A stretch of DNA of 64,000 nucleotides from positions 133,175 to 197,174 of the forward strand of contig JAFWRO010000012.1 in the NCBI GenBank assembly GCA_017519885.1, given 5' to 3'. Made by a program: the position numbers and the translations under genes. Every line of letters starts with the position of its first letter. Within the stretch, counting starts at the first letter, position 1. Below the pieces are notes generated by a model. That model saw nothing but the letters and a program-made list of their open reading frames with translations. It had not been told where the DNA came from and searched no databases. This document shows, piece by piece, positions 1 through 64,000 of the stretch. The DNA comes from Bacteroidales bacterium (GTDB lineage: Bacteria; Bacteroidota; Bacteroidia; Bacteroidales; UBA3663).

Positions 1-170
1 TCGCGTTGATGTGCCTCCTCGATTACATCTTCGGTGATGTCGAGACAGGTAAGGACGCGACTGACCTCCATGCGGGGATCACCGCATTGGAGGCCAGCGT
101 TGTCATACGATTCCTGCAGTTCACGAGGCGCAAAGGCCTCGATGGCGCAGGCGATGTCATTAAGTTTCAT
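1..170 (-). CDS. Nif3-like dinuclear metal center protein (YqfO / GTP cyclohydrolase 1 type 2 family). Only the N-terminal ~56 codons are in the window; the gene runs off the left edge.
   Basis: Hand translation of the minus strand from the ATG at 168-170 gives MKLNDIACAIEAFAPRELQESYDNAGLQCGDPRMEVSRVLTCLDITEDVIEEAHQR. This matches the conserved Nif3 N-terminus (ESYDNxGLQxGD). The ORF is missing from the track because it is truncated. Its ATG overlaps the stop of the upstream ORF (TAATG). Confidence 0.8.
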   Translation of the reverse strand, partial: MKLNDIACAIEAFAPRELQESYDNAGLQCGDPRMEVSRVLTCLDITEDVIEEAHQR

Positions 171-1117
171 TACCACTTGTATGAAAGACCGAAGCTGAGG
201 AGCTCGGTGAACTGGAAGTAACCCCAGCCCTCACCCTTTTTCTCAGGAGCTACAGCGTCGTCGAAACGAAGGTGCGTGTAAAGCTTGGTCGAGAAATACT
301 TGTTGAGAGGCATATCGAAGGTGTTCTCCCAATCGACCTCGGTATAAACGTTGTTCTTGTACTTGCCGCAGTCCCAAAGAGGAGAATAGTAGGTAGCCTG
401 GCTGGTCCAGGTCAGATACTTGCAGACCTTGTACTCGAGGGTAGCCTTGGCACCCACACCGAAGTCATACAGGTTGAAGTCACCAGGATGCAGACCGAAC
501 TGGGTGCCATCGATGCGACCCTTATGCCAAACGCCGTCTGAATCGTATGCACGACGGGGATCACTGACGAACTTGAGGTTGTAGCCAAAGGGCGACATGT
601 AAACTGAGAACTTGATCTTCTCGGTCTCCTTCTTCCAGTCCATACCGACAGAAAGGTTGATGGTTCCTGGGTTGAGGAACTTCGAAATCTCGACCACATC
701 ATTGTCTACCTCCTGCCAGCCAGTGCAGAACTGTGTCTGAGCAATACCTTGCACGGTATAGTACCAATGTTCAGTGGCCTGATAACCAAGTTTGGTGGTC
801 CACTTGAGAATATCGTTATTGGTGATAAACGTGCGATACTGACTGCTTGCGTTCACAAAACCGAGTTTGGCTTCGATAGCGTTGTCCCAAGCGAACTTCT
901 CATACTTGTAGTTGAATGTGTAATCAGCAGTACCGAGCAGAGCGAAACTCGACACGCCGCCCTTGTACCAGTTCTTCGAAATGTAGCCCTGGGTGAACTG
1001 CAGACTGGCATTGCCCGACTTGGTCCAGCGCTTGTTGGCATCTTCGGCAGCATCTTCTGCCATTACACTTGTTGCCGCCATCGACAAGACGATGGCCGAA
1101 AGAATCAGTTTTTTCAT
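170..1117 (-). CDS. DUF3078-like outer-membrane protein with signal peptide
   Basis: ORF 170..1201, trimmed to the internal ATG at 1115-1117 (MKKLILSAIVLSMAATSVMA is a signal peptide). The segment WTKSGNASLQFTQGYISKNWYKGGVSS and the aromatic-rich beta-strand pattern resemble Bacteroidetes DUF3078. A minus-strand TAatTTTG box lies at 1218-1225. Confidence 0.6.
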   Translation of the reverse strand: MKKLILSAIVLSMAATSVMAEDAAEDANKRWTKSGNASLQFTQGYISKNWYKGGVSSFALLGTADYTFNYKYEKFAWDNAIEAKLGFVNASSQYRTFITNNDILKWTTKLGYQATEHWYYTVQGIAQTQFCTGWQEVDNDVVEISKFLNPGTINLSVGMDWKKETEKIKFSVYMSPFGYNLKFVSDPRRAYDSDGVWHKGRIDGTQFGLHPGDFNLYDFGVGAKATLEYKVCKYLTWTSQATYYSPLWDCGKYKNNVYTEVDWENTFDMPLNKYFSTKLYTHLRFDDAVAPEKKGEGWGYFQFTELLSFGLSYKW

Positions 1118-1298
1118 AATTTTATTGGTTTTAGTTATGAATTTTGAGTTCTTGATTGATGAATAGTGGGGAAGCCCCAATTGTAATTTGATATTTGTCA
1201 ATTGATAAATACAAATGCAAAATTATAACAATTATTCCTTATTTGCAAAAAAAATTGATAAAACGACCAAAAAATTTGTTTTTTTGGCATTTTTGTCC

Positions 1299-1306
1299 TA
1301 TCTTTG
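1299..1306 (+). promoter_or_regulatory. Bacteroidetes -7 box TAtcTTTG, with a TTTG -33 element at 1275-1278
   Basis: The sequence tcctatctttgcaacc matches the TAnnTTTG consensus. A TTTG lies 20 nt upstream. Confidence 0.6.
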
Positions 1307-1311
1307 CAACC

Positions 1312-1454
1312 GCTAAAAGACAAAAGATGCTATATAAACGTCCGCTCACGCGGCCTGATCTACTCGGCCGAATGGGAATGGTGACCAGGGGTTATGACAA
1401 AATCACGTCATGACCAATGGTTTAGACCAAAAGCGACGGGTATATGGCTTTTTT
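1312..1454 (+). ncRNA. Candidate small structured RNA of ~145 nt (6S-like architecture, or a terminated leader); family not identified
   Basis: A promoter box lies at 1299-1306. A long closing helix pairs 1329-1345 (GCTATATAAACGTCCGC) with 1433-1448 (GCGACGGGTATATGGC) and is followed directly by a T6 run at 1449-1454. An internal hairpin of 12 bp (3+9, split by a 2x2 internal loop) spans 1385-1420 (CCAGGGGTTATGAC/GTCATGACCAATGG). A second hairpin is CGGCC..GGCCG. The only ORF here (1195..1413) has no coding character. Confidence 0.5.
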
Positions 1455-1510
1455 GTGTCCCAAAACAAAATTGTTAATTATTAATTGTTAATTGTTATTT
1501 TTATATTATT

Positions 1511-2302
1511 ATGCCAAAGATTGAAAAAGAATTCAGTGTAGAAGAGAAGCTGGCTAACCTTTACAAGCTGCAGCTTTACGTTTCGGAAATCGACCGTATC
1601 AAGGGTCTTCGTGGTGAACTGCCACAGGAAGTGGAGGATATGGAACGCGAGGTGGAAGAACTCAACGCCCGCATTGCCAAGTTCCACGAGGACATCGAGG
1701 CCTGCCATCACAAGATCCAGGATATGCAGGAGAAGATCACCCAGGCCGAAGAGCTGATTGAGCAGTACACCCATCAGCAGGATGATGTACAGAACAACAA
1801 GCAGTATGAGTTCCTGACCAAGGAGATTGAGTATCAGGGTCTGGAAATCGAACTGGCCAACAAGCGCATCCGCGAAAACCTTGACCAGATTGCCTTGTTC
1901 GAAGAGAGAGAGGCCAACTGCCGCAAGGAAGTGGAAGAGCGCCGTGGCGACCTTGAGACCAAGAAGGGCGAGTTAGACGAGATCATCGCCGAGACCCGCA
2001 ACGAGGAGGAAGTAATGCGCGAGAAGGCTAAGAAGATCGAGAACTCGATGACCGACAAGAGCCTGATGACAACGTTCCAGCGCATCCACCGCAAGGCACA
2101 CAACGGCCTGGCTATCGTTCCCATCGAGCGCGAATCTTGCTCAGGTTGCTTCAACAAGGTGACCCCACAGCGTCAGATTGATGTGAAGCTCCGCAAAAAG
2201 ATCATTACCTGCGAATACTGCGGCCGTATCCTCATCGACGAAGACCTGGCCAACCAGAACGAGATGCGTCGCCGCAAGAAGGGACTCCTGGCCGGCCTCT
2301 AA
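1511..2302 (+). CDS. Zinc-ribbon/coiled-coil protein (COG1579 family, often a Nif3 neighbour)
   Basis: The 263-aa ORF has a long E/K-rich coiled coil followed by a CSGCFNKV...CEYCGRIL C4 zinc ribbon. Confidence 0.75.
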   Translation: MPKIEKEFSVEEKLANLYKLQLYVSEIDRIKGLRGELPQEVEDMEREVEELNARIAKFHEDIEACHHKIQDMQEKITQAEELIEQYTHQQDDVQNNKQYEFLTKEIEYQGLEIELANKRIRENLDQIALFEEREANCRKEVEERRGDLETKKGELDEIIAETRNEEEVMREKAKKIENSMTDKSLMTTFQRIHRKAHNGLAIVPIERESCSGCFNKVTPQRQIDVKLRKKIITCEYCGRILIDEDLANQNEMRRRKKGLLAGL

Positions 2303-2308
2303 TGCGAC

Positions 2309-3892
2309 ATGCCTACAAACAACAATTTTAGTTCAAACGGAAGTGCGCCGGCTAACCGTCGCAATACCCGTACACAATCGCCCCAGCAACCTGCTTTGGG
2401 CAAGGTGCAGCCTCAAGCCACCGAGGTGGAAGAGGCTGTGCTGGGTGCCCTTATGCTCGAAAAGGACGCCTACTCGGTAATCTCCGACCTGCTGAAGCCC
2501 GAATCGTTCTACGACCACAAGCACCAGCTGATCTTTGCAGCCATCCAGGAACTGGCATTCAACCAGGAACCTATCGACATGCTGACGGTGACCAACCGTC
2601 TGCAACGCAATGGTGTGATCGAAGAGGTGGGCGGTGCCTATTACATCGCCACTCTGACGGGCAAGGTTGGCTCGGCGGCCAACATCGAGTATCATGCGAA
2701 AATCATCGCCCAGAAGTCGCTGGCACGCCAACTGATCAACTATGCAGGCAAGCTCGAGTCGGCAGCGTTCGACGAAACGACCGACATCGACGCCTTGATG
2801 CAAAGTGCCGAAGGTGAGCTGTTCCAACTCTCGCAACACAACATCAAGAAGGACGTCATCCAGATTGACCCCGTGATTCAGGATGCGCTGAAAAAAATCG
2901 AGCAGGCTTCGAATCGCGAAGACGGTCTTTCGGGTCTACCTTCTGGTTTCCACGACCTGGACAAGATGACCTCAGGCTGGCAGAACACCGACCTGGTAAT
3001 CATCGCCGCACGTCCTGCCATGGGCAAGACGGCGCTGGTGCTTTCGATGGTGAAGAACATGGCGGTGAACTACAACATCCCCGTCGGTATGTTCAGTCTG
3101 GAAATGAGTAACCTTCAGCTCGTGAACCGATTGCTGCAGAACGTCTGTGAAATCTCGGGCGAGAAGGTTAAGAGCGGTAGGCTGACCAACGATGAGTGGA
3201 CCAAACTGACCACTCGCATCACCCAACTGCAAGGTGCCCCCATCTATGTGGACGACACCCCGGGTCTGTCGGTATTCGAACTTCGTACGAAAGCCCGCCG
3301 ACTGGTGCGCGAACATGGCGTGAAGATCATTATGATCGACTACCTGCAGCTGATGACGGCCGCTGGCATGCAGTTCGGTTCGCGCGAACAGGAGGTTTCG
3401 ACCATTTCGCGTTCGCTGAAAGGATTGGCCAAGGAACTCGACATCCCGATCATCGCACTGTCGCAGTTGAACCGTGGTGTCGAGACTCGCCAAGGCGAAG
3501 GCAAGCGTCCACAACTGGCTGACCTCCGCGAGTCGGGTGCCATCGAACAGGATGCCGATATGGTGTGCTTCATCCATCGCCCCGAGTACTACAAGATCTT
3601 CGAGGATGAGAAAGGCAACGACCTGCGCGGCCTGGCCGAAATCATCATCGCCAAGCATCGTAGCGGTTCGGTAGGCGACGTCCGCCTGAGGTTCCGTGGC
3701 GAGTTCGTTCGTTTCCAGAACCTTGACGAGGACTCGAGCCTCACCCCCACCCTCACCCCTTGGAGCGGTGACCACGAACTGACGTCCCGCATGGACAACG
3801 AACCACGTCCCGACATGTCACAACAGCCTAATGGTTTCGAAGCTCCTTCGGGCGGCTTCGGCGCACCCGAACCAGGGGAAGCTCCATTTTAA
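2309..3892 (+). CDS. dnaB: Replicative DNA helicase DnaB
   Basis: The 527-aa ORF carries the N-terminal DnaB domain (AVLGALMLE...), Walker A (IIAARPAMGKT), LSQLNRGVE and ESGAIEQDADMV. It also has low-complexity N- and C-terminal tails. Confidence 0.95.
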   Translation: MPTNNNFSSNGSAPANRRNTRTQSPQQPALGKVQPQATEVEEAVLGALMLEKDAYSVISDLLKPESFYDHKHQLIFAAIQELAFNQEPIDMLTVTNRLQRNGVIEEVGGAYYIATLTGKVGSAANIEYHAKIIAQKSLARQLINYAGKLESAAFDETTDIDALMQSAEGELFQLSQHNIKKDVIQIDPVIQDALKKIEQASNREDGLSGLPSGFHDLDKMTSGWQNTDLVIIAARPAMGKTALVLSMVKNMAVNYNIPVGMFSLEMSNLQLVNRLLQNVCEISGEKVKSGRLTNDEWTKLTTRITQLQGAPIYVDDTPGLSVFELRTKARRLVREHGVKIIMIDYLQLMTAAGMQFGSREQEVSTISRSLKGLAKELDIPIIALSQLNRGVETRQGEGKRPQLADLRESGAIEQDADMVCFIHRPEYYKIFEDEKGNDLRGLAEIIIAKHRSGSVGDVRLRFRGEFVRFQNLDEDSSLTPTLTPWSGDHELTSRMDNEPRPDMSQQPNGFEAPSGGFGAPEPGEAPF

Positions 3893-4017
3893 AGGTTATG
3901 AAAGGTTAAGAGGGGTTAAGAAAGGTTCGAAGGGTTCGTTTTTTTCGGAATATCGAAATACCGTTATCACGTAATTCCGATATAACTTAATACCGAATCG
4001 CGTGAAGAAATAATATA

Positions 4018-4713
4018 ATGATGAATATTTCAAATAAGATAGGAATTGCATCGATTGCGCTGACCATGCTGGCAGGGCATATGACGGCACAGGAAGTCGT
4101 CGCGCCCAACTATCGTGAGATCCGCACATCGATACAGAACAGCAAGAGCCCGAACTACTATCCACAGCTCATGCGGAGATACTTGGAAAACGATACCACA
4201 CTCACCCTCGAGCAATATCGATGCCTCTACTATGGCTATACGCTCCAAGAGGACTTCGTGCCCTATCAGAAAGAAAGGGAGAAACTCTTCGAGATACGCC
4301 GCGAACTGGTCAACACCAATGGCAGCAAGTCAACCTGCACCGAGGCCATCAAAGTGGCGCAATCGGCACTGGAGGACGATCCATTCGACCTGCTTGCCAT
4401 CTCCACACTCGCATTCTCGTACCTTCAGTTGAAAGACACGGTGAGCCACTCGCTGTGGAACAACAAGCAGGATGCACTACTCGATGCCATCGTGTCGAGC
4501 GGTGATGGTACAGATGTTGATGATGCCATCCACGTCATCAATCTCGAGCATGAATACGAAGTGCTGAACCGTCTGGGTCTGCAAATCGAATCCGACTCGC
4601 TTTGCAACGACAACGTGGAATATCTGAGGGTCCAGCCGAATGCCGAGGACGTGAGAGGCGTCTTCTTCAACTTTGGCGCTTGCCGACAGGCTTATCGCAA
4701 GAAGTATGAGTGA
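4018..4713 (+). CDS. Secreted hypothetical protein (DUF4919-like)
   Basis: The 231-aa ORF has a signal peptide (IGIASIALTMLAGHMTAQ). The family assignment is from memory only. Confidence 0.45.
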   Translation: MMNISNKIGIASIALTMLAGHMTAQEVVAPNYREIRTSIQNSKSPNYYPQLMRRYLENDTTLTLEQYRCLYYGYTLQEDFVPYQKEREKLFEIRRELVNTNGSKSTCTEAIKVAQSALEDDPFDLLAISTLAFSYLQLKDTVSHSLWNNKQDALLDAIVSSGDGTDVDDAIHVINLEHEYEVLNRLGLQIESDSLCNDNVEYLRVQPNAEDVRGVFFNFGACRQAYRKKYE

Positions 4714-4764
4714 CAAATAGAGAATCTAGTACATCTAGAATATCTAGTACATCTAGATAAAATT

Positions 4765-4798
4765 TAGGGGCGCATCACGCAATCGTGATACGCCCCTA
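4765..4798. terminator. Bidirectional hairpin between convergent genes
   Basis: TAGGGGCGCATCACG-caa-CGTGATACGCCCCTA lies between the stop at 4713 (+) and the stop at 4819 (-). Confidence 0.6.
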
Positions 4799-4818
4799 AC
4801 TATTGAAGAAAAATCACC

Positions 4819-6327
4819 TTACTTAGAAAGATCTACAGCGAAGTAACCCACACGGCCTTGAGCAGTAACTGCGGCGATGAACATCACAGGATCCTGATCG
4901 GCAGAACGCTTGGTGGTAAGCTGGTTGAAGATGTTCTCGATGTCCTTGTCGCTCTTCACGGCCTGGTCATTGATCTTGATGATGACCATCTTCTCGCGAA
5001 GACCTGCACGATAGAAGAGTCCGTTGGTCTCAAGCTTATCAATCTGTACGCCTGTACGAACGCCATAGCGGATGAGTTCCTCGGCAGAGAGATTCTTGAA
5101 TGTGGCACCCAGTTTGTCAATACCCTTTGTCTGGATCACGTCGGTGTTGCCCTTGGTGTTCTTGAGCGTGACGGTGAAGTTCTTCTTTTCACCCTTACGA
5201 TCGACTACGACCTTCACCTTATCGCCTGGACGATAGCGGGCAATCTCGCCTTGGAGTTGAGCCATGGTATTGATGGTGGTTCCGTTGACTGAAGTGATGA
5301 CGTCACCTGGCTTGATGCCTGCCTCTGAAGCGCCTCCATCTTCGGATACCTGATCGACATAAACGCCCTCGTTGACCTTCAGATCCTTCTGCTCAACCAC
5401 GTCGGCATTGACATCACCACCGATGATACCGAGCAGTGCACGCTGAACGGTACCGTACTGCTTCAAGTCGGTTACAACCTTGCTCACAATGCTCGAAGGC
5501 ACTGCGAAGGAATAACCTGCATAGTTGCCGGTCTGCGAATAGATTGCGGTATTGATGCCCACAAGTTCACCGGCCGTATTGACGAGGGCGCCACCCGAGT
5601 TACCGGGATTGACGGCTGCATCGGTCTGGATGAAACTTTCGATACCGAGTTTGCTGCTGCCTACACTGATGCTACGTGCCTTGGCGCTGACGATACCTGC
5701 GGTGACTGTGCTGGTGAGGTTGAATGGATTGCCCACGGCAAGTACCCATTCGCCTATCTTCAGCGCATCACTCTGTCCAATAGGGATGGTGGGAAGGTCC
5801 TTGGCATCAATCTTGAGCAAAGCGATGTCTGTGGTAGGATCAGTGCCCACAAGAGTTGCGGTGAACTGACGACGATCGTTGAGGGTGACGGTGAGTTCGT
5901 CAGCCTTTTCAATCACGTGATTGTTGGTGACGATGTATCCATCGCTCGAGATAATGACACCCGAACCGGCGCCAACGGGCATAGGATCGCTCGACTGTGG
6001 CTCCTCCTGACGCTGGCCACGCTGACCGAAGAAGAAGTCGAAGAAAGGATCGTTCATACCACCGAACGACTGAGTCTGACGTACCTGCTTGTTGGTGATG
6101 CCCACCACGGCATTCACCGTCTTCTCGGCTGCACGCGTGAAGTCATTATCGGTCACCGAACCCGTGGAGGTGGTGAAAAAGCCAGTAGGTGTTAGTGATA
6201 TCGAACTATCCTGCTGGGCAAGGGTATTTACCATCCTGCCCTCCATTACCTTAAATGTGGCTACAGCAGTCACACCACTCACTACAACCATTGCTCCTAA
6301 GAGCTTTAATACACTACTTGTTTTCAT
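4819..6327 (-). CDS. htrA: Do/HtrA-family periplasmic serine endopeptidase with two PDZ domains
   Basis: ORF 4819..6396, trimmed to the ATG at 6325-6327 (MKTSSVLKLLGAMVVV). The catalytic triad context is TNNHVI, DIALLKI and NPGNSGGALVN. Confidence 0.9.
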   Translation of the reverse strand: MKTSSVLKLLGAMVVVSGVTAVATFKVMEGRMVNTLAQQDSSISLTPTGFFTTSTGSVTDNDFTRAAEKTVNAVVGITNKQVRQTQSFGGMNDPFFDFFFGQRGQRQEEPQSSDPMPVGAGSGVIISSDGYIVTNNHVIEKADELTVTLNDRRQFTATLVGTDPTTDIALLKIDAKDLPTIPIGQSDALKIGEWVLAVGNPFNLTSTVTAGIVSAKARSISVGSSKLGIESFIQTDAAVNPGNSGGALVNTAGELVGINTAIYSQTGNYAGYSFAVPSSIVSKVVTDLKQYGTVQRALLGIIGGDVNADVVEQKDLKVNEGVYVDQVSEDGGASEAGIKPGDVITSVNGTTINTMAQLQGEIARYRPGDKVKVVVDRKGEKKNFTVTLKNTKGNTDVIQTKGIDKLGATFKNLSAEELIRYGVRTGVQIDKLETNGLFYRAGLREKMVIIKINDQAVKSDKDIENIFNQLTTKRSADQDPVMFIAAVTAQGRVGYFAVDLSK

Positions 6328-6507
6328 AACTATTTTTGAATTTTTAATTGTTGATTTCTTGTTTTTCGTCTTATTTGACGATGCAAAGATACACAAGTTT
6401 AAGCTAATTAAGTTAAAATGGGACGAAATTTTAACATTTTCTATTAAAAAAGGGGCAAAGAATTAAAATTTTGATTTCCGTTTACATTCATTTTAAATAA
6501 TTTTGCG

Positions 6508-6515
6508 TATCTTTG
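6508..6515 (+). promoter_or_regulatory. -7 box TAtcTTTG for rnpB
   Basis: The sequence gcgtatctttgcgccc lies immediately upstream of the RNase P RNA P1 5' strand. Confidence 0.65.
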
Positions 6516-6520
6516 CGCCC

Positions 6521-6898
6521 GCAGTAGGCCTGTCTGTCGCTCGCTCCACGCGAGAGGAAAGTCCGGGCTACACAGGGCTCCATGCCGGTTAACAGCCGGT
6601 AGGCGGCGACGTTTAGGTTAACGTAACAGAAAATAACCGCCCCGCAAGGGGTAAGGGTGAAAAGGCGAGGTAAGAGCTCACCGCACACTTGGTAACAAGG
6701 CGTGGCTGTACGTCCCATGGGTTGTAAGATCATGTATACTGGTGGTTGGTACGTGTCGGAAACGATACTGTGTCCATGAAGGGCGGCCCGTCCAAGCCAG
6801 GGGGTAGATTGCTAAAGTGCGTCAGTAATGGCGAACTCAGATCAATGGCAGACACCTGTCGAAAGACAGGGACGGAACCCGGCTTATCAGCCTACTGC
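6521..6898 (+). ncRNA. rnpB: RNase P RNA, bacterial type A
   Basis: Universal motifs are present: GAGGAAAGTCCGGGCT at 6554-6569, ACAGAAAATAACCGCC, GGTAAGGGTGAAAAGG and ACGGAACCCGGCTTAT at 6872-6887. The P1 helix pairs GCAGTAGGC (6521-6529) with GCCTACTGC (6890-6898). Confidence 0.95.
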
Positions 6899-6919
6899 AT
6901 TTTTTACTAAAAACCGAGA

Positions 6920-8938
6920 ATGGCGGACAAAGACAAGCAGGCTAGGACATACGAAAAAGTAGTGCGGCGGCTGGTGAACGGACAACTGCAAAACGCGTTG
7001 ACGTTGATCAGCAAGTATTGTGTTTTGGAGCCACGTCTTTATTCCATTGGCGAAGAAGCCGAAACGGTACAGAAGGACTACGACCGCATGCTCTCCTTTT
7101 TGGCAAAAGGAACTCACGATCCCAAACTTCAGGAACAACACGACATCCTGATGGAGCGTGCCTGGAAACTTGCCGAAAGCCTTTACGATGCCGAACAACC
7201 TGTGGAGTTACCCTTCGAGGAAACCGTCAGTGTACTCCTCGAGCAACTTCTGGCCGAACCCGAAAATGACCATTGCCTCAACCGCATCTTCGAGCAAGTG
7301 GCAGAAAGCAGACATATACCTAAGGCAGATCGCAAGGAGCTGCATAAGGCCATGCTCAACGACAGCATACCCGAATATGTGCGTGCTACCCTCCTTTCGG
7401 CCATCACGCTGCACCTGACACAAAACTTTGATGCCCGCATGGTGGAGGATCTCTACACCTATACGCTCGACGATCAGCCGGTGCAACTTCAGATGCAGGC
7501 GTGGATCACATTGGTTTTTGTCGCCCTCATCCATACCCATCGCATCGAACATCTGCCCCGTCTGCGAGAACAGTACCAGTTCATCTGCGAGAGCCAGCCA
7601 GATTTGCTATTCGACATACAGATTGCCCTTTTGCAGTGCCGTGAGGCATTCTCCTTCGACAAGAAACTGCACAAGATCATCAACCAGGATGGCGAAGAGG
7701 ATGAATTCAGCGAGCAGGAACGCGTCAGGGAATTCTTTGAGTTCATCACTGAAGGCATCGACACCACCCTATCGATGTTCTCCCACCTCAAGAAAATCAA
7801 GTTCTTCAGCGGCGAAGGTACACGTCACCATTGGCTCGAACCCTTCAGCCTTACGCAGCCCGACATCAAGGCCGTGCTCGACGAGAATCCCAAGGCACTG
7901 CCATGGACGAGGATGATGATGGCTTCCGTTGCCCAATGCAACACCGACAAGTACGGTTCGTTTATGACCATGCAGGCCTATAACAAGGACCTGATGGCCA
8001 ACATCAGCGAGAAACTGCAAGAGAAAGGGTTGGTCTTCGACGACATTCTGCCGGTAAGTCCACTCTACGTGATGCGCAACTATCTGCACGACCTCTTCCG
8101 CTACTGCAATATGCATCCCAAGGGCGAAGAGATGCGTTATCCACTCTTCGATCCCAACCTCGACTTGAGCCAGAACAAATGGCTCTGCAACGGCATCAGC
8201 CACCCTGACCAGTTGAAGAAGACCGCCGAGTTCCTTTTCCGCAAGGAACGTTGGGACGAGGCCTGCATCACTTACAGCACCCTGCTCAAACATGAAGTGA
8301 CCGAAGAGACCCTGCAGAAACTCTACTACGCCATGTGGAACGGCGAAAGCAGCTACGACAAACGCAAGGCCACGCAGACGCTCATCAAGTGCAACACCCT
8401 CTTCCCCGGCAACAAGTGGACACTCCGTCATCTGGCCGATGCTTATCACGAAGCACAGGAATATGAGATAGAGGGACAGGTGCTCCACGAGGCGCTCGAA
8501 CATTTCCCCGACGACCCGACGATGCTGATGCGCCTGGGACGATGCCTCACCTGCCAGGACCGAATAGATGAAGCCATCGAGATACTCTACAAGGCCGACA
8601 TCAAGAAGGAAGGGCAACTGCGCGTGCATCGCGAATTGGCCAACGCCCTCTTCCTGACCTGCGACCACACACGAGCCGAGCGATTCATCCGTATGGTGCT
8701 GAGCCGTCCTGAGCCCGATATGGACGATTGGATACTGGGCGGGCATATAGCCCTTCAGGACCAAGACATCCCTCTTGCCGTCGAACGATACAAGAAGGCG
8801 AACGACACAGCGTATGCCTATAACGGAATACTCCGCGACAAACCTAAACTCATACGTGCCGGCATCGCCGAACACATCATCCTCCTTGTGATGGAACTTT
8901 TGTTAAAGGATTTGCAGGCCACTTCGAATCCCTCTTAA
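6920..8938 (+). CDS. Tetratricopeptide-repeat-containing hypothetical protein
   Basis: The 672-aa ORF has a C-terminal third with TPR-like helical repeats (AYHEAQEYEIEGQVLHEALEHFPDDPTMLMRLGRCL...). No catalytic motif was recognised. Confidence 0.55.
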   Translation: MADKDKQARTYEKVVRRLVNGQLQNALTLISKYCVLEPRLYSIGEEAETVQKDYDRMLSFLAKGTHDPKLQEQHDILMERAWKLAESLYDAEQPVELPFEETVSVLLEQLLAEPENDHCLNRIFEQVAESRHIPKADRKELHKAMLNDSIPEYVRATLLSAITLHLTQNFDARMVEDLYTYTLDDQPVQLQMQAWITLVFVALIHTHRIEHLPRLREQYQFICESQPDLLFDIQIALLQCREAFSFDKKLHKIINQDGEEDEFSEQERVREFFEFITEGIDTTLSMFSHLKKIKFFSGEGTRHHWLEPFSLTQPDIKAVLDENPKALPWTRMMMASVAQCNTDKYGSFMTMQAYNKDLMANISEKLQEKGLVFDDILPVSPLYVMRNYLHDLFRYCNMHPKGEEMRYPLFDPNLDLSQNKWLCNGISHPDQLKKTAEFLFRKERWDEACITYSTLLKHEVTEETLQKLYYAMWNGESSYDKRKATQTLIKCNTLFPGNKWTLRHLADAYHEAQEYEIEGQVLHEALEHFPDDPTMLMRLGRCLTCQDRIDEAIEILYKADIKKEGQLRVHRELANALFLTCDHTRAERFIRMVLSRPEPDMDDWILGGHIALQDQDIPLAVERYKKANDTAYAYNGILRDKPKLIRAGIAEHIILLVMELLLKDLQATSNPS

Positions 8939-8969
8939 CTCTTCGAACAATTATTAACTCTACATAAAA

Positions 8970-11813
8970 ATGGAATACAACTTTAGAGAAATCGAGCCGC
9001 GCTGGCAGGCTCAGTGGGTCAAGGATCAGACCTACAAGGTCGAGATTGACCACAAGAAGCCCAAGTACTACGTGCTCGATATGTTCCCCTATCCTTCGGG
9101 AGCGGGTCTTCACGTAGGCCACCCACTCGGCTACATTGCTTCAGACATCTTCTCACGCTACAAGCGCCTCTGTGGCTTCAACGTTCTTCACCCGATGGGC
9201 TACGATGCCTATGGCCTGCCCGCCGAACAATATGCCATCCAGACTGGCCAGCACCCCGCCATCACCACCGATAAGAACATTGCCCGTTACCGCGAGCAAC
9301 TCGACCGTATCGGCTTCTGCTTCGACTGGAGCCGCGAGGTACGCACCTGCGACCCCGGCTATTACAAGTGGACACAATGGGCCTTTGCGCAGATGTTCGA
9401 AGCCTATTACGACAACGACGCACAGAAGGCTAAGCCCATCGCCGACCTCGTAGCTCGATTTGAGGCCAATGGCAGCAAGGGCGTTAATGCCGCCTGCTCC
9501 GTCGAGCTCGACTTCACTGCCGAAGACTGGAAGGCCAAGACCGAGGTGGAGAAGCAGCAGACCCTGATGAACTATCGCATCGCCTATCTGGGCGAAACGA
9601 TGGTGAACTGGTGTCCTATGCTCGGCACCGTGCTGGCCAACGACGAGGTTGTCAATGGCGTGAGCGAACGCGGCGGTTATCCCGTCGAGCAGAAACTCAT
9701 GCGCCAGTGGTGCCTCCGCGTCTCTGCTTATGCCCAGCGTCTGCTCGACGGCCTGGAGACCATCGACTGGACCTACGCCTTGAAGGAGACCCAGCGCAAC
9801 TGGATCGGTCGTTCTGAAGGTACCGAGGCACAGTTCAAGGTGGTGCCCAACGACAACCCGCAGACTCTGACTGCCGATGGCAAGCCTCTTGAGTTCACCA
9901 TCTTTACCACTCGCGCCGATACCATGTTCGGTGTAACCTTCATGGTGCTTGCTCCTGAAAGCGAATATGTGCAGATGGTAACCACGTCCGACCACAAGGC
10001 CGAAGTGGAGGCTTACCTCGACAAGTGCAAGCACAAGACCGAGCTGGAGCGCCAGGCCGGACACGAGGTGACGGGCGTCTTCAGTGGTGCCTACGCCATC
10101 AACCCAATTACGGGCGATGAGATTCCGATCTGGATTGCCGAATACGTACTTGCCGGTTACGGCACAGGTGCCATTATGGCTGTTCCCGCCCACGACTCAC
10201 GCGACTGGGCTTTTGCCAAGCACTTCAACCTCCCCATCATCCCGCTCATCGAAGGCGACTATGACCTTAACGAGGGTTCGTTCGATGCCAAGGAAGGCAT
10301 TATGAAGAACTCGTCGAACGCCGAACTCAGCCTCAACGGTCTCTGCGTCAAGGACTCCATCCAAGCCATGAAGGAGTACGTCACCCGCAAGGGCCTGGGA
10401 CGCGTGAAGGTCAACTATCGTCTGCGCGACGCTATCTTCAGCCGCCAGCGCTACTGGGGCGAGCCCTTCCCCATCTATTACAAGGACGGTATGCCTTACG
10501 TACTGCCAGAGGAGTGTCTGCCACTCCAACTGCCCGAGGTGAAGAACTTCAAGCCCACCTCGACAGGCGAGCCACCGCTCGGCAACGCTCAGGTTTGGGC
10601 TTGGGACGAGGCCAACAAGAAGGTTGTGGACAAGGCTTTGATCGACAACAAGACCGTCTTCCCGCTCGAACTCTGCACCATGCCAGGTTTCGCAGGCTCG
10701 TCGGCCTACTACACCCGTTATACTGACCCGCACAACGATGAAGCACTCGTCAGTCATGAGGCCAACGAATACTGGGACAATGTAGATCTCTATCTCGGCG
10801 GTTCAGAGCACGCTACAGGTCACCTCATCTACAGCCGCTTCTGGAACAAGTTCCTCAAGGACTGGGGCGTAGTGAAGAGCGAGGAACCCTTCAAGAAGCT
10901 CATCAACCAGGGTATGATTCAAGGCAGCAGCCGTTTCGCACTGCGTTTGAAGGGCACCCAGAAGTATGTCAGCGCCGACATCGCTGCAGAATACGGCGAA
11001 TGCGACCCCGTACATGTGGACGTGAACTTCGTCAATGGCCTGGAAATGGATGTCGAGAAATTCCACCAGTGGACGCCAGAGTTCAAGGATGTGGAGGTAA
11101 TCTGCAATGCTGATGGCAAGTTCATCACTACCGCTGCCGTTGAGAAGATGTCGAAGTCGAAATACAATGTGGTTAATCCCGACGACATCTGCGAGCGTTA
11201 CGGTGCCGACACGCTGCGTCTTTATGAGATGTTCCTCGGCCCCATCGAGCAGTCGAAGCCTTGGGACACCGCAGGTATCGATGGCGCATTCCGCTTCCTC
11301 AAGAAGTTCTGGAACCTCTATCAGAACCCAACCGACGCTGCTCCTTCGGCTGACAACCTCAAGTCGCTCCACAAACTGATCAAGAAGGTGACGAGCGACA
11401 TCGAGCAGTTCTCGTACAATACTGCCATCTCGGCATTCATGGTGGCTGTCAACGAGCTCACCCAGCAGAAGTGCAGCAGCAAGGCTATCCTCGAGCAACT
11501 CGTCGTGCTCATCGCTCCTTTTGCTCCACACATCGCCGAAGAGCTCTGGCACCAGCTCGGCAACACCGCCACCGTCTGCGACGCCCCCTGGCCCAAGTGC
11601 GAGGAGAAGTACCTGGTCGAAAGCACCATCAAGTACCCCGTCCAGATTGGCGGTAAGATGCGCTTCACCATCGACATCCCAGCCGATGCCACCTCTGACG
11701 AAGTACAAGCCGCTGTCCTCGCGCATCCCGATGCCCAGAAGTGGATTGCCGGCAAGACCGTCCGCAAGTTCATCTTCGTGCCCAAGAAGATCGTCAACCT
11801 CGTTGTAGGCTAA
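8970..11813 (+). CDS. leuS: Leucine--tRNA ligase
   Basis: The 947-aa ORF carries the HIGH motif (HVGHPLGY), the KMSKS motif ([10 protein letters not shown]) and a CP1 editing domain. Confidence 0.97.
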
Positions 11814-11837
11814 GCACACACATTATATATATTAATA

Positions 11838-11872
11838 TTACAGGCTGCAAGCAAAAAGCTTGCAGCCTGTAA
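11838..11872. terminator. Bidirectional intrinsic terminator hairpin
   Basis: TTACAGGCTGCAAGC-aaaa-GCTTGCAGCCTGTAA has A/T-rich flanks and lies between convergent leuS and asnS. Confidence 0.8.
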
Positions 11873-11893
11873 TTTATTATCACTTTAGTAGAT

Positions 11894-13318
11894 TTAGAAC
11901 TCAGCCGACTTGGGAGTGCGGGGGAACGGAATGACGTCGCGGATGTTCTGCATGCCGGTGACGAAGAGGATGAGGCGCTCGAAGCCGAGGCCGAAACCTG
12001 CGTGTGGGCAAGTGCCGAAGCGACGAGTATCGAGATACCACCACATATCCTTCATCGGGATGTGACGCGTCGTGATTTCGTTCATGAGCTTGTCATAGTT
12101 CTCCTCACGCACCGAACCACCGATGATTTCGCCGATCTGTGGGAAGAGGACGTCGGTACCCTGTACGGTCTCCTCCATCTCCTCTCCATTGAAGATAGGA
12201 CGCTTGTCATCAATCTTCATATAGAACGACTTAATCTTCTTTGGGTAGTTGGTCATGATGACAGGCTTCTTGAAGTACTCCTCAACGAGGAAGCGCTCGT
12301 GCTCGGAAGCAAGGTCGTCGCCCCAGTTGCAAGGGAACTCGAATTTCTTGCCGTCCTTGATGGCCTGCTGCAGGATCTCGATGCCCTTGGTGTAAGGCAG
12401 ATGTACGAAGCTGTCCTTCAACACACCTTCGAGACGCTCGATGAGCGTTGGGTCGATGAGTTTGTTGAGGAACTCGAGTTCCTCACGGCAGTTGTCGAGT
12501 GCCCAGCGTACGCAATGCTTGATGAAGTCCTCTTCGAGTGCCATCAGGTCGTCCATGTCGTAGAAGGCAACCTCTGGCTCGATCATCCAGAACTCAGCCA
12601 AGTGACGTGGCGTATTGGAGTTCTCTGCACGGAAGGTAGGACCAAAGGTGTAGATCTGACCCAGTGCCGTAGCTCCCAGTTCGCCTTCGAGCTGACCGGA
12701 AACGGTGAGCGACGTCATCTTTCCGAAGAAGTCGTCATCGTAGATGATGGAACCATTCTCGTCCTTCTTGAGGTCATAGAGGTTCTTGGTGGTCACTTGG
12801 AACATCTGGCCTGCGCCTTCGCAGTCGCTGGCGGTGATGAGCGGCGAGTGGAAATAATAGAAGCCGTGCTCGTGGAAGTACTGGTGAATAGCAATCGCCA
12901 TGTTGTGGCGGATGCGAAGGATGCAGCCAAAGAGGTTGGTGCGTGGACGCAGATGTGCCTTCTCGCGGAGGAATTCCATAGAGTGGCCCTTCTTCTGCAA
13001 AGGATACTCATTGGGATCGCAGTCGCCAAGCACCTCGATGGTGCTGGCCTGGATCTCGCACTTCTGGTTGCCGCCCTGGCTGGCCACAAGTTTGCCAACG
13101 ACCTTGAGACAGGCACCTGTGGTGATACGCTTCAGGAGTTCTTCGTCGAACTTGGCAACGTCGGCTACGATCTGCACGCCTGAAACGCAGGAACCATCAT
13201 TGAGAGCTATAAATTTAATGACCTTGTTGCCACGCATCGAACGGACCCATCCGCACACGGTGACTTCACGGTCGAGGACCTCCGACTTCAGGAGACCTTT
13301 GATGATTTCTCTTTTCAT
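11894..13318 (-). CDS. asnS: Asparagine--tRNA ligase
   Basis: The 474-aa ORF has an N-terminal OB fold and a class II core ([28 protein letters not shown]). The C-terminus is [10 protein letters not shown]. Confidence 0.93.
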
Positions 13319-13409
13319 ACAATATACTTAAATAACACTGTTCGGGATTAGGCTAAATAGAAAGATACCTCACCCTTCCACCAGGAAGGGCAAGGATCTT
13401 GAACATTCA

Positions 13410-15026
13410 TTATTCGAATGCACCCATCTTGAGCATGCTTACCTCCTGCTGGGTGAGGTGACGCCAGCGGCCACGTGGCAGGTTCTTCTTGGTGAGTCCT
13501 GCGAAATAAACGCGGTCGAGCTTCACGACACGATAGCCGAGGTGCTCGAAGATACGACGCACGATACGGTTCTTGCCCGAGTGGATCTCGATACCAACCT
13601 GGTTCTTGTCCTCTTCGTTGGCATAAGCAATGGCATCAGCATGGATAGGACCATCGTCAAGTTCGATGCCTGCTGCAATACGAGCGAGATCGGTCTCGGC
13701 CACATCCTTGTCAAGCCATACGTGATAGATCTTCTTCTTGATGTACTTGGGATGGGTGAGTTTCGAAGCGAGGTCACCATCGTTGGTGAGGAGCAGCACA
13801 CCAGTGGTGTTGCGGTCGAGACGACCAACAGGATAGATACGCTCGCGGCTTGCATTGCGCACCAGATCCATAACGGTCTGACGGCCCTGTGGATCATCGC
13901 TGGTGGTGACGGTATCCTTCGGCTTGTTGAGGAGTACATAGACCTTGCGCTCGAGGCTTACGGGCTGGTCGTTGAAGGTCACCTGATCCTTGCGGGTCAC
14001 CTTGGTGCCGAGTTCGGTAACGACCTCACCGTTTACCTTGACCAAACCAGCTGCGATGTGCTCGTCGGCTTCACGACGCGAGCAAACGCCTGCATTGGCC
14101 AAATACTTGTTGAGACGCAGTTCCTCATTCGGATCGACGATTGCCTCGGTGTATTCCACCGGACGATGTGGGTTGTAGCCCTGATGCTTGCGATTGGGTT
14201 TCTGCTTCTGAGGACGTCCGAAACCGCCCTGCTGGGGACGACCGTAGCCACCCTGCTGGGGACGACCATAACCGCCCTGCTGGGGACGACCGTAACCGCC
14301 CTGCTGTGGACGACTGTAACCACCCTGCTGGGGACGGCCATAACCACCCTGCTGACGACCGTAACCGCCCTGTGGACGGCCGTAGCCACCCTGCTGGGGA
14401 CGCTGATAGCCGCGTGGCTGGTAACCGCCCTGTGGCTGATAGTTCTGCACATAGCCGCCTTCCTGTGGCTGCTGATTCTCCTGAGCCTTGCCTTCCTGTG
14501 GCTCGCCCTGGGGCTGCTGATAGCCCTGATTATCATTGTAGCGCTGGTAGCCGTTATTGGGACGCTGTGGACGCTGGTAGCTCTGATAGCCGCCCTGCTC
14601 GCCATCCTGGTTGTAACGACGATAACCGCCCTGGGGACGCTGGGGACGCTGATAGCTACCCTGGTAGCCGCCGCCCTGTGGACGCTGGTAGCCACCACCC
14701 TGCTGATAGCCGCCTTCGCCTTCCTGTGGGCGCTGATAGCCTTCGCCATCCTGCATTGGACGCTGGTAACCGCCACCACGCTGATAGCCACCACCACGCT
14801 GGTAGCCGCCACCACGCTGATAACCGCCGCCACGACCATATCCGCTATAGTCGTTGGCGCCACCGCGCTGATAAGAGTTACGTGACTGTGGATCATAGGC
14901 GGCTGCGTTACCGAAGCGGCTCTCGCCGATTCTGGGACGACGCTTTGGCGCCTGCTGTGATGCACCTTCTGGTGCTGCATTACCCTCCTGTGGGGTATTT
15001 GCCTGTGGGTTCTGATTTTCTTCCAT
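13410..15026 (-). CDS. rluB: 23S rRNA pseudouridine synthase (RluB/RsuA family) with a ~295-aa RGG/YQ low-complexity N-terminal extension
   Basis: The S4 domain is [30 protein letters not shown] and the catalytic loop is [19 protein letters not shown]. The track start at 15032 is a TTG; the first ATG is at 15024-15026, 2 nt after the purB stop. Confidence 0.85.
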
Positions 15027-15028
15027 AA

Positions 15029-16378
15029 TCAAATTCCGGTGTAGTTAGTTGGAGAAAGCGCATGCAACTCTGCTTTCACTGACTCCGATACGTTTAATGA
15101 ATCTATAAAATTAGCAATGGTTTGTTCGTTCATACCCGTATTGACACGGGTCAAAGCTTTAAGTGTCTCGTAAGGCTTGGGATAGCCTTCGCGACGAAGA
15201 ATGGTTTGGATGCCCTCGGCTACGACAGCCCAGGCATTGTCAAGATCGCGACGGATAGCAGTCTCGTTAAGAAGCAGTTTGCCAAGTCCTTTCTTTGTCG
15301 ATGCCAAGGCAATGAGCATATGGCCCATGGGGACACCGACATTACGCAAGACTGTCGAATCGGTGAGGTCGCGCTGGAGACGGCTTACCGGCAACTTGGT
15401 GGCAAGGTGATCGAGGATGGCGTTGGCAATGCCAAGGTTGCCCTCCGAATTCTCATAGTCGATGGGATTGACCTTATGAGGCATAGCGCTGGAACCTACC
15501 TCGCCGGCCTTGATCTGCTGCTTGAAATACTCCATCGAGATGTACTGCCAGAAGTCACGGTCGAGGTCGAGCAGGACTACATTGATGCGACGCATGGCGT
15601 CGAAAAGAGCCGCAAGGTTATCGTAATTAGAAATCTGCGTAGTCCATTCCTCACGTTCGATACCAAGGCGCTCGTGGAGGAAAGCGTTGCCGAAGGCACG
15701 CCAATCGCGGTTGGGATAAGCGATGTGATGAGCATTGAAGTTGCCTGTAGCACCGCCGAACTTACCGCTGATCTTCACCTGGCGCAGGTTCTCGAGCTGC
15801 TGGTTCAAACGATAGACAAAGACCATCACCTCTTTACCAAGGCGTGTGGGTGAAGCGGGCTGACCATGAGTGCGGGCAAGCATTGGAATGTCCTTCCACT
15901 CTTCGGCATAGCGTGCAAGGATATCGATCACTTCCTGGAGAGCAGGAATATAGACCTCATAGATGGCCTCCTTGATCGACATAGGCACAGAAGTGTTATT
16001 GATGTCCTGGCTGGTAAGACCGAAGTGGATGAACTCCTTGTACTTCTCAAGACCAAGACGGTCGAACTCCTCCTTGAGGAGATATTCTACAGCCTTCACA
16101 TCGTGGTTGGTCACCTTCTCGATGTCCTTGACACGCTGGGCTTCGGCTGGGGTAAAATTGCGATAGATATCGCGAAGACTGTCGAAAATACGGCTATCGA
16201 CACTGGACAATTGTGGCAACGGAAGTTCACAAAGTGCTATGAAATACTCGACTTCCACACGAACGCGATACTTGATGAGGGCAAACTCGGAAAAGTATTC
16301 GCTAAGGACCTCCGTCTTGGAATGATAACGTCCATCGATAGGCGAGACAGCTGTCAGTGGACTGAATGAAAATTCCAT
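15029..16378 (-). CDS. purB: Adenylosuccinate lyase
   Basis: The 449-aa ORF carries the fumarate-lyase signature [11 protein letters not shown] and the typical N-terminus [13 protein letters not shown]. Confidence 0.95.
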
Positions 16379-16500
16379 TTTCTACAAAAGATAGTTAAAA
16401 GGGGGTTAAAGGGATGTTAATGTGATACTAATGTGACGTGAATAGGGAGCAAAAGAATAGTAAAAAGGGACAAAAGTTTCTTGGGGTGAACAATTATCAC

Positions 16501-17181
16501 TTATTTCCAGAAATGGAATCCTACGTTGAACATGAGTGCGCTGACTCTGGCCGTACTTCCGTCGATGACGTCATTCCATACACCTGGCATGTAATCGACG
16601 CCAAGAGAAACGTGTCGCCAATCGTACCCTATCCCTACCATAGGGCCGAAGTCCCAATTCTCTGCATCGCTGTACGAACCGACGATGCGCGAAGCATAGA
16701 TACCAGCGTCGAGCGAGAAACGGCTCTTGTAAGTCACGGGGATGAAATAACGATACTTGCCTTCGACCATCACTTCGTTGAGATGAATCACTTGCGTCAG
16801 GTCGTAACGCTGCTGACGGCCATAGCCAAGACCAAGATCATTGTAATAAATCTTCTCGCCTCCAAACTGAGCATATACGGCACTTACACGGAAACCGTGG
16901 TGCTTCTTCTTGTTATAGTCCCATGAGAAACTGAAAGCATACGAATCGCGGGTGTTCTGATAGGCTCCCGAGCGGCCAAATGTCGAATCGGTAAAACGGT
17001 CACGAGTCAACCAGCTGTGCACATATCCAGCCGACACGGTGAAGGAGTTTCCATAAAAGTAGTTGATGGCACGTGCTTCACGCTTGGCCTGTTCCTTTTT
17101 TGTGAATCGTTGAGCGAAAGATGGCATCGCAACAACCATCATAAAGATAATAAGTAGAACCGATCTCTTATTGATTTGCAT
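16501..17181 (-). CDS. Outer-membrane beta-barrel protein (porin/opacity-type)
   Basis: ORF trimmed to the ATG at 17179-17181 (MQINKRSVLLIIFMMVVAMPSFAQ). It shows an alternating aromatic/hydrophobic strand pattern and a C-terminal F-x-W. Confidence 0.6.
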   Translation of the reverse strand: MQINKRSVLLIIFMMVVAMPSFAQRFTKKEQAKREARAINYFYGNSFTVSAGYVHSWLTRDRFTDSTFGRSGAYQNTRDSYAFSFSWDYNKKKHHGFRVSAVYAQFGGEKIYYNDLGLGYGRQQRYDLTQVIHLNEVMVEGKYRYFIPVTYKSRFSLDAGIYASRIVGSYSDAENWDFGPMVGIGYDWRHVSLGVDYMPGVWNDVIDGSTARVSALMFNVGFHFWK

Positions 17182-17340
17182 AAAAATTTCTCTTCTAATG
17201 AAATACAACCTGCAGCTATTATAATATATTAATATTAAATGTGTGCGCAAAGATAGTTAATTTTCAGGCAGGTTGCAAATCCAAGGGGGGCTTTTAACTT
17301 ACTATAACCCGATAATAGGGACTAATGGCATTTTGTGTTT

Positions 17341-17374
17341 ACAAAAACGCGCAAAGACTCACGCCTCTGCGCGT
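17341..17374 (-). terminator. Intrinsic terminator of the small membrane-protein gene
   Basis: The minus-strand hairpin ACGCGCA..TGCGCGT is followed by TTTTGT. Confidence 0.6.
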
Positions 17375-17419
17375 TCTGTGTGATGTTCGTTGGAATAGAT
17401 TGATGCAGTCTTGAACGGA

Positions 17420-17623
17420 TTACTTTCCGCCACCAATCTTGTCGGCTGACTTGCCACCGAAAATATTCAGAAGAACACCGGCAACAACGAGTACGAAGCA
17501 AACGGCAAGAATAACGGTATTAAGACTAGCGTCCTGAAGTGCTTCAGTATAGAAACTGATTGCCAAAACTACGACAACGATAAGGATGAGGATCGAACCT
17601 CCATACTGTTTAAGAGCTCTCAT
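17420..17623 (-). CDS. Small membrane protein of 67 aa (two predicted TM helices)
   Basis: ORF 17420..17800, trimmed to the ATG at 17621-17623 (MRALKQYGGSILILIVVVVLAISF...VILAVCFVLVVAGVLLNIF). The upstream part of the ORF is AT-rich and promoter-like. Confidence 0.5.
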   Translation of the reverse strand: MRALKQYGGSILILIVVVVLAISFYTEALQDASLNTVILAVCFVLVVAGVLLNIFGGKSADKIGGGK

Positions 17624-17835
17624 AATGTATTGTTTTGTGTTTTTAAAATGTATTTTCGACTTATATTTTGGGGCAAAGTAACAAAAAAAATCAATATGTT
17701 GGTCAAAAAAAACAAAAAAAATGCTTGAATTAACGAAAAAAAGCATATCTTTGCCCCGAAAATAGTAAAATAAGCGTTTTTTTCTGCAATTATTTGACAA
17801 AAAAATGACGATTCCTATATGGAATCAATGATTAT

Positions 17836-18576
17836 ATGAAAGTTCTGTATTTCGTGTATCAATGGCTCATCTTTGTGCCACTTCTCATCATCGTATCCAT
17901 TTTTGCCTCTCTTGCAACTATCATCGGATGCTGGCTTGGCAACAAGAACTTCTGGGGGTATTGGCCTGGAGTCATCTGGGCTCGTTGCATCATACGTCTC
18001 TCCCTCTGTCCCGTGACTGTCAAAGGTCGCGAGAACATCAACAAGGAAACTGAATACGTCTTTGTTGCCAACCATCAGGGAGCATTCGACATCTTCCTCC
18101 TTTTCGGCTTCCTGAACCATGACTTCCGCTGGATGCTTCGCAAGGGTCTCCGAAAGATTGTCTTTGTAGGCGCAGCTTGCGAACGTGCTGGTCATATCTA
18201 TGTGGATTCGCACGGCACCTCGGGTATGATGCACACCATACGCCAGGCTTTGGCTACGCTCAAGGAAGGTCACTCGCTCATCATTTTCCCCGAAGGCACA
18301 CGTTCGAATGACGGTCATCTCGGCACCTTCAAGAAGGGCGCATTCACTTTGGCTGCCATGCTCAAGGTGCCTGTGGTGCCCATCACCATAGAAGGTCCCT
18401 ACAAGGTGATGCAGAAAGGCTCCTGGCTTATCCATCCGCATCATCTGAAACTCACCATCCACCAGCCGCTTGAACCCGTATCACGCAAGGAAGGAACCGA
18501 TGCCGGCGTGGATCGTCTGCTCCACGAGTCTCAGCGCGTCATCGCCGAGTCGCTGGGCGAGCCCTTGCAGAAATAG
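17836..18576 (+). CDS. plsC: 1-acyl-sn-glycerol-3-phosphate acyltransferase
   Basis: The HX4D motif (NHQGAFD) and FPEGTRS are present. A TAtcTTTG box lies at 17746-17753. Confidence 0.85.
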   Translation: MKVLYFVYQWLIFVPLLIIVSIFASLATIIGCWLGNKNFWGYWPGVIWARCIIRLSLCPVTVKGRENINKETEYVFVANHQGAFDIFLLFGFLNHDFRWMLRKGLRKIVFVGAACERAGHIYVDSHGTSGMMHTIRQALATLKEGHSLIIFPEGTRSNDGHLGTFKKGAFTLAAMLKVPVVPITIEGPYKVMQKGSWLIHPHHLKLTIHQPLEPVSRKEGTDAGVDRLLHESQRVIAESLGEPLQK

Positions 18577-18577
18577 C

Positions 18578-19393
18578 ATGAAAGTCATCGAGCAATATAC
18601 CGAAGGCAAATCCACCACTGTTCCATCTGAGGATGCTGCAGTGGTGACTGCGTTTTATGCGGCTGTCATCGACGGTGCGACACCCAAAACCGACTTCCGC
18701 TATCCAGGTGGAGAGACACCGGGACACCTCGCTGCTCGTCTTCTGAGCGAAGCTATGCGTACCATGCCAGCCGACCTTGATGCAGAAGACTGTGTCTCAA
18801 GATTGACCAAGGTTCTGCACCAAGACAACATTACACCTTCCAACCGTCCCATCGCTTCGCTGGTCGTCTATTCCGAACCACGACGCGAAATATGGATGAT
18901 CGGAGATTGCCAATTCGGCTACATCGACCGGGAGAATATCTTCCGCACAGTGACGAATACCAAGCTTATCGACAAGTGCCTTTCGGAATGGAGGCGTGAC
19001 ATCATCCTCAGCTATCTGAGCAGAGGTCGAATGACAACAGAAGAAATTGCAGCCAACGACCCTGGACGGCGCATCATCCAACCGTTCATCACCCACCAGG
19101 TACGCTATCAGAACGCCAAAACGCAGAATCCCTTCAACTACACCATGCTCGATGGGGAACCTGTTCCAAAGCATTACATCAAAGTGTACCGACTTCCTGC
19201 CGATGTGCATCAGCTTGTACTCGCCACCGATGGTTATCCAGTACTGATGCAGAACCTTGACGAATCTGAGAAGCGACTGCACCATCTGTTGCAGGAAGAC
19301 CCGCTTTGTATCGGCCCACTGCTCGGCACTAAGGGCGTGCAACCTGGGAACAAAAGCAACGATGACCGCACATATCTGAGACTGGAAATATGA
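18578..19393 (+). CDS. Hypothetical protein, PP2C/SpoIIE-like phosphatase fold suspected
   Basis: ORF trimmed to the ATG at 18578, 2 nt after the plsC stop. The segments SEDAAVV..AAVIDGATP, VLATDGYPVL and NDDRTYLRL resemble PPM motifs. This similarity is weak and was judged by hand. Confidence 0.4.
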   Translation: MKVIEQYTEGKSTTVPSEDAAVVTAFYAAVIDGATPKTDFRYPGGETPGHLAARLLSEAMRTMPADLDAEDCVSRLTKVLHQDNITPSNRPIASLVVYSEPRREIWMIGDCQFGYIDRENIFRTVTNTKLIDKCLSEWRRDIILSYLSRGRMTTEEIAANDPGRRIIQPFITHQVRYQNAKTQNPFNYTMLDGEPVPKHYIKVYRLPADVHQLVLATDGYPVLMQNLDESEKRLHHLLQEDPLCIGPLLGTKGVQPGNKSNDDRTYLRLEI

Positions 19394-19800
19394 AAACAAA
19401 AAAAGAACCGACCGGGATGCCTCCCATCCTTGCCCGACTGCAGCAATTCATGGAGCACGAGAATCTCACTGCCTACCAGGTCAACAAGGACTCGGGGCTG
19501 TGCAAAGGTCTCCTCATCAATGCCTTCACCAACCAGCGGGGACTCACGACATCGACACTCGAAGCCATCCTCAACACTTATCCCCAGCTCAATGCCAACT
19601 GGCTCATCGTGGGACGAGGCGAAATGCTCAATCCCGAACCTGATGCGGCAGTTCCCTTGTCAGCTACCGAACAACACATTCGTCATCTGGAAGAACTGAA
19701 GAAACAATGCCTCGAAATGATCAAGTCGATACAGCAGATGAAGATAGAAGAACAGAAGTCGGCCGATGACAGACTTATCGGCAGTCTGCTCAAGGATTGA
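19390..19800 (+). CDS. Helix-turn-helix DNA-binding protein (phage-repressor-like HTH with a WLIVGRGEM motif)
   Basis: The 136-aa ORF has a 4-nt ATGA overlap with the upstream gene. The HTH segment is LTAYQVNKDSGLCKGLLINAFTNQRGLTTSTLEAIL, and the C-terminus is a coiled coil. Confidence 0.55.
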   Translation: MKTKKEPTGMPPILARLQQFMEHENLTAYQVNKDSGLCKGLLINAFTNQRGLTTSTLEAILNTYPQLNANWLIVGRGEMLNPEPDAAVPLSATEQHIRHLEELKKQCLEMIKSIQQMKIEEQKSADDRLIGSLLKD

Positions 19801-19823
19801 GATACATAAGGGCCGAGACACAA

Positions 19824-19862
19824 TTCGGGGGCTTCCCACACGCGAAGTGAGAAGCCCCCGAA
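19824..19862. terminator. Bidirectional terminator hairpin
   Basis: TTCGGGGGCTTC (19824-19835) pairs with GAAGCCCCCGAA (19851-19862), between convergent genes. Confidence 0.75.
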
Positions 19863-19877
19863 CTATATTTGTGACTA

Positions 19878-21032
19878 TTACAGGATCTTCTTGTAGAGGG
19901 CAACGATGTCGTCGCGGGTCACCTTGCGTGGATTGCCTGGAGTGCAAACGTCAGCGATGGCCTGATCAGCCAGTGCGTCGATATCCTTCTCGTAGATACC
20001 AATCTCGCTGAGATGCTGTGGAATACCCACTTCGATAGCCAATGCACGAACAGCATCGCATGCCGCCTGTGCAGCCTCGATCTGGGTCATACCCTTCTTG
20101 TAAGCGCCCATAGCCTTGGCGATCTCAACATACTTCTCGCGGCAAACAGGAGCATTGAACTCCATGACCGTAGGCAGAAGGATAGCGTTGGCTACGCCGT
20201 GAGGAATGTTGTGGAGCGAACCCATTGGGTGAGCCATACCGTGAACAACACCGAGACCTACGTTCGAGAATGCCATACCGGCAACGTACTGTGCGAGTGC
20301 CATGCCTTCGCGACCCTTAGGATTCTGTGGATCGAATACGGCGAGACGCAGGTACTTGTTGATGAGACGAATGGCCTCAATTTCGAACATATCGCTGAGT
20401 TCCCAGGCAGCCTTGGTGATATAGCCTTCGATAGCGTGTGTCAATGCATCGAGACCCGTAGCAGCGGTAGTAGCCTTGGGGAGAGAATACATCAGCTCGG
20501 CATCGACAATCGAGCAGCAGGGGATGTCATTAGGATCCACACAAACCATCTTCTTGTGATTCTCCTCGTCGATGATGACATAGTTGATGGTAGTCTCGGC
20601 AGCAGTACCTGCAGTCGTTGGGAAGCAGATTACGGGCACGCTCTTATGCTTGGTAGGAGCTACACCTTCGAGGCTGACAACGTCGCTGAACTCAGGATTG
20701 TTGGTAACAATACCAATTCCCTTGGCAGTATCCATCGAGGAGCCGCCACCGATGGCAACCATGAAGTCGGCCTTGGCGTCAGCAAATGCCTTCACGCCAT
20801 TCTTGACGTTGGTAACAGTTGGATTGGGCACTACATCCGAGTAGATCTCGTAGGGGATGCCAGCTTCGTCCATGACGTCAGTTACCATCTTGCATACGCC
20901 AAATTTTACCAAACCTTTGTCGGTTACGACAAGGGCTTTCTTGAAACCAAGACGTGCAACCACTGCGGGCAATTCCTTGCGAGCACCAGCTCCGAAGTAG
21001 CTAAGTTCATTAAGAATAAAACGGTTTACCAT
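19878..21032 (-). CDS. fucO: Lactaldehyde reductase / L-1,2-propanediol oxidoreductase (iron-containing alcohol dehydrogenase)
   Basis: The 384-aa ORF is colinear with E. coli FucO as I recall it. Shared segments include NRFILNE, VVPNPT, AIGGGSSMDT, TTAGTAAETTINYVI, ATGLDALTHAIEGYIT, GLGVVHGMAHP and PHGVANAILLP. Confidence 0.9.
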   Translation of the reverse strand: MVNRFILNELSYFGAGARKELPAVVARLGFKKALVVTDKGLVKFGVCKMVTDVMDEAGIPYEIYSDVVPNPTVTNVKNGVKAFADAKADFMVAIGGGSSMDTAKGIGIVTNNPEFSDVVSLEGVAPTKHKSVPVICFPTTAGTAAETTINYVIIDEENHKKMVCVDPNDIPCCSIVDAELMYSLPKATTAATGLDALTHAIEGYITKAAWELSDMFEIEAIRLINKYLRLAVFDPQNPKGREGMALAQYVAGMAFSNVGLGVVHGMAHPMGSLHNIPHGVANAILLPTVMEFNAPVCREKYVEIAKAMGAYKKGMTQIEAAQAACDAVRALAIEVGIPQHLSEIGIYEKDIDALADQAIADVCTPGNPRKVTRDDIVALYKKIL

Positions 21033-21093
21033 AATAGTTTGTTTTAAGATAGAAGGTTGAAAATAGGGGTTAGAACTCTAATTGATTATCTCG

Positions 21094-23292
21094 TTATAAG
21101 TTGTATTTCTCATAAAAGTCACGCTCGGAGATGATTTCGACACCTAGTTGACGCGCCTTGTCAAGCTTGTTCTGCCCTGGAGCATCGCCCGTCACCACAT
21201 AGTTGACCTTGCCGCTCACCGATCCCACATATTTGGCTCCGTGTCCGGTGAAGAATGCCTTGATCTCGTCGCGTTTGAAGCGATAACTGGTACCTGTGAA
21301 AATCACCGTCATGCCTTCAAGTGCATTGCCAAGTTTCTCTGCACTCTGATAGTCCTGCTGGAACTGATAATCGGGCGAACCGATGCAAGTATAGTCACTC
21401 AGATCGGCATCAAGGATGTTCCTGGCCATGATTTCGCCAATGCCATCGATAAGCAGCAATTCTTCGAACGTCGCAGCGCGGAACTTCGACCAGGAGCCGA
21501 AATGTTCGGCAAGGAGCTTGCCTGTGATCTTACCCACGCCATCGATGCCAAGACCTCCGATGATGCGGTCGAGGGTCAGTGTACTGATGCTTTGCGCAAT
21601 GCCATCGAACATCAGCGACACCGACTTCTCGGCATACCCCTCTCCCAACTGCTGCTGAATGTAGGTGCGGTAATTGGGACAGAAGACATCGGGTTCCCAC
21701 GTGCTCTCGTCCTTGACAAAGACACGATAAAGGTCATCGACCGAAGCGATGTCCAGTTTGTCATAGAGGTCAGCAAGGACGTTTGGTCCCAGGCCCTTGA
21801 TATTCGCGCAATCCTTGCCGCACCAATACTCCAGACGCTGGATGGCCTGTTCACGGCAATGATGATTCGGACAGATCCAATATTCGCCTTTCTTCACCAG
21901 CGCAGTCGCGCAACAGGGACACGTCTCGGGGAACTTGATGGCCTTGAGTTGTACCTCCTCGGCAGCATTGCGCAGGGCATCGATGCCGGTCACCTGCGGA
22001 ATCACCTCGCCCGCCTTTTGCACAAATACATACGAACCGATAGCCAGACGGAGGCTGCGGATATATGACTCGTTATTCAACGTGGCTCGTGCCACCACCG
22101 ATCCGGAAATGGTCGTTGGTTCAAGTTCGGCAACGGGTGTGATATGACCTGTCATGCCCACCTGGAAGGTCACGTCGCGTATTACCGTAGACTGTGCCTC
22201 CTGCGGGAACTTGCGCGCCTTGCACCAGTTGGGGAACGTCGTGTTCAGTCCCAGAAATTCCTGGTGCCGACGTTCGTTCACCTTGACAACGACGCCATCG
22301 CAATCGTAGGGCAACTTACGGCCGATACGTACCTTGTTGAAGGCATTGATGGCATCGGTAAGTTGCTTGAGGTCGCTGAAAGCCTGACGTCCAGGGGTCT
22401 TGTAATAGTCAAAGCCCAGCTTACCAAGCAGTTCGAGCGTTTTCTCCTGGCTGCTTAGCACATCGCGCTGGAAGGCCTCATCGGTCGAATAGGCTGCGTA
22501 GGCATTCACCACAAGTCCACGTTTGGCAGTAACCTTCGGGTCGAGTTGCTTCAGGGAGCCACTCGCAGCATTACGCTTATTGGCAAATGGACGTTCTCCG
22601 TTCTTCTCCTTCTCAGCATTGAGTCGATCGAAAGCACCTTGAGGCATCAGCACTTCGCCTCTCACCTCGAAGTAGGATGGCAATTGGAGTTGATCTGCTG
22701 TTTCGGAACTTTCTTTGGCAAACAGGTCGTCGAACAACGAGGGTTCCTTCGAAACAGCCTTCAATGCTGTCTTCGTGCCACCTTCGACCATCAGTTTCAA
22801 AGGCACGTTTCGAATGGTGCGCACGTTGGCGATCACCGATTCGCCCTCGATCTGATTGCCGCGCGTCACAGCATCGACGAGTTCGCCTTCGCGATAGACG
22901 AGCGAGATGGATAGGCCGTCATACTTCGGCTCATAAGTGAACGAAATTTCGTCATTAGGAAAGGCTGCCTTCAACTTCTGGCTGGTCGAAAGTAACCATT
23001 CCTGCAGTTCCTCGTCACTATACACATTCTCGATGCTCTGCATAGGGATGACGTGACGATGCTTCTCGAAGGCGCCTTGAATGTCAGAGCCGACACGTTG
23101 CGTCGGACTGTCGGGCAAGACTATGCCCGAAGCCGCCTCCAAAGCCTGCAACTGCTTGAATTCCATGTCGAACTCAAAGTCTGTCATCGGTGGGTCATTC
23201 TCTATATAATATTTATAGGAAGCCCACGCCAATGCTGCGGTCAAGCTGGCTTGATCGTTGATGTCGCGCTTGTTGAATTCCTCAAGTGTCAT
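21094..23292 (-). CDS. ligA: NAD+-dependent DNA ligase (LigA family), divergent and longer than usual
   Basis: Features seen: DSPTQRVG, the adenylation motif EPKYDGLSISL, a Zn finger (CPCCATALVKKGEYWICPNHHC), HhH repeats and a C-terminal BRCT (IFTGTS...GAKYVGSVSGKVNYVV). Confidence 0.85.
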   Translation of the reverse strand: MTLEEFNKRDINDQASLTAALAWASYKYYIENDPPMTDFEFDMEFKQLQALEAASGIVLPDSPTQRVGSDIQGAFEKHRHVIPMQSIENVYSDEELQEWLLSTSQKLKAAFPNDEISFTYEPKYDGLSISLVYREGELVDAVTRGNQIEGESVIANVRTIRNVPLKLMVEGGTKTALKAVSKEPSLFDDLFAKESSETADQLQLPSYFEVRGEVLMPQGAFDRLNAEKEKNGERPFANKRNAASGSLKQLDPKVTAKRGLVVNAYAAYSTDEAFQRDVLSSQEKTLELLGKLGFDYYKTPGRQAFSDLKQLTDAINAFNKVRIGRKLPYDCDGVVVKVNERRHQEFLGLNTTFPNWCKARKFPQEAQSTVIRDVTFQVGMTGHITPVAELEPTTISGSVVARATLNNESYIRSLRLAIGSYVFVQKAGEVIPQVTGIDALRNAAEEVQLKAIKFPETCPCCATALVKKGEYWICPNHHCREQAIQRLEYWCGKDCANIKGLGPNVLADLYDKLDIASVDDLYRVFVKDESTWEPDVFCPNYRTYIQQQLGEGYAEKSVSLMFDGIAQSISTLTLDRIIGGLGIDGVGKITGKLLAEHFGSWSKFRAATFEELLLIDGIGEIMARNILDADLSDYTCIGSPDYQFQQDYQSAEKLGNALEGMTVIFTGTSYRFKRDEIKAFFTGHGAKYVGSVSGKVNYVVTGDAPGQNKLDKARQLGVEIISERDFYEKYNL

Positions 23293-23304
23293 CGGAGGGT
23301 AGTC

Positions 23305-23943
23305 TTATAGGTAGTCAATCTTGATGACAATCTTACGCGGAGTGCAAGGCTGCTTGCCGATGCCTGTCGCCTGATGTATATCGTCGGGGAAGAACAGATA
23401 GAAATGCTTGGGGTCAGAGTCAATGACAAGGCACTCGTTGGCTGCCGGTATCTTCTTTTTGTCCCAACCGAAGTTCTGCACATCCTTCTTCTCGTTGTAT
23501 TCGTTGCGCGGAACGAGACATTCGGGCGAATGGGTCATATGGTAACGCTCTGAACCTGTCACATCCCATTGCAGGTCAATGGTACGACGATGCTGTTCCC
23601 ACTGGCAATTCTCAGGAGTACGCAGTGCCTGATTGAGCACCTTCACGTAAGCGTGGCTCCATTGCATGGCATTATTGCTGGGTTCCATCTTCACAGGATC
23701 GACGCTGGCAAGCCATGCAAAAATCGAATCCCACATGGCGGGAGCCTTCTGATACTGCTCGTAGAACGTCTGCACATTGATGTGATCGTAGGGTTTCACC
23801 TTGAAACCATTCTTCCACTTGCCTTTTTTGAACCATGCCATGGCCTCGGCAGTTGCCGTAGGTTTAGCGAATGACGCCTCCTGTGCCATAGTTACACAAA
23901 GACAAGATAAGGAAAGAACCAGAATGAGGAAGATCTTTTTCAT
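23305..23943 (-). CDS. YhcH/YjgK/YiaL (DUF386) family protein with N-terminal signal peptide
   Basis: The C-terminal pattern HRRTIDLQ...GSE...FYLFFPDDIHQ...PRKIVIKI parallels E. coli YhcH (FAVFMPGEPHKP..IKKVVVKV). Confidence 0.65.
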   Translation of the reverse strand: MKKIFLILVLSLSCLCVTMAQEASFAKPTATAEAMAWFKKGKWKNGFKVKPYDHINVQTFYEQYQKAPAMWDSIFAWLASVDPVKMEPSNNAMQWSHAYVKVLNQALRTPENCQWEQHRRTIDLQWDVTGSERYHMTHSPECLVPRNEYNEKKDVQNFGWDKKKIPAANECLVIDSDPKHFYLFFPDDIHQATGIGKQPCTPRKIVIKIDYL

Positions 23944-24100
23944 CGTACAAAATTGGGTTATAGATAATTTTTCGGAGCAAAGATAAGGAATTTTATTTAA
24001 AGTTGTATCGGCAAACGTAAAAAAAATGTTCGATTTTTTGTTTTGTTAGGAAAAACCTATTATCTTTGCAGCGAAAAACCAACAAAAAACACTACACAGA

Positions 24101-24517
24101 ATGATCATCAAGCAAGTCAGCGTCAGCATCGAGGACCGTGTCGGTTCCAGCTGGCAGGTTTTCCAGTCTTTGGCCGACAACCGCATCAACATCCTTTCGT
24201 ATAGCATCGAAGACACTCCGCCCCAAGGCACCCTGCGACTCATCGTCGACGATGCGACCAAGGCCGACGAGGTGCTGCGCAATGTCGGCTTCCGCACACA
24301 GCTTACCAACGTGTATTCGATGAATGTCCCCAACCACATCGGATCGATGAGTCGTGTGCTCAAATACCTGACCGAAAAAGAGGTCTCGATTGACTTCATG
24401 TATGTCTTCCAGTACATGGGAATTTCGCAGACTGTTCTGCATTCGCGCAATATGAAGCAGCTTGAGCAAGTGCTCACCAGATATGAACAAGAGCAGCTCA
24501 ACTTGACATCCAAATAA
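24101..24517 (+). CDS. ACT-domain (amino-acid-binding) protein
   Basis: The 138-aa ORF contains two ACT-like beta-alpha-beta-beta-alpha-beta units (VSVSIEDRVGSSWQVFQSLADNRINI; MNVPNHIGSMSRVLKYLTEKEVSI). A TAtcTTTG box lies at ~24060. Confidence 0.65.
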   Translation: MIIKQVSVSIEDRVGSSWQVFQSLADNRINILSYSIEDTPPQGTLRLIVDDATKADEVLRNVGFRTQLTNVYSMNVPNHIGSMSRVLKYLTEKEVSIDFMYVFQYMGISQTVLHSRNMKQLEQVLTRYEQEQLNLTSK

Positions 24518-24698
24518 ATCAACTGTATGGGCTTCATAGGAGGATTTTAGGATTTTTTAATACGATATTTTTGCCTATTAGTCGAAAAATGATTATATTT
24601 GCGCCGACTAATTACACACATTCCCCTTTCTTTTGTTGGGGAAGTTGCTAAATTAAAATCATTTACTGTAAACCATATAAATAAAATTAATATCCGCT

Positions 24699-25010
24699 AT
24701 GAACAAAATTTACAGTGACCCTATCGAGAAGGCACAACTTCTCATCGAGGGACTTAAGAAAAATCGTTCCTATCTTGAAACCAAGGGCTACGACCTTTCT
24801 ATCATCGAGCGTCTGGAAAAAGCCTGTGAGGAAATGACCCGCGAAGGAGAGGCAGTTGCCATCGAAGAGGAGGCTCTCTCGAAGCATCGCGTAAGATGCC
24901 ACACCATCCTCAGTGGTCTGAAGCGTGATCTATACGCCGGCAAGAATGGCATCAAGACGATGTTCGACCAAGAGCAGTGGAATCAGTACGGCGTGCCCGA
25001 CAAGCGCTGA
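24699..25010 (+). CDS. Hypothetical protein (103 aa, helical)
   Basis: This is the only sizeable ORF in the gap. A TAtaTTTG box lies ~95 nt upstream. No motif was recognised. Confidence 0.45.
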   Translation: MNKIYSDPIEKAQLLIEGLKKNRSYLETKGYDLSIIERLEKACEEMTREGEAVAIEEEALSKHRVRCHTILSGLKRDLYAGKNGIKTMFDQEQWNQYGVPDKR

Positions 25011-25054
25011 TCTCGATTGGATTTTGGCAATAGATAGGACAAAACACCAGCACG

Positions 25055-27031
25055 ATGAATAGATTGTCCATCTTTATTGCAACACTTATCCTCAACCTAA
25101 CCTTCTCGAAAGGCTGGGCTGAGGATTTTCATATCTACGTATCGCCTCTCGGCAACGATACGTGCCAGGGGACCGTCCTCTCGCCTGTCGCATCCTACCA
25201 GCAGGCCTTGCGCCTGGCTCGTGAGAAGCGACGCGCGGGTTGGAACGAAGGTGCCATCATCATTGACTACCCCGACACGCCCGCACGCTTTCTCCTCACC
25301 GAGCCCATCCGCATCCGTCCCGAGGACAGCGGCACGCCCGAAGCGCCTCTCGTCATCACCGGCAATTCGTCGATCGAAGGAAGCGAACTGAGTGGCGGTA
25401 TGCCCATCACCCGATGGAAACGACAGGGCAAACTGCTTGTCGCCGATGTCCCCGAATGGAATGGCTACCCCATCGACTTCCGCCAGTTCTACAGCCCCAT
25501 CAAGGCGGTGCGTGCCCAGGATGTTCCCGTTGGCGGTGATTCCGAACAGGACGAGTACGAGCAAATGTCACGCATCCTGAGCCTTGACAAGACTCGACGC
25601 ATTCTCTATGTCCCCGCCACGCCAGCCATCCGTAAGATTGCTCGTCAGGGCGTTGGACATACCGAGATGGTGTTGCACACGATGTGGTGCACCAATAACC
25701 TGCGCATCAAGACAATCGCGATCCAAGGCGACTCGGCTGCCATCCGATTTCACGAACCCGAGGCAGATGTCTTTTGGGAACATCCCTGGCCTCTTCCATT
25801 CACCGGCCAACATGCCTCGCCCTTCTATCTCACCAATCACATTGCCCTCTTGGATGAACCGGGCGAATGGTTTCACGACATCGGTTCGCACAAGCTGTAC
25901 TATTATCCTCGCAATGCCGAAGAGGCAGACTGGATGCTGCACCCGGATTCGAACCGAGAACTAATCCCCTATGTGCCCGCTCTCGAGAATATCCTCATCA
26001 TCGAAGGCACGCCCGAACGTCCCGTTCACGATGTCGTGATTCGTCAGCTCGCCTTCTCTGGCACCACTTGGATGCGTCCGTCCACCCACGGTCACGTGCC
26101 GCTCCAGGCAGGTATGTACCTCATCGAAGGTTACAAGTTGCGACCCTCCATCGTTCGCCCCGACCGCAATCACAAGCTCGACAACCAGGCTTTCTGTGGT
26201 CGTCCTGCGGCAGCAGTCCGTGTTCACAATGCCCAGCGCATCACCTTCGACCAATGCTCGTTCTCACAGACCGCTTCCACTAGTCTCGACTTCGAGGAAG
26301 GCACCTTGGACTGCATCGTCGCCAATTGCACCTTTTTAAATATAGGTGGAGCAGCCATTGTGGCGGGTTCTTTCAGCCCCGAGTCTTTCGAAGGACATCT
26401 ACCCTATTCGCCCCAAGACCCTCGACAACTCTGCCGTGGGCTCATCGTTGCCAACAACTGGATAGAGAACACTGGACTTGAAGATTGGGGCACTCCTGCC
26501 ATTTCTGCCGGATGGGTCACCGATGCGCTGATTGCCTACAACACCATCCGCAACGTACCTTACACGGGCATCTCGTTGGGCTGGGGATGGACGCAGTCGG
26601 TCAACTGTATGAGTGGCAACGAGGTCTATCGTAATCGCATCACCCGCTATGCGCGCCATATGTACGACGTGGCAGGCATCTACACCCTCAGTGCCCAGCC
26701 CAAGACCTACATCACCGAGAATGTCATCGACAGCATCTGCAACCCCTCCTACGTCCACGACCCGAACCATTGGTTCTACCTCTACACCGACGAAGGATCC
26801 TCGTTCATCACCGTGCAGGACAACTGGTGCCCTGCCGAGAAGTTCCTGCAGAACGCCAATGGTCCCGGCAACACCTGGCAAAACAATGGTCCCACGGTGG
26901 CAGACTCCATCCTCCACAATGCTGGCTGTAAACATCGACTATGGGAGGACTCAGACCCCATCCCCTCAATGAGCCTCGACGACATCAAACGTATCCGTCC
27001 CCTCCTCCAAACGCGCAAGCCCAAAAAATAA
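25055..27031 (+). CDS. Right-handed parallel beta-helix (pectin-lyase-fold) protein, probable glycan-active enzyme
   Basis: A signal peptide is followed by the typical FHIYVSPLGNDTCQGT N-cap and repeated beta-helix turns (NCTFLNIGGAAI, IANNWIENTG, YNTIRNVPYTGIS). Confidence 0.6.
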   Translation: MNRLSIFIATLILNLTFSKGWAEDFHIYVSPLGNDTCQGTVLSPVASYQQALRLAREKRRAGWNEGAIIIDYPDTPARFLLTEPIRIRPEDSGTPEAPLVITGNSSIEGSELSGGMPITRWKRQGKLLVADVPEWNGYPIDFRQFYSPIKAVRAQDVPVGGDSEQDEYEQMSRILSLDKTRRILYVPATPAIRKIARQGVGHTEMVLHTMWCTNNLRIKTIAIQGDSAAIRFHEPEADVFWEHPWPLPFTGQHASPFYLTNHIALLDEPGEWFHDIGSHKLYYYPRNAEEADWMLHPDSNRELIPYVPALENILIIEGTPERPVHDVVIRQLAFSGTTWMRPSTHGHVPLQAGMYLIEGYKLRPSIVRPDRNHKLDNQAFCGRPAAAVRVHNAQRITFDQCSFSQTASTSLDFEEGTLDCIVANCTFLNIGGAAIVAGSFSPESFEGHLPYSPQDPRQLCRGLIVANNWIENTGLEDWGTPAISAGWVTDALIAYNTIRNVPYTGISLGWGWTQSVNCMSGNEVYRNRITRYARHMYDVAGIYTLSAQPKTYITENVIDSICNPSYVHDPNHWFYLYTDEGSSFITVQDNWCPAEKFLQNANGPGNTWQNNGPTVADSILHNAGCKHRLWEDSDPIPSMSLDDIKRIRPLLQTRKPKK

Positions 27032-27056
27032 CCTTTCGAACCCAGACTCCCTCTAA

Positions 27057-27118
27057 TCCCCCTGCTTAGGGGGAAGAACCAAACCCCGACAAGCAAGTCC
27101 TCCCCCTAAGCAGGGGGA
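27057..27118. repeat. Pair of 18-bp perfect inverted repeats; each arm is itself a 6-bp hairpin
   Basis: TCCCCCTGCTTAGGGGGA at 27057-27074 and TCCCCCTAAGCAGGGGGA at 27101-27118 are exact reverse complements, separated by 26 nt. They lie between the beta-helix gene and the GH78-like gene. Confidence 0.8.
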
Positions 27119-27148
27119 CCGAGGGGGTCTCCTCAAACCCCATTTCCC

Positions 27149-29248
27149 ATGACCTGGCTTTGGTACCCCGCCGACTTCGAAATCTGGCTCGGCAATCGCT
27201 TCAACAACCGGCGCACCGAACGCGGTGCGATGTTCCCACCCTTCTGGAAACAGGATAGCCATTGGGCTACTGTCGAATTCAGTCGCGAATATGAATTGGC
27301 AAAGCCCGAAACCATCCGCATCTATGTGGAGGGCCGCTACAACTTCATGTTCGATGGCAAGCTGCAGTTCGGCGAACCCACCGAATGGTTGGTCCCCGCA
27401 GGCCGTCACAAGATCAACATCAAGGTCCACAATCCCGCCACGCCTCCTGCCCTCTTCATCGAGGGAGAAACTATCCAATCCGACTCCTCCTGGCGCGTCA
27501 CCCATGAGGACAAGATCTGGATTGACGAAAACGGTGTCGCACATGGTTCGGGCATCTACCTCGTCCCAGGGTTCTGGAATTTCAATACGCCCTCAGATCG
27601 TCCTTCCCTCTTCCGTCTTGCACGCGAGGAATGGAAAGCAGTATCCACGCGCGTCCTATCGGGCACATCTTCCGACGAACCTTCGAACGGGATAGCCACA
27701 ACCCTACTCGTCGATTTCGGCAAGGAGACCATGGGTTACATCGTCCTCAACGGCATCCAGGGCCACGGCATCGTCGAACTCTATTACGGCGAAAGCGAAG
27801 CTGAAGCACTCGACAAGGAATATTGCGAGACGCTCGACAAGCTTGAGGTCGAGACGTGTCCGCGCTTCGTAGTCCCCGAGTCGAAAGCCTTCCGCTTCGT
27901 GCAGGTCGTGCTTCCCGAGGGGATGACAGTCGAAAGTGTCAGCATGGAGTACGAATATCTGCCGCAGGACCTCACGCGCAGCGGTTCGTTCGAATGTTCC
28001 GACGACGAACTCAACCGCATCTGGCAAGTAGGGGCTTACACGATGGACCTCACCACACGTGAATTTATGATGGACGGCATCAAGCGCGACCGCTGGACTT
28101 GGTCAGGTGATGCCATTCAGTCCTATCTGATGAACTATTACCTGCGCTTCGACAGCGACACGGTGAAGCGCACCATCCGTCAGTTGCGCGGCAAAGATCC
28201 CGTCTCGTCCCACATCAACACCATCCTCGACTATACCTTCTACTGGTTCAAGTCAGTCTATGACTATTATCAATACACAGGTGACCGCGACTTCGTCTGC
28301 GAGATGTATCCGCGCATGCTCACCCTTATGGACTACTGCCTGGGCCGCCTCTCTGAGGGTTGGGCCATCGGTCAGCCCGACGATTGGGTCTTCATCGACT
28401 GGGTCGATTTCCCGATGCACAAGCGCGGCATCGTCTGCTTCGAGCAGATCCTTTTCTGCAAGAGCCTCGAAACGATGCAGCTCTGCAAGGACCTTGTTGG
28501 CCCGCTCTCTGACTTGCAGATGAGCAACCTGCACCTCACCTATCCCAATGTGGACTATGGAGCCAAAGCGGCCGAACTCCGCTCGAAAATCGACAAGACC
28601 TTCTGGAGCCCTTCCGCCCATGCCTATCTCCATGCCCTCGAACCCGACCTCAACCCTCAGGTCAACAAGTTCGCCAGCATGTTCGCCATCCTCTATGGTT
28701 ATGCCGACGAGCAGCGCCAGCACGAGATCCTACAGTATGTGATGCAGAACCCCGAAGTGCCTGCCATCACCACACCCTACATGCGCTTCTACGAACTCGC
28801 CGCACTCTGCCAACTCGGTCAGCACGACGATGTCCTCTCCGAAATCAAGGCCTACTGGGGCGGCATGTTGCACGAAGGGGCTACGACGTTCTGGGAGAAG
28901 TACAATCCCGAAATGAAGGGTGACGAACACCTCACGATGTATGGTCGTCCCTATGGCAAGTCGCTCTGCCATGCTTGGGGAGCCAGCCCCGTCTATCTGC
29001 TCGGCCGTTATTTCCTCGGCATCGAGCCGACTTCTCCTGGTTATACCACATGGCAGGCAAAACCTCATCTATCCAACCTCGACTGGATGCGCGGAGCTGT
29101 GCCCACGCCTTTCGGTCCCATCCGTATCGAACTCTCTAAGCACAAAGTTACCCTAACCACCCCTCTCGGCATTGGCACCGGCTCGCTCTTCATCGATGGA
29201 AAGACTTTCGCCATTCTTCCAGCACAAACCATTGTAATCGACTATTGA
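27149..29248 (+). CDS. GH78-like alpha-L-rhamnosidase-family six-hairpin glycosidase (no signal peptide)
   Basis: DGIKRDRWTWSGD matches the DCPxRDERxGWxGD entry motif of the GH78 catalytic domain. The (alpha/alpha)6 C-terminal region contains LCHAWGASPVYLL. Confidence 0.6.
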   Translation: MTWLWYPADFEIWLGNRFNNRRTERGAMFPPFWKQDSHWATVEFSREYELAKPETIRIYVEGRYNFMFDGKLQFGEPTEWLVPAGRHKINIKVHNPATPPALFIEGETIQSDSSWRVTHEDKIWIDENGVAHGSGIYLVPGFWNFNTPSDRPSLFRLAREEWKAVSTRVLSGTSSDEPSNGIATTLLVDFGKETMGYIVLNGIQGHGIVELYYGESEAEALDKEYCETLDKLEVETCPRFVVPESKAFRFVQVVLPEGMTVESVSMEYEYLPQDLTRSGSFECSDDELNRIWQVGAYTMDLTTREFMMDGIKRDRWTWSGDAIQSYLMNYYLRFDSDTVKRTIRQLRGKDPVSSHINTILDYTFYWFKSVYDYYQYTGDRDFVCEMYPRMLTLMDYCLGRLSEGWAIGQPDDWVFIDWVDFPMHKRGIVCFEQILFCKSLETMQLCKDLVGPLSDLQMSNLHLTYPNVDYGAKAAELRSKIDKTFWSPSAHAYLHALEPDLNPQVNKFASMFAILYGYADEQRQHEILQYVMQNPEVPAITTPYMRFYELAALCQLGQHDDVLSEIKAYWGGMLHEGATTFWEKYNPEMKGDEHLTMYGRPYGKSLCHAWGASPVYLLGRYFLGIEPTSPGYTTWQAKPHLSNLDWMRGAVPTPFGPIRIELSKHKVTLTTPLGIGTGSLFIDGKTFAILPAQTIVIDY

Positions 29249-29285
29249 TATTTTGAGTGAAGAGACTCTAACAAAACGACAAGCT

Positions 29286-29918
29286 ATGAATCAAACGAAT
29301 CGGCTCCACCTCTTGCTACTGTCCTTTGTCGTCATAGTCTTCATATGGTCAGCAATCAATGTGCAGGACACCTATCTCACCTGGGCGCTTGAAGCTGCGC
29401 CTGTCATAATCGCACTACCTATCCTCCTCTTCACCTATAAGAAGTTTAAATTCCCCACTTCTATTTATGTCATTATCACCATTCACATGGCGCTTTTGCT
29501 TGTCGGTGCACATTATTCTTATGCTAAAGTACCCCTTGGTGAATGGATGAAGGATTGGTTCGGCTTCGAACGCAACAACTATGATAAGATAGGACATTTC
29601 ATGCAAGGATTCACGCCCGCCCTTGTTTCGGTGGAGATTATTCGTCGCTGCAACCCGCTTACATCTTTCAAGTGGATAAGTTTCTTCTCGTTCTGCATCT
29701 CAATGACCGTTGCAGCCCTCTACGAAATCATTGAATGGCTCTCGTCTTTGGGCAATCCGGAAGACACCGAAGCTTTCCTGGGTACACAAGGATACATCTG
29801 GGATACACAGTCGGATATGTTCATGTGTCTTTGCGGAGCAGTCATCGCCATTCTCCTATTAAGGACCATCCATCCGTGGTCATCGAAAACTCAAACAAGA
29901 GAAGGACGTCAGCCGTGA
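29286..29918 (+). CDS. DUF2238 (YjdF-like) inner-membrane protein
   Basis: The track start at 29253 is a TTG, so the first ATG at 29286 is used. The protein has multiple TM helices and the FERNNYDKIGHFMQGF motif typical of DUF2238. Confidence 0.65.
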   Translation: MNQTNRLHLLLLSFVVIVFIWSAINVQDTYLTWALEAAPVIIALPILLFTYKKFKFPTSIYVIITIHMALLLVGAHYSYAKVPLGEWMKDWFGFERNNYDKIGHFMQGFTPALVSVEIIRRCNPLTSFKWISFFSFCISMTVAALYEIIEWLSSLGNPEDTEAFLGTQGYIWDTQSDMFMCLCGAVIAILLLRTIHPWSSKTQTREGRQP

Positions 29919-29927
29919 CATCCTGCC

Positions 29928-30347
29928 TTATAACCTTTTTTGGCCAAGATTGGGTATTCTCCTCCAGAAGTATGACCTTTCTTGGCCAAAATTGGGTATG
30001 CGCCTACCGCGGCATGACCTTTCTTGGCCAAGATTGGGTATGCGCCCATCACGGCATGACCATTCCTGGCCAAGATTGGGTATGCGCCCATCGCTGCATG
30101 ACCTTTTCTGGCCAAGATTGGGTATGCGCCCATCGTGGCATGACCTTTCTTGGCCAAGATTGGGTATGCGCCCATCGCGGCATGACCATTCCTGGCCAAG
30201 ATTGGGTATACGCCAACCGCGGCATGACTTTTTCTGGCCAAGTTTGGGTATGCGCCTATCGCGGCATAACCTTTTTTGGCAAAGATTGGGTATAAAACGA
30301 CATCGGCATGACCAATCTTAGCCAATATTGGTCATGCCGATGTTGTA
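29928..30347. repeat. Tandem array A: 10 units of exactly 42 bp, ending in a perfect 16-bp-arm hairpin
   Basis: Units start at 29928, 29970, 30012, ... 30306 with no indels. The consensus is GCATGACCTTTCTTGGCCAAGATTGGGTATGCGCCCATCGCG. The terminal hairpin pairs CATCGGCATGACCAAT (30301-30316) with ATTGGTCATGCCGATG (30327-30342). It lies 54 nt downstream of the GH2 stop on the minus strand and is followed there by TTTTAT. Confidence 0.9.
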
Positions 30348-30395
30348 GATTGCTGAATCTCTATTCAAACCAGGTTTTCTACAATCATATCGTCG

Positions 30396-32204
30396 TTATT
30401 TCTGTTCGTACCACTCCTTCAGCACATAAAAGGCCTTTTTCTTTTCTCCGTTATCGGAGAAGAGTCCTTTGCGATTGTAGTAGTCCTGAACACCATTGAG
30501 CACACGACGAGGAGAGCGGAAGTCCTTCAGAATCCAGGGAGAGGTGCCAGCCAAGCCCTCAACCTTGTCGAGCATGGCGCAGTTCTCGCGATAGAGGTTC
30601 TCCTGGAATTCTTCCGTCCAGCGCTGATTCTTCTCCCCATGAAGGCCATATTTGGCACCACCACCGAACTCGCTGACGATGACTGGTTTGTCGTAAGGAA
30701 TTTCCCACGACATCTTCGCAGCATCGTTCACATCACGATACCAACCGATGTATTGGTTGAAACTTACCACATCGACATATTCGTGCATATTGTCCTGCAG
30801 ACGATTCTTGAAGTTGGAAGCCGATGTAACCTCCATCGCCATGGAGATGAGACGTGAGGTGTCGAGCGAACGAGCGTGCAACGCCAAACGACTCAGGAAC
30901 TGGTCGCGTTCGGGCGAATGGGGCGTTTCGTTGGCAATGCTCCAGATGATGACATTGGCGCGGTTCTGATCGCGCAGAATCATGTCGGTCAACTGACGCT
31001 CGGCATTTTTGTAGGTGTCAGGATTGGTCCATGCAATGGTCCAATAGACGGGAATCTCCGACCAGACGAGAATGCCCATTCGCTCTGCCTCGCGCACGGC
31101 ATATTCGTTATGGGGATAATGAGCAAGGCGAACGAAGTTACAGCCCAGTTCCTTTGCCCATGAAAGCAGCGTGTGGGCATCTTCGGTCGAATTGGCACGT
31201 CCTCCTCCATTAGGTTTCTCCTCATGGATGCTGATTCCCTTGAGGAAGATGGGCTGACCATTGAGCAGCAAATGTTTGCCACGCGTTTCGATAGTGCGGA
31301 AGCCTATCTCATCCTTGATAATCTCCTCACCCAACCGAATCTCCACCTGATAAAGCTTGGAATTTTCGGGCGACCATAGCTGCACTTTCCTGACCTTCAT
31401 AGTCACTGAAGCAGTGCCTTCATTATCGGTTGTAACAACCTGATGCAGTTTCAGTTCAGGGACGTCGAGCGTGACCTGCTGTCCTGCCTCTGCCTTATTG
31501 AGTTTGACGCTGAATGTGACTGGACGAGTGCCCCGTTTGTCAACCTCCGTACTAGCAAGACAAAGGCAATAATTCTCTACATAGGTGGGAGCGACATCGA
31601 TGAGCAGCACGTCGCGTGTGATGCCACCATAGTTCCACCAGTCGAAGATCTGGGTTGGAACATTCTCGGCATGGCGCTTGTTATCGACCTTGAGGATGAC
31701 GAAGTTTTCACCCTCCTTCAACTCATCGGTCACATCGTAGTTGAAAGGAGTAAAACCTCCCACATGATGTCCGACAAACTTGCCATTGACATAGACATGT
31801 GCATCGTAGTTGACTGCACCGAAATAGAGCAAGGTGCGATGGTTCCCGTTGGGACGCCAGTCGAAAGAACGCTTGAACCACACGGTACCCTCATAAAAGA
31901 ACAGACGTTCGTCCTGAGTGTTCCAATCGCCAGGCACCTGCATGGTCGGAGCCTTGTCGAAGTCGTACTCGATGAGGTCTTCGGGACGCTGCGGCTTGGC
32001 ATTGACGAAAAAGCCCCAACGCATGGGCTTCATACGATAGTCGTAGTAGCCCTCCTCCTGCACATCGACAATATAGTTCCAGGAGCCATTGAGCGAAGTT
32101 GTCTGACGTGCCAGCACATTAGCCACTTGTGGCACCTCGTTTGCTACGATTGTCCCTCCTGCCAAACAGTAGAGGAAACACAAGGAAGTCAAGAGTTTTT
32201 TCAT
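30396..32204 (-). CDS. Glycoside hydrolase family 2 (beta-glucuronidase-like)
   Basis: A signal peptide is followed by the GH2 sugar-binding domain (LLYFGAVNYDAHVYVNGKFVGHHVGGFTPFNYDVT). The TIM barrel carries NFVRLAHYPHNE and the acid/base motif WSIANE. Confidence 0.85.
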   Translation of the reverse strand: MKKLLTSLCFLYCLAGGTIVANEVPQVANVLARQTTSLNGSWNYIVDVQEEGYYDYRMKPMRWGFFVNAKPQRPEDLIEYDFDKAPTMQVPGDWNTQDERLFFYEGTVWFKRSFDWRPNGNHRTLLYFGAVNYDAHVYVNGKFVGHHVGGFTPFNYDVTDELKEGENFVILKVDNKRHAENVPTQIFDWWNYGGITRDVLLIDVAPTYVENYCLCLASTEVDKRGTRPVTFSVKLNKAEAGQQVTLDVPELKLHQVVTTDNEGTASVTMKVRKVQLWSPENSKLYQVEIRLGEEIIKDEIGFRTIETRGKHLLLNGQPIFLKGISIHEEKPNGGGRANSTEDAHTLLSWAKELGCNFVRLAHYPHNEYAVREAERMGILVWSEIPVYWTIAWTNPDTYKNAERQLTDMILRDQNRANVIIWSIANETPHSPERDQFLSRLALHARSLDTSRLISMAMEVTSASNFKNRLQDNMHEYVDVVSFNQYIGWYRDVNDAAKMSWEIPYDKPVIVSEFGGGAKYGLHGEKNQRWTEEFQENLYRENCAMLDKVEGLAGTSPWILKDFRSPRRVLNGVQDYYNRKGLFSDNGEKKKAFYVLKEWYEQK

Positions 32205-32275
32205 AAGGATGTGAGTCTTAAAAATCCGTGGCAGTCGATTGGACTACCGCGGATTATCAGTGTTATAAAAGATAG

Positions 32276-33430
32276 TTATCGAAAGTTGATCAATACATAC
32301 CAGGCACCACCACAAGCGAGCAATGTTGTGCCAAACACGATGAGAAGCTGCCACCATGTCATAGGGTTGGCGATGTACTTGAAGTCCTTCCATTCCTTGC
32401 GCTGCCAAAGCTGGATATTCTCGCGAAGCCAGTTGGCGAACTGCTGCAGATTGAGAGGTTCACCATCGTGGTCGCGTGCCCAGCTCTCGAGCGCAATCTC
32501 CATCTGGGGTTCGTCCATCCAGCTGAAGGCATTGCACCAACGGAGCACGTAGGGATCCTCGCCGATATCGTCCGACGAATCGCTCACCTTGGGATGCTCC
32601 ACACCCAGACAGATGGTGAACTCGTTCTTGTTGCCGCCATGCCAGTAGGCACGTTGCTTCTCGCCTATCGTCAGGCCCTTGCTCGCATCGTAGATGAGCA
32701 CGAAGAAATGCACCTGGCACGAACTGCCCATCGTGGCATTGAGCAACTGGAAGGCTCGCTGGTCGGCATCGGTGGCTATGTCGAGTCCGATGATAGGCTG
32801 CTGCTCGTAGTTGTGGATTGCCGGATAGTCGTAAAGCCCCAGTTCCTGCGCCTCCTGCCTGGAAACCTCCTCGTAGCGGAAGATGGAGTTCGAGCGGTCG
32901 AGGGGGTTGTCGTAACGATGGGGATAGGTTTGCGTCTGCATGTGCTCGATGACCTGGTCCCACACGCAAAGGTCGCCACCGCCACCTGCCACACAATTGG
33001 CATGGAAGGTCGAGAAGTAGGAAATATGTCCTCCCCACAACCATACCAGCTGATCGAAGATGGCATGTGAAATGTTCTCGACATGGCCCGTATTGAGTGT
33101 CCACGTCCAATATTCGGGGTGATGGACATAACGCACGCGCTGCACGGTGCGCGTATTACCCCTGCCATCACGGACGGTCTCGAGATAAACCTGACGCTCG
33201 GTCCACTCGCGATAGTGACGTACCTCGGTGACGTAGCCGCTGAGGAACTCGGTATCGAGGCCCGCACGACGTGCCAGATAGTGTGCCAAACCCACCAAAC
33301 CTTCAGTCACGACAAGAGCTACCGCGTAGAACTCATAGGGTACACGGTAGGCGTCGCCCCCTCCTTGATAGACCCACAACCAGTGGGCAAAGAGGGCAAT
33401 TGGAGGAAGTAGATAGGCTAAGCGATGCAC
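32276..33430 (-). CDS. Hypothetical membrane protein (N-terminal and C-terminal TM segments), translationally coupled to the LemA-like gene
   Basis: The 384-aa ORF has a GTG start 9 nt after the upstream stop. No motif was recognised. Confidence 0.5.
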   Translation of the reverse strand: MHRLAYLLPPIALFAHWLWVYQGGGDAYRVPYEFYAVALVVTEGLVGLAHYLARRAGLDTEFLSGYVTEVRHYREWTERQVYLETVRDGRGNTRTVQRVRYVHHPEYWTWTLNTGHVENISHAIFDQLVWLWGGHISYFSTFHANCVAGGGGDLCVWDQVIEHMQTQTYPHRYDNPLDRSNSIFRYEEVSRQEAQELGLYDYPAIHNYEQQPIIGLDIATDADQRAFQLLNATMGSSCQVHFFVLIYDASKGLTIGEKQRAYWHGGNKNEFTICLGVEHPKVSDSSDDIGEDPYVLRWCNAFSWMDEPQMEIALESWARDHDGEPLNLQQFANWLRENIQLWQRKEWKDFKYIANPMTWWQLLIVFGTTLLACGGAWYVLINFR

Positions 33431-33439
33431 TTCTGCAGA

Positions 33440-33973
33440 TTATTTCTTCTTGAAAAGCTCGACTTCGTCATCAATGCCCGTCGTGGTGACGGTCTTGGTG
33501 CGAGTGCTGGAGATGATGGTGTAGTCAATCTTGCTCTTGTTCGAGATGAAGAACTTGGCAGGAATGGTCTCAAGCAGTGTGTCACGCTGACGGATGATGT
33601 CGAGCATACGTGTCTGAGCCTGAGTGAAATAGGAACGCTGTACCTCGATGGCTTGCATCAGGTCCTTATAGAGACTGGTGTCGAAGTCGGGGTTACTCTC
33701 CTGAATCCACTTCATAGCCGTACCACCGTCCTGATTGTAACGTCCCGAAATGATTTCGGGGTAAACCTTCTCGAACGTTTCACGATACTCGTCACTGACA
33801 CCGGCTTTCTGCTGGATAACCTTCCACATCTGGTCGTGTACGCTCTCTACCTTGCCTTTCTGAGCCTCTGCCTCCTTGCGAAGAGCGACCTCCTGGTTGT
33901 TGTAAACGATATACATGCCGATGAGAATGATAGCCGCAACGGCAATGACCGCAATTAAAATCAAAGTTGCCAT
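33440..33973 (-). CDS. LemA-like single-pass membrane protein
   Basis: The 177-aa ORF has an N-terminal TM helix (ILIAVIAVAAIILIGMYIVY) followed by a helical domain laid out like LemA (YNNQ...IEVQRSYFTQAQ...). Similarity is remote. A minus-strand TAtcTTTG box lies at ~34050. Confidence 0.45.
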   Translation of the reverse strand: MATLILIAVIAVAAIILIGMYIVYNNQEVALRKEAEAQKGKVESVHDQMWKVIQQKAGVSDEYRETFEKVYPEIISGRYNQDGGTAMKWIQESNPDFDTSLYKDLMQAIEVQRSYFTQAQTRMLDIIRQRDTLLETIPAKFFISNKSKIDYTIISSTRTKTVTTTGIDDEVELFKKK

Positions 33974-34286
33974 GTTTCTGATGGATAATTGATAGTTTAT
34001 AATAAATAAATGTACTCTCTAAAGAAAAAAGAAGTGTTTCAACGCCGCAAAGATAAACACTAAATCGTGATTGTGCAAATTTTTTGGCGAAAATATTTTG
34101 TCGAAGCGCAAAAACAGTTATTTTTCCGCAAACAAACGTTAACAAATGCACAAAATTACAAGTATTTTGTAAAATTATCTTAAATGTAATGTACTTTGCA
34201 ATACAAGGTACTAAAATAATGCATATATTTGCAGCGGAAAACAAAATAGCCGATAAAAGACATCTTACAAAATAAAAAGAAGCAAA

Positions 34287-34637
34287 ATGAATACGGAAAA
34301 CGCTAAATCGCAGATGCGGAAAGGAATGCTGGAGTACTGCATCCTTCTCTTACTGCACAAAGGGCCGGCCTACGCCTCCGACATCATTCAGCAGCTCAAA
34401 GAGGCCCAACTCATCGTGGTGGAAGGCACCCTCTATCCCCTGCTGACACGCCTGAAGAATGATAGGCTGCTGAAATACGAATGGCAGGAATCGACCCAAG
34501 GACCTCCGCGCAAATACTACGCGCTGACGCTCGATGGTGAGGAATTCCTCCGACACCTCGACTCGGCCTGGAACGAGTTGACCAACACCGTCAACATCCT
34601 CCACAATGGCAGCGAAGTCGTCATTTCCCACGAATAG
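34287..34637 (+). CDS. PadR-family transcriptional regulator
   Basis: The winged-helix signature is MLEYCILLLLHKGPAYASDIIQQL...EGTLYPLLTRLKNDRLL...RKYYALT. Confidence 0.85.
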   Translation: MNTENAKSQMRKGMLEYCILLLLHKGPAYASDIIQQLKEAQLIVVEGTLYPLLTRLKNDRLLKYEWQESTQGPPRKYYALTLDGEEFLRHLDSAWNELTNTVNILHNGSEVVISHE

Positions 34638-34688
34638 TATAATATATGTAAAGGAAACCAAATCATCAAACATCAAAACGTCAAGAAT

Positions 34689-36425
34689 ATGAAAACGAGT
34701 ATAAACATCAATCTATTCGGCACGCTATACGCCATCGACGAGGACGCACACCAGCTGCTCAGACAGTATCTCAACAACATGAAGAGTTACTTCAGCAAGC
34801 AGGAAGGAGGCGACGAAATCTCGGACGACATCGAACACCGCGTAGCTGAACTCTTCTGGGAACTGAAACAGGCCGGCAACGAATCGATCACCATTGAGCA
34901 AGTGAGAAGCATCATCCAGGAAATCGGCAATCCCGAAGATTTGGGTGGATCACAGACCGGCAACGAAGCGCGACCCACTGACGATGGACAAAATACGAAC
35001 AATGATGGCCAGCAATCGACCGACGGAGGCCAACAGTTCAAGCAAGAGATAAAAGACTCTGTACGTAATGCAGGCTCGAAGACCAGAGACTGGATGAGCC
35101 ATCGCCGCTATTATCGCGATCCTCAGGACAAAATGGTAGGAGGCGTTCTCTCAGGCTTAGCACATTACTTCGGCAATGGTGATCCCATCATCTGGCGTCT
35201 GCTTTTCGTGGTGCTGACTCTCTTTGGCCTTGCCATCCCCATCATTCCCATCTATCTGATAGTCTGGCTCTGTGCTCCCGAGGCAAAGACCGCCGAAGAA
35301 CGCCTTCGCATGAAGGGTATGGAGGTAAATCCCGAGAATATCAAGTCGCAGGTGCTGGGCTATGACGATCCCTCGACAAGCACGCAGCAGAACAACAGCG
35401 GATGCCTGGGCAGCTTCACAGGACTGATGGCAATCTGCTTCAAGATACTTCTTGTACTGTTGGCCATCCCCGTACTCTTCGTCATCGCTGTTGTGCTCTT
35501 CGCCCTCTTTGCCGTATTGTTCAGCCTCGTAGCAAGCCTCTTCGGACTGGCAACAGGCCTCACTGCAGGCGGCACTTCGCTGATCGGATCAGTGATCGCT
35601 CCCGAGAAATGGACCATCCTCGCCCTTGTTCTGGCTGCACTGGCGTTCATCGCTCTCATCATCTACACGATCTATCGATTCTTCCATCGCAACCATACTC
35701 CCGCCAGCGGACTCACCTATATTATCCTCTTCGCGCTGATGCTCCTGTCTGCACTGATTGGCTGGACCAGCATCAACAGACTATCGCAAAAGTGGCACGA
35801 CGTGGACTGGAGTTCCGTCATCAATGGCGTCGATTGGGATATTGACGACGACGATTGGGAGAACCGAGGCAGTGCAGTCTATTGTGACTCAATCTATTCC
35901 ATCCCAGCCTTCGACAAGGTGGAGGTTCAGGGAATCGCCCGGGTGATCTACCGTCAGGGGGACAGCTGCAGCGTACGCGTCAATGCTGCCGACTTCCTGC
36001 TGAAGCACACCATCATCGAAGAGGAGGACGGAAAGCTGCTCATCACGCAGGACGACCAGCTGGGCCACAGGCATAATTTTGGCAATTTGAACCTGAGGGT
36101 ATATGTCACTGCCCCCTACATCACCAACCTCTGGATGAGCGGCATCGGAAAGGTTGAATTCGACGGACAAATCGAGCAGGAACAGCCCATGCGTGTGGAA
36201 CTGGAAGGCATCGGCAAGCTGGATATCGAAAACGTGACCTGCCCCAAGCTCGAAGTGATGAACGAGGGTGCCGGAAAGGTGGACATCAAAGCCTACGTGG
36301 ACAGCCTTATTGTCTCGAACGAGGGCATCGGCAAGATTGACATCGAAGGACGTGCCTACAGCTATCAGCGCAACAACGAAGGAATCGGCAAAATCGATGA
36401 CAACGAACTGAAAATAGGAATGTAA
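34689..36425 (+). CDS. PspC-domain membrane protein with an N-terminal HAAS-like sensor helix domain and a C-terminal DUF2807/GIN beta-helix
   Basis: The PspC motif is RDPQDKMVGGVLSGLAHYFGNGDPIIWRLLFVVL. Several TM helices follow. The C-terminal repeats are GIGKVEFDG / GIGKLDIEN / GAGKVDIKA / GIGKIDIEG. Confidence 0.7.
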   Translation: MKTSININLFGTLYAIDEDAHQLLRQYLNNMKSYFSKQEGGDEISDDIEHRVAELFWELKQAGNESITIEQVRSIIQEIGNPEDLGGSQTGNEARPTDDGQNTNNDGQQSTDGGQQFKQEIKDSVRNAGSKTRDWMSHRRYYRDPQDKMVGGVLSGLAHYFGNGDPIIWRLLFVVLTLFGLAIPIIPIYLIVWLCAPEAKTAEERLRMKGMEVNPENIKSQVLGYDDPSTSTQQNNSGCLGSFTGLMAICFKILLVLLAIPVLFVIAVVLFALFAVLFSLVASLFGLATGLTAGGTSLIGSVIAPEKWTILALVLAALAFIALIIYTIYRFFHRNHTPASGLTYIILFALMLLSALIGWTSINRLSQKWHDVDWSSVINGVDWDIDDDDWENRGSAVYCDSIYSIPAFDKVEVQGIARVIYRQGDSCSVRVNAADFLLKHTIIEEEDGKLLITQDDQLGHRHNFGNLNLRVYVTAPYITNLWMSGIGKVEFDGQIEQEQPMRVELEGIGKLDIENVTCPKLEVMNEGAGKVDIKAYVDSLIVSNEGIGKIDIEGRAYSYQRNNEGIGKIDDNELKIGM

Positions 36426-36426
36426 G

Positions 36427-36987
36427 ATGATTACCGAACAACAACTGATCGAAGTGGGCTTCATTGCTAAGCTCCACGGCCTGAAAGGCGAAATGCAGGC
36501 TCGCATCACCGACAGCGTCATCGACGAGGTGGAGCACTGCCCCTACCTGGTGTGCGAACTGGATGGCATCTATGTTCCGTTCTTCCTCGATAGTCTGCGT
36601 TTTCGCTCTTCAGAAAGTGCACTCCTGAAGTTCGAAGACATCGACTCGGCCGAAAAGGCAGAACCCTTCTGCGGGCTGAAACTATACTTCGACCGCAAGT
36701 GTTTCACGCCCGAAGAACAAAAGCATTATGATCAAAAGGTTGAGGAAGACCTTGAATTCATCGGCTATCAGCTCATTGACAAGACCTTGGGCTCTATAGG
36801 CGAGATTGTGGATATCAACGACCTGACCGAGAATGTGCTTTTCATCGTCGAACATGAGGGGGAAGAAATAATGATTCCCGCCGCCGATGACCTTATCCTG
36901 GACATCGACGACGAGAACGAGACCATACTCATGGACTTGCCCCAAGGACTTGTCAACTTCGATGAAGCAGAAACAGACGAAGAATAG
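36427..36987 (+). CDS. rimM: Ribosome maturation factor RimM
   Basis: The N-terminus GFIAKLHGLKGEM and a PRC-barrel C-terminus are present. The ATG lies 1 nt after the upstream stop. Confidence 0.8.
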   Translation: MITEQQLIEVGFIAKLHGLKGEMQARITDSVIDEVEHCPYLVCELDGIYVPFFLDSLRFRSSESALLKFEDIDSAEKAEPFCGLKLYFDRKCFTPEEQKHYDQKVEEDLEFIGYQLIDKTLGSIGEIVDINDLTENVLFIVEHEGEEIMIPAADDLILDIDDENETILMDLPQGLVNFDEAETDEE

Positions 36988-37041
36988 GCTAGATCGTCTA
37001 GATAATCCAAGAGGTCTAGAAAGTCTAGAACAAAACGAATA

Positions 37042-37902
37042 TTATTTATTGAACCGAATCACCACCCAATCGTGACGACTACGGTGATGATGATAAACAA
37101 GACCCAGCTGTTCGGCACAAGCTCGGATGGCTGGGACATCTGTCTCGTAGAATCCGCTCATCAACAAGGTGGCGCCCGGGCGCATAACGCCAACATAACG
37201 CTCCATGTCCTGCAAAAGGACATTGCGATTGATGTTGGCTAGAACGAGATCGTAAGTAGGACCTTCGACGAGCAGTGAGGCATCTCCACATTCTACCTTC
37301 ATTCGTCCGGCCAATCCATTGTAGAGCACATTGTCAACAGCATTGGCAGCCACCCAGTCGTCAATCTCGATGGCACGCACTTGTTCGGCGCCAACAAGGG
37401 CACACAGAATGCCGAGTACGCCCGTACCTGTTCCCATATCCAGCACCTTGCCCGTCGGCTTGATTTCCAGAATCTCTTCAAGCAATTGGCTTGTCGTCTC
37501 GTGCGTTCCCGATCCGAACGACATACGCGGATCGATGATCACATCATATCGGCACGCGGGAATCTGGCTGGCAGGAGTGAGCGGCGAATGCACACAGCAC
37601 TCCTCTCCCACCACGATGGGTTCGAACTGCCGGCTTTGCTCCCACTGATGGTTCCAATCCTGCATCTCGATCACCTGTGATTCCCATGTCACCTTCACAT
37701 CAGGCAAGGGCAGATTGGCAAGCAATGCATCGAGTTGATGGCCTGAGAACTGTTTCTCTGATATATATGCCTTAAGACAGGCGGTCTCACCACCTTCCGT
37801 AGCAAATGAATCGAAACCCAGCGGAGCCAACAGCGCAGCAAGGACATCACACGTCTCTTCGGCAAATGGTGTGGGCATTAATTTGACTTCTATATAATCC
37901 AT
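37042..37902 (-). CDS. prmA: Ribosomal protein L11 methyltransferase
   Basis: The SAM motif is VLDMGTGTGVLGI. FGSGTHETT and the PrmA N-terminal domain are also present. Confidence 0.88.
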   Translation of the reverse strand: MDYIEVKLMPTPFAEETCDVLAALLAPLGFDSFATEGGETACLKAYISEKQFSGHQLDALLANLPLPDVKVTWESQVIEMQDWNHQWEQSRQFEPIVVGEECCVHSPLTPASQIPACRYDVIIDPRMSFGSGTHETTSQLLEEILEIKPTGKVLDMGTGTGVLGILCALVGAEQVRAIEIDDWVAANAVDNVLYNGLAGRMKVECGDASLLVEGPTYDLVLANINRNVLLQDMERYVGVMRPGATLLMSGFYETDVPAIRACAEQLGLVYHHHRSRHDWVVIRFNK

Positions 37903-38076
37903 AAAGTGTTAAATGTTAAATTTCAAATGTTAATTAAAGCCCCTTTTTGTTAAATCTCTTTTCATCGCTGCAAATATAGCTATTTTTTTGCTTGTCAAGG
38001 CCAAATTAATCAAAGTTTTTTTAAACTTTTATTAGGATTCCCCGTCCAAACACTGAAAATTAAAACCTAGATAGCA

Positions 38077-39339
38077 ATGATGAAACGTTTGATTCTGGCT
38101 GCGCTGGCAGTGGTAGTCACACTTCCCGCAGCAATCTCGACCCAGGCTCAGGACGACGTCTATTACAGCCGTAAGAACAGCCGCAAGCAGGCTTACGAAT
38201 CGACTTCGAACGACGTTTGGTCCACCAAAGCCAATGACGATTGGGACGTTGACGCCTACAACCGTCGGTCGTCTTCGTTCAACACTACTCCCGAAATAAC
38301 ACTGCAGAGCGACAGCTTGATGCTTTCCGCTCAACCCAAAGCTGTGCCCGACACCATTTACGTGGTGGAGCAGTATTATAACAGCAACCGTATTCGCCGC
38401 TTCCACAATCCGCGATTCACCTGGTGGATGTGGGACCCCTGGTATGACGTTGCATATTGGGATCCATACTTCTGGGATTACTGCTACTGGGATCCCTGGT
38501 GGTATGTCACCCCCGCCTTCGGTTTTCACTGGGGCAGCTGGTGGTATGGCTGGAACTATGGCTACTACACCGGATGGTACGGCGGATGGTACTCTCCCTT
38601 CTATCATCCTTATCCCCACTACTGGGGTCCATACTGGTATGGTGGTGGAGGTGGCTACCGCAACAACATGGGTGGACACTATGCCCATTACGATGGGCAT
38701 GGAATGGGGAATCACTATGGTCGAAACGGCTTCCATAGCGGACGCGATAATACGCGCACATCTTCAATCTCCACCCAGCCGGGAATTGCCAGCCGTCATG
38801 GTGCCAACCTTCGCAACAGCAACATGCGAGGCGATATGCGCCGCGGCAATCGCGGTCGTGATGGCGGCAACGTGGCAACACGTGGTGGCAACGGTACTCG
38901 CGGCGGTAACGGATCGCGCGGTACTATAGGCGCAGATGGCAGAACATCCACTCGTCCTGGATCGGGCAACAACCCTGCCGTAAGCTCGCGCAGCAATCGC
39001 AACTTCGACAACAGCAGTGCTCGACGTAGCGCCAATGGTGTACGCCAGTCCGACACAGGACGTACAAGCACACGCCAAACTGGTGTTAGCGGTACCCGCA
39101 GCAGTTCACGCGGCAGTGCCAGCGTCAGCGGAAGAGGCGGTGGCGGCTTTCACATCGGCGGTGGCGGCTACAGCGGCGGAAGCTCTCGCAGCAGCGGTGG
39201 CGGCTATAGTGGCGGAAGCTACGGTGGCGGCACACGTAGTGGCGGTGGCGGTGGCGGCGGCAGCTACAGTGGCGGCGGTGGCGGCGGTGGCAGCCATAGC
39301 GGTGGCGGCGGCGGACACAGCGGCGGCGGTCGTCGATAA
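38077..39339 (+). CDS. Secreted low-complexity protein with a Trp/Tyr-rich core, an R/G/N/S-rich middle and a poly-Gly/Ser C-terminal tail
   Basis: The signal peptide is MMKRLILAALAVVVTLPAAISTQAQ. A ~77-aa block (FTWWMWDPWYDVAYWDPYFWDYCYWDPWWY...HYWGPYWY) holds about 18 W and ~20 Y by hand count. The tail is GGGGGGGSYSGGGGGGGSHSGGGGGHSGGGRR. Confidence 0.7.
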   Translation: MMKRLILAALAVVVTLPAAISTQAQDDVYYSRKNSRKQAYESTSNDVWSTKANDDWDVDAYNRRSSSFNTTPEITLQSDSLMLSAQPKAVPDTIYVVEQYYNSNRIRRFHNPRFTWWMWDPWYDVAYWDPYFWDYCYWDPWWYVTPAFGFHWGSWWYGWNYGYYTGWYGGWYSPFYHPYPHYWGPYWYGGGGGYRNNMGGHYAHYDGHGMGNHYGRNGFHSGRDNTRTSSISTQPGIASRHGANLRNSNMRGDMRRGNRGRDGGNVATRGGNGTRGGNGSRGTIGADGRTSTRPGSGNNPAVSSRSNRNFDNSSARRSANGVRQSDTGRTSTRQTGVSGTRSSSRGSASVSGRGGGGFHIGGGGYSGGSSRSSGGGYSGGSYGGGTRSGGGGGGGSYSGGGGGGGSHSGGGGGHSGGGRR

Positions 39340-39434
39340 AGGCAAAATTGATAGCGGCATCCGATCCGGGATGGCCGCTATCTTGAAAATCAACGTGAAA
39401 AAACATATTATTTAATTCGAACATCCTCATAGAT

Positions 39435-40994
39435 ATGAAACGAATTATAGCATCAGCAGCCGCCATTCTATTGGTTGCTGCATCAGCAAACGCACAAAAT
39501 ATTGTCAATGCCGCGCATATTGGTTCCGAAAGCATTAGTGGAACTGCACGCTATCGGTCGATGGCAGGAGCCTTTGGCGCGTTGGGTGGTGACCCGTCGG
39601 TAATCACCGACAACCCTGCCGGCTTGGCTATTTATCGCGGGACCAACGTTTTGACCATCACCCCACACTGGGGATTCACAGGCACAAAATCGAAAGGTTC
39701 GGAGGAAGCTACCAATAATGATCACAACTTTGCCCTGTCGAATTTGGCTGCAATCTTCTCTTACCGCACACCCAACAGCGACAACCTTGTGAACTTCAAC
39801 TTCGCCCTCAGCATCGACCGTCAGTACGAGAACAATTCGAAATACAATACCATCATTGATGGAGGAAGCAGCTTTGGTCAGTACCTTACGAACCAGGCCA
39901 ACAACTATCTTGGCGGAACACTGTCTCCTCAAACGGAATTCGACTGGTATAACAACGGCTCGCAGGCACCATTCCTTTCAATGATGGCCTACGACATCTA
40001 TGCCATTGTTGATGATCCCCACAATCCTCACGCTGTGATTGATCCGATGAAAGGACAGACAGCCTACAAGCGCCTTTTCGTCGATGAAGACACACGCTTG
40101 GATCATTACAACATCTCCGGTGCCTTCAACTTCAACGATGTCTTCTACTTGGGAGCCACGATGAGCATCTCGGATTATCGGTCAATCCAGCGGACTGAAT
40201 TTGACGAAGACTATTCTTACGACTACGATGGCAGTTACATTGCGTATGACAACAAAGTTGAATTCAAAGGTTCTGGCATCGACTTCAAAGCGGGTGTAAT
40301 CTGGTCTCCTTTCGACAGTTGGCGAATTGGTGCATCTGTACACACTCCTACATGGACCACCATCAGCGAATACTACGAGGGATCCATGATTACCGATGAC
40401 GAGCATGTGAGCGATTGGAGCACATACTACGACAGTTGGAAATATGAGTTCAGCACACCTTGGGAATATCAGTTCTCAGCAGCCTACATCTTTGGCACAA
40501 GAGGACTCTTGAGCGTCGAGTATGACCTTCGCGACTTCACGACCATGGAATACTCTCATAACCGCAGCTATGGCTTGACCGACAACTACTTCAGCTACGC
40601 CAATGACTGCATCGACACTTACCTGCAGCCTCAGCACACCTTCAAGGTTGGTGGCGAGTATCGTATCACAAAGAATCTGAGCGGTCGTCTTGGTTATGCA
40701 TTCGTCACATCACCATTTACCGACGAAGCCCTCTATGGCAACGTTGCTGCTGGCGACATCAACCAGTGCTTCTACGAGACCACCAAAGTCAACTACCAAA
40801 CCCTTGGCAACCAATACTACATCACGGGAGGTTTGGGCTGGAGCGGCGCGAACTGGTACATTGACGCAGCCTTCATGTACCATCATTCGAAGATTCATGC
40901 TGCCGCTTATCCCGGTGACTTTGCACCCACTGAGCCCATTGACGTGAACTTCGGCGAAAAGAATGTCGATGTCACCATCGGTTACAGATTCTAA
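39435..40994 (+). CDS. FadL/OMPP1/PorV-like outer-membrane beta-barrel protein
   Basis: A signal peptide is followed by GTARYRSMAGAFGALGGDPSVITDNPAGLA, the N-terminal hatch-like motif of the FadL/PorV superfamily. The C-terminus is ...IGYRF. Confidence 0.5.
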   Translation: MKRIIASAAAILLVAASANAQNIVNAAHIGSESISGTARYRSMAGAFGALGGDPSVITDNPAGLAIYRGTNVLTITPHWGFTGTKSKGSEEATNNDHNFALSNLAAIFSYRTPNSDNLVNFNFALSIDRQYENNSKYNTIIDGGSSFGQYLTNQANNYLGGTLSPQTEFDWYNNGSQAPFLSMMAYDIYAIVDDPHNPHAVIDPMKGQTAYKRLFVDEDTRLDHYNISGAFNFNDVFYLGATMSISDYRSIQRTEFDEDYSYDYDGSYIAYDNKVEFKGSGIDFKAGVIWSPFDSWRIGASVHTPTWTTISEYYEGSMITDDEHVSDWSTYYDSWKYEFSTPWEYQFSAAYIFGTRGLLSVEYDLRDFTTMEYSHNRSYGLTDNYFSYANDCIDTYLQPQHTFKVGGEYRITKNLSGRLGYAFVTSPFTDEALYGNVAAGDINQCFYETTKVNYQTLGNQYYITGGLGWSGANWYIDAAFMYHHSKIHAAAYPGDFAPTEPIDVNFGEKNVDVTIGYRF

Positions 40995-41009
40995 AAATCT
41001 TCAATAATA

Positions 41010-43451
41010 GTGGAGAATTACCTATCATCACTCAATGAAAGCCAACGGGCCGCCGTAGAATACTGCGACGGCCCTCAACTTGTAATTGCCGGTGCAGGTT
41101 CGGGCAAGACGCGCGTCTTGACCATGAAGATTGCCTATCTTTTGACCCACGGATACCGCCCCCAGGACATCATTGCACTGACCTTTACCAAGAAGGCAGC
41201 CACCGAGATGCAGCAACGTATCCAGCAGATTGTTGGTCCTGCACCCTCCCGACGACTCTGGATGGGCACCTTTCACTCGCTCTTCTGCCGTATACTGCGA
41301 CGCGAAGCGGGTCGTCTGGGTTTTCGCTCCGACTTTACCATCTACGACCAGACCGACTCCCGCTCATTGATCAAGACCATCATCAAGGAGATGGAGCTCG
41401 ACGACAAGATCTACAAGCCCAACAGCGTGCAAGCTCAGATTTCAAACGCGAAGAACAACCTGATTACTCCGGGTATGTACAGTGCAAACAAGGAACTCCT
41501 CACCTACGACGCACGCTCCAAGCGCCCACTGCTGCACATTATCTACCGGAACTACTGGAACCGCTGTTTCCAGGCAGGAGCCATGGACTTCGACGACCTG
41601 TTGGTCTATACCAACATCCTCTTCCGCGACCATCCCGATGTGCTCGAGTTCTACCAGCAGTATTTCAGCTATGTGCTCGTCGATGAGTACCAGGACACCA
41701 ACCGTGCCCAGCATCTCATCGTCGAACAACTCGCTGCCAAGCACGGTCATCTCTGCGTCGTGGGCGATGATGCCCAATCAATCTATTCTTTCCGTGGCGC
41801 CAATATCCACAACATTCTGGATATGCAGCACAAGATCCCCGACACCAAGCTCTTCAAGCTGGAGCAGAACTATCGCTCGACGCAGAACATTGTGGATGCC
41901 GCCAATTCGCTCATTGCGAAGAACAAGGATCAAATACGCAAGACAATCTTCAGCGAAAACGACCGAGGCTCGAAACTCATTCTCACTGGTACCTACTCCG
42001 ACCTGGAGGAATCCTATCAAGTGGCTGGACGTGTACAGTCGCTTCACGACGACCAGGGTTACAACTACCGCGACATTGCCATCCTCTACCGCACCAATGC
42101 GCAAAGCCGCACGCTCGAGGAAGCCCTGCGCAAACGCAACATCCTCTATCGCATCTACGGAGGCCTGTCGTTCTATCAGCGCAAGGAGATCAAGGATATC
42201 ATCAGCTATCTGCGACTCATAACCAATCCTGCCGACGAGGAGGCATTTAAGCGCATAGTCAATTATCCGGCTCGCGGCATTGGCCAAACCACCATCAACA
42301 AGATTGCAGCCATCGTGGCAACTGGCAAGACCTTCTTCGATGTGTGCTCCGATCCCGAGGCCCACAACCTGGATGTCAACAAGAGCACAGCAGCCAAGTT
42401 GCGTGGGTTCACAGCGCTTATCCAGCATTTCCAGGAACTGAACGAACAACTCAACGCTTATCAGCTTTGCGATCGCGTCATCGTCGAGAGTGGTATCAAA
42501 GCCGACCTGGCTCAGGACAACACTGTCGAAGCAATAAGCCGTCGTGAAAATGTCCAGGAACTTCTGTCAGCCATTCAGACGTTTACACTGGGAGCCGTTG
42601 AAGAAGGTCGCGAAGTCAAACTCGTTGATTTCCTTGCCGACGTCTCTTTGAGCGGAGATTTGGAACCCGAAGGACACGACGCCGACGACGACATCAAGAA
42701 CTCCGATTATGTTTCCCTGATGACCATCCATTCGGCCAAGGGTCTCGAATTCAAGAATGTATTTATCGTAGGCATCGAGGAGAACCTGCTGCCTTCCGAA
42801 ATGTCGCTCAACGAACCTGGTGGTGTAGAAGAAGAGCGTCGCCTGCTCTATGTAGCCATCACCCGTGCCGAAGAGAATTGCTTCATGAGCTATGCCAAGT
42901 CGCGTTTCCGCAACGGGAAGAGCGAAGCAAGCCGTCCCAGCCGTTTTATCAAGGATATCGACAGGCAATTCATCCAGCAGACCGGCAGTCCCGATTCAAG
43001 CACCGACTATGGCAGCGCAGGCGGTGGAAGATTTGGCTTCGACTATGGTGGGCACAGCAGCTTTGGCACAGCTGGCAAAGAGGGAAGGACGATTGACAAG
43101 CGCAACATTGTCTGGCATCATCCCGGAGATCTTCCTGAAACACAAAAGCGGCCGGAACAGAAACCCTCTCCGCTCGATCTCTCCGGTCCCATCCGCAAGA
43201 CCATTCGTCCCAACGGAGCATACACCGAGGGAATGAAGCCCAAGGCCACCCCTGCTTCATCCGAATCAGCCACCATCACCTTCAATGGCCAGCTTTTGCA
43301 GGCAGGCACACGCATCGCCCACGACCGTTTCGGCGAAGGCACCATCACCTCGGTCGATGGCAGCAACGACAATGCCCGCATCTCCGTAAATTTCGACCAT
43401 TTCGGCAACAAGACCCTTCTGCTGAAGTTCGCAAAAATCAAAGTGATATAA
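41010..43451 (+). CDS. uvrD: ATP-dependent DNA helicase, UvrD/PcrA/Rep family
   Basis: The ORF has a GTG start, Walker A (AGAGSGKT), VDEYQDTN, a TIHSAKGLEF-type motif (MTIHSAKGLEF), YVAITRA and a C-terminal Tudor-like tail. Confidence 0.9.
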   Translation: MENYLSSLNESQRAAVEYCDGPQLVIAGAGSGKTRVLTMKIAYLLTHGYRPQDIIALTFTKKAATEMQQRIQQIVGPAPSRRLWMGTFHSLFCRILRREAGRLGFRSDFTIYDQTDSRSLIKTIIKEMELDDKIYKPNSVQAQISNAKNNLITPGMYSANKELLTYDARSKRPLLHIIYRNYWNRCFQAGAMDFDDLLVYTNILFRDHPDVLEFYQQYFSYVLVDEYQDTNRAQHLIVEQLAAKHGHLCVVGDDAQSIYSFRGANIHNILDMQHKIPDTKLFKLEQNYRSTQNIVDAANSLIAKNKDQIRKTIFSENDRGSKLILTGTYSDLEESYQVAGRVQSLHDDQGYNYRDIAILYRTNAQSRTLEEALRKRNILYRIYGGLSFYQRKEIKDIISYLRLITNPADEEAFKRIVNYPARGIGQTTINKIAAIVATGKTFFDVCSDPEAHNLDVNKSTAAKLRGFTALIQHFQELNEQLNAYQLCDRVIVESGIKADLAQDNTVEAISRRENVQELLSAIQTFTLGAVEEGREVKLVDFLADVSLSGDLEPEGHDADDDIKNSDYVSLMTIHSAKGLEFKNVFIVGIEENLLPSEMSLNEPGGVEEERRLLYVAITRAEENCFMSYAKSRFRNGKSEASRPSRFIKDIDRQFIQQTGSPDSSTDYGSAGGGRFGFDYGGHSSFGTAGKEGRTIDKRNIVWHHPGDLPETQKRPEQKPSPLDLSGPIRKTIRPNGAYTEGMKPKATPASSESATITFNGQLLQAGTRIAHDRFGEGTITSVDGSNDNARISVNFDHFGNKTLLLKFAKIKVI

Positions 43452-43468
43452 TCTAGCCCCCTAAAACG

Positions 43469-43510
43469 ACAAGCGTGTCAAGGAATTTCCCTTGACACGC
43501 TTGTGTTTTT
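43469..43510 (+). terminator. Intrinsic terminator after uvrD
   Basis: ACAAGCGTGTCAAGG-aattt-CCTTGACACGCTTGT is followed by GTTTTTC. Confidence 0.85.
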
Positions 43511-43568
43511 CTATAGTGACTATATTATCTATAGTAACTATAATCACTATAGGCACTATCTCTCGCCA

Positions 43569-44918
43569 TTAAGCCAGCAGCTTCTGGAACTCTTCGAAGG
43601 TTACCTCCTTCTGATCGAGAGTGATGGCATTGCCGACGAAGTTCATGATCTTGCGGGTGATGGCACTATCACGAAGCTGGCCGCGCTGCTTCTCATCCTT
43701 AACCATATCCTCGGCGTACTGCCTTACATACTCCTCAGGGATGTCAGTAAGGCCGTACTGAGCCATCTGAGCCTGTACGTGTCCAGTAGCCTCAGCCTTG
43801 ATGTCGTCATCAGAGATCTTGATGTCATTGGCTGCCACAATCTTCTCTTCGATGAGCTGCCAGGTCAGGTCCTCCATCATCTTGGGGAAGTCCTCATCAA
43901 GCTTCTTGGCATCGCGCTTCTCGTCCTTCGAGAGGAGCCACTTCTTGAGGCTGGCCTCGGGGAACTTGAGCTCACCTACCTGGTCGATGAGAGTCTTGCG
44001 GGTATCGACGCTGAACTTATAGTCGCTGCTGCTCTTGTACTGAAGTGCGATCTGAGTAGCAACGGTCTTGCGGAACTGCTCCTCGGTGGTGCACTCGTCA
44101 CCGAACACCTTCTTGAAGAACTCTTCGTTGAGCTGGGCTGGCTCGTGGTGGTTGATCTCGGTGATGGTGAAGCGGAAGTTGGAAGTCAGGCCTTCTACCT
44201 CCTCCTTCTTCTTGCCAAGCAACGATGCGAGCTCGTTCACGTTGTTGTCGTAGGCAGCAGCAGGATTGAAGTCAACGCTTGAGAACTTCTTAGCGCCATC
44301 AAACTTGGCTTTCTCATCATCGCTCTTCATATAGCGAGGATAAACGGTGGTGCCTTCGTACAGGATGCCGCCCTCCTTGATATTGCCGTCGGCATCAAGC
44401 TCGGCGATGTCACCCTTGATGACGTCATCCTGGGTAGCAGTATCAGCATTTACATACTCGCCGTACTGGGTCTGGTAAGCCTTCACCTGGTTGTCGATCA
44501 TCTCATCGTTAACCTTGATGTTATAGTAAGGCACCTTCACGCTCTTGTCAACGGTAAGGCTGAACTCTGGGGCAATAGCAATGTCGAAGCTTACAGTGAA
44601 GTTCTCTTCGTTGGCAAAATCGACAGGCTTCTGATCCTGAGCAACCATAGGCTCACCAAGAACGTTAAGCTTGTTGTCGGCGATATACTTGTACATCGAA
44701 TCGTTGATCAGTTTGTTCACCTCATCGATAACGATCTGTGTGCCATACATTCTCTTTACAAGGCTGGCAGGAACCATACCCTTGCGGAAACCTGGCATCT
44801 GTACCTTCTTGCGGGTTTCCTTGATCTGCTTCTCAACTGCTTCTGCGTAGTCGGCCTTCTCGATGTCGAGGCTAAGGACGATATTTACGTCATCTACGAC
44901 TTTCTTTGTAATATTCAT
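43569..44918 (-). CDS. tig: Trigger factor
   Basis: The 449-aa ORF has the ribosome-binding N-terminus PGFRKGMVPASLVKRMYG and the trigger factor domain order. Confidence 0.9.
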   Translation of the reverse strand: MNITKKVVDDVNIVLSLDIEKADYAEAVEKQIKETRKKVQMPGFRKGMVPASLVKRMYGTQIVIDEVNKLINDSMYKYIADNKLNVLGEPMVAQDQKPVDFANEENFTVSFDIAIAPEFSLTVDKSVKVPYYNIKVNDEMIDNQVKAYQTQYGEYVNADTATQDDVIKGDIAELDADGNIKEGGILYEGTTVYPRYMKSDDEKAKFDGAKKFSSVDFNPAAAYDNNVNELASLLGKKKEEVEGLTSNFRFTITEINHHEPAQLNEEFFKKVFGDECTTEEQFRKTVATQIALQYKSSSDYKFSVDTRKTLIDQVGELKFPEASLKKWLLSKDEKRDAKKLDEDFPKMMEDLTWQLIEEKIVAANDIKISDDDIKAEATGHVQAQMAQYGLTDIPEEYVRQYAEDMVKDEKQRGQLRDSAITRKIMNFVGNAITLDQKEVTFEEFQKLLA

Positions 44919-44959
44919 TGTTAGGTTTGTATTAATTATATAGTTTTCGATTTCTTTGT

Positions 44960-46906
44960 TTATGCATCAATCTCGGCGTATGTGGCGTTCTGCTCGATGA
45001 ACTCACGTCGTGGAGCCACTTCTTCACCCATCAGGAGCGAGAAGGTCTGATCGGCCTGAATAGCATCCTCGATGTTGACCTGCTTCAGACGACGGTGAGC
45101 CGGATCCATGGTGGTGTCCCAAAGCTGCTCGGCATTCATTTCACCCAGACCTTTGTATCGCTGGATCTTCACTCTGTCTTCCTTGCCTTGACCATAGTTC
45201 TGGAGGAAGGCATCACGCTCGGCATCGTCCCAGCAATACTCATCGTACTTGCCGATGGTGCAGCGATAAAGCGGAGCCTGTGCGATATACACATATCCAC
45301 CATCAATGAGTGGACGCATGTAGCGGAAGAAGAGGGTAAGGATGAGTGTGGCGATGTGCGCACCATCGACATCGGCATCGGTCATGATGATGACTTTGTG
45401 ATAACGCAGGTTATCGACATCGAGCGTCTTGTCCTCACGCAGGTTCACACGGAAGGCGCGGAACATGTTCTGAATCTCCTCCGAGTCGAGCATCTTATGG
45501 ATAAGCACCTTCTCGACATTCAGGATCTTACCACGCAACGGAAGGATGGCCTGATAGAAGCGATTGCGTCCCGACTTGGCGGTACCACCTGCCGAGTCAC
45601 CCTCGACCAGGAAAATCTCACATTCTTCGGGATTCTTGCTCGAGCAGTCGGCCAGTTTGCCTGGCAGGCCACCGCCTGTGAGCTTCGACTTCTTTTGCAC
45701 ATTCTCGCGTGCCTGACGGGCAGCGATACGAGCCTGAGCTGCTAAGACAACCTTCTCGATGATGATGTGAGCCTGTTCGGGATGTTCCTCCAGGTAATTG
45801 TCCATAGCCTTGCGTACAGCCTTCTGTACGGCAGGACGCACTTCCACATTACCCAGCTTGGTCTTGGTCTGGCCTTCGAACTGTGGTTCGGCAACCTTCA
45901 CGCTCACCACGGCGGTGAGTCCTTCCTTAAAGTCCTCGGCCTTAATGTCGTTGGCAAGTTTGGCCTTCTCAAACATCTTTTCCTTGTTGCCATACTCCTT
46001 CAGAGCGCCACCCAAGGCGGAACGGAAACCATCGAGGTGTGTACCGCCCTCGTAGGTGTTGATGTTGTTCACGAAGCTGTGGATCGTCTCCGAATAGCCG
46101 GTGTTGTAGGTCAGTGCCACTTCGACGGGCACACCATCGCTTTCGGTAATGAGGTGAATAATGTCGGGAATCAACGGGGTGCGGCTCTCGTCCATCCACT
46201 TCACGAACTCCTTCAAGCCCTCGGTGCTGTAGAACATCTGGAAACGTGGCTTGCCATCAGCCTGGACGGCCTCTGGACGCAGGTCAGTGAGCGAAAGGCG
46301 GATGCCCGTGTTCAGATAGCAAAGGTCGCGCAGACGTTCTGCAAGGCGATCCCATTCGAACACCGTCTCGGTGAAGATCGAGTCATCAGGATGGAAGATG
46401 ATGGTGGTACCGGTATCTTCGGCATCGCCAATGATCTCCACTCCCGTCACGGGCTTGCCGAAAGCATACTCCTGACGATAGATGTGACCCTGACGATGAA
46501 CCTCGGCCACGAATTTATCCGACAAGGCATTGACGCAGCTCACGCCCACGCCATGGAGACCACCGGAAACCTTGTAGGTGTTCTTGTCGAACTTTCCACC
46601 AGCGTGCAGCACGGTCATAACAACCTCAAGAGCCGAACGCTTCTCCTTCTGATGCATGTCCACAGGAATGCCTCGTCCGTCATCGACCACCTTGATGGAG
46701 TTTCCTGGGAGGATAGAGACCTCGATATTGTGGCAATAGCCGGCCAGGGCCTCATCGATACAGTTATCGACCACCTCGCTCACGAGGTGATGCAAACCCT
46801 TCACGCTGGTATCGCCAATATACATAGCCGGACGCTTGCGCACAGCTTCAAGACCTTCGAGGACTTGGATGTGACTGGCGTCGTAGTTGTTCTCAATCTG
46901 TGACAT
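44960..46906 (-). CDS. gyrB: DNA gyrase subunit B
   Basis: Segments seen: LEGLEAVRKRPAMYIGDT, VMTVLHAGGKFD..YKVSGGLHGVGVS, Toprim (EIFLVEGDSAGG, IMTDADVDGAHI) and a GyrB-type C-terminus. Confidence 0.93.
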   Translation of the reverse strand: MSQIENNYDASHIQVLEGLEAVRKRPAMYIGDTSVKGLHHLVSEVVDNCIDEALAGYCHNIEVSILPGNSIKVVDDGRGIPVDMHQKEKRSALEVVMTVLHAGGKFDKNTYKVSGGLHGVGVSCVNALSDKFVAEVHRQGHIYRQEYAFGKPVTGVEIIGDAEDTGTTIIFHPDDSIFTETVFEWDRLAERLRDLCYLNTGIRLSLTDLRPEAVQADGKPRFQMFYSTEGLKEFVKWMDESRTPLIPDIIHLITESDGVPVEVALTYNTGYSETIHSFVNNINTYEGGTHLDGFRSALGGALKEYGNKEKMFEKAKLANDIKAEDFKEGLTAVVSVKVAEPQFEGQTKTKLGNVEVRPAVQKAVRKAMDNYLEEHPEQAHIIIEKVVLAAQARIAARQARENVQKKSKLTGGGLPGKLADCSSKNPEECEIFLVEGDSAGGTAKSGRNRFYQAILPLRGKILNVEKVLIHKMLDSEEIQNMFRAFRVNLREDKTLDVDNLRYHKVIIMTDADVDGAHIATLILTLFFRYMRPLIDGGYVYIAQAPLYRCTIGKYDEYCWDDAERDAFLQNYGQGKEDRVKIQRYKGLGEMNAEQLWDTTMDPAHRRLKQVNIEDAIQADQTFSLLMGEEVAPRREFIEQNATYAEIDA

Positions 46907-47053
46907 GTTGTAAAATTGTGTTTTTTTAGTTTTCTCCCGAATATTCGGAAGAAGATTTTCACGTGCGTACGCGCGCGTAATATAATAATGTCCGCAAGGT
47001 CCAATATGGGCACAATACGGGCATTATTGGGCACAAACGACCCTCGTACAAGC

Positions 47054-47305
47054 TTACAGCTTGTTGATGTACTTGGCAAGCTTGGACTTGAGGTTACCAG
47101 CCTTGTTGGCGTGGATAACGTTCTTCTTAGCCAGCTTGTCGAGCATTGCAGATACCTTTGGGAGAGCTGCAGTTGCCTCAGCCTTGTCGGTAGTGGCACG
47201 GAGCTTGCGAACGGCGTTACGTGCAGTCTTGGCATAGTAACGGTTTGCGGTGTTGCGGGTAATGGTCTGCTTGATGCGCTTCTTTGATGACTTGTGGTTT
47301 GCCAT
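47054..47305 (-). CDS. rpsT: 30S ribosomal protein S20
   Basis: [36 protein letters not shown]... is the canonical S20 sequence. Confidence 0.95.
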
Positions 47306-47387
47306 TGTTTTTGTAATAGTTTTTGCGGCATTGGAGTTACAAGCGGCCGCGTATTGTTTGATAATTATTTTAAAATGTATTGCTCTC

Positions 47388-47531
47388 GCTCTTCCCCTCC
47401 GATGTCATCGTCAAGACGAAGCATCCGAAAGAACTCTCCAGCCAAGCACCGCCATGTCGCTCCCGCTGGTATTGCCCGATCACGAAGCCGGGACTTGTAG
47501 TGTACCGAGGTGCACTTTTTGGAGGAAAAGC
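47388..47531 (-). promoter_or_regulatory. Structured 144-nt element in the rpsT 5' leader (candidate ribosomal-protein leader or riboswitch-like element)
   Basis: In the minus-strand RNA, P1 pairs GCUUUUCCUCC (47531-47521) with GGAGGGGAAGAGC (47400-47388). P1 encloses at least four hairpins: GUGCAC-CUCG-GUACAC, CCCG..CGGG, CCAGC..GCUGG and GAUG..UCGU-CUUG-ACGA..CAUC. A promoter box lies at 47545-47552. Confidence 0.45.
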
Positions 47532-47544
47532 CCAAAAGCGGGTG

Positions 47545-47552
47545 CAAAGATA
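47545..47552 (-). promoter_or_regulatory. -7 box TAtcTTTG (minus strand) driving the rpsT leader
   Basis: The plus strand reads gtgCAAAGATAgtt. Confidence 0.6.
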
Positions 47553-47685
47553 GTTAAATTTTCTCACATATACAAACTTTTTTGAAGAAAAATCGAAGAA
47601 AACTTTGTTTTTAAAGCGAAATGCGCTATATTTGCACGCAAATTTGACAATCGAAACTAACAAACTTTGCTACCGTGTTTTCATA

Positions 47686-48426
47686 ATGGCCAACGAAACC
47701 GATAAGACACAAGCCATTGTACTCTCCACAGTACCCATCAACGACCATTCGCAGTTCGTGCATCTCTACACCGAGCAATATGGTCGGATGACATGTCGTA
47801 TCCCCTTGGCTTCGAAAGGCAAACGTGCCAACCGTCTGCGCACAATGATGACACCCATGACCGTGCTTGACCTGGTGCTCAAGGGAAATCCCTCCGACGA
47901 AATACGGTCCATAGGCGAAGCGCAAATCGTGCAGTCGCCCTATATGCTCACCCTCAGTCATCCCGACAAGTCGGCACAATGTCTCTACATGGCCGAACTC
48001 ATCGCACACACAGTGCGTGAGGAGGAAGCCAACCCGCGTCTCTGGGACTACATCCTCGCCAGCCTGACAATACTCGAGCAATGCGAGGCGGGATGGGCCA
48101 ATTTTCACCTCATCTTCACCTGCGGACTCATCGCCCAGCTCGGCTTCAGCGTCGATACCAGCAATTATGAGCAAGGGTGTCGCTTCGACCTTGTCGAAGG
48201 CATCTTCACCACAAGTCCCATCCTCCATCCCTATTACCTCAACGAGGAATCGGCCCGATGGTTTTGTAAGCTCTTCGACACGCATTACGACACGATGCAG
48301 CAGCTCGACGTCAATCGTGCAGGGCGCCACTATCTGCTCGACACCCTGCTCATTTTCCTGGGCCAGCACATCCCTGAAATGGGGCGTCTGAAAAGTGTCG
48401 ATGTGCTCAAATCACTTTTTGAATGA
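47686..48426 (+). CDS. recO: DNA repair protein RecO
   Basis: ORF trimmed to the ATG at 47686 (MANETDKTQAIVLSTVPINDHSQFVHLYTEQYGRM is the OB-fold N-terminus). A TAtaTTTG box lies at ~47628. The rpsT-recO neighbourhood is common in Bacteroidetes. Confidence 0.75.
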   Translation: MANETDKTQAIVLSTVPINDHSQFVHLYTEQYGRMTCRIPLASKGKRANRLRTMMTPMTVLDLVLKGNPSDEIRSIGEAQIVQSPYMLTLSHPDKSAQCLYMAELIAHTVREEEANPRLWDYILASLTILEQCEAGWANFHLIFTCGLIAQLGFSVDTSNYEQGCRFDLVEGIFTTSPILHPYYLNEESARWFCKLFDTHYDTMQQLDVNRAGRHYLLDTLLIFLGQHIPEMGRLKSVDVLKSLFE

Positions 48427-48505
48427 TTTTTTCGTCACACTTCTTGACATTCTCAATTTTTCTTTGTATCTTTGCACCGGAAAACCCGACTAAACTAATT
48501 CCACT

Positions 48506-50089
48506 ATGTATAAGCTTCTCAGACTCCTTCTCGTGTTCTGCATCACCCTCGGTATCGGCACCAGTTGTCAACCAGATGCGCCCGTGATCACCATCATCCA
48601 CACCAACGACACCCATTCGCAGTTCGAGCCAGGCAAGACGCGCCAAGGCACCGTACAGGGCGGCGTCGTGGAACGTGCATCAATGCTTCAATATTTCCGC
48701 CAGCAGGATCCCGACCTGCTTTATTTCGATGCTGGCGATATGTTCCAGGGTTCACCCTACTTCAACATCTTCAATGGCGAGCTCGAGATACTGTGCATGA
48801 ACCAGCAGCAACTGGTGGCTGGCACTTTGGGCAACCATGAGTTTGACAACGGATTGGAATTCCTCGGTGAAATGCTGGCTAAAGCCAACTTCCCCATGCT
48901 CAGCTGCAACTACCATTGCGAAGGCACGCCGCTCGAAAGCCATATCCTTCCCCACCTCATTCTTGAACGCCATGGCGTAAAGATTGGTGTGACGGGCGTC
49001 ACCGTGTCGCCCGAAGGACTAATTGCCAACCGCAACTGGAAAGGCATCACGTTCGAGGATCCACGCTCAGCAGTCAATCGCGAAGCCGATTTCCTGCGAG
49101 GCGAAGGCTGCGACCTCGTCATCGTGTTGAGTCACCTGGGCTACCTTCCCAACCCCAAGACCGATAGCGAAAGTGAGAGCGTGCTCGACAACGACCTTGT
49201 TCCTGCCATCCACGGCGTTGACATCATCATCGGCAGCCACACTCACTACAACATTGAGGAGGGCGTCTATATCAACGATGCCGACGAACAGCCCGTACTC
49301 GTCACCCAGACTGGCGGCAAGATGCTGCCCATGGGCTTCCTGAAGATAACCATGCAGAAAGGCAGCCGCTATCCCAAATGCAAATACAGCGTATCCACCA
49401 TCGAATGCAAGAAACTGCATCCCGAGGACTATGACCTCAGCCCATATGGTCAGGAGATGCGCGATGTTCTCGCGCCCTATCAGCAAGCCCTCGTCGACCA
49501 GATGAATGTGCGACTGGGAACTGCCCCCGAACCCCTGGTCAAGGGAAAGCCACAGAGCACCCTTGGCAACTTCGTGGCCGATTCCTACATTCAGATTGGC
49601 CAGAAGAAGACCGGCAAGAAGGTCGATTTTGCCATTGCCAACCTTGGCGGCCTGCGTTCTGAGATCGATGCCGGTGACGTGACCATCGGCACGATGTTCA
49701 ACATCTTCCCCTTCGAAAACAAGATTGTCGTGCTGGGCCTCAAGGGCAGCGACCTCAAGCAGCTCATCGAGAGCAACGCCGGACGCAAGCTCGATGCCAC
49801 GGGTGGTGCTGTCATCACTCTCGAAATGGATGGCGACCGCTGCATCGCTTCCAACATCCTGATCGGAGGCAAGCCTATCAACCCCAACAAGATCTATTAT
49901 GTCAGCACGCTCGACTTCCTGGCCGAAGGCAATAGCGGAATGTCGGCATTGACACGCGCCGTCGAGACCTACGACCCCAACATCTCGGCCCGCGACGCAA
50001 TGATTGAATACGTCAAGGAACTTGATGCAGCCGGCAAGACTGTAAGCGCCAAGATCGATGGTCGTGTCATCGACAAGACCAAACCGTAA
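48506..50089 (+). CDS. Bifunctional metallophosphatase / 5'-nucleotidase (UshA-like), lipoprotein
   Basis: Motifs seen: HTNDTHS, GDMFQGS, GNHEFD, and the 5'-nucleotidase C-terminal domain (NLGGLRSEI..FPFEN). Confidence 0.85.
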   Translation: MYKLLRLLLVFCITLGIGTSCQPDAPVITIIHTNDTHSQFEPGKTRQGTVQGGVVERASMLQYFRQQDPDLLYFDAGDMFQGSPYFNIFNGELEILCMNQQQLVAGTLGNHEFDNGLEFLGEMLAKANFPMLSCNYHCEGTPLESHILPHLILERHGVKIGVTGVTVSPEGLIANRNWKGITFEDPRSAVNREADFLRGEGCDLVIVLSHLGYLPNPKTDSESESVLDNDLVPAIHGVDIIIGSHTHYNIEEGVYINDADEQPVLVTQTGGKMLPMGFLKITMQKGSRYPKCKYSVSTIECKKLHPEDYDLSPYGQEMRDVLAPYQQALVDQMNVRLGTAPEPLVKGKPQSTLGNFVADSYIQIGQKKTGKKVDFAIANLGGLRSEIDAGDVTIGTMFNIFPFENKIVVLGLKGSDLKQLIESNAGRKLDATGGAVITLEMDGDRCIASNILIGGKPINPNKIYYVSTLDFLAEGNSGMSALTRAVETYDPNISARDAMIEYVKELDAAGKTVSAKIDGRVIDKTKP

Positions 50090-50119
50090 TTTTCTGATTA
50101 TAGGTACCCAAGAAACTGT

Positions 50120-52687
50120 ATGTTCAAACTTAATTCCTATGATAACGAATGCCATCGTCGTGCACGACGATGGCTCGTCTTAATTGGCTTGTTTGCCCTC
50201 TGTTCGACGAATCTCCTTGGGCAGAACATGCTTCGAAAAGTGGATCAGGAGAAGATGAAGGAGTGGGTCGATGAACAGATGGAGAAACTCACTCCCGAGC
50301 AAAGGTTGGGCCAGCTCGTCATACCGCTCTATTATATGCCAGATGCCACAAAGGCCAACCTCAACAGCATTACCCTCGACATCCAGGAGTATCATTTCGG
50401 TGGAGCCTTATTGAGCAAAGGCTCCATGGCCACCAACGCCAAACTCGTCAACCGCCTCCAGGAGGTTGCACAGGAAGAGGGTCTGCCCGGTATGATGATC
50501 TGTATCGACGGAGAATGGGGTCTGGCCATGCGTCTGAGCGATGCCATCAAGTACCCCCGCAACGGCGCACTCGGCAAGATAAACGAAGACGTGCGCGACA
50601 CGCTTTGTTATATGTATGGTTTCGAAGTGGGTCGCCAGTGCCGCGAACTCGGCATTCAGGTCAACTTCGCCCCTGTACTCGACGTCAACACCAATCCCAA
50701 GAACCCCGTCATTGGAACACGTTCGTTCGGCAATAACCCCGAACTTGTCAGCCTCGCTGCATCGAGTTATGCACGCGGTCTGGAAGATGCTGGCGTACTG
50801 GCCGTCGGGAAACATTTCCCAGGTCATGGCGACACCCAAACCGATTCGCACACATCCCTGCCGAAGCTCTCTCATAGTGTGAATCGATTGAATGAGGTGG
50901 AACTGCCCCCATTCCAGCACTTCATCAACCAAGGACTGGGTGGCATCATGACAGCCCACCTCGACGTTCCAGCACTGGCCGAAAAGAAAGGTATGCCAGC
51001 CACCGTCAGCAAGCGCATCATCACCAACATCCTGCGCAACACCATGCACTTCGACGGACTGGTCTTTACCGACGGCTTGGCGATGGTAGGTGCCAAGTAC
51101 AAGGACGTTTGCATCAACGCACTTCTCGCGGGCTGCGACATCCTGGTGCAACCCACACCCCAGAAGACACAGATGAATGCGCTACGCAATGCACTCAAGA
51201 AAGGTTACAAGGGCAATGGCTACAAGCTTACCGCCCAGGAATTCCAGCAAATAGTGGACGAGAAATGCCGACGAGTGCTCGAATGGAAATACGCCTTGGG
51301 TCTCGACCAGCCTCAGATGGTCGAGGTGGAAGGCCTGGCCGAACGTGTCAACTCCGAATTTGCGGTTCACCTGAAGGATGAACTTCAGCGACTGAGTGGC
51401 AATTCCGGTCTCGTGGAATACGATCCTACCTTGCAGAACCAGTTCAACGACATCGCCATGACCGAAGTCGCAAGCGAGTCCGCTGAACCAGCTGTAAAAG
51501 AAGAGGTTTTGGAAACCTTTGAGCCTCCCTACCCGCTCATTGCCTTACCTACGGCCACCCCGCAGCAGGTGGGTATGGATATCAATCGGCTTGGCGAAGT
51601 GTCCAGGCTTGCCAACGAGTTCGTCAACTCGGGTGCAGTGCCCGGTTGCCAGATTATCGTGATTCGCAAGAACAAGGTGGTCTATGACCAGACGTTCGGA
51701 CGGTTGGGTGGCAACCACGCGCAGAATCCCTACGGCGATCGACCCGTCACTGCCGAAACCATGTACGACCTCGCGTCGCTCAGCAAGGTGCTGGGCACCG
51801 TGCCCGCCATCATGCTGCTTGTCGACGACCACAAGATCAGGCTTCGCGACCGGATCACCAAGTGGTTGCCCGAGCTCAAAGGCACGCACTATGCCAAAGT
51901 CACCGTCCAGGACCTCCTCTACCACGAGTCGGGACTGAGATCAACCTGTTCTTTCTACAAGCTCACCGAGACGCCCGATTCAATCTTCCGCAGCAAGACC
52001 ATGCTGCAGACCATCGCCACGCTGGACCCCAAACGCAAGATGGGTCGATATCTGTACTCCGACCTAAGTTTCGTGCTCCTCCGTTACATCGTCGAGCGGC
52101 AGACGGGCGAACGTCTCGATCGGTTCCTCGAACGTCGTCTGCCCGACTTCTACGGCCCCTGGTGCTGCTACAATCCCTTGCAGCATGGTGTTCCCCGCGG
52201 AGCCATCGCTCCCACTGAGCAGGACGACGTCGTCCGCCATCGCTTCATCCACGGCACCGTCCACGACGAGACGGGCGCCTGGGCATTGGGCGTCGAGGGC
52301 AATTCGGGGCTCTTCGCTTCAGCTGAGGCTCTGGCCCCGCTCATCCAAATGATTGCGAATGGTGGCGAGTTGGGCGGCAAACGCTACTTGTCGAAGGAGA
52401 CCTGCCGACTGTTCACCACGCAGCGTTCGCCCCACAGTCGCCGCGGACTGGGCTTCGACCGCCAGAGCGCAGAACTCGACAACCCCAACCTTCCCGAGGT
52501 GTGCAGTCCGCAGACGTGGGGGCACACGGGTTTCACCGGCACGTGCTTCTGGGTTGACCCCAAGCGTGAACTCACCTACATCTTCCTTTCCAACAAGATT
52601 TGTCCCGTGCGCGACAATAAGGCCTGGACCGATGGGCATGTGCGCCCACGCATTCTTCAGGCCATCTACGATGCACTAAAAAGATAA
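50120..52687 (+). CDS. Fusion of a GH3 beta-N-acetylhexosaminidase (NagZ-like) with a class C beta-lactamase/serine hydrolase domain
   Basis: The GH3 part carries KHFPGHGDTQTDSH and FTDGLAM. The C-terminal half carries the SxxK motif (ASLSKVLG) and the HTGFTG box. Confidence 0.8.
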   Translation: MFKLNSYDNECHRRARRWLVLIGLFALCSTNLLGQNMLRKVDQEKMKEWVDEQMEKLTPEQRLGQLVIPLYYMPDATKANLNSITLDIQEYHFGGALLSKGSMATNAKLVNRLQEVAQEEGLPGMMICIDGEWGLAMRLSDAIKYPRNGALGKINEDVRDTLCYMYGFEVGRQCRELGIQVNFAPVLDVNTNPKNPVIGTRSFGNNPELVSLAASSYARGLEDAGVLAVGKHFPGHGDTQTDSHTSLPKLSHSVNRLNEVELPPFQHFINQGLGGIMTAHLDVPALAEKKGMPATVSKRIITNILRNTMHFDGLVFTDGLAMVGAKYKDVCINALLAGCDILVQPTPQKTQMNALRNALKKGYKGNGYKLTAQEFQQIVDEKCRRVLEWKYALGLDQPQMVEVEGLAERVNSEFAVHLKDELQRLSGNSGLVEYDPTLQNQFNDIAMTEVASESAEPAVKEEVLETFEPPYPLIALPTATPQQVGMDINRLGEVSRLANEFVNSGAVPGCQIIVIRKNKVVYDQTFGRLGGNHAQNPYGDRPVTAETMYDLASLSKVLGTVPAIMLLVDDHKIRLRDRITKWLPELKGTHYAKVTVQDLLYHESGLRSTCSFYKLTETPDSIFRSKTMLQTIATLDPKRKMGRYLYSDLSFVLLRYIVERQTGERLDRFLERRLPDFYGPWCCYNPLQHGVPRGAIAPTEQDDVVRHRFIHGTVHDETGAWALGVEGNSGLFASAEALAPLIQMIANGGELGGKRYLSKETCRLFTTQRSPHSRRGLGFDRQSAELDNPNLPEVCSPQTWGHTGFTGTCFWVDPKRELTYIFLSNKICPVRDNKAWTDGHVRPRILQAIYDALKR

Positions 52688-52715
52688 CTTCGAGAAAGCA
52701 AAATAAAGAAAAAAA

Positions 52716-52757
52716 CCGCGAAAATCGGATTATTCCGAAGCTTTTCGCGGTTTTTCT
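52716..52757 (+). terminator. Intrinsic terminator
   Basis: CCGCGAAAA (52716-52724) pairs with TTTTCGCGG (52742-52750) and is followed by TTTTT. Confidence 0.7.
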
Positions 52758-52840
52758 TGTATAATCATCTTCGATTGATTAACTTTGCACACTGAGATTA
52801 TTCCAGCGTTCCAATACATACTCAAATTATATCTATATTT

Positions 52841-53104
52841 ATGGAAGGATTACAGCCGATGGAAACCGCCCTGCTGCTAATGATTGTCGGCATGGGCACT
52901 GTGTTCATTATTCTAATCCTGATCATCTACCTGTCAAGGCTGATGATTATGGCCGTCAACAAATTTGCTCCCGAAGAGGAAGCTGCACCCAAGAAGGCCG
53001 CACCTGCTCCGGCAGCCGTTCCAGCCAACGTCGAGGCCGCCATCAAGGCCGCCATTGCCCAAGTAGCTCCGAAGGCAATGGTTACAAAAATTACAAAGGG
53101 CTAA
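52841..53104 (+). CDS. Oxaloacetate decarboxylase gamma chain (OadG family)
   Basis: The 87-aa ORF has one TM helix (LLLMIVGMGTVFIILILIIYL) and an Ala/Pro-rich linker. It is the first gene of the decarboxylase operon. Confidence 0.7.
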   Translation: MEGLQPMETALLLMIVGMGTVFIILILIIYLSRLMIMAVNKFAPEEEAAPKKAAPAPAAVPANVEAAIKAAIAQVAPKAMVTKITKG

Positions 53105-53144
53105 TTAACAACTCCTAAAAGAAATCGCTATTCAGAAAAAAATT

Positions 53145-54977
53145 ATGGCAAAAGAAGTTAAGTTTTCACTTGTCTTCCGTGACATGTGGCAGAGTGCTGG
53201 CAAATACCAGCCTCGCGTTGACCAGCTCGTTAAGGTAGCCCCCAAGATCATCGAGATGGGCTGCTGGGACCGTGTAGAAACCAACGGTGGCGGCTTCGAG
53301 CAAGTAAACCTTCTCTATGGTGAGAACCCCAACCGCTCGGTACGCGAGTGGACCAAGCCCTTCCACGAGGCTGGCATCCAGACCCACATGCTCGACCGTG
53401 CCCTCAACGCCCTCCGCATGTTCCCATGCTCGAAGGACCTGCGCAAGCTGTTCTATGTCGTCAAGAAGAAGCAGGGTACCGACATCACCCGCATCTTCTG
53501 CGGCCTCAACGACCCACGCAACGTCATCCCCTCGATCGGCTACGCCAAGGAGGCCGGCATGATTGCCCAGGCTGCCCTCTGCATCACCCACTCGCCCATC
53601 CACACCGTCGAATACTACGTCAACCTCGCCAAGCAGTTCATCGATGCCGGCGCTGACGAGATCTGCCTCAAGGATATGGCCGGCATCGGCCGTCCCGTGA
53701 GCCTCGGCAAGATCGTGGCTGGCATCAAGGCCTACAAGAAGGACATCGTCATCCAGTACCATTCGCACGCCGGCCCTGGCTTCAACATTGCCTCTATCCT
53801 CGAGGTATGCAAGGCTGGTTGCGACTACATCGACTGCGGCATGTCGCCACTTTCTTGGGGCACCGGCCACGCCGATGTCATCACCGTGCAGGAGATGCTC
53901 AAGGATGCCGGCTTCAAGGTGAAGGACATCAACATGAAGGCTTACATGGAGGTTCGCACTCAGATCCAGGAGATGATGGACGACTTCCTCGGCTACTATA
54001 TCCCCGAACTCAACCACCTCAACAACTCGCTGCTCGTCAAGCCCGGCCTTCCCGGCGGCATGATGGGCTCGCTGATGACCGACCTGGAGGAGAACCTCGA
54101 AGGCCTCAACCGCTGGAAGGAGAAGAACGGACAGCCCAAGCTCTCGACCGACGACCTGCTCATCAAGCTCTTCGACGAAGTGGCTTACGTATGGCCTCGC
54201 GTGGGCTATCCCTGCCTCGTCACCCCCTTCAGCCAGTATGTCAAGAACCTCGCCCTCATGAACGTCATGCAGATGGAGAAGGGCAAGGAGCGCTGGAGCC
54301 TCATCGCCGACAACATCTGGGACATGATCCTCGGCAAGTCGGGCAAGCTGCCCGGCCCCGTAGCTCCCGAACTCGTCGAGCTGGCCAAGAGCCAGGGTCG
54401 CAAGTTCGAGACCGAGGATCCGCAGACCTACGCCCCCGACTGCCTCGACGAATTCCGCGCCAAGATGAAGGCCAACGGCTGGGACCTCGGCCAGGACGAC
54501 GAGGAGCTGTTCGAGTACGCCATGCACCCGTCGCAGTATGAGGCCTACAAGAGCGGCAAGGCCAAGGCCGACTTCCTCGAAGACCTCGCCAAGCGCAAGG
54601 CTGCCAAGAACGCCACCACCGGCGAAATCAAGGCCCAGGAGCTCAAGGTCACCGTCAACGGCGAAGTCTATACCGTCAGCATCGCACCCAACGACGGCTC
54701 GGCTCCCGCTGCTTCAGCAGCCGCTGCTCCCGTGGCAGCCGGCGAAGGCGCCGACGTGCTGGCTCCACTCGAGGGCAAGTTCTTCCTCGTCAAGAACGCC
54801 AGCGAAGTGCCCGTCAAGGTGGGCGACATGGTGAAGAAGGGTCAGACCATCGGCTACATCGAAGCCATGAAGACCTACAACGCCGTAGCTGCCGACTGCG
54901 ACGGCCAGATCACCGCCATCCTCGCCAACCCCGGCGACAAGGTATTCGAGGACGACCCGATCTTCAAGATCAAGTAA
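53145..54977 (+). CDS. oadA: Oxaloacetate decarboxylase alpha subunit (carboxyltransferase plus biotinyl domain)
   Basis: A TIM-barrel carboxyltransferase is followed by an Ala/Pro linker and then the biotinylation motif IEAMKT. Confidence 0.85.
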   Translation: MAKEVKFSLVFRDMWQSAGKYQPRVDQLVKVAPKIIEMGCWDRVETNGGGFEQVNLLYGENPNRSVREWTKPFHEAGIQTHMLDRALNALRMFPCSKDLRKLFYVVKKKQGTDITRIFCGLNDPRNVIPSIGYAKEAGMIAQAALCITHSPIHTVEYYVNLAKQFIDAGADEICLKDMAGIGRPVSLGKIVAGIKAYKKDIVIQYHSHAGPGFNIASILEVCKAGCDYIDCGMSPLSWGTGHADVITVQEMLKDAGFKVKDINMKAYMEVRTQIQEMMDDFLGYYIPELNHLNNSLLVKPGLPGGMMGSLMTDLEENLEGLNRWKEKNGQPKLSTDDLLIKLFDEVAYVWPRVGYPCLVTPFSQYVKNLALMNVMQMEKGKERWSLIADNIWDMILGKSGKLPGPVAPELVELAKSQGRKFETEDPQTYAPDCLDEFRAKMKANGWDLGQDDEELFEYAMHPSQYEAYKSGKAKADFLEDLAKRKAAKNATTGEIKAQELKVTVNGEVYTVSIAPNDGSAPAASAAAAPVAAGEGADVLAPLEGKFFLVKNASEVPVKVGDMVKKGQTIGYIEAMKTYNAVAADCDGQITAILANPGDKVFEDDPIFKIK

Positions 54978-55041
54978 TTGACATCCATCAATTGTTAATT
55001 GTTAATTTTTAATTGTTAATTATTAATTGTTAATTGAATTC

Positions 55042-56301
55042 ATGGATTTCATCAATACAATATTCTCCAACCTGTGGAGCATGACGGCGTTCAGCAACAT
55101 TGCCGACGACCCGCGCTTCATCATCATGTATCTGCTGGGCTTCCTGTTCCTCTATCTCGGCATTGCCAAGCATTACGAGCCGCTGCTGCTTGTCCCCATC
55201 GCCATGGGCATTCTGCTGGCCAACTTCCCTGGCGGCGAGATGGGCGTCTATGGAGCCGACGGCAATGGCATCGTGCACGTCATGAAGAACGGCGTGATGC
55301 ACGACTACGACGTCTATAAGATGGGCCTGCCCGAGATTGCCCACGAGCTCGGCCTCATGAACATGATCTACTACTGGCTCATCAAGACCGGCTTCATCCC
55401 GCCCATCATCTTCATGGGCGTAGGTGCCATGACCGACTTCGGCCCCATGCTTCGCAACCTGAAGCTCGCCATCTTCGGCGCTGCTGCCCAGCTCGGCATC
55501 TTCAGCGTAGTGCTTGTAGCCATCGGCGTCTTCGGATTCACTCCCCAGGAGGCCGGTTCGCTCGGCATCATCGGTGGCGCCGACGGTCCTACCGCCATCT
55601 TCACCACCATCAAGCTGGCTCCCCATCTGCTCGGCCCCATCGCCATTGCAGCCTATTCCTACATGGCCCTCGTGCCCGTCATCATCCCGATGGTCGTAAA
55701 GCTCTGCTGCCGCAAGAAGGACCTTGAGATCAACATGAAGGAGCAGGACAAGCTTTACCCCGACACGCTCAAGATTAAGAACATGCGCGTGGCCAAGATC
55801 ATCTTCCCCATCTTCGTCACCGTCCTTGTGGCCATCGTCGTGCCTTCGGCTGTCAGCCTCATCGGCATGCTGATGTTCGGCAACCTCATCAAGGAGATCG
55901 GCTCCGACACGTCGCGCATCGCCGACACCGCAGCCAATGCGCTGATGAACATCTGCACCATCTTCCTGGGCCTCTCGGTGGGCGCAACGATGACTGTCGA
56001 GTCGTTCCTCAACCTCACCACCCTCGGCATCGTGGTGGGCGGCTTCCTGGCATTCGCTGTCTCCATCGCAGGTGGCATCGGTCTGGTCTATGTCTTCAAC
56101 GCTTTCTCGAAGAAGAAAATCAATCCGCTCGTAGGTGCCTGCGGTCTTTCTGCCGTGCCTATGGCCAGCCGTGTAGCCAACGGCATCGCCACCAGCATCA
56201 ACCCCAAGAACAACATCCTCAACTACTGCATGTCGTCCAACATCTCTGGTGTGATCGGCTCTGCAGTTGCTGCCGGTGTGCTCATCTCGTTCCTGGGCTA
56301 A
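55042..56301 (+). CDS. oadB: Sodium ion-translocating decarboxylase beta subunit
   Basis: The polytopic membrane protein carries conserved GIIGGADGPT and SAVPMASRV segments. The ATG (MDFINTIF) is taken five codons inside track ORF 55027..56301, whose listed start is a TTG. Confidence 0.88.
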   Translation: MDFINTIFSNLWSMTAFSNIADDPRFIIMYLLGFLFLYLGIAKHYEPLLLVPIAMGILLANFPGGEMGVYGADGNGIVHVMKNGVMHDYDVYKMGLPEIAHELGLMNMIYYWLIKTGFIPPIIFMGVGAMTDFGPMLRNLKLAIFGAAAQLGIFSVVLVAIGVFGFTPQEAGSLGIIGGADGPTAIFTTIKLAPHLLGPIAIAAYSYMALVPVIIPMVVKLCCRKKDLEINMKEQDKLYPDTLKIKNMRVAKIIFPIFVTVLVAIVVPSAVSLIGMLMFGNLIKEIGSDTSRIADTAANALMNICTIFLGLSVGATMTVESFLNLTTLGIVVGGFLAFAVSIAGGIGLVYVFNAFSKKKINPLVGACGLSAVPMASRVANGIATSINPKNNILNYCMSSNISGVIGSAVAAGVLISFLG

Positions 56302-56442
56302 TCTGACGAAATAAACGATGCGCGTCCGTCTTTCCCAGATCGGGCGCGCAATTTCGTTTTTTGCATCCGCCCGATTAAACCTTTCCGCGGCGGATGCGTC
56401 CAAACAACGAACTTTAACCCACTAATACATCAACAACAAGAA

Positions 56443-57696
56443 ATGTCAAGAGTATTGCTTATCGGCTGCGGAGGTGTAGGCACCGTAGCAGCACACAAGT
56501 TGGCCCAGAACGCCGACGTGTTTACCGACATCTGTATTGCCAGCCGCACCAAGAGCAAGTGCGACGCCACGGCCGAGGCCATCCGCGCCAAGGGTTACAG
56601 CAAGAACGGCGTGGTGGCCAACATCACCACCGCACAGGTCGATGCCGACAGCGTGCCCCAGCTCGTGGCACTCATGAAGGAGTTCCGTCCCGAGCTCTGC
56701 ATCAACCTGGCCCTCCCCTATCAAGACCTCACCATCATGGATGCCTGTCTCGAAGCCGGTGTGAACTATATGGACACCGCCAACTATGAGCCCAAGGACG
56801 AGGCACATTTCGAATACAGCTGGCAGTGGGCCTACCGCGAGCGTTTCGAGAAGGCCGGCCTCTGCGCCATCCTCGGCTGCGGCTTCGACCCCGGCGTGAC
56901 CTCCATCTTCACCGCCTACGCCGCCAAGCATCACTTCAAGGAGATCCAGTACCTCGACATCGTCGATTGCAACGCTGGCAACCACCACAAGGCATTTGCC
57001 ACCAACTTCAACCCCGAGATCAACATCCGAGAGATTACCCAGAAGGGCCTCTACTACGAGAACGGCAAGTACATCGAGACCGAACCGATGGAGATTCACA
57101 AGCCACTCACCTATCCTGGCATTGGCCCCAAGGAGTCCTATCTGCTCCACCACGAGGAGATTGAGTCGCTGGTCATCAACTACCCCACCATCAAGCGTGC
57201 GCGCTTCTGGATGACCTTCGGCCAACAGTATCTCACCTACCTCGACGTGATCCAGAACATCGGAATGTCGCGCATCGACGAGATTGAATACAAGGCTCCC
57301 CTTGCCGACGGTTCGGGTGATGCAGTGGTCAAGATCGTGCCTCTGCAGTTCCTCAAGGCCGTGCTGCCCAATCCCAAGGAACTTGGCGAGAACTACGACG
57401 GCGAGACCTCCATCGGCTGCCGCATCCGTGGCATCGGCAACGACGGCAAGGAGCACACCTACTATGTCTGGAACAACTGCAGCCACCGCGAGGCCTATCT
57501 CGAGACCGGTATGCAGGGCGTAAGCTACACCACCGGCGTGCCTGCCATGATTGGCGCTATGATGTTCCTCAAGGGCATCTGGAGCAAGCCAGGCGTCCAC
57601 AACGTCGAGGAGTTCGATCCCGATCCGTTCATGGCCGAACTTAACATCCAGGGTCTGCCCTGGCACGAGGAGCACGACGGCGATCTCGAACTCTGA
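56443..57696 (+). CDS. Saccharopine dehydrogenase family protein, probably carboxynorspermidine/carboxyspermidine dehydrogenase
   Basis: The Rossmann motif is VLLIGCGGVGTV. The ~417-aa length and the C-terminus match the CANSDH family. Confidence 0.75.
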   Translation: MSRVLLIGCGGVGTVAAHKLAQNADVFTDICIASRTKSKCDATAEAIRAKGYSKNGVVANITTAQVDADSVPQLVALMKEFRPELCINLALPYQDLTIMDACLEAGVNYMDTANYEPKDEAHFEYSWQWAYRERFEKAGLCAILGCGFDPGVTSIFTAYAAKHHFKEIQYLDIVDCNAGNHHKAFATNFNPEINIREITQKGLYYENGKYIETEPMEIHKPLTYPGIGPKESYLLHHEEIESLVINYPTIKRARFWMTFGQQYLTYLDVIQNIGMSRIDEIEYKAPLADGSGDAVVKIVPLQFLKAVLPNPKELGENYDGETSIGCRIRGIGNDGKEHTYYVWNNCSHREAYLETGMQGVSYTTGVPAMIGAMMFLKGIWSKPGVHNVEEFDPDPFMAELNIQGLPWHEEHDGDLEL

Positions 57697-57715
57697 TCTT
57701 TCGTTCACTTTTTCT

Positions 57716-57814
57716 ATCAAGAATTAGAGAATTTGAGAATTAATATTTTGTGCCCCTCTTAATTCGACACTCAATTCGATACCCAATTCGACACTCAATT
57801 CTCTAATTCTTGAT
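57716..57814. repeat. 18-bp perfect inverted repeat flanking a 63-bp AT-rich segment with internal direct repeats
   Basis: ATCAAGAATTAGAGAATT (57716-57733) and AATTCTCTAATTCTTGAT (57797-57814) are the arms. The interior carries CAATTCGACACT-type direct repeats. Confidence 0.8.
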
Positions 57815-57829
57815 AATTAAATAAAGCAA

Positions 57830-57872
57830 GCCCCCGAAGCCTTGATGGCTTCGAGGGCTATTCTTTTGTATT
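57830..57872. terminator. Terminator hairpin between convergent genes
   Basis: GCCCCCGAAGCC-ttgat-GGCTTCGAGGGC is followed by TATTCTTTTGTATTT. Confidence 0.75.
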
Positions 57873-57885
57873 TAGCGACGAGCGC

Positions 57886-58368
57886 TTAGCGCAGACGCTC
57901 AAGGCTCTTGATGAGCGCGATGTCGAAGATCACGCCGCGAGCAGCCATAATCAAGGCGAAAATGCTGACGGCAGGCATCACAAGCATCATAATGTTGTAG
58001 TGCACATCCACCACGCCACCCTGCGAGAGGGCAGCCACATCACCCTTCAGACGATAGCACTCCCAAAAGAAGAGGCCGTAATAGAGCACGTTGAGTATGA
58101 TCGTATAGATCAGCACACGCAGCTGCAACTTGCGATTCTTGTAGAGGAAGATGTTGATGAGCGGCAGGGCCACCATCAGGAGCAGCACGATGAAAAGTTC
58201 CCACACCATACGATCGGTCTCGAAACCCTTTGTTTGGCACACCAGGCCCAGCGAATTCAATTCGAAAGTGGCCTCTGGTATTGCAAACGATGCCAGCCAG
58301 AAGAAGTGCATCGTAAGGATGGCAATCACACTGGCCAGCATATAGACGGTCTGTACGCGCTGTATCAT
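57886..58368 (-). CDS. DUF4293 membrane protein
   Basis: The N-terminus is MIQRVQTVYMLASVI. It has four or five TM helices and occupies the usual Bacteroidetes position downstream of rpoZ. Confidence 0.7.
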   Translation of the reverse strand: MIQRVQTVYMLASVIAILTMHFFWLASFAIPEATFELNSLGLVCQTKGFETDRMVWELFIVLLLMVALPLINIFLYKNRKLQLRVLIYTIILNVLYYGLFFWECYRLKGDVAALSQGGVVDVHYNIMMLVMPAVSIFALIMAARGVIFDIALIKSLERLR

Positions 58369-58372
58369 AGTT

Positions 58373-58723
58373 TTAGAAACGCTGTGAGCCCAGCGGCTGT
58401 TCGTCCTTGTTCTGGTTCAGGCGCCAATAGACGTTGCCATCCGAATACTCCTGGGTTGCGATGAGCGTTGGTTTTGGCAGCTTCTCGTAGTAGCGGCTGA
58501 TCTCAATCTGCTCACGGTTCTCGAACACCTCATCGAGGTTATCCGTATTGGTAGCAAACTCCTGGAGCTTCTTGTCCAGATCGTGCTTCATTTCGCTGGC
58601 AATCTGGTTGGCACGACGAGCGATGATCTCGACGGTTTCGTAGATGTTGCCGGTATCCTCGCACAGGGCGATGATGTCACGCGTCACAGTGTTGCTTGGC
58701 GCATTGGTCTTCTTATAATCCAT
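58373..58723 (-). CDS. rpoZ: DNA-directed RNA polymerase subunit omega (Bacteroidetes type)
   Basis: The 116-aa ORF carries NIYETVEIIARRANQI and lies between bamD and the DUF4293 gene. Confidence 0.8.
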   Translation of the reverse strand: MDYKKTNAPSNTVTRDIIALCEDTGNIYETVEIIARRANQIASEMKHDLDKKLQEFATNTDNLDEVFENREQIEISRYYEKLPKPTLIATQEYSDGNVYWRLNQNKDEQPLGSQRF

Positions 58724-58822
58724 TTATTCCGTTTTTATTTATTGGTTTCTAAATTATCTATTTCTCTCTTCTTCTCTTTCTTTATCCCGAAATCCCGATA
58801 TTCCGAAATCCCGAAAAGAACC

Positions 58823-59641
58823 TCAGTCAATGTAAGCCGCGAGCTTTTTCTGGATTCGCTCGTTGAGCCTGTTCACCTCTTTCGAATATTTCCCCTCGGG
58901 ATAATCGTTGATGAAGGTGTAGTACTCGTCCGAAGCTTCACGCAGACGATCCTCGGCCTTTTCGTCAACCGAATTCATGGCAGCCTCATAGCGTGCACGG
59001 AAGATGATGTAGGCCAAATCCTCGCGATACTTGCTGTAGGGATATTCGTTCTGGGCGTTGCGTGCCGTGATTACGGCCGACTCGTAGTTATTGCCCATGT
59101 AACTGCCAAGGTTCAGATAGAGCTTAGCGCTCAAGTACTCCTTGTAGCAGAGTTTGTCGGTCAGTTCCAAGCGCATGATGGCAGCGCTATCGGCCAGCGA
59201 ACTGTGCGGATAGACATCGACAAACGAGTCAATCTCTTTGATGGCACGGCGGGTGATCTCCTGGTCCAAGCGAGCGTCGGGCGAATCCTTATAGTCTCCG
59301 TATGCCACATTGAAACGCGATTCCATCGCATGCTTGCCTCTTGGGTAGTTGTTGGCATAACGCACGAAATATTCTCCAGCCGAAAGGTAATCCTTCTGAT
59401 TGAAATAGCTCATCGCCAGCAGCCAAAGGGCATTCTCAGCCTCCTCAGTGCCACGATAGATTGGGACCACATCTGACAGCAATGTTGCAGCCTTGGCATA
59501 TTTACCCTGCTCGTAATAGATCTTGGCGTAGTCGTATTTCTCGTCAGGGTCATTGCTCTTCAGCAATCGGTTGTATTCACCACAGGAGCAGAGTGCAACC
59601 ATGCTGAAAGCCAGATATAAAACGATATGATTGATTCTCAT
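58823..59641 (-). CDS. bamD: Outer membrane protein assembly factor BamD (TPR lipoprotein)
   Basis: ORF trimmed to the ATG at 59639-59641. The lipobox is MVALCSCG, followed by TPR repeats. A minus-strand TAtaTTTG box lies at 59668-59675. Confidence 0.85.
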   Translation of the reverse strand: MRINHIVLYLAFSMVALCSCGEYNRLLKSNDPDEKYDYAKIYYEQGKYAKAATLLSDVVPIYRGTEEAENALWLLAMSYFNQKDYLSAGEYFVRYANNYPRGKHAMESRFNVAYGDYKDSPDARLDQEITRRAIKEIDSFVDVYPHSSLADSAAIMRLELTDKLCYKEYLSAKLYLNLGSYMGNNYESAVITARNAQNEYPYSKYREDLAYIIFRARYEAAMNSVDEKAEDRLREASDEYYTFINDYPEGKYSKEVNRLNERIQKKLAAYID

Positions 59642-59760
59642 TTTGCGATAGTTATCGAATTTGGCCGCAAATATAGTCATTTTCCGCAACATGGCCAAAT
59701 ATTTTAAGCATTACTTCACATTTCGCCCAGTTATTTTTACTATTTTAATAATAGACATAG

Positions 59761-59794
59761 CAATAAAAGCACTCTGCCGAACCCGACAGAGTGC
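59761..59794 (-). terminator. Intrinsic terminator of the 31-codon mini-gene
   Basis: The minus-strand hairpin GCACUCUG-U-CG-GGUU-CG-G-CAGAGUGC is followed by UUUUAUUG. Confidence 0.75.
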
Positions 59795-59839
59795 CTTACA
59801 CACACATATATTATTAACTAAACCAAACTTTCCTTGAAG

Positions 59840-59935
59840 TCACAATGCACGATGATGATTCTCAATAATCATGGCACCAATTCTCAGCGCGATAGAAAAG
59901 AGAATTGCGGTAGTGAAGAATGCGATAGCGATCAT
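59840..59935 (-). CDS. Candidate small hydrophobic protein, 31 aa
   Basis: Hand translation gives MIAIAFFTTAILFSIALRIGAMIIENHHRAL*. The ORF is below the track size cutoff. It has its own TAtcTTTG box (60009-60016) ~75 nt upstream and its own terminator (59761-59794). Confidence 0.45.
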   Translation of the reverse strand: MIAIAFFTTAILFSIALRIGAMIIENHHRAL

Positions 59936-60008
59936 AGTGGTATATTTTTTGTTTGTTATTATTATTGTTAGTGGTCACTTGACTTGTGAATTATTTTTTT
60001 TCACAGTG

Positions 60009-60016
60009 CAAAGATA
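60009..60016 (-). promoter_or_regulatory. -7 box TAtcTTTG (minus strand)
   Basis: The plus strand reads gtgCAAAGATAggg. Confidence 0.6.
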
Positions 60017-60155
60017 GGGCATATTTCGCAAGTCAGCAAACTTTTTCTCCACATTTTAATCATTACATAGCGTCAGGGTTGTTAATCCGCGACAACCCTT
60101 GCCACCCCCTTCCGAATCTGTCGCCCCGATGTGGGGAAAAAACAAAAAAATCGCA

Positions 60156-60606
60156 GCAAGCATCGTGTCGCGCGTCAGAGTGTTCTATTCTATGGGAGAA
60201 AGCATTGTGTCGCGCGTCAGAGTGCGCTATCCTGCGGGAGCAAGCATTACATCGGCCGTCAGCGTGCTCTATCCTACGGGAGCAAGCATCGTGTCGCGCG
60301 TCAGCGTGCTCTATCCTGTGGCAGCAAGCATCGTGTCGCGCGTCAGAGTGCTCCTTCCTGTGGGGGCAAGCATCCTGTCGCGCGTCAGAGTACTTTATCC
60401 AATCGGAGCAAGCATCCTGTCGCGCGTCAGAGTACTCTATCCAATCGGAGCAAGCATCCTGTCGCGCGTCAGAGTACTCCATCCCGTAGCATCAAGCATC
60501 ATGTCGCCCATCAGAGTGCTCCATCCAATCGCAGCAAGCATCATGTCGCGCGTCAGAGTACTCTATCCGCTCGCATCAAGCATCATGTCGGCCGTCAGAG
60601 TGCTTT
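60156..60606. repeat. Tandem array B: ~10.7 units of exactly 42 bp, from a different sequence family than arrays A and C
   Basis: Units start at 60156, 60198, ... 60576 with no indels. The consensus is GCAAGCATCGTGTCGCGCGTCAGAGTGCTCTATCCTGTGGCA. The array is flanked by A-rich direct repeats, GAAAAAACAAAAAAA (60136-60150) and GAAAAACAAAAAAG (60615-60628). Confidence 0.9.
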
Positions 60607-60700
60607 TAGACATAGAAAAACAAAAAAGCATGATGATGATAGTCTTTCCGACATAGGATAATCACTGCACCTAAATACCGAAAAACAATTTCCCACCATC

Positions 60701-61162
60701 GCATGTCCCCCAACGAACCTTAGCAGACATCTTCCAATCGCCGCATGTCCCCCAGCGAACATTAGCGGACATTCTCCAATCGCTGCATGTCCTCCAGCAA
60801 CCCTTAGCGGACATCTGCCCATCGCCGCATGTCCTTCAGCGAACATTAGCGGATATCCTCTCATCGCCGCATGTCCTTCAGCGAACATTAGAGGACATCC
60901 TTCCATCGTTGCATGTCCTTCAGTGAACGTTAGCGGACATCCTTCCATCACCGCACGTCCTCATGCGAACGTTAACGGACATCTGCTCATCGCCGCATGT
61001 CCCCTAACGAACGTTAGCGGACATCATCCTTTCGTCGCATATCCTTCAGCGAACGTTAGGGGACTTGCCGCTGCCGTAGCATATCCTTCAGTGAACGTTA
61101 GCGGATATGCTTCTATCGAACCATGTCTTCCAACAAATGTTGAAGGACATGCGCGCCTTCGA
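60701..61162. repeat. Tandem array C: 11 units of exactly 42 bp, homologous to array A; each unit is a hairpin and the last unit is an extended hairpin abutting a stop codon
   Basis: Units start at 60701, 60743, ... 61121 with no indels. The consensus is GCATGTCCTTCAGCGAACGTTAGCGGACATCCTTCCATCGCC with an ATGTCC/GGACAT inverted repeat. The terminal hairpin (61122-61151) lies 14 nt after the minus-strand stop at 61165-61167. Confidence 0.9.
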
Positions 61163-61164
61163 TT

Positions 61165-62109
61165 TCAACGGATAGAGGGAGAAAGGACTGATTCTTCTAT
61201 GATTCGATATTTCCTCAGTTCGTGTATCAGGTCGCGCGTGAACTCGTCGGCGCCACGAGCATTCAGGTGCGAGCCGTCGTAGAAGAACTCGTTGCGATGC
61301 ACATACTTCGCGCTATCTGTGAAGTCGAGGAACGGACAACCGTACCTGCAGGCAAGGTCACGGATGGGCTCCGTCCCCGAATCGCGGAAGCCGTACCACG
61401 TGGGGGAATAAACGAAGACGAACCTCGTGTCTTCAGCTTCCCGTATCATATCTTCGAAATACCTCAGCTTCAAGCTGTCGGTCAGCAGCTCTTCTTCGGA
61501 AGCCTTCTCGTTCAGCTGTTTTTCGTCCCTGATCCTGAGCGTGTCCAGCTCGCTGTGGACGGGAAGGAAGCCGAGAGTCATATTGTGCACGGGATGCAGG
61601 TAGTCCAGCAGAACCTGATGGAACCGCGAGTTGTAGCGGTAGAGCATGCTCAGCATCCTGTACCTTTCGCATGGGTCTATCTCGTCGAACTCCCTTCTGA
61701 CAACCTCGTCATCGTAATGTCCCTTCAGCCAGCCCAGATGCTTCGTGTTGTCACCCTGCAGGACATCGTAGGCGGGCGTCACCTCATAGATGACGAGGCG
61801 CGGCTGGTAGCGCCGCCTGATCATTTCCCACCATGCGCGGTAAAGGACGATGCCCTCGCCGTCCTGCCCGCAGTTGTAGCACGACAGGCCGAGGGAGTCC
61901 GCAATCAGCGCGGCATTGTAGTGATGGATGGCGCGGGAGGAACCGAATACGAGTATGTCGTCCGTCGATCGGTTGACGATGTAGTTCTGGTGGCCGAGAT
62001 AGCCGCCCGATGCGTGGTCCGACATATAGGAGAACAAGGTGCCGAGCCCCCTGTCCAGCAGGACTACTAACAGGAAGAACAGGCCCGTCTTGAATAGAAA
62101 ACGTCTCAT
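61165..62109 (-). CDS. SGNH/DltD/AlgJ-like putative O-acetyltransferase partner protein (N-terminal membrane anchor)
   Basis: The 314-aa ORF has a TM anchor (FKTGLFFLLVVLL), VFGSSR (a GDS-like block) and a C-terminal DGSHLN block. Its start lies 3 nt after the MBOAT stop. Confidence 0.55.
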   Translation of the reverse strand: MRRFLFKTGLFFLLVVLLDRGLGTLFSYMSDHASGGYLGHQNYIVNRSTDDILVFGSSRAIHHYNAALIADSLGLSCYNCGQDGEGIVLYRAWWEMIRRRYQPRLVIYEVTPAYDVLQGDNTKHLGWLKGHYDDEVVRREFDEIDPCERYRMLSMLYRYNSRFHQVLLDYLHPVHNMTLGFLPVHSELDTLRIRDEKQLNEKASEEELLTDSLKLRYFEDMIREAEDTRFVFVYSPTWYGFRDSGTEPIRDLACRYGCPFLDFTDSAKYVHRNEFFYDGSHLNARGADEFTRDLIHELRKYRIIEESVLSPSIR

Positions 62110-62112
62110 GTC

Positions 62113-63528
62113 CTAGAAGTTTGCATAGATGAACTGGTCCGAACTGAATACTCCGCAGAGGAGGATGAGGACGAGGACGGCAAGATAGGATGCCCATCTG
62201 ACAACCCTTCGGCCGCTGTGGAAGGGATGACGCGCTTCGCCAAAAGCCTCCTCCACCGTATCCTTCACCACCATTGTGCCCACGGCCAGCAGCATGTACA
62301 GCGTGGCTGTCCCGCCCGGCGAATAGACGGTCTTCGGGAGCGACGTGTCAAGGATCCTTGCTACTACATTGCAGGCATCGCCCATGGTAGGCATGCGGAA
62401 GAAGATCCAGGCGAAGGTGACAAGCAGGAAGGTGACGGCGGTCTTGACGGTCCTGCCGAGCCATCCGTAACTGCATTTCTGCTGGCCCAGCATCTTCTCG
62501 ATGACCTGGCTGATGCCGTGCAGCAGTCCCCAAGCGATGAAGGTCCAGCTGGCGCCGTGCCAGATGCCGCTGACGAGGAACGTCACGAGGATGTTCCAAT
62601 AGCAGCGGAGCTTCGCGCATCGGCTGCCTCCGAGCGGGATGTAGATGCAGTCCCTGAGCCAGGTGGAGAGCGAGATGTGCCAGCGGTGCCAGAAGTCGGT
62701 GACGCTGACGGCGAAATAGGGGCGGCGGAAGTTCTCGGCCAGCTCGATGCCCAGCACCTTTCCTACGCCGATGGCCATCAGCGAATAGCCCGCGAAGTCG
62801 GCATAGATCTGGATGCTGTAGAGCAGGCTGGCCACGAGGCACGTCATACCCGTGTAGTTCACATAGCTTGAAAGAACGGTATCAACATACAACGCCACGC
62901 GGTCGGCCACAACCACCTTCAGGAACATGCCCCACAGCAGCATCCTCAGTCCCTCGACGGCCTTCGCGTAGTCAAGGCAGGGGCGAAGGCGCTTCAGCTG
63001 CGGGATGACGAGCGAGGCCCTGTTGATGGGTCCGGCGAGGATGCAGGGGAAGAACGAGACGAAGAGGGCATAGGTCAGGAAGTCGCGCTCGGCCTCCTGC
63101 TGTCCGTAGTACACATCCCGCAGGTAGCCCAGCGCCTGCAGCGTGAAGAACGAGATGCCGATGGGGATGACCCAGTTCAGTCCCGACAACTGGAACTGCA
63201 GGCCGGCCGCAGCAAGAATCTGGCTGATGGTCTCGCCCGCGAAGCCGAGATACTTGAAGAGGAACAGGGGCAGAAGCGTCAGCACCACACCGGCTGCGAG
63301 CATCCGCTTCGGATGCCTTGTCTTTTCGAGAAGCAGGGCAGCAAGCCAGGTCACTGCCGTCACACCCAGCAGTACCAGCGCATAGGCGGGCTTCCACTGC
63401 ACGTAGAGCAGATAGCTCACGGCGAGAAGGAACAGGTTCCTCGCCCTGCCGTGGCCTGCGGGTATCGCATAGTAGAGCAGGAAGATGAACGGGAACAGTA
63501 CGATGAAGTTGAACGAGTTGAAGATCAT
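62113..63528 (-). CDS. MBOAT-family membrane-bound O-acyltransferase (AlgI/DltB/PatA-like)
   Basis: The 471-aa polytopic protein carries the conserved FWHRWHISLSTWLRDCIYIPLGGSR and the catalytic His context SGIWHGASW. Confidence 0.88.
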   Translation of the reverse strand: MIFNSFNFIVLFPFIFLLYYAIPAGHGRARNLFLLAVSYLLYVQWKPAYALVLLGVTAVTWLAALLLEKTRHPKRMLAAGVVLTLLPLFLFKYLGFAGETISQILAAAGLQFQLSGLNWVIPIGISFFTLQALGYLRDVYYGQQEAERDFLTYALFVSFFPCILAGPINRASLVIPQLKRLRPCLDYAKAVEGLRMLLWGMFLKVVVADRVALYVDTVLSSYVNYTGMTCLVASLLYSIQIYADFAGYSLMAIGVGKVLGIELAENFRRPYFAVSVTDFWHRWHISLSTWLRDCIYIPLGGSRCAKLRCYWNILVTFLVSGIWHGASWTFIAWGLLHGISQVIEKMLGQQKCSYGWLGRTVKTAVTFLLVTFAWIFFRMPTMGDACNVVARILDTSLPKTVYSPGGTATLYMLLAVGTMVVKDTVEEAFGEARHPFHSGRRVVRWASYLAVLVLILLCGVFSSDQFIYANF

Positions 63529-63609
63529 GGGCCAAGTTCTTTATTGCTGCATTGTCTACTTATTACTGCATTGTCTGACAAATGCGGGTTCGTGAATCAT
63601 TTGACATTG

Positions 63610-64000
63610 TCACTTGCCCATGATTTTCCTGTACCTTCCATCCGCATCGCGCACCAGCCTGATTCCGTGCATCCCCTTGCCTGCTGGCATGCCATAGATG
63701 TTGTAGCTTTGCTGGGGTGCTGCACTTCCGTCGATGACCACATGCTGTATGCCGTCCTCAGGGACTATGGGGATATTTTCGAAAGCTATTGAATCGCAGA
63801 TTCCCACCTCTTCCTCCAACCGTATGCTGACCTCCGCATGTTTATAGTTGAACGTCTCCGTCCTGCCTCCGGGATAGCTGACTGTCATCCTCCAGCCGAC
63901 GGCTGGGTTCCGGCTGTCGAGACGTAGAGGCCGACCTGTCCAGGTGTAGCCGTCGAAGTGGTCCTGTGTCAGCCCGACACCGTTGATGAGGATGGAGTTC
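63610..64000 (-). CDS. C-terminal part of a secreted protein with a T9SS-type C-terminal sorting domain; the gene continues past the right edge
   Basis: Hand translation shows the frame is open from 64000 down to the stop at 63610 (..NSILINGVGLTQDHFDGYTWTGRPLRLDSRNPAVGWRMTVSYPGG..). The tail YNIYGMPAGKGMHGIRLVRDADGRYRKIMGK resembles a T9SS CTD (G-x-Y-I-V-R...K-V-x-K pattern). Confidence 0.5.
   Translation of the reverse strand, partial: NSILINGVGLTQDHFDGYTWTGRPLRLDSRNPAVGWRMTVSYPGGRTETFNYKHAEVSIRLEEEVGICDSIAFENIPIVPEDGIQHVVIDGSAAPQQSYNIYGMPAGKGMHGIRLVRDADGRYRKIMGK

Follow-up and report, generated by a model that had tools for sequence, protein, structure and literature searches.

Bacterial genomes are thought to purge non-functional repeats, yet a few lineages keep many intergenic arrays of fixed length and variable sequence. 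Among the described repeat systems, sopC of the F plasmid is made up of twelve direct repeats of 43 bp, in each of which SopB binds an inverted repeat, and in the BrickBuilt element a 22-bp motif is flanked by long terminal inverted repeats. BrickBuilt has been described as a MITE of Porphyromonas gingivalis that contains a minisatellite (PMC4596501). In REPs, the dimers are head-to-head or tail-to-tail, head-to-tail order is negligible and GTAG or CGTC tags are present (PMC3733652). The closest class is that of the 'enigmatic' repeats of constant size and variable sequence. Their length is 52 nt in Bacillus and other Firmicutes, and repeats of 20-21 nt are spread over many phyla. Each species has its own short conserved motifs, the copies mostly number 4-10, and conservation between strains is partial; the papers describing these repeats state that just two sizes were found (PMC8161180, PMC6749651).

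The arrays analysed here represent a new, 42-nt length class of these constant-length bacterial tandem repeats, after the classes of 20-21 and 52 nt. No paper on 42-bp arrays in Prevotella was found in the literature. In common with the class of Subirana & Messeguer, the family forms intergenic arrays, with several sequence families of one length per genome, has a short motif in all repeats (here CCNATCGNNGCA in arrays A, B and C of the window, i.e., of the whole 64,000-nt stretch of Bacteroidales DNA under analysis) and shows partial conservation with copy-number differences between strains. Unlike that class (20-21 or 52 nt), it has units of 42 nt (41 in two arrays), occurs in rumen Prevotellaceae-like Bacteroidales at gene 3' ends, is built of imperfect palindromes, of which the one at a fixed end is a complete hairpin, and includes two-array modules with a conserved spacer. 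The units also resemble REPs and BIMEs, being short imperfect palindromes in the 20-40 bp range with a conserved unpaired motif at the stem foot, extragenic, often placed past gene 3' ends, and present in many clustered copies; the roles in termination and mRNA stabilisation proposed for REPs and BIMEs are similar to those considered here. Unlike the alternating BIMEs, the 42-bp arrays are strictly head-to-tail at a fixed pitch, have no GTAG or CGTC tag and have no solitary copies in the window.

Layout of array A and its terminal hairpin

The window represents core chromosome, with DnaB, LeuRS, LigA, GyrB, UvrD, RecO, trigger factor and the RNase P RNA encoded in it. Array A fills the convergent gap between a DUF2238 gene and a GH2 gene and, laid in register, forms ten rows at an exact 42-bp pitch (29928-30347). 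The ten units and their spacing between these two genes, recorded in the first-pass annotation, were confirmed by Tandem Repeats Finder (29933-30293, 8.6 copies of 42 bp, 87% matches), by the register rows and by Pfam. The features of the locus are as follows:

29253..29918, + strand: DUF2238 membrane-protein gene (Pfam PF09997, E 3e-53), stop codon 29916-29918, 9 nt ahead of array A
29928..30011, + strand: two distal, most-diverged units of array A (29/42 and 37/42), kept in all six orthologous arrays
30012..30263, + strand: six homogenised internal units, GCATGACC-16 nt-GGGTATGC plus linker GCCCATCGNN, weak hairpins
30264..30296, + strand: penultimate unit, A-rich ATAAAA in place of the linker
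30297..30346, no strand assigned: full hairpin at the array end, arms of 16 bp when perfect and of 23 nt at 91%, a probable bidirectional terminator
30396..32204, - strand: GH2 (beta-glucuronidase-like) gene (Pfam), stop codon 30396-30398, 3' end facing the terminal hairpin

The GH2 protein was 96% identical to proteins of cattle-rumen-type metagenome assemblies and about 80% identical to proteins of Prevotella sp. and Xylanibacter ruminicola named beta-glucuronidase.

Each unit follows the plan of a 5' arm (ATCGnnGCATGWCC), a 16-nt centre, a shortened 3' arm and a pyrimidine-rich linker. The rows matched the consensus at 29, 37, 40, 40, 40, 41, 38, 38, 30 and 27 of 42 positions in order, so that identity was lowest in the first two and last two units and highest inside (38-41). 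The array is non-coding, intergenic and head-to-tail, with at least four copies (8.6-10). In this and the other arrays all units are in direct orientation at the 42-bp pitch and whole units repeat without unique spacers. A CRISPR array was rejected, as there were no unique spacers and no cas domains in the window ORFs scanned. No real 21-bp sub-period was present in array A or C (lag-21 identity 0.38-0.51). A 126-bp higher-order repeat, hinted at by the Tandem Repeats Finder rows, was also dismissed since the identity of units three apart (36.6) was regarded as not above that of neighbours (36.1).

Repeats of other kinds were noticed elsewhere in the window. Runs of the AATTGTT heptamer (4-7 copies, 1469-1511 and 54990-55036) were located just upstream of + strand ORFs starting at 1511 and 55042. 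In-frame 24- and 18-nt repeats (14208-14402 and 14760-14834) were found in a pseudouridine-synthase-like ORF (13410-15026), and in-frame GGC-rich repeats (39136-39330) in an ORF with no Pfam match (38077-39339).

The last unit of array A is a perfect hairpin with 16-bp arms (30301-30342), which can be extended to 23-nt arms of 91% complementarity (30297-30319 and 30324-30346). It is located about 50 nt past the GH2 stop codon and is followed on the minus strand by UCGUUUUAUACC, which contains the short U-tract UUUUAU supplied by the ATAAAA of the penultimate unit. As RNA, this unit folded with -29.2 kcal/mol (z -6.9) on the minus strand and -33.3 kcal/mol (z -7.2) on the plus strand. Single internal units of A, B and C folded like shuffled sequence (z -0.04 to -1.6), and the best hairpin of array C was its gene-proximal unit (61120-61161, -18.8 kcal/mol, z -3.9). 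In strain L001, the terminal stem of array A carried a compensatory change from CATCG/CGATG to CAGCG/CGCTG. A perfect 16-bp-arm hairpin followed by UUUUAU in the unit nearest the minus-strand gene, as originally noted, was thus borne out by the hairpin search and by folding (z -6.9). The layout with a perfect first unit, to which significance had been attached, is present as well, but it would be an automatic outcome of tandem duplication of a 42-bp segment lying slightly off an existing hairpin.

Array A's terminal hairpin probably terminates transcription. Like bidirectional intrinsic terminators, the unit is a long GC-containing stem-loop shortly behind GH2 with UUUUAU after it. Unlike them, it has nine further degenerate copies attached and a short U-tract, and in the related locus L241 a separate terminator coexists with an array. 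A simple consensus terminator scan did not call this hairpin, the U-tract of which is short.

Relation of array A to arrays B and C

Tandem Repeats Finder called two further 42-bp arrays in the window, at 60155-60604 (B) and 60700-61064/61118 (C), about 30 kb from array A. With three arrays, the window suggests a density of roughly one per 20 kb. Their features are as follows:

60155..60616, + strand: array B, eleven 42-bp units, hairpin body different, junction motif kept (CCAATCGNAGCA)
60617..60699, + strand: B-C spacer, about 85-90 nt, conserved with both arrays at non-orthologous loci (L105/L126/L178, L024 and L208; L036 without B)
60700..61161, + strand: array C, about eleven 42-bp units homologous to A (Tandem Repeats Finder, register, consensus match, covariance model)

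The consensus sequences of A and C matched at 24 of 42 positions in the best cyclic ungapped comparison, on the same strand and in almost the same register. Shuffled sequence gave 18.1 +/- 1.3, so the similarity, for which shuffling had been proposed as the test, was above expectation (p about 0.002). The homology suggested by hand alignment therefore stood, with the shared positions corrected from about 25 to 24. The sequence CATCGCNGCATGNCC, at up to one mismatch, occurred 11 times in the window, 10 of them within arrays A and C, against 0.19 expected. Array B was not alignable overall with A or C (18-19/42, p 0.3-0.6). The 9-nt junction motif CCNATCGNNGCA was found four times in A, three times in B and three times in C, always on the + strand, and once elsewhere in the 64 kb (1.0 expected), and this motif ties array B in with the other two.

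When 107 distinct A-type and C-type units, taken from 17 loci, were aligned without gaps, the conserved 5' motif was (A/G)TCG-NN-GCATG. The columns were self-complementary about one axis (i with 45-i), with 68% of cells able to pair compared with 35-40% in slid controls, and compensatory differences between unit types were observed, e.g., U-A, A-U and G-C at columns 12/33. The covariance model built from the 107 units, a joint A/C model as initially suggested, independently recovered every A and C unit of the window and nothing else at E < 0.1, which shows that these 64 kb contain no solitary units. The palindromic centres vary between types (TTGGCCAA, AACGTT, CGCGCG) and the spacing is constant. 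As a structured RNA, the B-C spacer was weak, with an unfavourable covariation term.

All three arrays share one orientation with the motif on the + strand. The GC skew of the + strand was negative throughout the window (1-64000), so orientation relative to replication is inseparable here from orientation relative to transcription.

Orthologous and dispersed arrays in related genomes

Six orthologous array A loci with flanks 93-97% identical were compared. The arrays of the window, L001, L002, L114, L130 and L165 contained 10, 9, 9, 9 (with one 2-bp deletion), 10 and 10 units, respectively. The first two and last two units were conserved, and the interiors combined a few variants in mosaic fashion, with their order and number varying between strains. 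In L130 (~4511-4513) and L165 (~4006-4008), about 590 bp comprising most of DUF2238 (window 29232-29820) were missing and the ten-unit array was kept.

The gap behind more divergent GH2 genes had other contents. In L003 (GH2 89% identical), it was 85 bp long and contained one unrelated bidirectional terminator and no array. This terminator (4798-4882) is made of GACCCAGG...CTGGGTC between an A-run and a T-run; its loop has ATCCAATCGGA, identical to the array B linker (window 60397 and 60439). The L004 contig (GH2 87%) stopped 105 bp past GH2, within a C-like unit. In L241 and L242 (GH2 83%), the same gap contained, in the same orientation, a C-like array of 42-bp units (about ten in L241, about eight in L242), and the two gaps (L241 3310-3926, L242 2551-3083) differed by 84 bp, i.e., two whole units. 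Both had a separate perfect canonical terminator right behind GH2, and in L241 the array is located 150 nt beyond it. Since GH2 of L241 has its own terminator, the array is not simply 'the terminator'. The gene caller had annotated a 197-aa ORF through the array of L241. For more distant GH2 homologues, the gene neighbourhood was lost. A single hairpin as the ancestral state, raised as a question at the outset, is thus only partly supported: L003 has one terminator, though an unrelated one, and L241 has a different array type in the gap.

One genome per species was searched for pairs of junction motifs at a distance of 42 bp, and this revealed A-/C-type arrays on 14 contigs of at least eight bins of rumen Bacteroidales (Prevotella-like); in several bins, three or four arrays were spread over different contigs. 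Metagenomes, scanned as well, contributed 13 further contigs of this kind. Grouped by flanks, these contigs represent about 19 independent loci, and they share no flanking coding similarity with the window except for the orthologues L095, L114, L130 and L165. The period was 42 bp, or 41 bp in two arrays without the search motif (L024-B and L077), and the arrays had 5-12 copies, mostly 8-10. The 41-42 bp length thus also applied to arrays that the search motif had not selected. At the right-hand end of the motif strand, the last unit of these arrays ends with GGACATGCnnCGAT, completing the stem with ATCGnnGCATGTCC, and internal units end with GGACAT-CWTCCC. In some arrays, the left flank ends with TTTCCC, resembling the linker.

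In at least three different gene contexts, a C-type array is preceded on its left by a B-type array plus the conserved spacer of about 90 nt. At other loci, the neighbour abutting an A-type array is of B type or is another 41-bp array. The B-spacer-C module was located at 60155-61161 of the window and in L105, L126, L178, L024, L208 and L095. The spacer of L095, a close relative (flanks 92-97% identical at the amino acid level), was much nearer to that of L208 than to that of the window, which suggests replacement or exchange of the module. The array of 41-bp period in L077 (942-1284) represents a fourth sequence type (GTGTTCACAAGTAGTACAATATTGCCGCGAGATGGTATCAA) and directly adjoins an A-type array; that of L024 (571-717) is of B type. 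At the locus L112/L147/L159, the orthologues L152 and L154, with flanks 77-80% identical at the amino acid level, still bear 42-bp arrays with diverged units.

As far as shown, the family of 42-bp arrays with palindromic units is specific to rumen Prevotella-like Bacteroidales. A wider, cross-phylum family was considered because 42-bp arrays with ATCGNNGCATG were seen in Anaerolineales, a deltaproteobacterial bin, Prosthecobacter, Tenacibaculum and others, and it was rejected in a control scan in which the motif spacing was left free (23-53 bp). There, the motif was found inside unrelated tandem repeats of many periods (38, 24, 23, 30, 33, 50 and more), and units of the Prevotella type alone were always spaced 42/42. 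The matches in other phyla are therefore pattern-selected and are no evidence of homology. Other phyla possess multi-locus families of their own, made of intergenic arrays with a fixed period (42 bp or 38 bp) and unrelated in sequence to the Prevotella family, which makes the constant-length phenomenon look widespread. Such arrays were observed in Deltaproteobacteria MAG-93 (L010, L035, L054, L056 and L058) and in Anaerolineales/Anaerolineae (L034, L051, L067, L078, L086, L090 and L111), and the 38-bp family in L145, L155, L187, L193, L213 and others.

It is extremely improbable that array A arose by one-off local slippage, results from faulty assembly or encodes a repetitive protein segment. 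Three of its six reading frames are open throughout, and gene callers sometimes call ORFs through arrays, as in L241. However, the same array of 9-10 units is present in six independent assemblies and the family at about 20 independent loci, and the variation tracks hairpin complementarity, not codon structure. The translated array, compared with 5.8 billion proteins, matched just 12 uncharacterised singletons, spurious ORFs without Pfam domains, and a census through these 12 matches was uninformative. The early opinion that one-off slippage was the less likely origin agrees with the orthologues, the dispersed loci, the complementarity pattern and the translation result, which together refute such an event.

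A recurrent mechanism, or a mobile or templated element, had been favoured instead. This reading is supported, having withstood both of the refuting tests named for it, and the family is dispersed at about 19 further loci, but no mobilising or templating machinery was found. In the most specific form of the idea, the units or arrays would be miniature non-autonomous mobile elements moved in trans by a single-strand DNA enzyme of the HUH/Y1 type (RAYT, IS200/IS605). The junction CC-N-ATCG-NN-GCA at the hairpin foot would be the recognition or cleavage site, and repeated adjacent insertion would give head-to-tail arrays of exact length. Such an origin would fit many non-orthologous loci with several arrays per genome bin, the conserved junction motif next to a variable, covarying hairpin, the strict 41-42 bp unit length, the single orientation of all three window arrays and the B-spacer-C modules in different contexts, with the L095 module nearer to that of L208 than to that of the closely related window. 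It is nevertheless unlikely. No transposase, integrase, reverse transcriptase or cas domain was detected by Pfam among about 50 window ORFs, and no RAYT (Y1 transposase) gene was among the ORFs scanned. Neither target-site duplications nor terminal inverted repeats were seen at array ends, and the window has no solo units. Known REPs are arranged head-to-head or tail-to-tail with GTAG or CGTC tags (PMC3733652), neither of which applies here, and the GC skew on the motif strand was negative at just 12 of 17 loci, which is not significant. The family is like BrickBuilt in being a dispersed intergenic minisatellite in Bacteroidales and unlike it in having no flanking inverted repeats. Phages, plasmids and viral contigs yielded no array copy, the single viral match being due to chance.

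All arrays with judgeable flanks adjoin at least one gene 3' end, and none is located between divergent genes. The association with gene 3' ends, on which the idea of a shared mechanism had been made to depend, was thus seen in related genomes at about 19 further loci where it could be judged, with the fully stemmed unit at the same array end. Where the flanking genes are co-directional (five to six contexts), the motif strand was antisense to them throughout. A strong claim of polarity (11/12) had to be weakened because convergent gaps are uninformative, and the five to six co-directional and zero divergent cases remain. Array A itself is uninformative, as either orientation in a convergent gap puts a gene 3' end on that side. 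At one orthologous locus, the L152 array is inverted relative to the shared flanking gene in comparison with L112 and L154, so that array orientation is not fixed in convergent gaps. The proposed common polarity relative to the upstream gene is seen at co-directional loci (5-6 of 5-6), and as an argument it is weaker for array A than it looks.

Counted over the units, G-U pairs favoured the motif strand over the opposite strand (177 versus 110), which is suggestive only as regards the strand of action. This excess speaks for a reading in which the arrays would be transcribed into repeated small RNAs or an RNA sponge, with the conserved linker exposed between hairpins or in the loop of an alternative register. 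The linker can sit in a loop formed by neighbouring arms, the L003 terminator loop has the B-type linker, and the 52-nt Bacillus repeats were reported to be transcribed (PMC8161180). Such a role is improbable, as neither the single units nor the spacer gave significant structure or covariation, and the G-U bias is modest and derived from units that are not independent. At threshold, Rfam detected RNase P RNA alone in the window (bacterial class A, 6521-6902, + strand, 238 bits), and the arrays gave only sub-threshold generic hairpin matches. No promoter-like site was found in 29000-31000 by a scan that does not cover Bacteroidetes-type promoters.

Proposed origin and function of the arrays

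Array A is best read, with a probability of about one half, as a non-coding, lineage-specific dispersed minisatellite derived from a terminator-type hairpin. Its origin would lie in a pre-existing long hairpin, of which a 42-bp segment, offset slightly to the 5' side and stopping short of the 3' end, was duplicated in tandem. After such a duplication, the last copy alone would keep the full 3' arm and stay a strong hairpin, the other copies would be weak, and every internal junction would bear the original upstream flank. Diverged edges with a homogenised mosaic interior fit what is classically expected of unequal exchange. Such exchange, or slippage during replication, would homogenise the interior and shift the copy number by whole units, with the edges staying fixed. 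The terminal hairpin with its short U-tract would most likely act as an intrinsic, probably bidirectional, terminator and as an RNA 3'-end protector for GH2 and DUF2238. The internal units would be carried along and may add pausing sites or exonuclease barriers.

Derivation from a terminator does not cover all observations. Identical internal linkers and whole B-spacer-C modules in unrelated gene contexts mean that the family must also spread between loci, and slippage in place cannot account for linkers and modules common to unrelated loci. The view of the internal units as passengers is opposed by the persistence of 9-10 copies across strains and, at one locus, of arrays across species with flanks of 77-80% amino acid identity, which is unexpected for neutral passengers in a deletion-biased genome. 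The length of 41-42 bp, held in types as unlike as A, B and C, is not explained by the terminator model. Spread, constancy of length across types and long persistence together point either to some mechanism by which the family spreads or to a constraint acting on the array as such.

One such constraint would exist if the arrays were phased DNA platforms for a dimeric protein, e.g., a nucleoid or segregation factor, with one imperfect palindrome per 42 bp. In function they would correspond to the 43-bp sopC repeats of the F plasmid or share the role proposed for the 21-nt and 52-nt repeats. Length is conserved without sequence conservation across A, B, C and the other types, the centres differ and the spacing is kept, internal units are maintained though they make poor RNA hairpins, and 42/10.5 equals 4.0 helical turns. 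The same idea was put forward for the 20-21 nt and 52 nt repeats (PMC8161180). The resemblance to sopC includes the head-to-tail order, about four helical turns per repeat, a small palindrome in each and about 10-12 copies. In contrast to sopC, the 42-bp arrays lie on the chromosome at many loci per genome, away from partition genes and with palindromes that vary between arrays, and no plasmid matches to the arrays were found. A platform of this kind is quite unlikely: there is no candidate protein, the differing palindromic centres mean that one protein could not read all types, and a symmetric DNA site needs neither the restriction to gene 3' ends nor the co-directional orientation bias.

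Movement as small elements and binding of a phased protein, taken together, receive a smaller yet appreciable share of belief compared with the terminator-derived minisatellite. A bolder proposal, of fairly low probability, is that the units are products of dedicated, as yet unknown machinery, either a single-strand DNA transposase or nuclease acting at CC-N-ATCG-NN-GCA or a protein polymerising on DNA at a four-turn pitch. Under either, the fixed length would be a mechanistic requirement.

In practical terms, the arrays break short-read assemblies, as illustrated by the L004 contig that ends in one, and lead gene callers to annotate spurious ORFs. With the 42-nt arrays, a third length class is added in the ecologically important rumen Prevotellaceae. 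It offers clues absent from the earlier classes: a palindromic unit, a fixed polarity with the complete hairpin facing a gene 3' end, a 9-nt junction motif across otherwise unrelated units, and two-array modules in unrelated contexts. If dedicated machinery does produce the units, this would be the first handle on the reason for which some bacteria keep tandem repeats of constant size and free sequence, whose lengths of 21, 42 and 52 nt correspond to about two, four and five helical turns.

Follow-up and report, generated by a model that had tools for sequence, protein, structure and literature searches.

A 42-bp hairpin array next to an SGNH-like gene as a probable arm of a dispersed composite repeat in rumen Bacteroidales

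Our analysis of a 64,000-nucleotide stretch of Bacteroidales DNA (hereafter, the window) suggests that an array of eleven 42-bp hairpin units, array C, is the right arm of a ~1-kb composite element, non-coding and non-autonomous, that consists of array B, a 96-nt spacer, and array C; we consider this reading probable. As an arm of a dispersed element, the array belongs to a known but poorly understood kind of repeat, rather than being a structure made by the gene that it adjoins. We are inclined to classify the element as a non-autonomous hairpin minisatellite, similar to REP/BIME, MIRU, or BrickBuilt repeats; a functional binding array or a structured RNA would also be likely to show a strict length constraint and conserved stems and spacer. 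Together with related arrays, it appears to represent a superfamily (types A to D) whose tandem 41-42-bp units are dyad-symmetric and which is chromosomally dispersed in rumen Bacteroidales, including Prevotellaceae.

Array C and the composite element

Array C occupies positions 60701..61162 (+ strand; consensus GCATGTCCTCCAGCGAACGTTAGCGGACATCCTCCCATCGCC). Direct reading bore out the earlier note's account of 11 head-to-tail 42-bp units without a single indel, which start at 60701 + 42k and end at 61162. TRF assigned to 60700-61064 a period of 42 with 0% indels (8.7 copies, score 394), and its longer-period rows for this array reach 61118. When a profile of the array C unit was run over the 64-kb window, its only matches were the 11 units of the array, all in register. 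The inverted repeat ATGTCC/GGACAT previously ascribed to each unit was recovered as the dyad ATGTCC-N16-GGACAT, of which nine instances were found when at most one mismatch was allowed, 9/9 being on the 42-bp lattice (0.16 expected from shuffles). The units have no 21-bp sub-period, their period being 42 (or 41) bp, and a higher-order period of 126 bp (3 units) is marginal, i.e., array A matches 88% at 126 bp versus 87% at 42 bp, and arrays B and C show no improvement over 42 bp. Throughout, the family orientation is that of the + strand of array C, as set by an ATCG-NN-GCATG junction. Repeat arrays were found in independent assemblies (ENA, JGI, and GenBank MAGs), and are therefore not assembly artefacts.

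The left arm of the composite, array B, lies at 60155..60604 (+ strand; 10.7 units of 42 bp; consensus AGCAAGCATCGTGTCGCGCGTCAGAGTGCTCTATCCTATGGG), and the unique 96-nt spacer at 60605..60700 (+ strand) lies between it and array C. A third array of the same superfamily, array A (29933..30347, + strand), is located between convergent DUF2238 and GH2 genes and has an orthologue at locus L114. All three are non-coding, intergenic arrays of 42-bp units in direct orientation, each unit bearing a dyad of 28-32 bp, and they occupy 2 loci within 64 kb. Arrays A and C, compared in register, are identical at 24/42 positions, and their units have in common the ATCG-NN-GCATG junction and the stem ends ATG...CAT; a profile built from one window array matches no unit of the other two. 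The immediate neighbours of the B/C element are MBOAT, DUF1574, and BamD genes. More specifically, the element sits in the untranslated gap from the DUF1574/SGNH-like gene (61165..62109, - strand, 314 aa) to bamD, and in family orientation it is antisense to both neighbours. The last codons and the 3' flank of the SGNH-like gene vary between array and array-less alleles.

The unit of array C nearest this gene (unit 11; 61122..61151, + strand) carries the extended hairpin with 14-nt arms that had been described, in which 12 Watson-Crick pairs and one G.U pair were counted among the 14 positions. The stop codon at 61165-61167 was likewise confirmed, and the gap between hairpin and stop measures 13 nt rather than the 14 nt given before. 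As RNA, the terminal 42-nt unit folds with -13.2 kcal/mol (+ strand) and -14.0 kcal/mol (- strand). The earlier note described array C as an outgrowth of the hairpin 3' of the SGNH-like gene, a derivation that is contradicted on two counts: (i) the extended hairpin is the conserved terminal unit, and thus the right end of the element, in all C-type arrays, every one of which terminates with ...GGGGGACATGCC.CGA and an extended hairpin, including those at unrelated loci; and (ii) array-less orthologues of the gene end differently and carry a different native hairpin. Neither are the interior units progressively decayed copies, as had been supposed; they represent a homogenised derived variant instead, and it is the edge unit that has remained more palindromic. 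Array A repeats this pattern of homogenised interior units and a more palindromic edge unit, and its right-end unit (30306-30347) holds a near-perfect hairpin at 30306-30337 (RNA fold of the 42-nt unit, -15.2 kcal/mol).

The terminator-like character attributed to the hairpins of array C also failed to hold. No terminator-like site was scored in 60155-61162, and on the gene's strand the terminal hairpin is followed by GGTTCGATAGAAGC, which contains no U-tract. An intrinsic (Rho-independent) terminator, i.e., a GC-rich stem-loop followed by a U-tract, was rejected for want of that arrangement. Elsewhere, at 59762-59794, a lone B-like hairpin with a T-run after it has the appearance of a genuine terminator.

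Dispersal, alleles, and unit turnover

Among the matches listed, C-type arrays occur at nine further loci (L005, L014, L024, L036, L046, L095, L105, L108, and L112) in at least seven MAGs. Dispersal of the family, about which the earlier note had asked, was supported by the search of other genomes: units of this type occur together with the spacer and the partner array in other species, at loci unrelated to the one studied here. Array C, spacer, and array B follow each other in identical order and orientation at L105 (between GH88 and GAF genes), L024 (adjoining a group II intron), and L095, each of which also contains a B-type array; L036 carries the spacer and a C array without B, between peptidase C25 and GT2 genes. 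The spacer is kept in the same position with ~75% identity at the non-orthologous loci L105, L024, and L036 as well as at the orthologous locus L095, and it is identical between the window and L120 (96/96). At L038 and L077, A units are mixed with some reversed B units in a single register. In the window and its relatives, the 41-42-bp unit and dyad symmetry are kept across types A, B, C, and D despite their different sequences.

As to position, the earlier note had asked whether such units always lie 3' of genes; 13/14 elements adjoin a gene's 3' end, 6 of these 13 being within 20 nt of a stop codon. Element orientation relative to neighbouring genes is mixed (7 co-directional vs 4 antisense). 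When a transposase or a binding protein was sought, no protein-coding gene was recurrent beside the arrays; no transposase was seen among the scanned array-flanking genes, and no recombinase gene beside any array. Terminal inverted repeats beyond the unit dyads and target-site duplications were both absent from the composite ends compared (window, L105, L024, and L036; 4-5 copies).

At the 3' end of the SGNH-like gene, close relatives exhibit at least four structural alleles: (i) empty; (ii) a D array; (iii) a D-type unit plus a short C array, then B; and (iv) C plus B. L125 and L129 are empty and carry the native hairpin ATATGGAA..TTCCATA, and L126 is array-less with a 3' flank different from that of L125/L129. 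L123, L124, and L131 have a 41-bp D array and the same downstream flank as the empty allele. In L095, a breakpoint inside the loop of the native hairpin leads into a D-type unit, 5 C units, the spacer, and B, and the window and L120-122 have 11-12 C units. Allele breakpoints fall in or beside the native 3' hairpin, and synteny also breaks at the element: the window has bamD downstream of it, and L123 and L125 have other genes there. The allele series could in part reflect homologous recombination between dispersed arrays, and not true insertion.

Comparison of copy number between close strains, as the earlier note had proposed, revealed gain and loss of whole units. Array B of L002 is shorter than that of the window by one unit, and the remaining 1.6 kb is essentially identical (1 substitution, in array C); array C of L120 has one extra and one missing unit and differs by just 4 substitutions. 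Whole-unit gain and loss is as fast as, or faster than, point substitution. There were 0 indels in 96 distinct variants of the window arrays, with ~6 expected, and 0 in 281 distinct variants of all C arrays, with ~17 expected, both expectations being derived from the local intergenic indel-to-substitution ratio. The element is 99-100% identical between the window and L120; because it lies inside a wider identical tract (~59910-61404), this identity is uninformative about selection in either direction. Selection inferred from the identity was thus rejected, as the tract extends well beyond the element and points to recombination.

We propose that insertion or recombination would have brought the element to the terminator region of the gene, and that its arrays may then change unit number by slipped-strand mispairing or unequal recombination. 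The ATCG-NN-GCATG junction, the ATG...CAT stem ends, and the fixed 42-bp spacing would be read by a putative propagating/binding protein. At its present site, the element would constitute at most a generic stem-loop stack in the gap between the SGNH-like gene and bamD, and it is probably not a dedicated device of that gene.

Symmetry, coding capacity, and competing explanations

The individual base changes described earlier are present. Direct reading identified the double change of unit 10 (at 61079, GCATATCC...GGATATGC) and, in unit 4, the change that is G-U-compatible on the plus strand (G.T on the + strand); in unit 7, C.A on the + strand corresponds to G.U on the - strand. The near-palindromic core GCGAACGTTAGC was also found here, but it is lineage-specific and is unconserved across C-type arrays; pair 13-24 is Watson-Crick in only 12/85 of their units. 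By a count from direct reading of the units, stem columns are ~4 times better conserved than the remaining columns. The broader proposal that pairing or palindromy is kept, rather than sequence, stands at the family level but not within array C alone, in which pairing is indistinguishable from chance (84% observed vs 83.6% column-shuffled; 243/500 shuffles reach the observed value), rendering a single compensatory change anecdotal. Across 124 unique units of types A and C, pairing at the 14 symmetric pairs amounts to 75.7% versus 67.3% after column shuffling (0/500 shuffles reach this value), and pair 6-27 is seen as T-A, A-T, and G-C. A and B units are symmetric through the very centre (TTGGCCAA; CGCGCG changes to CGGCCG), whereas C units are asymmetric there. 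Compared with shuffled sequence, both array strands fold better (z = -5.0 for + and -5.3 for -), and single B units fold weakly (about -2 to -12 kcal/mol). A strand test comparing G.T with A.C mismatches, meant to tell RNA or single-stranded DNA constraint from double-stranded DNA constraint, disclosed no clear bias in A and C units: the counts were 66 vs 34 in A units and 129 vs 101 in C units, and were driven by few columns.

Rfam returned no match at the gathering score for the window and 5 related loci, with only sub-threshold chance matches at E <=10. No match was obtained among 72,556 plasmids or in phages, and viral contigs yielded only one chance-level match. The Bacteroidetes promoter motif TAnnTTTG is absent in and just upstream of the arrays. 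That the units encode 14-residue protein repeats (42 bp = 14 codons) is next to impossible in our estimation and already contradicted. In its favour, 42 bp is divisible by three, parts of the arrays are covered by several open frames, and minus-strand frames of A and C share a ..GHAAMG..-like motif. However, no reading frame is open across array C, the variable columns show no three-base periodicity upon direct reading of the units, array C carries no gene call in four assemblies, and related arrays have a 41-bp period. In a Pfam scan of nine array ORFs, matches were absent or spurious, the sole odd one being that of an array-A ORF to PF12105 SpoU_methylas_C (E 2.4e-8). The longest C-array pseudo-ORF (related locus L105, RUG465) gave one weak match among 5.8 billion proteins, making the protein search useless as a census. 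A 175-aa "gene" is called on array B in an ENA assembly.

A dedicated array of binding sites is the main alternative to a dispersed minisatellite, and we regard it as possible though rather unlikely. According to this explanation, a putative dimeric DNA-binding protein would occupy each 30-bp dyad; the 42-bp period, equal to four helical turns, might place all sites on one DNA face and so permit cooperative assembly, an arrangement to which we give the same limited credence. By analogy, the protein could perhaps be of a nucleoid-structuring, insulator-like, or centromere-like type, again at modest odds. There are precedents for such binding, since SopB binds F-plasmid sopC, and IHF and gyrase bind BIMEs. 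The features that favour it are the lack of indels where ~6-17 were expected, the 41-42 bp held by sequence-unrelated families, dyad symmetry conserved across families, the symmetry of A and B units through the centre (not required by an RNA hairpin loop), G.T and A.C mismatches without strand bias, and orientation inconsistent with neighbouring transcription. The same suggestion has been made by Subirana and Messeguer for repeats of 21 and 52 nt (PMC8161180). Against it, there is no candidate protein and none recurs beside the arrays; four families with different dyads would call for several proteins, or for one that reads only a short motif common to them; the period of some arrays is 41 bp; C units lack symmetry at the centre; and an essential chromosomal role is made less likely by the three arrays in 64 kb and by how often arrays are lost or replaced among close relatives. 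Somewhat less probable still is a role at the RNA level, i.e., as a multi-hairpin 3' UTR, a terminator or insulator, a stabiliser against 3'-exonucleases, or a small-RNA source or sponge. Such a role accords with the better-than-shuffled folding of both strands, the 13/14 elements adjoining a gene's 3' end, the replacement of a native 3' hairpin by the element, the terminator-like hairpin and T-run at 59762-59794, and the transcription of 52-nt repeats in B. coagulans (PMC8625621). It is opposed by the lack of a U-tract after any unit and of a scored terminator-like site, the weak folding of single units, the mixed orientation, the absence of a G.U strand bias and of a Bacteroidetes-type promoter in or just upstream of the arrays, and the absence of an Rfam family match.

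Two further explanations account for whole-unit changes, and both are very improbable. In one, array C would be a purely local, neutral slippage minisatellite derived from the gene's own terminator hairpin; variation in unit number between close strains and within-array covariation no better than chance agree with it, but the dispersal data already contradict it, since unit type, spacer, and partner array recur at unrelated loci and in other genomes, the terminal hairpin is a feature of the family, and empty alleles have a different native hairpin. The other, to which we likewise give very little weight, is a cluster of recombinase (invertase/resolvase) sites, in which direct repeats would allow unit-wise deletions and dispersed arrays would allow rearrangements. 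The C-unit core ACGWACGTT resembles what we take to be the inverted-repeat core of the Mpi invertase of Bacteroides fragilis (ARACGTWCGT), matching 9/10 positions of this consensus; units are gained and lost whole, and the element lies at a synteny breakpoint. Nevertheless, no literature confirmation of the Mpi consensus was found, the arrays contain no exact match to it (one chance-level match lies elsewhere in the window), the motif is absent from A, B, and D units, and no recombinase gene was seen beside any array.

Related repeat systems and wider occurrence

Having weighed these alternatives, we retain the dispersed hairpin minisatellite as the preferred reading and compare it with described repeats. 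The earlier note recognised no described repeat class in the array; close analogues do exist, namely, constant-size tandem repeats, BrickBuilt, REP/BIME, and MIRU. Subirana and Messeguer described tandem repeats of constant size and variable sequence (PMC8161180, PMC6749651). Those repeats and ours share several features: (i) several sequence-unrelated families per genome with one exact unit length; (ii) 4 to ~12 copies in non-coding, intergenic DNA; (iii) short conserved motifs with their reverse complements; and (iv) lineage specificity with partial conservation between strains. Their unit sizes are given there as 20-21 nt (many phyla) and 51-53 nt (the 52-nt class of Firmicutes), whereas the arrays reported here have 41-42 nt and occur in Bacteroidales. 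The composite two-array form, the conserved polar end units, and the allele series at one site, which we observe here, are not described in the available portions of PMC8161180 and PMC6749651.

BrickBuilt is a minisatellite inside a MITE in Porphyromonas gingivalis (Klein et al. 2015, PMC4596501). Like our element, it is found in Bacteroidales, is non-autonomous, has many intergenic copies with variable unit number, and consists of a spacerless tandem array embedded in conserved non-repeat segments; correspondingly, we found conserved segments attached to the array (the spacer at 5 loci, and the end units) and multiple intergenic copies. In contrast, the BrickBuilt unit is 23 nt long and lacks a long dyad, terminal inverted repeats are present in its leader and tail, and it contains promoters; our unit has 42 bp with a dyad, no terminal inverted repeats were seen at the ends of the 4-5 composite copies compared, and the arrays contain no Bacteroidetes-type promoter motif. 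REP/BIME sequences and REPINs, with RAYT transposases, are described in Enterobacteria and Pseudomonas (PMC3733652, PMC3116915). Similar to these, the present arrays are extragenic imperfect palindromes of 20-40 bp (28-32 bp for the dyad here) with a short conserved tag beside the stem, lie mostly at gene 3' ends or between convergent genes, and are clustered in mosaic arrays of strain-variable number. However, the REP tag is GTAG or CGTC and here the conserved junction is ATCG-NN-GCATG; BIME/REPIN units alternate in orientation with variable linkers and here they run head-to-tail at a fixed 42 bp; and REP systems have a cognate single-copy RAYT gene (Y1 HUH transposase) that the repeats flank, none being seen among the scanned array-flanking genes.

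MIRU minisatellites are dispersed intergenic tandem arrays with units of ~40-100 bp, tens of loci, and strain-variable copy number; they occur inside operons, contain short ORFs that overlap the stops and starts of neighbours, and have no dyad basis. They were reportedly described in Mycobacterium tuberculosis by Supply et al. in 1997 and 2000. The present arrays share with MIRU the dispersed intergenic tandem units and variable copy number, but are built from dyads. Nearly the same geometry, i.e., about a dozen direct 42-43-bp units each with a dyad, characterises the F-plasmid centromere sopC, which has 12 tandem 43-bp units with a SopB-bound inverted repeat in each. In contrast, sopC is a single plasmid locus beside sopAB, and the arrays described here form several families at multiple chromosomal loci with no partition genes nearby. 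A plasmid partition centromere was rejected on that basis and by the lack of a match in 72,556 plasmids. A CRISPR array was also rejected, in that the units are contiguous without spacers and the neighbours are MBOAT, DUF1574, and BamD genes.

With 42 nt, our data extend the bacterial tandem repeats of constant length and changing sequence to a third unit size, and also to a new phylum. Measured against the available portions of the two tandem-repeat papers, a composite two-array element with conserved polar ends and mosaic arrays is new to the class, as is a series of filled, empty, and replaced alleles at the terminator of one gene. In practical terms, the arrays cause spurious ORF calls (such as that of 175 aa on array B in the ENA assembly), may break contigs or cause misassembly in rumen MAGs, and mark hot spots of recombination and rearrangement. 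If the fixed spacing reflects a binding protein, they would offer a handle on chromosome organisation in Bacteroidales, about which, to our knowledge, little is known.

A more speculative idea, which we consider improbable, would make the 42-bp arrays the Bacteroidales representatives of a class of non-coding satellites that spans phyla, is locked to helical phase, and is read by a putative conserved chromatin-like/propagating protein. With equally slight expectation, units of 21, 42, and 52 bp would correspond to 2, 4, and 5 turns of B-DNA, each unit with a dyad and many sharing ATCG-NN-GCATG. The matches listed include 42-bp/21-bp motif arrays in Deltaproteobacteria, Anaerolineae, Verrucomicrobia, Spirochaetes, Cytophagia, Cyanobacteria, and one archaeon; among them, several genomes have more than one locus, and one has a second 42-bp family without the motif. 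Sheer ascertainment could account for such matches, given how many tandem repeats 185,000 genomes contain.

Register and symmetry of the 42-bp units

Array C (60701-61162) comprises 11 head-to-tail units of 42 bp with 0 indels, a perfect register on which direct reading, TRF (period 42, indels 0%) and profile search agree; more specifically, a unit-derived profile recovered 11/11 units in register and no other match in the 64-kb window. The dyad ATGTCC-N16-GGACAT (≤1 mismatch) occurred nine times, always on the 42-bp lattice (chance expectation 0.16), and a count from the units indicated that stem columns are ~4-fold more conserved than the remaining columns. Direct reading bore out what the earlier note had said of individual units (G-U-compatible changes in units 4 and 7, a compensatory double change in unit 10, an extended hairpin in unit 11) and the stop codon of the flanking DUF1574/SGNH-like gene (61165-61167), but the gap between hairpin and stop codon is 13 nt, not 14 nt.

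TRF delimited two further non-coding arrays with period 42 and no indels, namely array B (60155-60604), 96 nt left of C, and array A (29933-30347), flanked by convergent DUF2238 and GH2 genes. All three arrays have the same orientation and the same unit plan, i.e., a dyad-symmetric part followed by a C-rich linker. Arrays A and C have the junction CCATCGC-N-GCATG in common, with 24/42 positions identical in register, and the array B linker is a weaker version of theirs. For a pseudo-ORF across array A (29909-30325, - strand), Pfam returned PF12105 (SpoU_methylas_C; E 2.4e-8), a match that passes the curated cut-off but is probably spurious. An ENA assembly annotates a 175-aa "gene" over array B (L001 5563-6090 [-], i.e., window 60131-60661 [+]); it has no Pfam match and is a spurious ORF arising from the stop-free repeat.

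The proposal that pairing is maintained held across families but not within array C, where pairing did not exceed that of column-shuffled units, so that the double change in unit 10 alone is no statistical evidence. For the A and C units together, the 14 symmetric pairs were 75.7% paired, as against 67.3% after column shuffling (observed level reached by 0/500 shuffles), and only 33-42% with the partner slid. Two or three Watson-Crick forms occur at each of pairs 6-27, 7-26, 9-24, 13-20 and 14-19, these variants representing only three or four independent lineages. The dyad is kept across families while the sequence changes. G.T mismatches did not clearly outnumber A.C mismatches, the arrays have no consistent orientation with respect to adjacent genes, and symmetry in the A and B units continues through the unit centre; together, these features favour a constraint acting on double-stranded DNA, or on both strands equally, rather than on a single functional RNA strand. 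Folded as RNA, both strands outperformed shuffled sequence (z about -5), and single units were of moderate stability only.

A composite element at unrelated loci and at one gene end

The earlier note had derived array C from the 3' hairpin of the SGNH-like gene, as a terminator-like hairpin followed by progressively decayed copies. However, all C-type arrays end on the same side in a more symmetric unit, ...GGGGGACATGCC.CGA, and the most stable hairpin of array A is likewise its end unit; the "good" hairpin is a property of the repeat family, not of the flanking gene. The interior units represent a derived variant that has been homogenised, and the edge unit retains the more palindromic state, as expected where array edges escape homogenisation. 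No U-tract follows the terminal hairpin, nor did any position in the arrays score as terminator-like; this is not a canonical terminator.

Array C makes up one arm of a composite that is also present elsewhere: a search for the units, which had been suggested earlier, revealed A and C arrays, spacer and B at unrelated loci of other rumen Bacteroidales. A pattern scan of species-representative genomes detected, among the matches listed, A- and C-type arrays in at least nine rumen Bacteroidales MAGs, including RGIG7573, Tb.RUG.418, RUG465, RGIG8089, a reindeer MAG, RUG14526 and RUG11585. Locus L105 (RUG465) carries C array, spacer and B array in that order between GH88 and GAF genes, L024 (RGIG7573) carries the composite element adjoining a group II intron, and L036 carries spacer and C between peptidase C25 and GT2 genes, all with flanks unrelated to those in the window. 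The ~100-nt spacer is alignable across five loci, and no protein-coding neighbour recurred across the loci compared. L038 (6150-6570) and L077 (1270-1700) hold mosaic arrays, with A-type units and B-type units in reverse orientation alternating on a common 42-bp register; metagenome contigs and L077 also contain a fourth type of unit, D (41 bp), and in L077 the D array lies directly against the mosaic. The group II intron of L024 (1383-3234 [-]) is complete (RVT_1 + GIIM ORF, Rfam D1-D4 and D5/D6) and ends ~130 nt from the C-array terminal hairpin.

Orthologues of the SGNH-like gene in 12 metagenome contigs and one MAG (85-96% amino-acid identity) displayed at least four alleles at this one gene end. 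L125, L129 and L126 have no array; in the first two, a native hairpin, ATATGGAA..TTCCATA, comes after the gene end ...aatgtaattgactga, and L126 has a different 3' flank. L123, L124 and L131 have a D-type array in place and the same downstream flank, CAACGGATTTGGAAATCGATTTCGCG, as the empty L125 and L129, thus forming a filled/empty pair, with the last codons and native hairpin replaced. In L095, native sequence continues into the loop of the native hairpin and then switches to a D-type unit, followed by other sequence, five C units, spacer and array B. The C + B allele has 11 C units in the window and L001-L004, and 12 in L120-L122. The window and L123 have the junction TCGAAGGCGCG just past the stop codon in common, and the downstream gene is bamD in the window and different genes in L123 and L125, which places the element at a synteny breakpoint.

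Unit turnover and fixed unit length

Copy number was also to be compared between strains according to the earlier note, and it differs by whole units. Over 1.6 kb, L002 is identical to the window except for a single B unit and a single substitution, the latter in array C. L120 carries one extra C unit and lacks another, and its array differs by only four substitutions. We rejected a reading of selection from the window/L120 identity, because this near-identity sits within a wider recombination tract (~59910-61404) with divergent patches on either side. Relative to the indel-to-substitution ratio of neighbouring intergenic DNA, ~6 indels were expected among 96 distinct variants in the window arrays and ~17 among 281 in all C-type arrays, versus 0 observed in both; unit length does look constrained.

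Nature of the element

We consider the element, on balance, to be a non-autonomous, dispersed hairpin minisatellite that would have entered the terminator region of the SGNH-like gene, with arrays that grow and shrink by whole units. A coding repeat was rejected (no frame open across the array, nothing meaningful in Pfam, a 41-bp period in related arrays), and a search of 5.8 billion proteins returned one weak relative only. CRISPR was ruled out, since the units have no spacers; no Rfam match was credible for the arrays, and plasmid, phage and viral-contig searches gave no support for a plasmid or phage origin. Its chief competitor is a phased series of sites bound by a putative dimeric DNA-binding protein; we hold this reading less likely, although it would be of greater interest if true.

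In its behaviour the element resembles REP/BIME clusters, MIRUs and BrickBuilt, a minisatellite-MITE of Porphyromonas gingivalis (PMC4596501). It lacks, however, the GTAG or CGTC tag that defines REP/BIME, whose units alternate whereas those of the 42-bp arrays are direct. The coupled ORFs that define MIRUs are likewise absent, and terminal inverted repeats or target-site duplications of the BrickBuilt type were not seen in the only 4-5 copies compared. Among known repeats, the best fit is the "constant repeat size, variable sequence" class of Subirana and Messeguer, for which these authors reported sizes of only 20-21 and 52 nt and suggested either small RNAs or a protein that polymerises (PMC8161180); 42 bp is a size that they did not report.

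The pattern scan also listed, among its matches, 42-bp and 21-bp arrays with ATCG-NN-GCATG in several other phyla, namely in Deltaproteobacteria MAG-93 (L010, L035, L054, L056, L058), Anaerolineae (L034, L051, L067, L078, L086, L090, L111) and further loci (L057, L079, L080, L098, L109 and others), with several loci per genome in some. Their units usually contain a perfect palindrome each, and L035 has an additional 42-bp family lacking the motif. A genuine link has low probability and the resemblance may be ascertainment, in a scan covering this motif and these periods only.

Upstream of bamD lies a candidate small RNA or leader (59762-60050 [-]), in the most divergent intergenic part between the window and L120. 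A Bacteroidetes-type promoter motif, TTTG ... TATCTTTG, at 60016 (- strand) is followed after ~220 nt by an 8-bp GC-rich hairpin, GCACTCTG..CAGAGTGC, and then TTTTATTG (59794-59762); the hairpin arms are those of B-type units, and 59757-59840 weakly matches Rfam BTnc201 (E 0.045). Elsewhere in the window, the heptamer AATTGTT runs at two distant sites (1469-1511 and 54990-55036; 4.1 and 6.7 copies), and GC-rich tandem repeats at 14208-14402, 14760-14834 and 39136-39330 (periods 24/72, 18/36 and GGC-rich 15-30 bp, multiples of three) are probably coding repeats. Bacterial class A RNase P RNA was located at 6521-6902 (+) with 237.8 bits.
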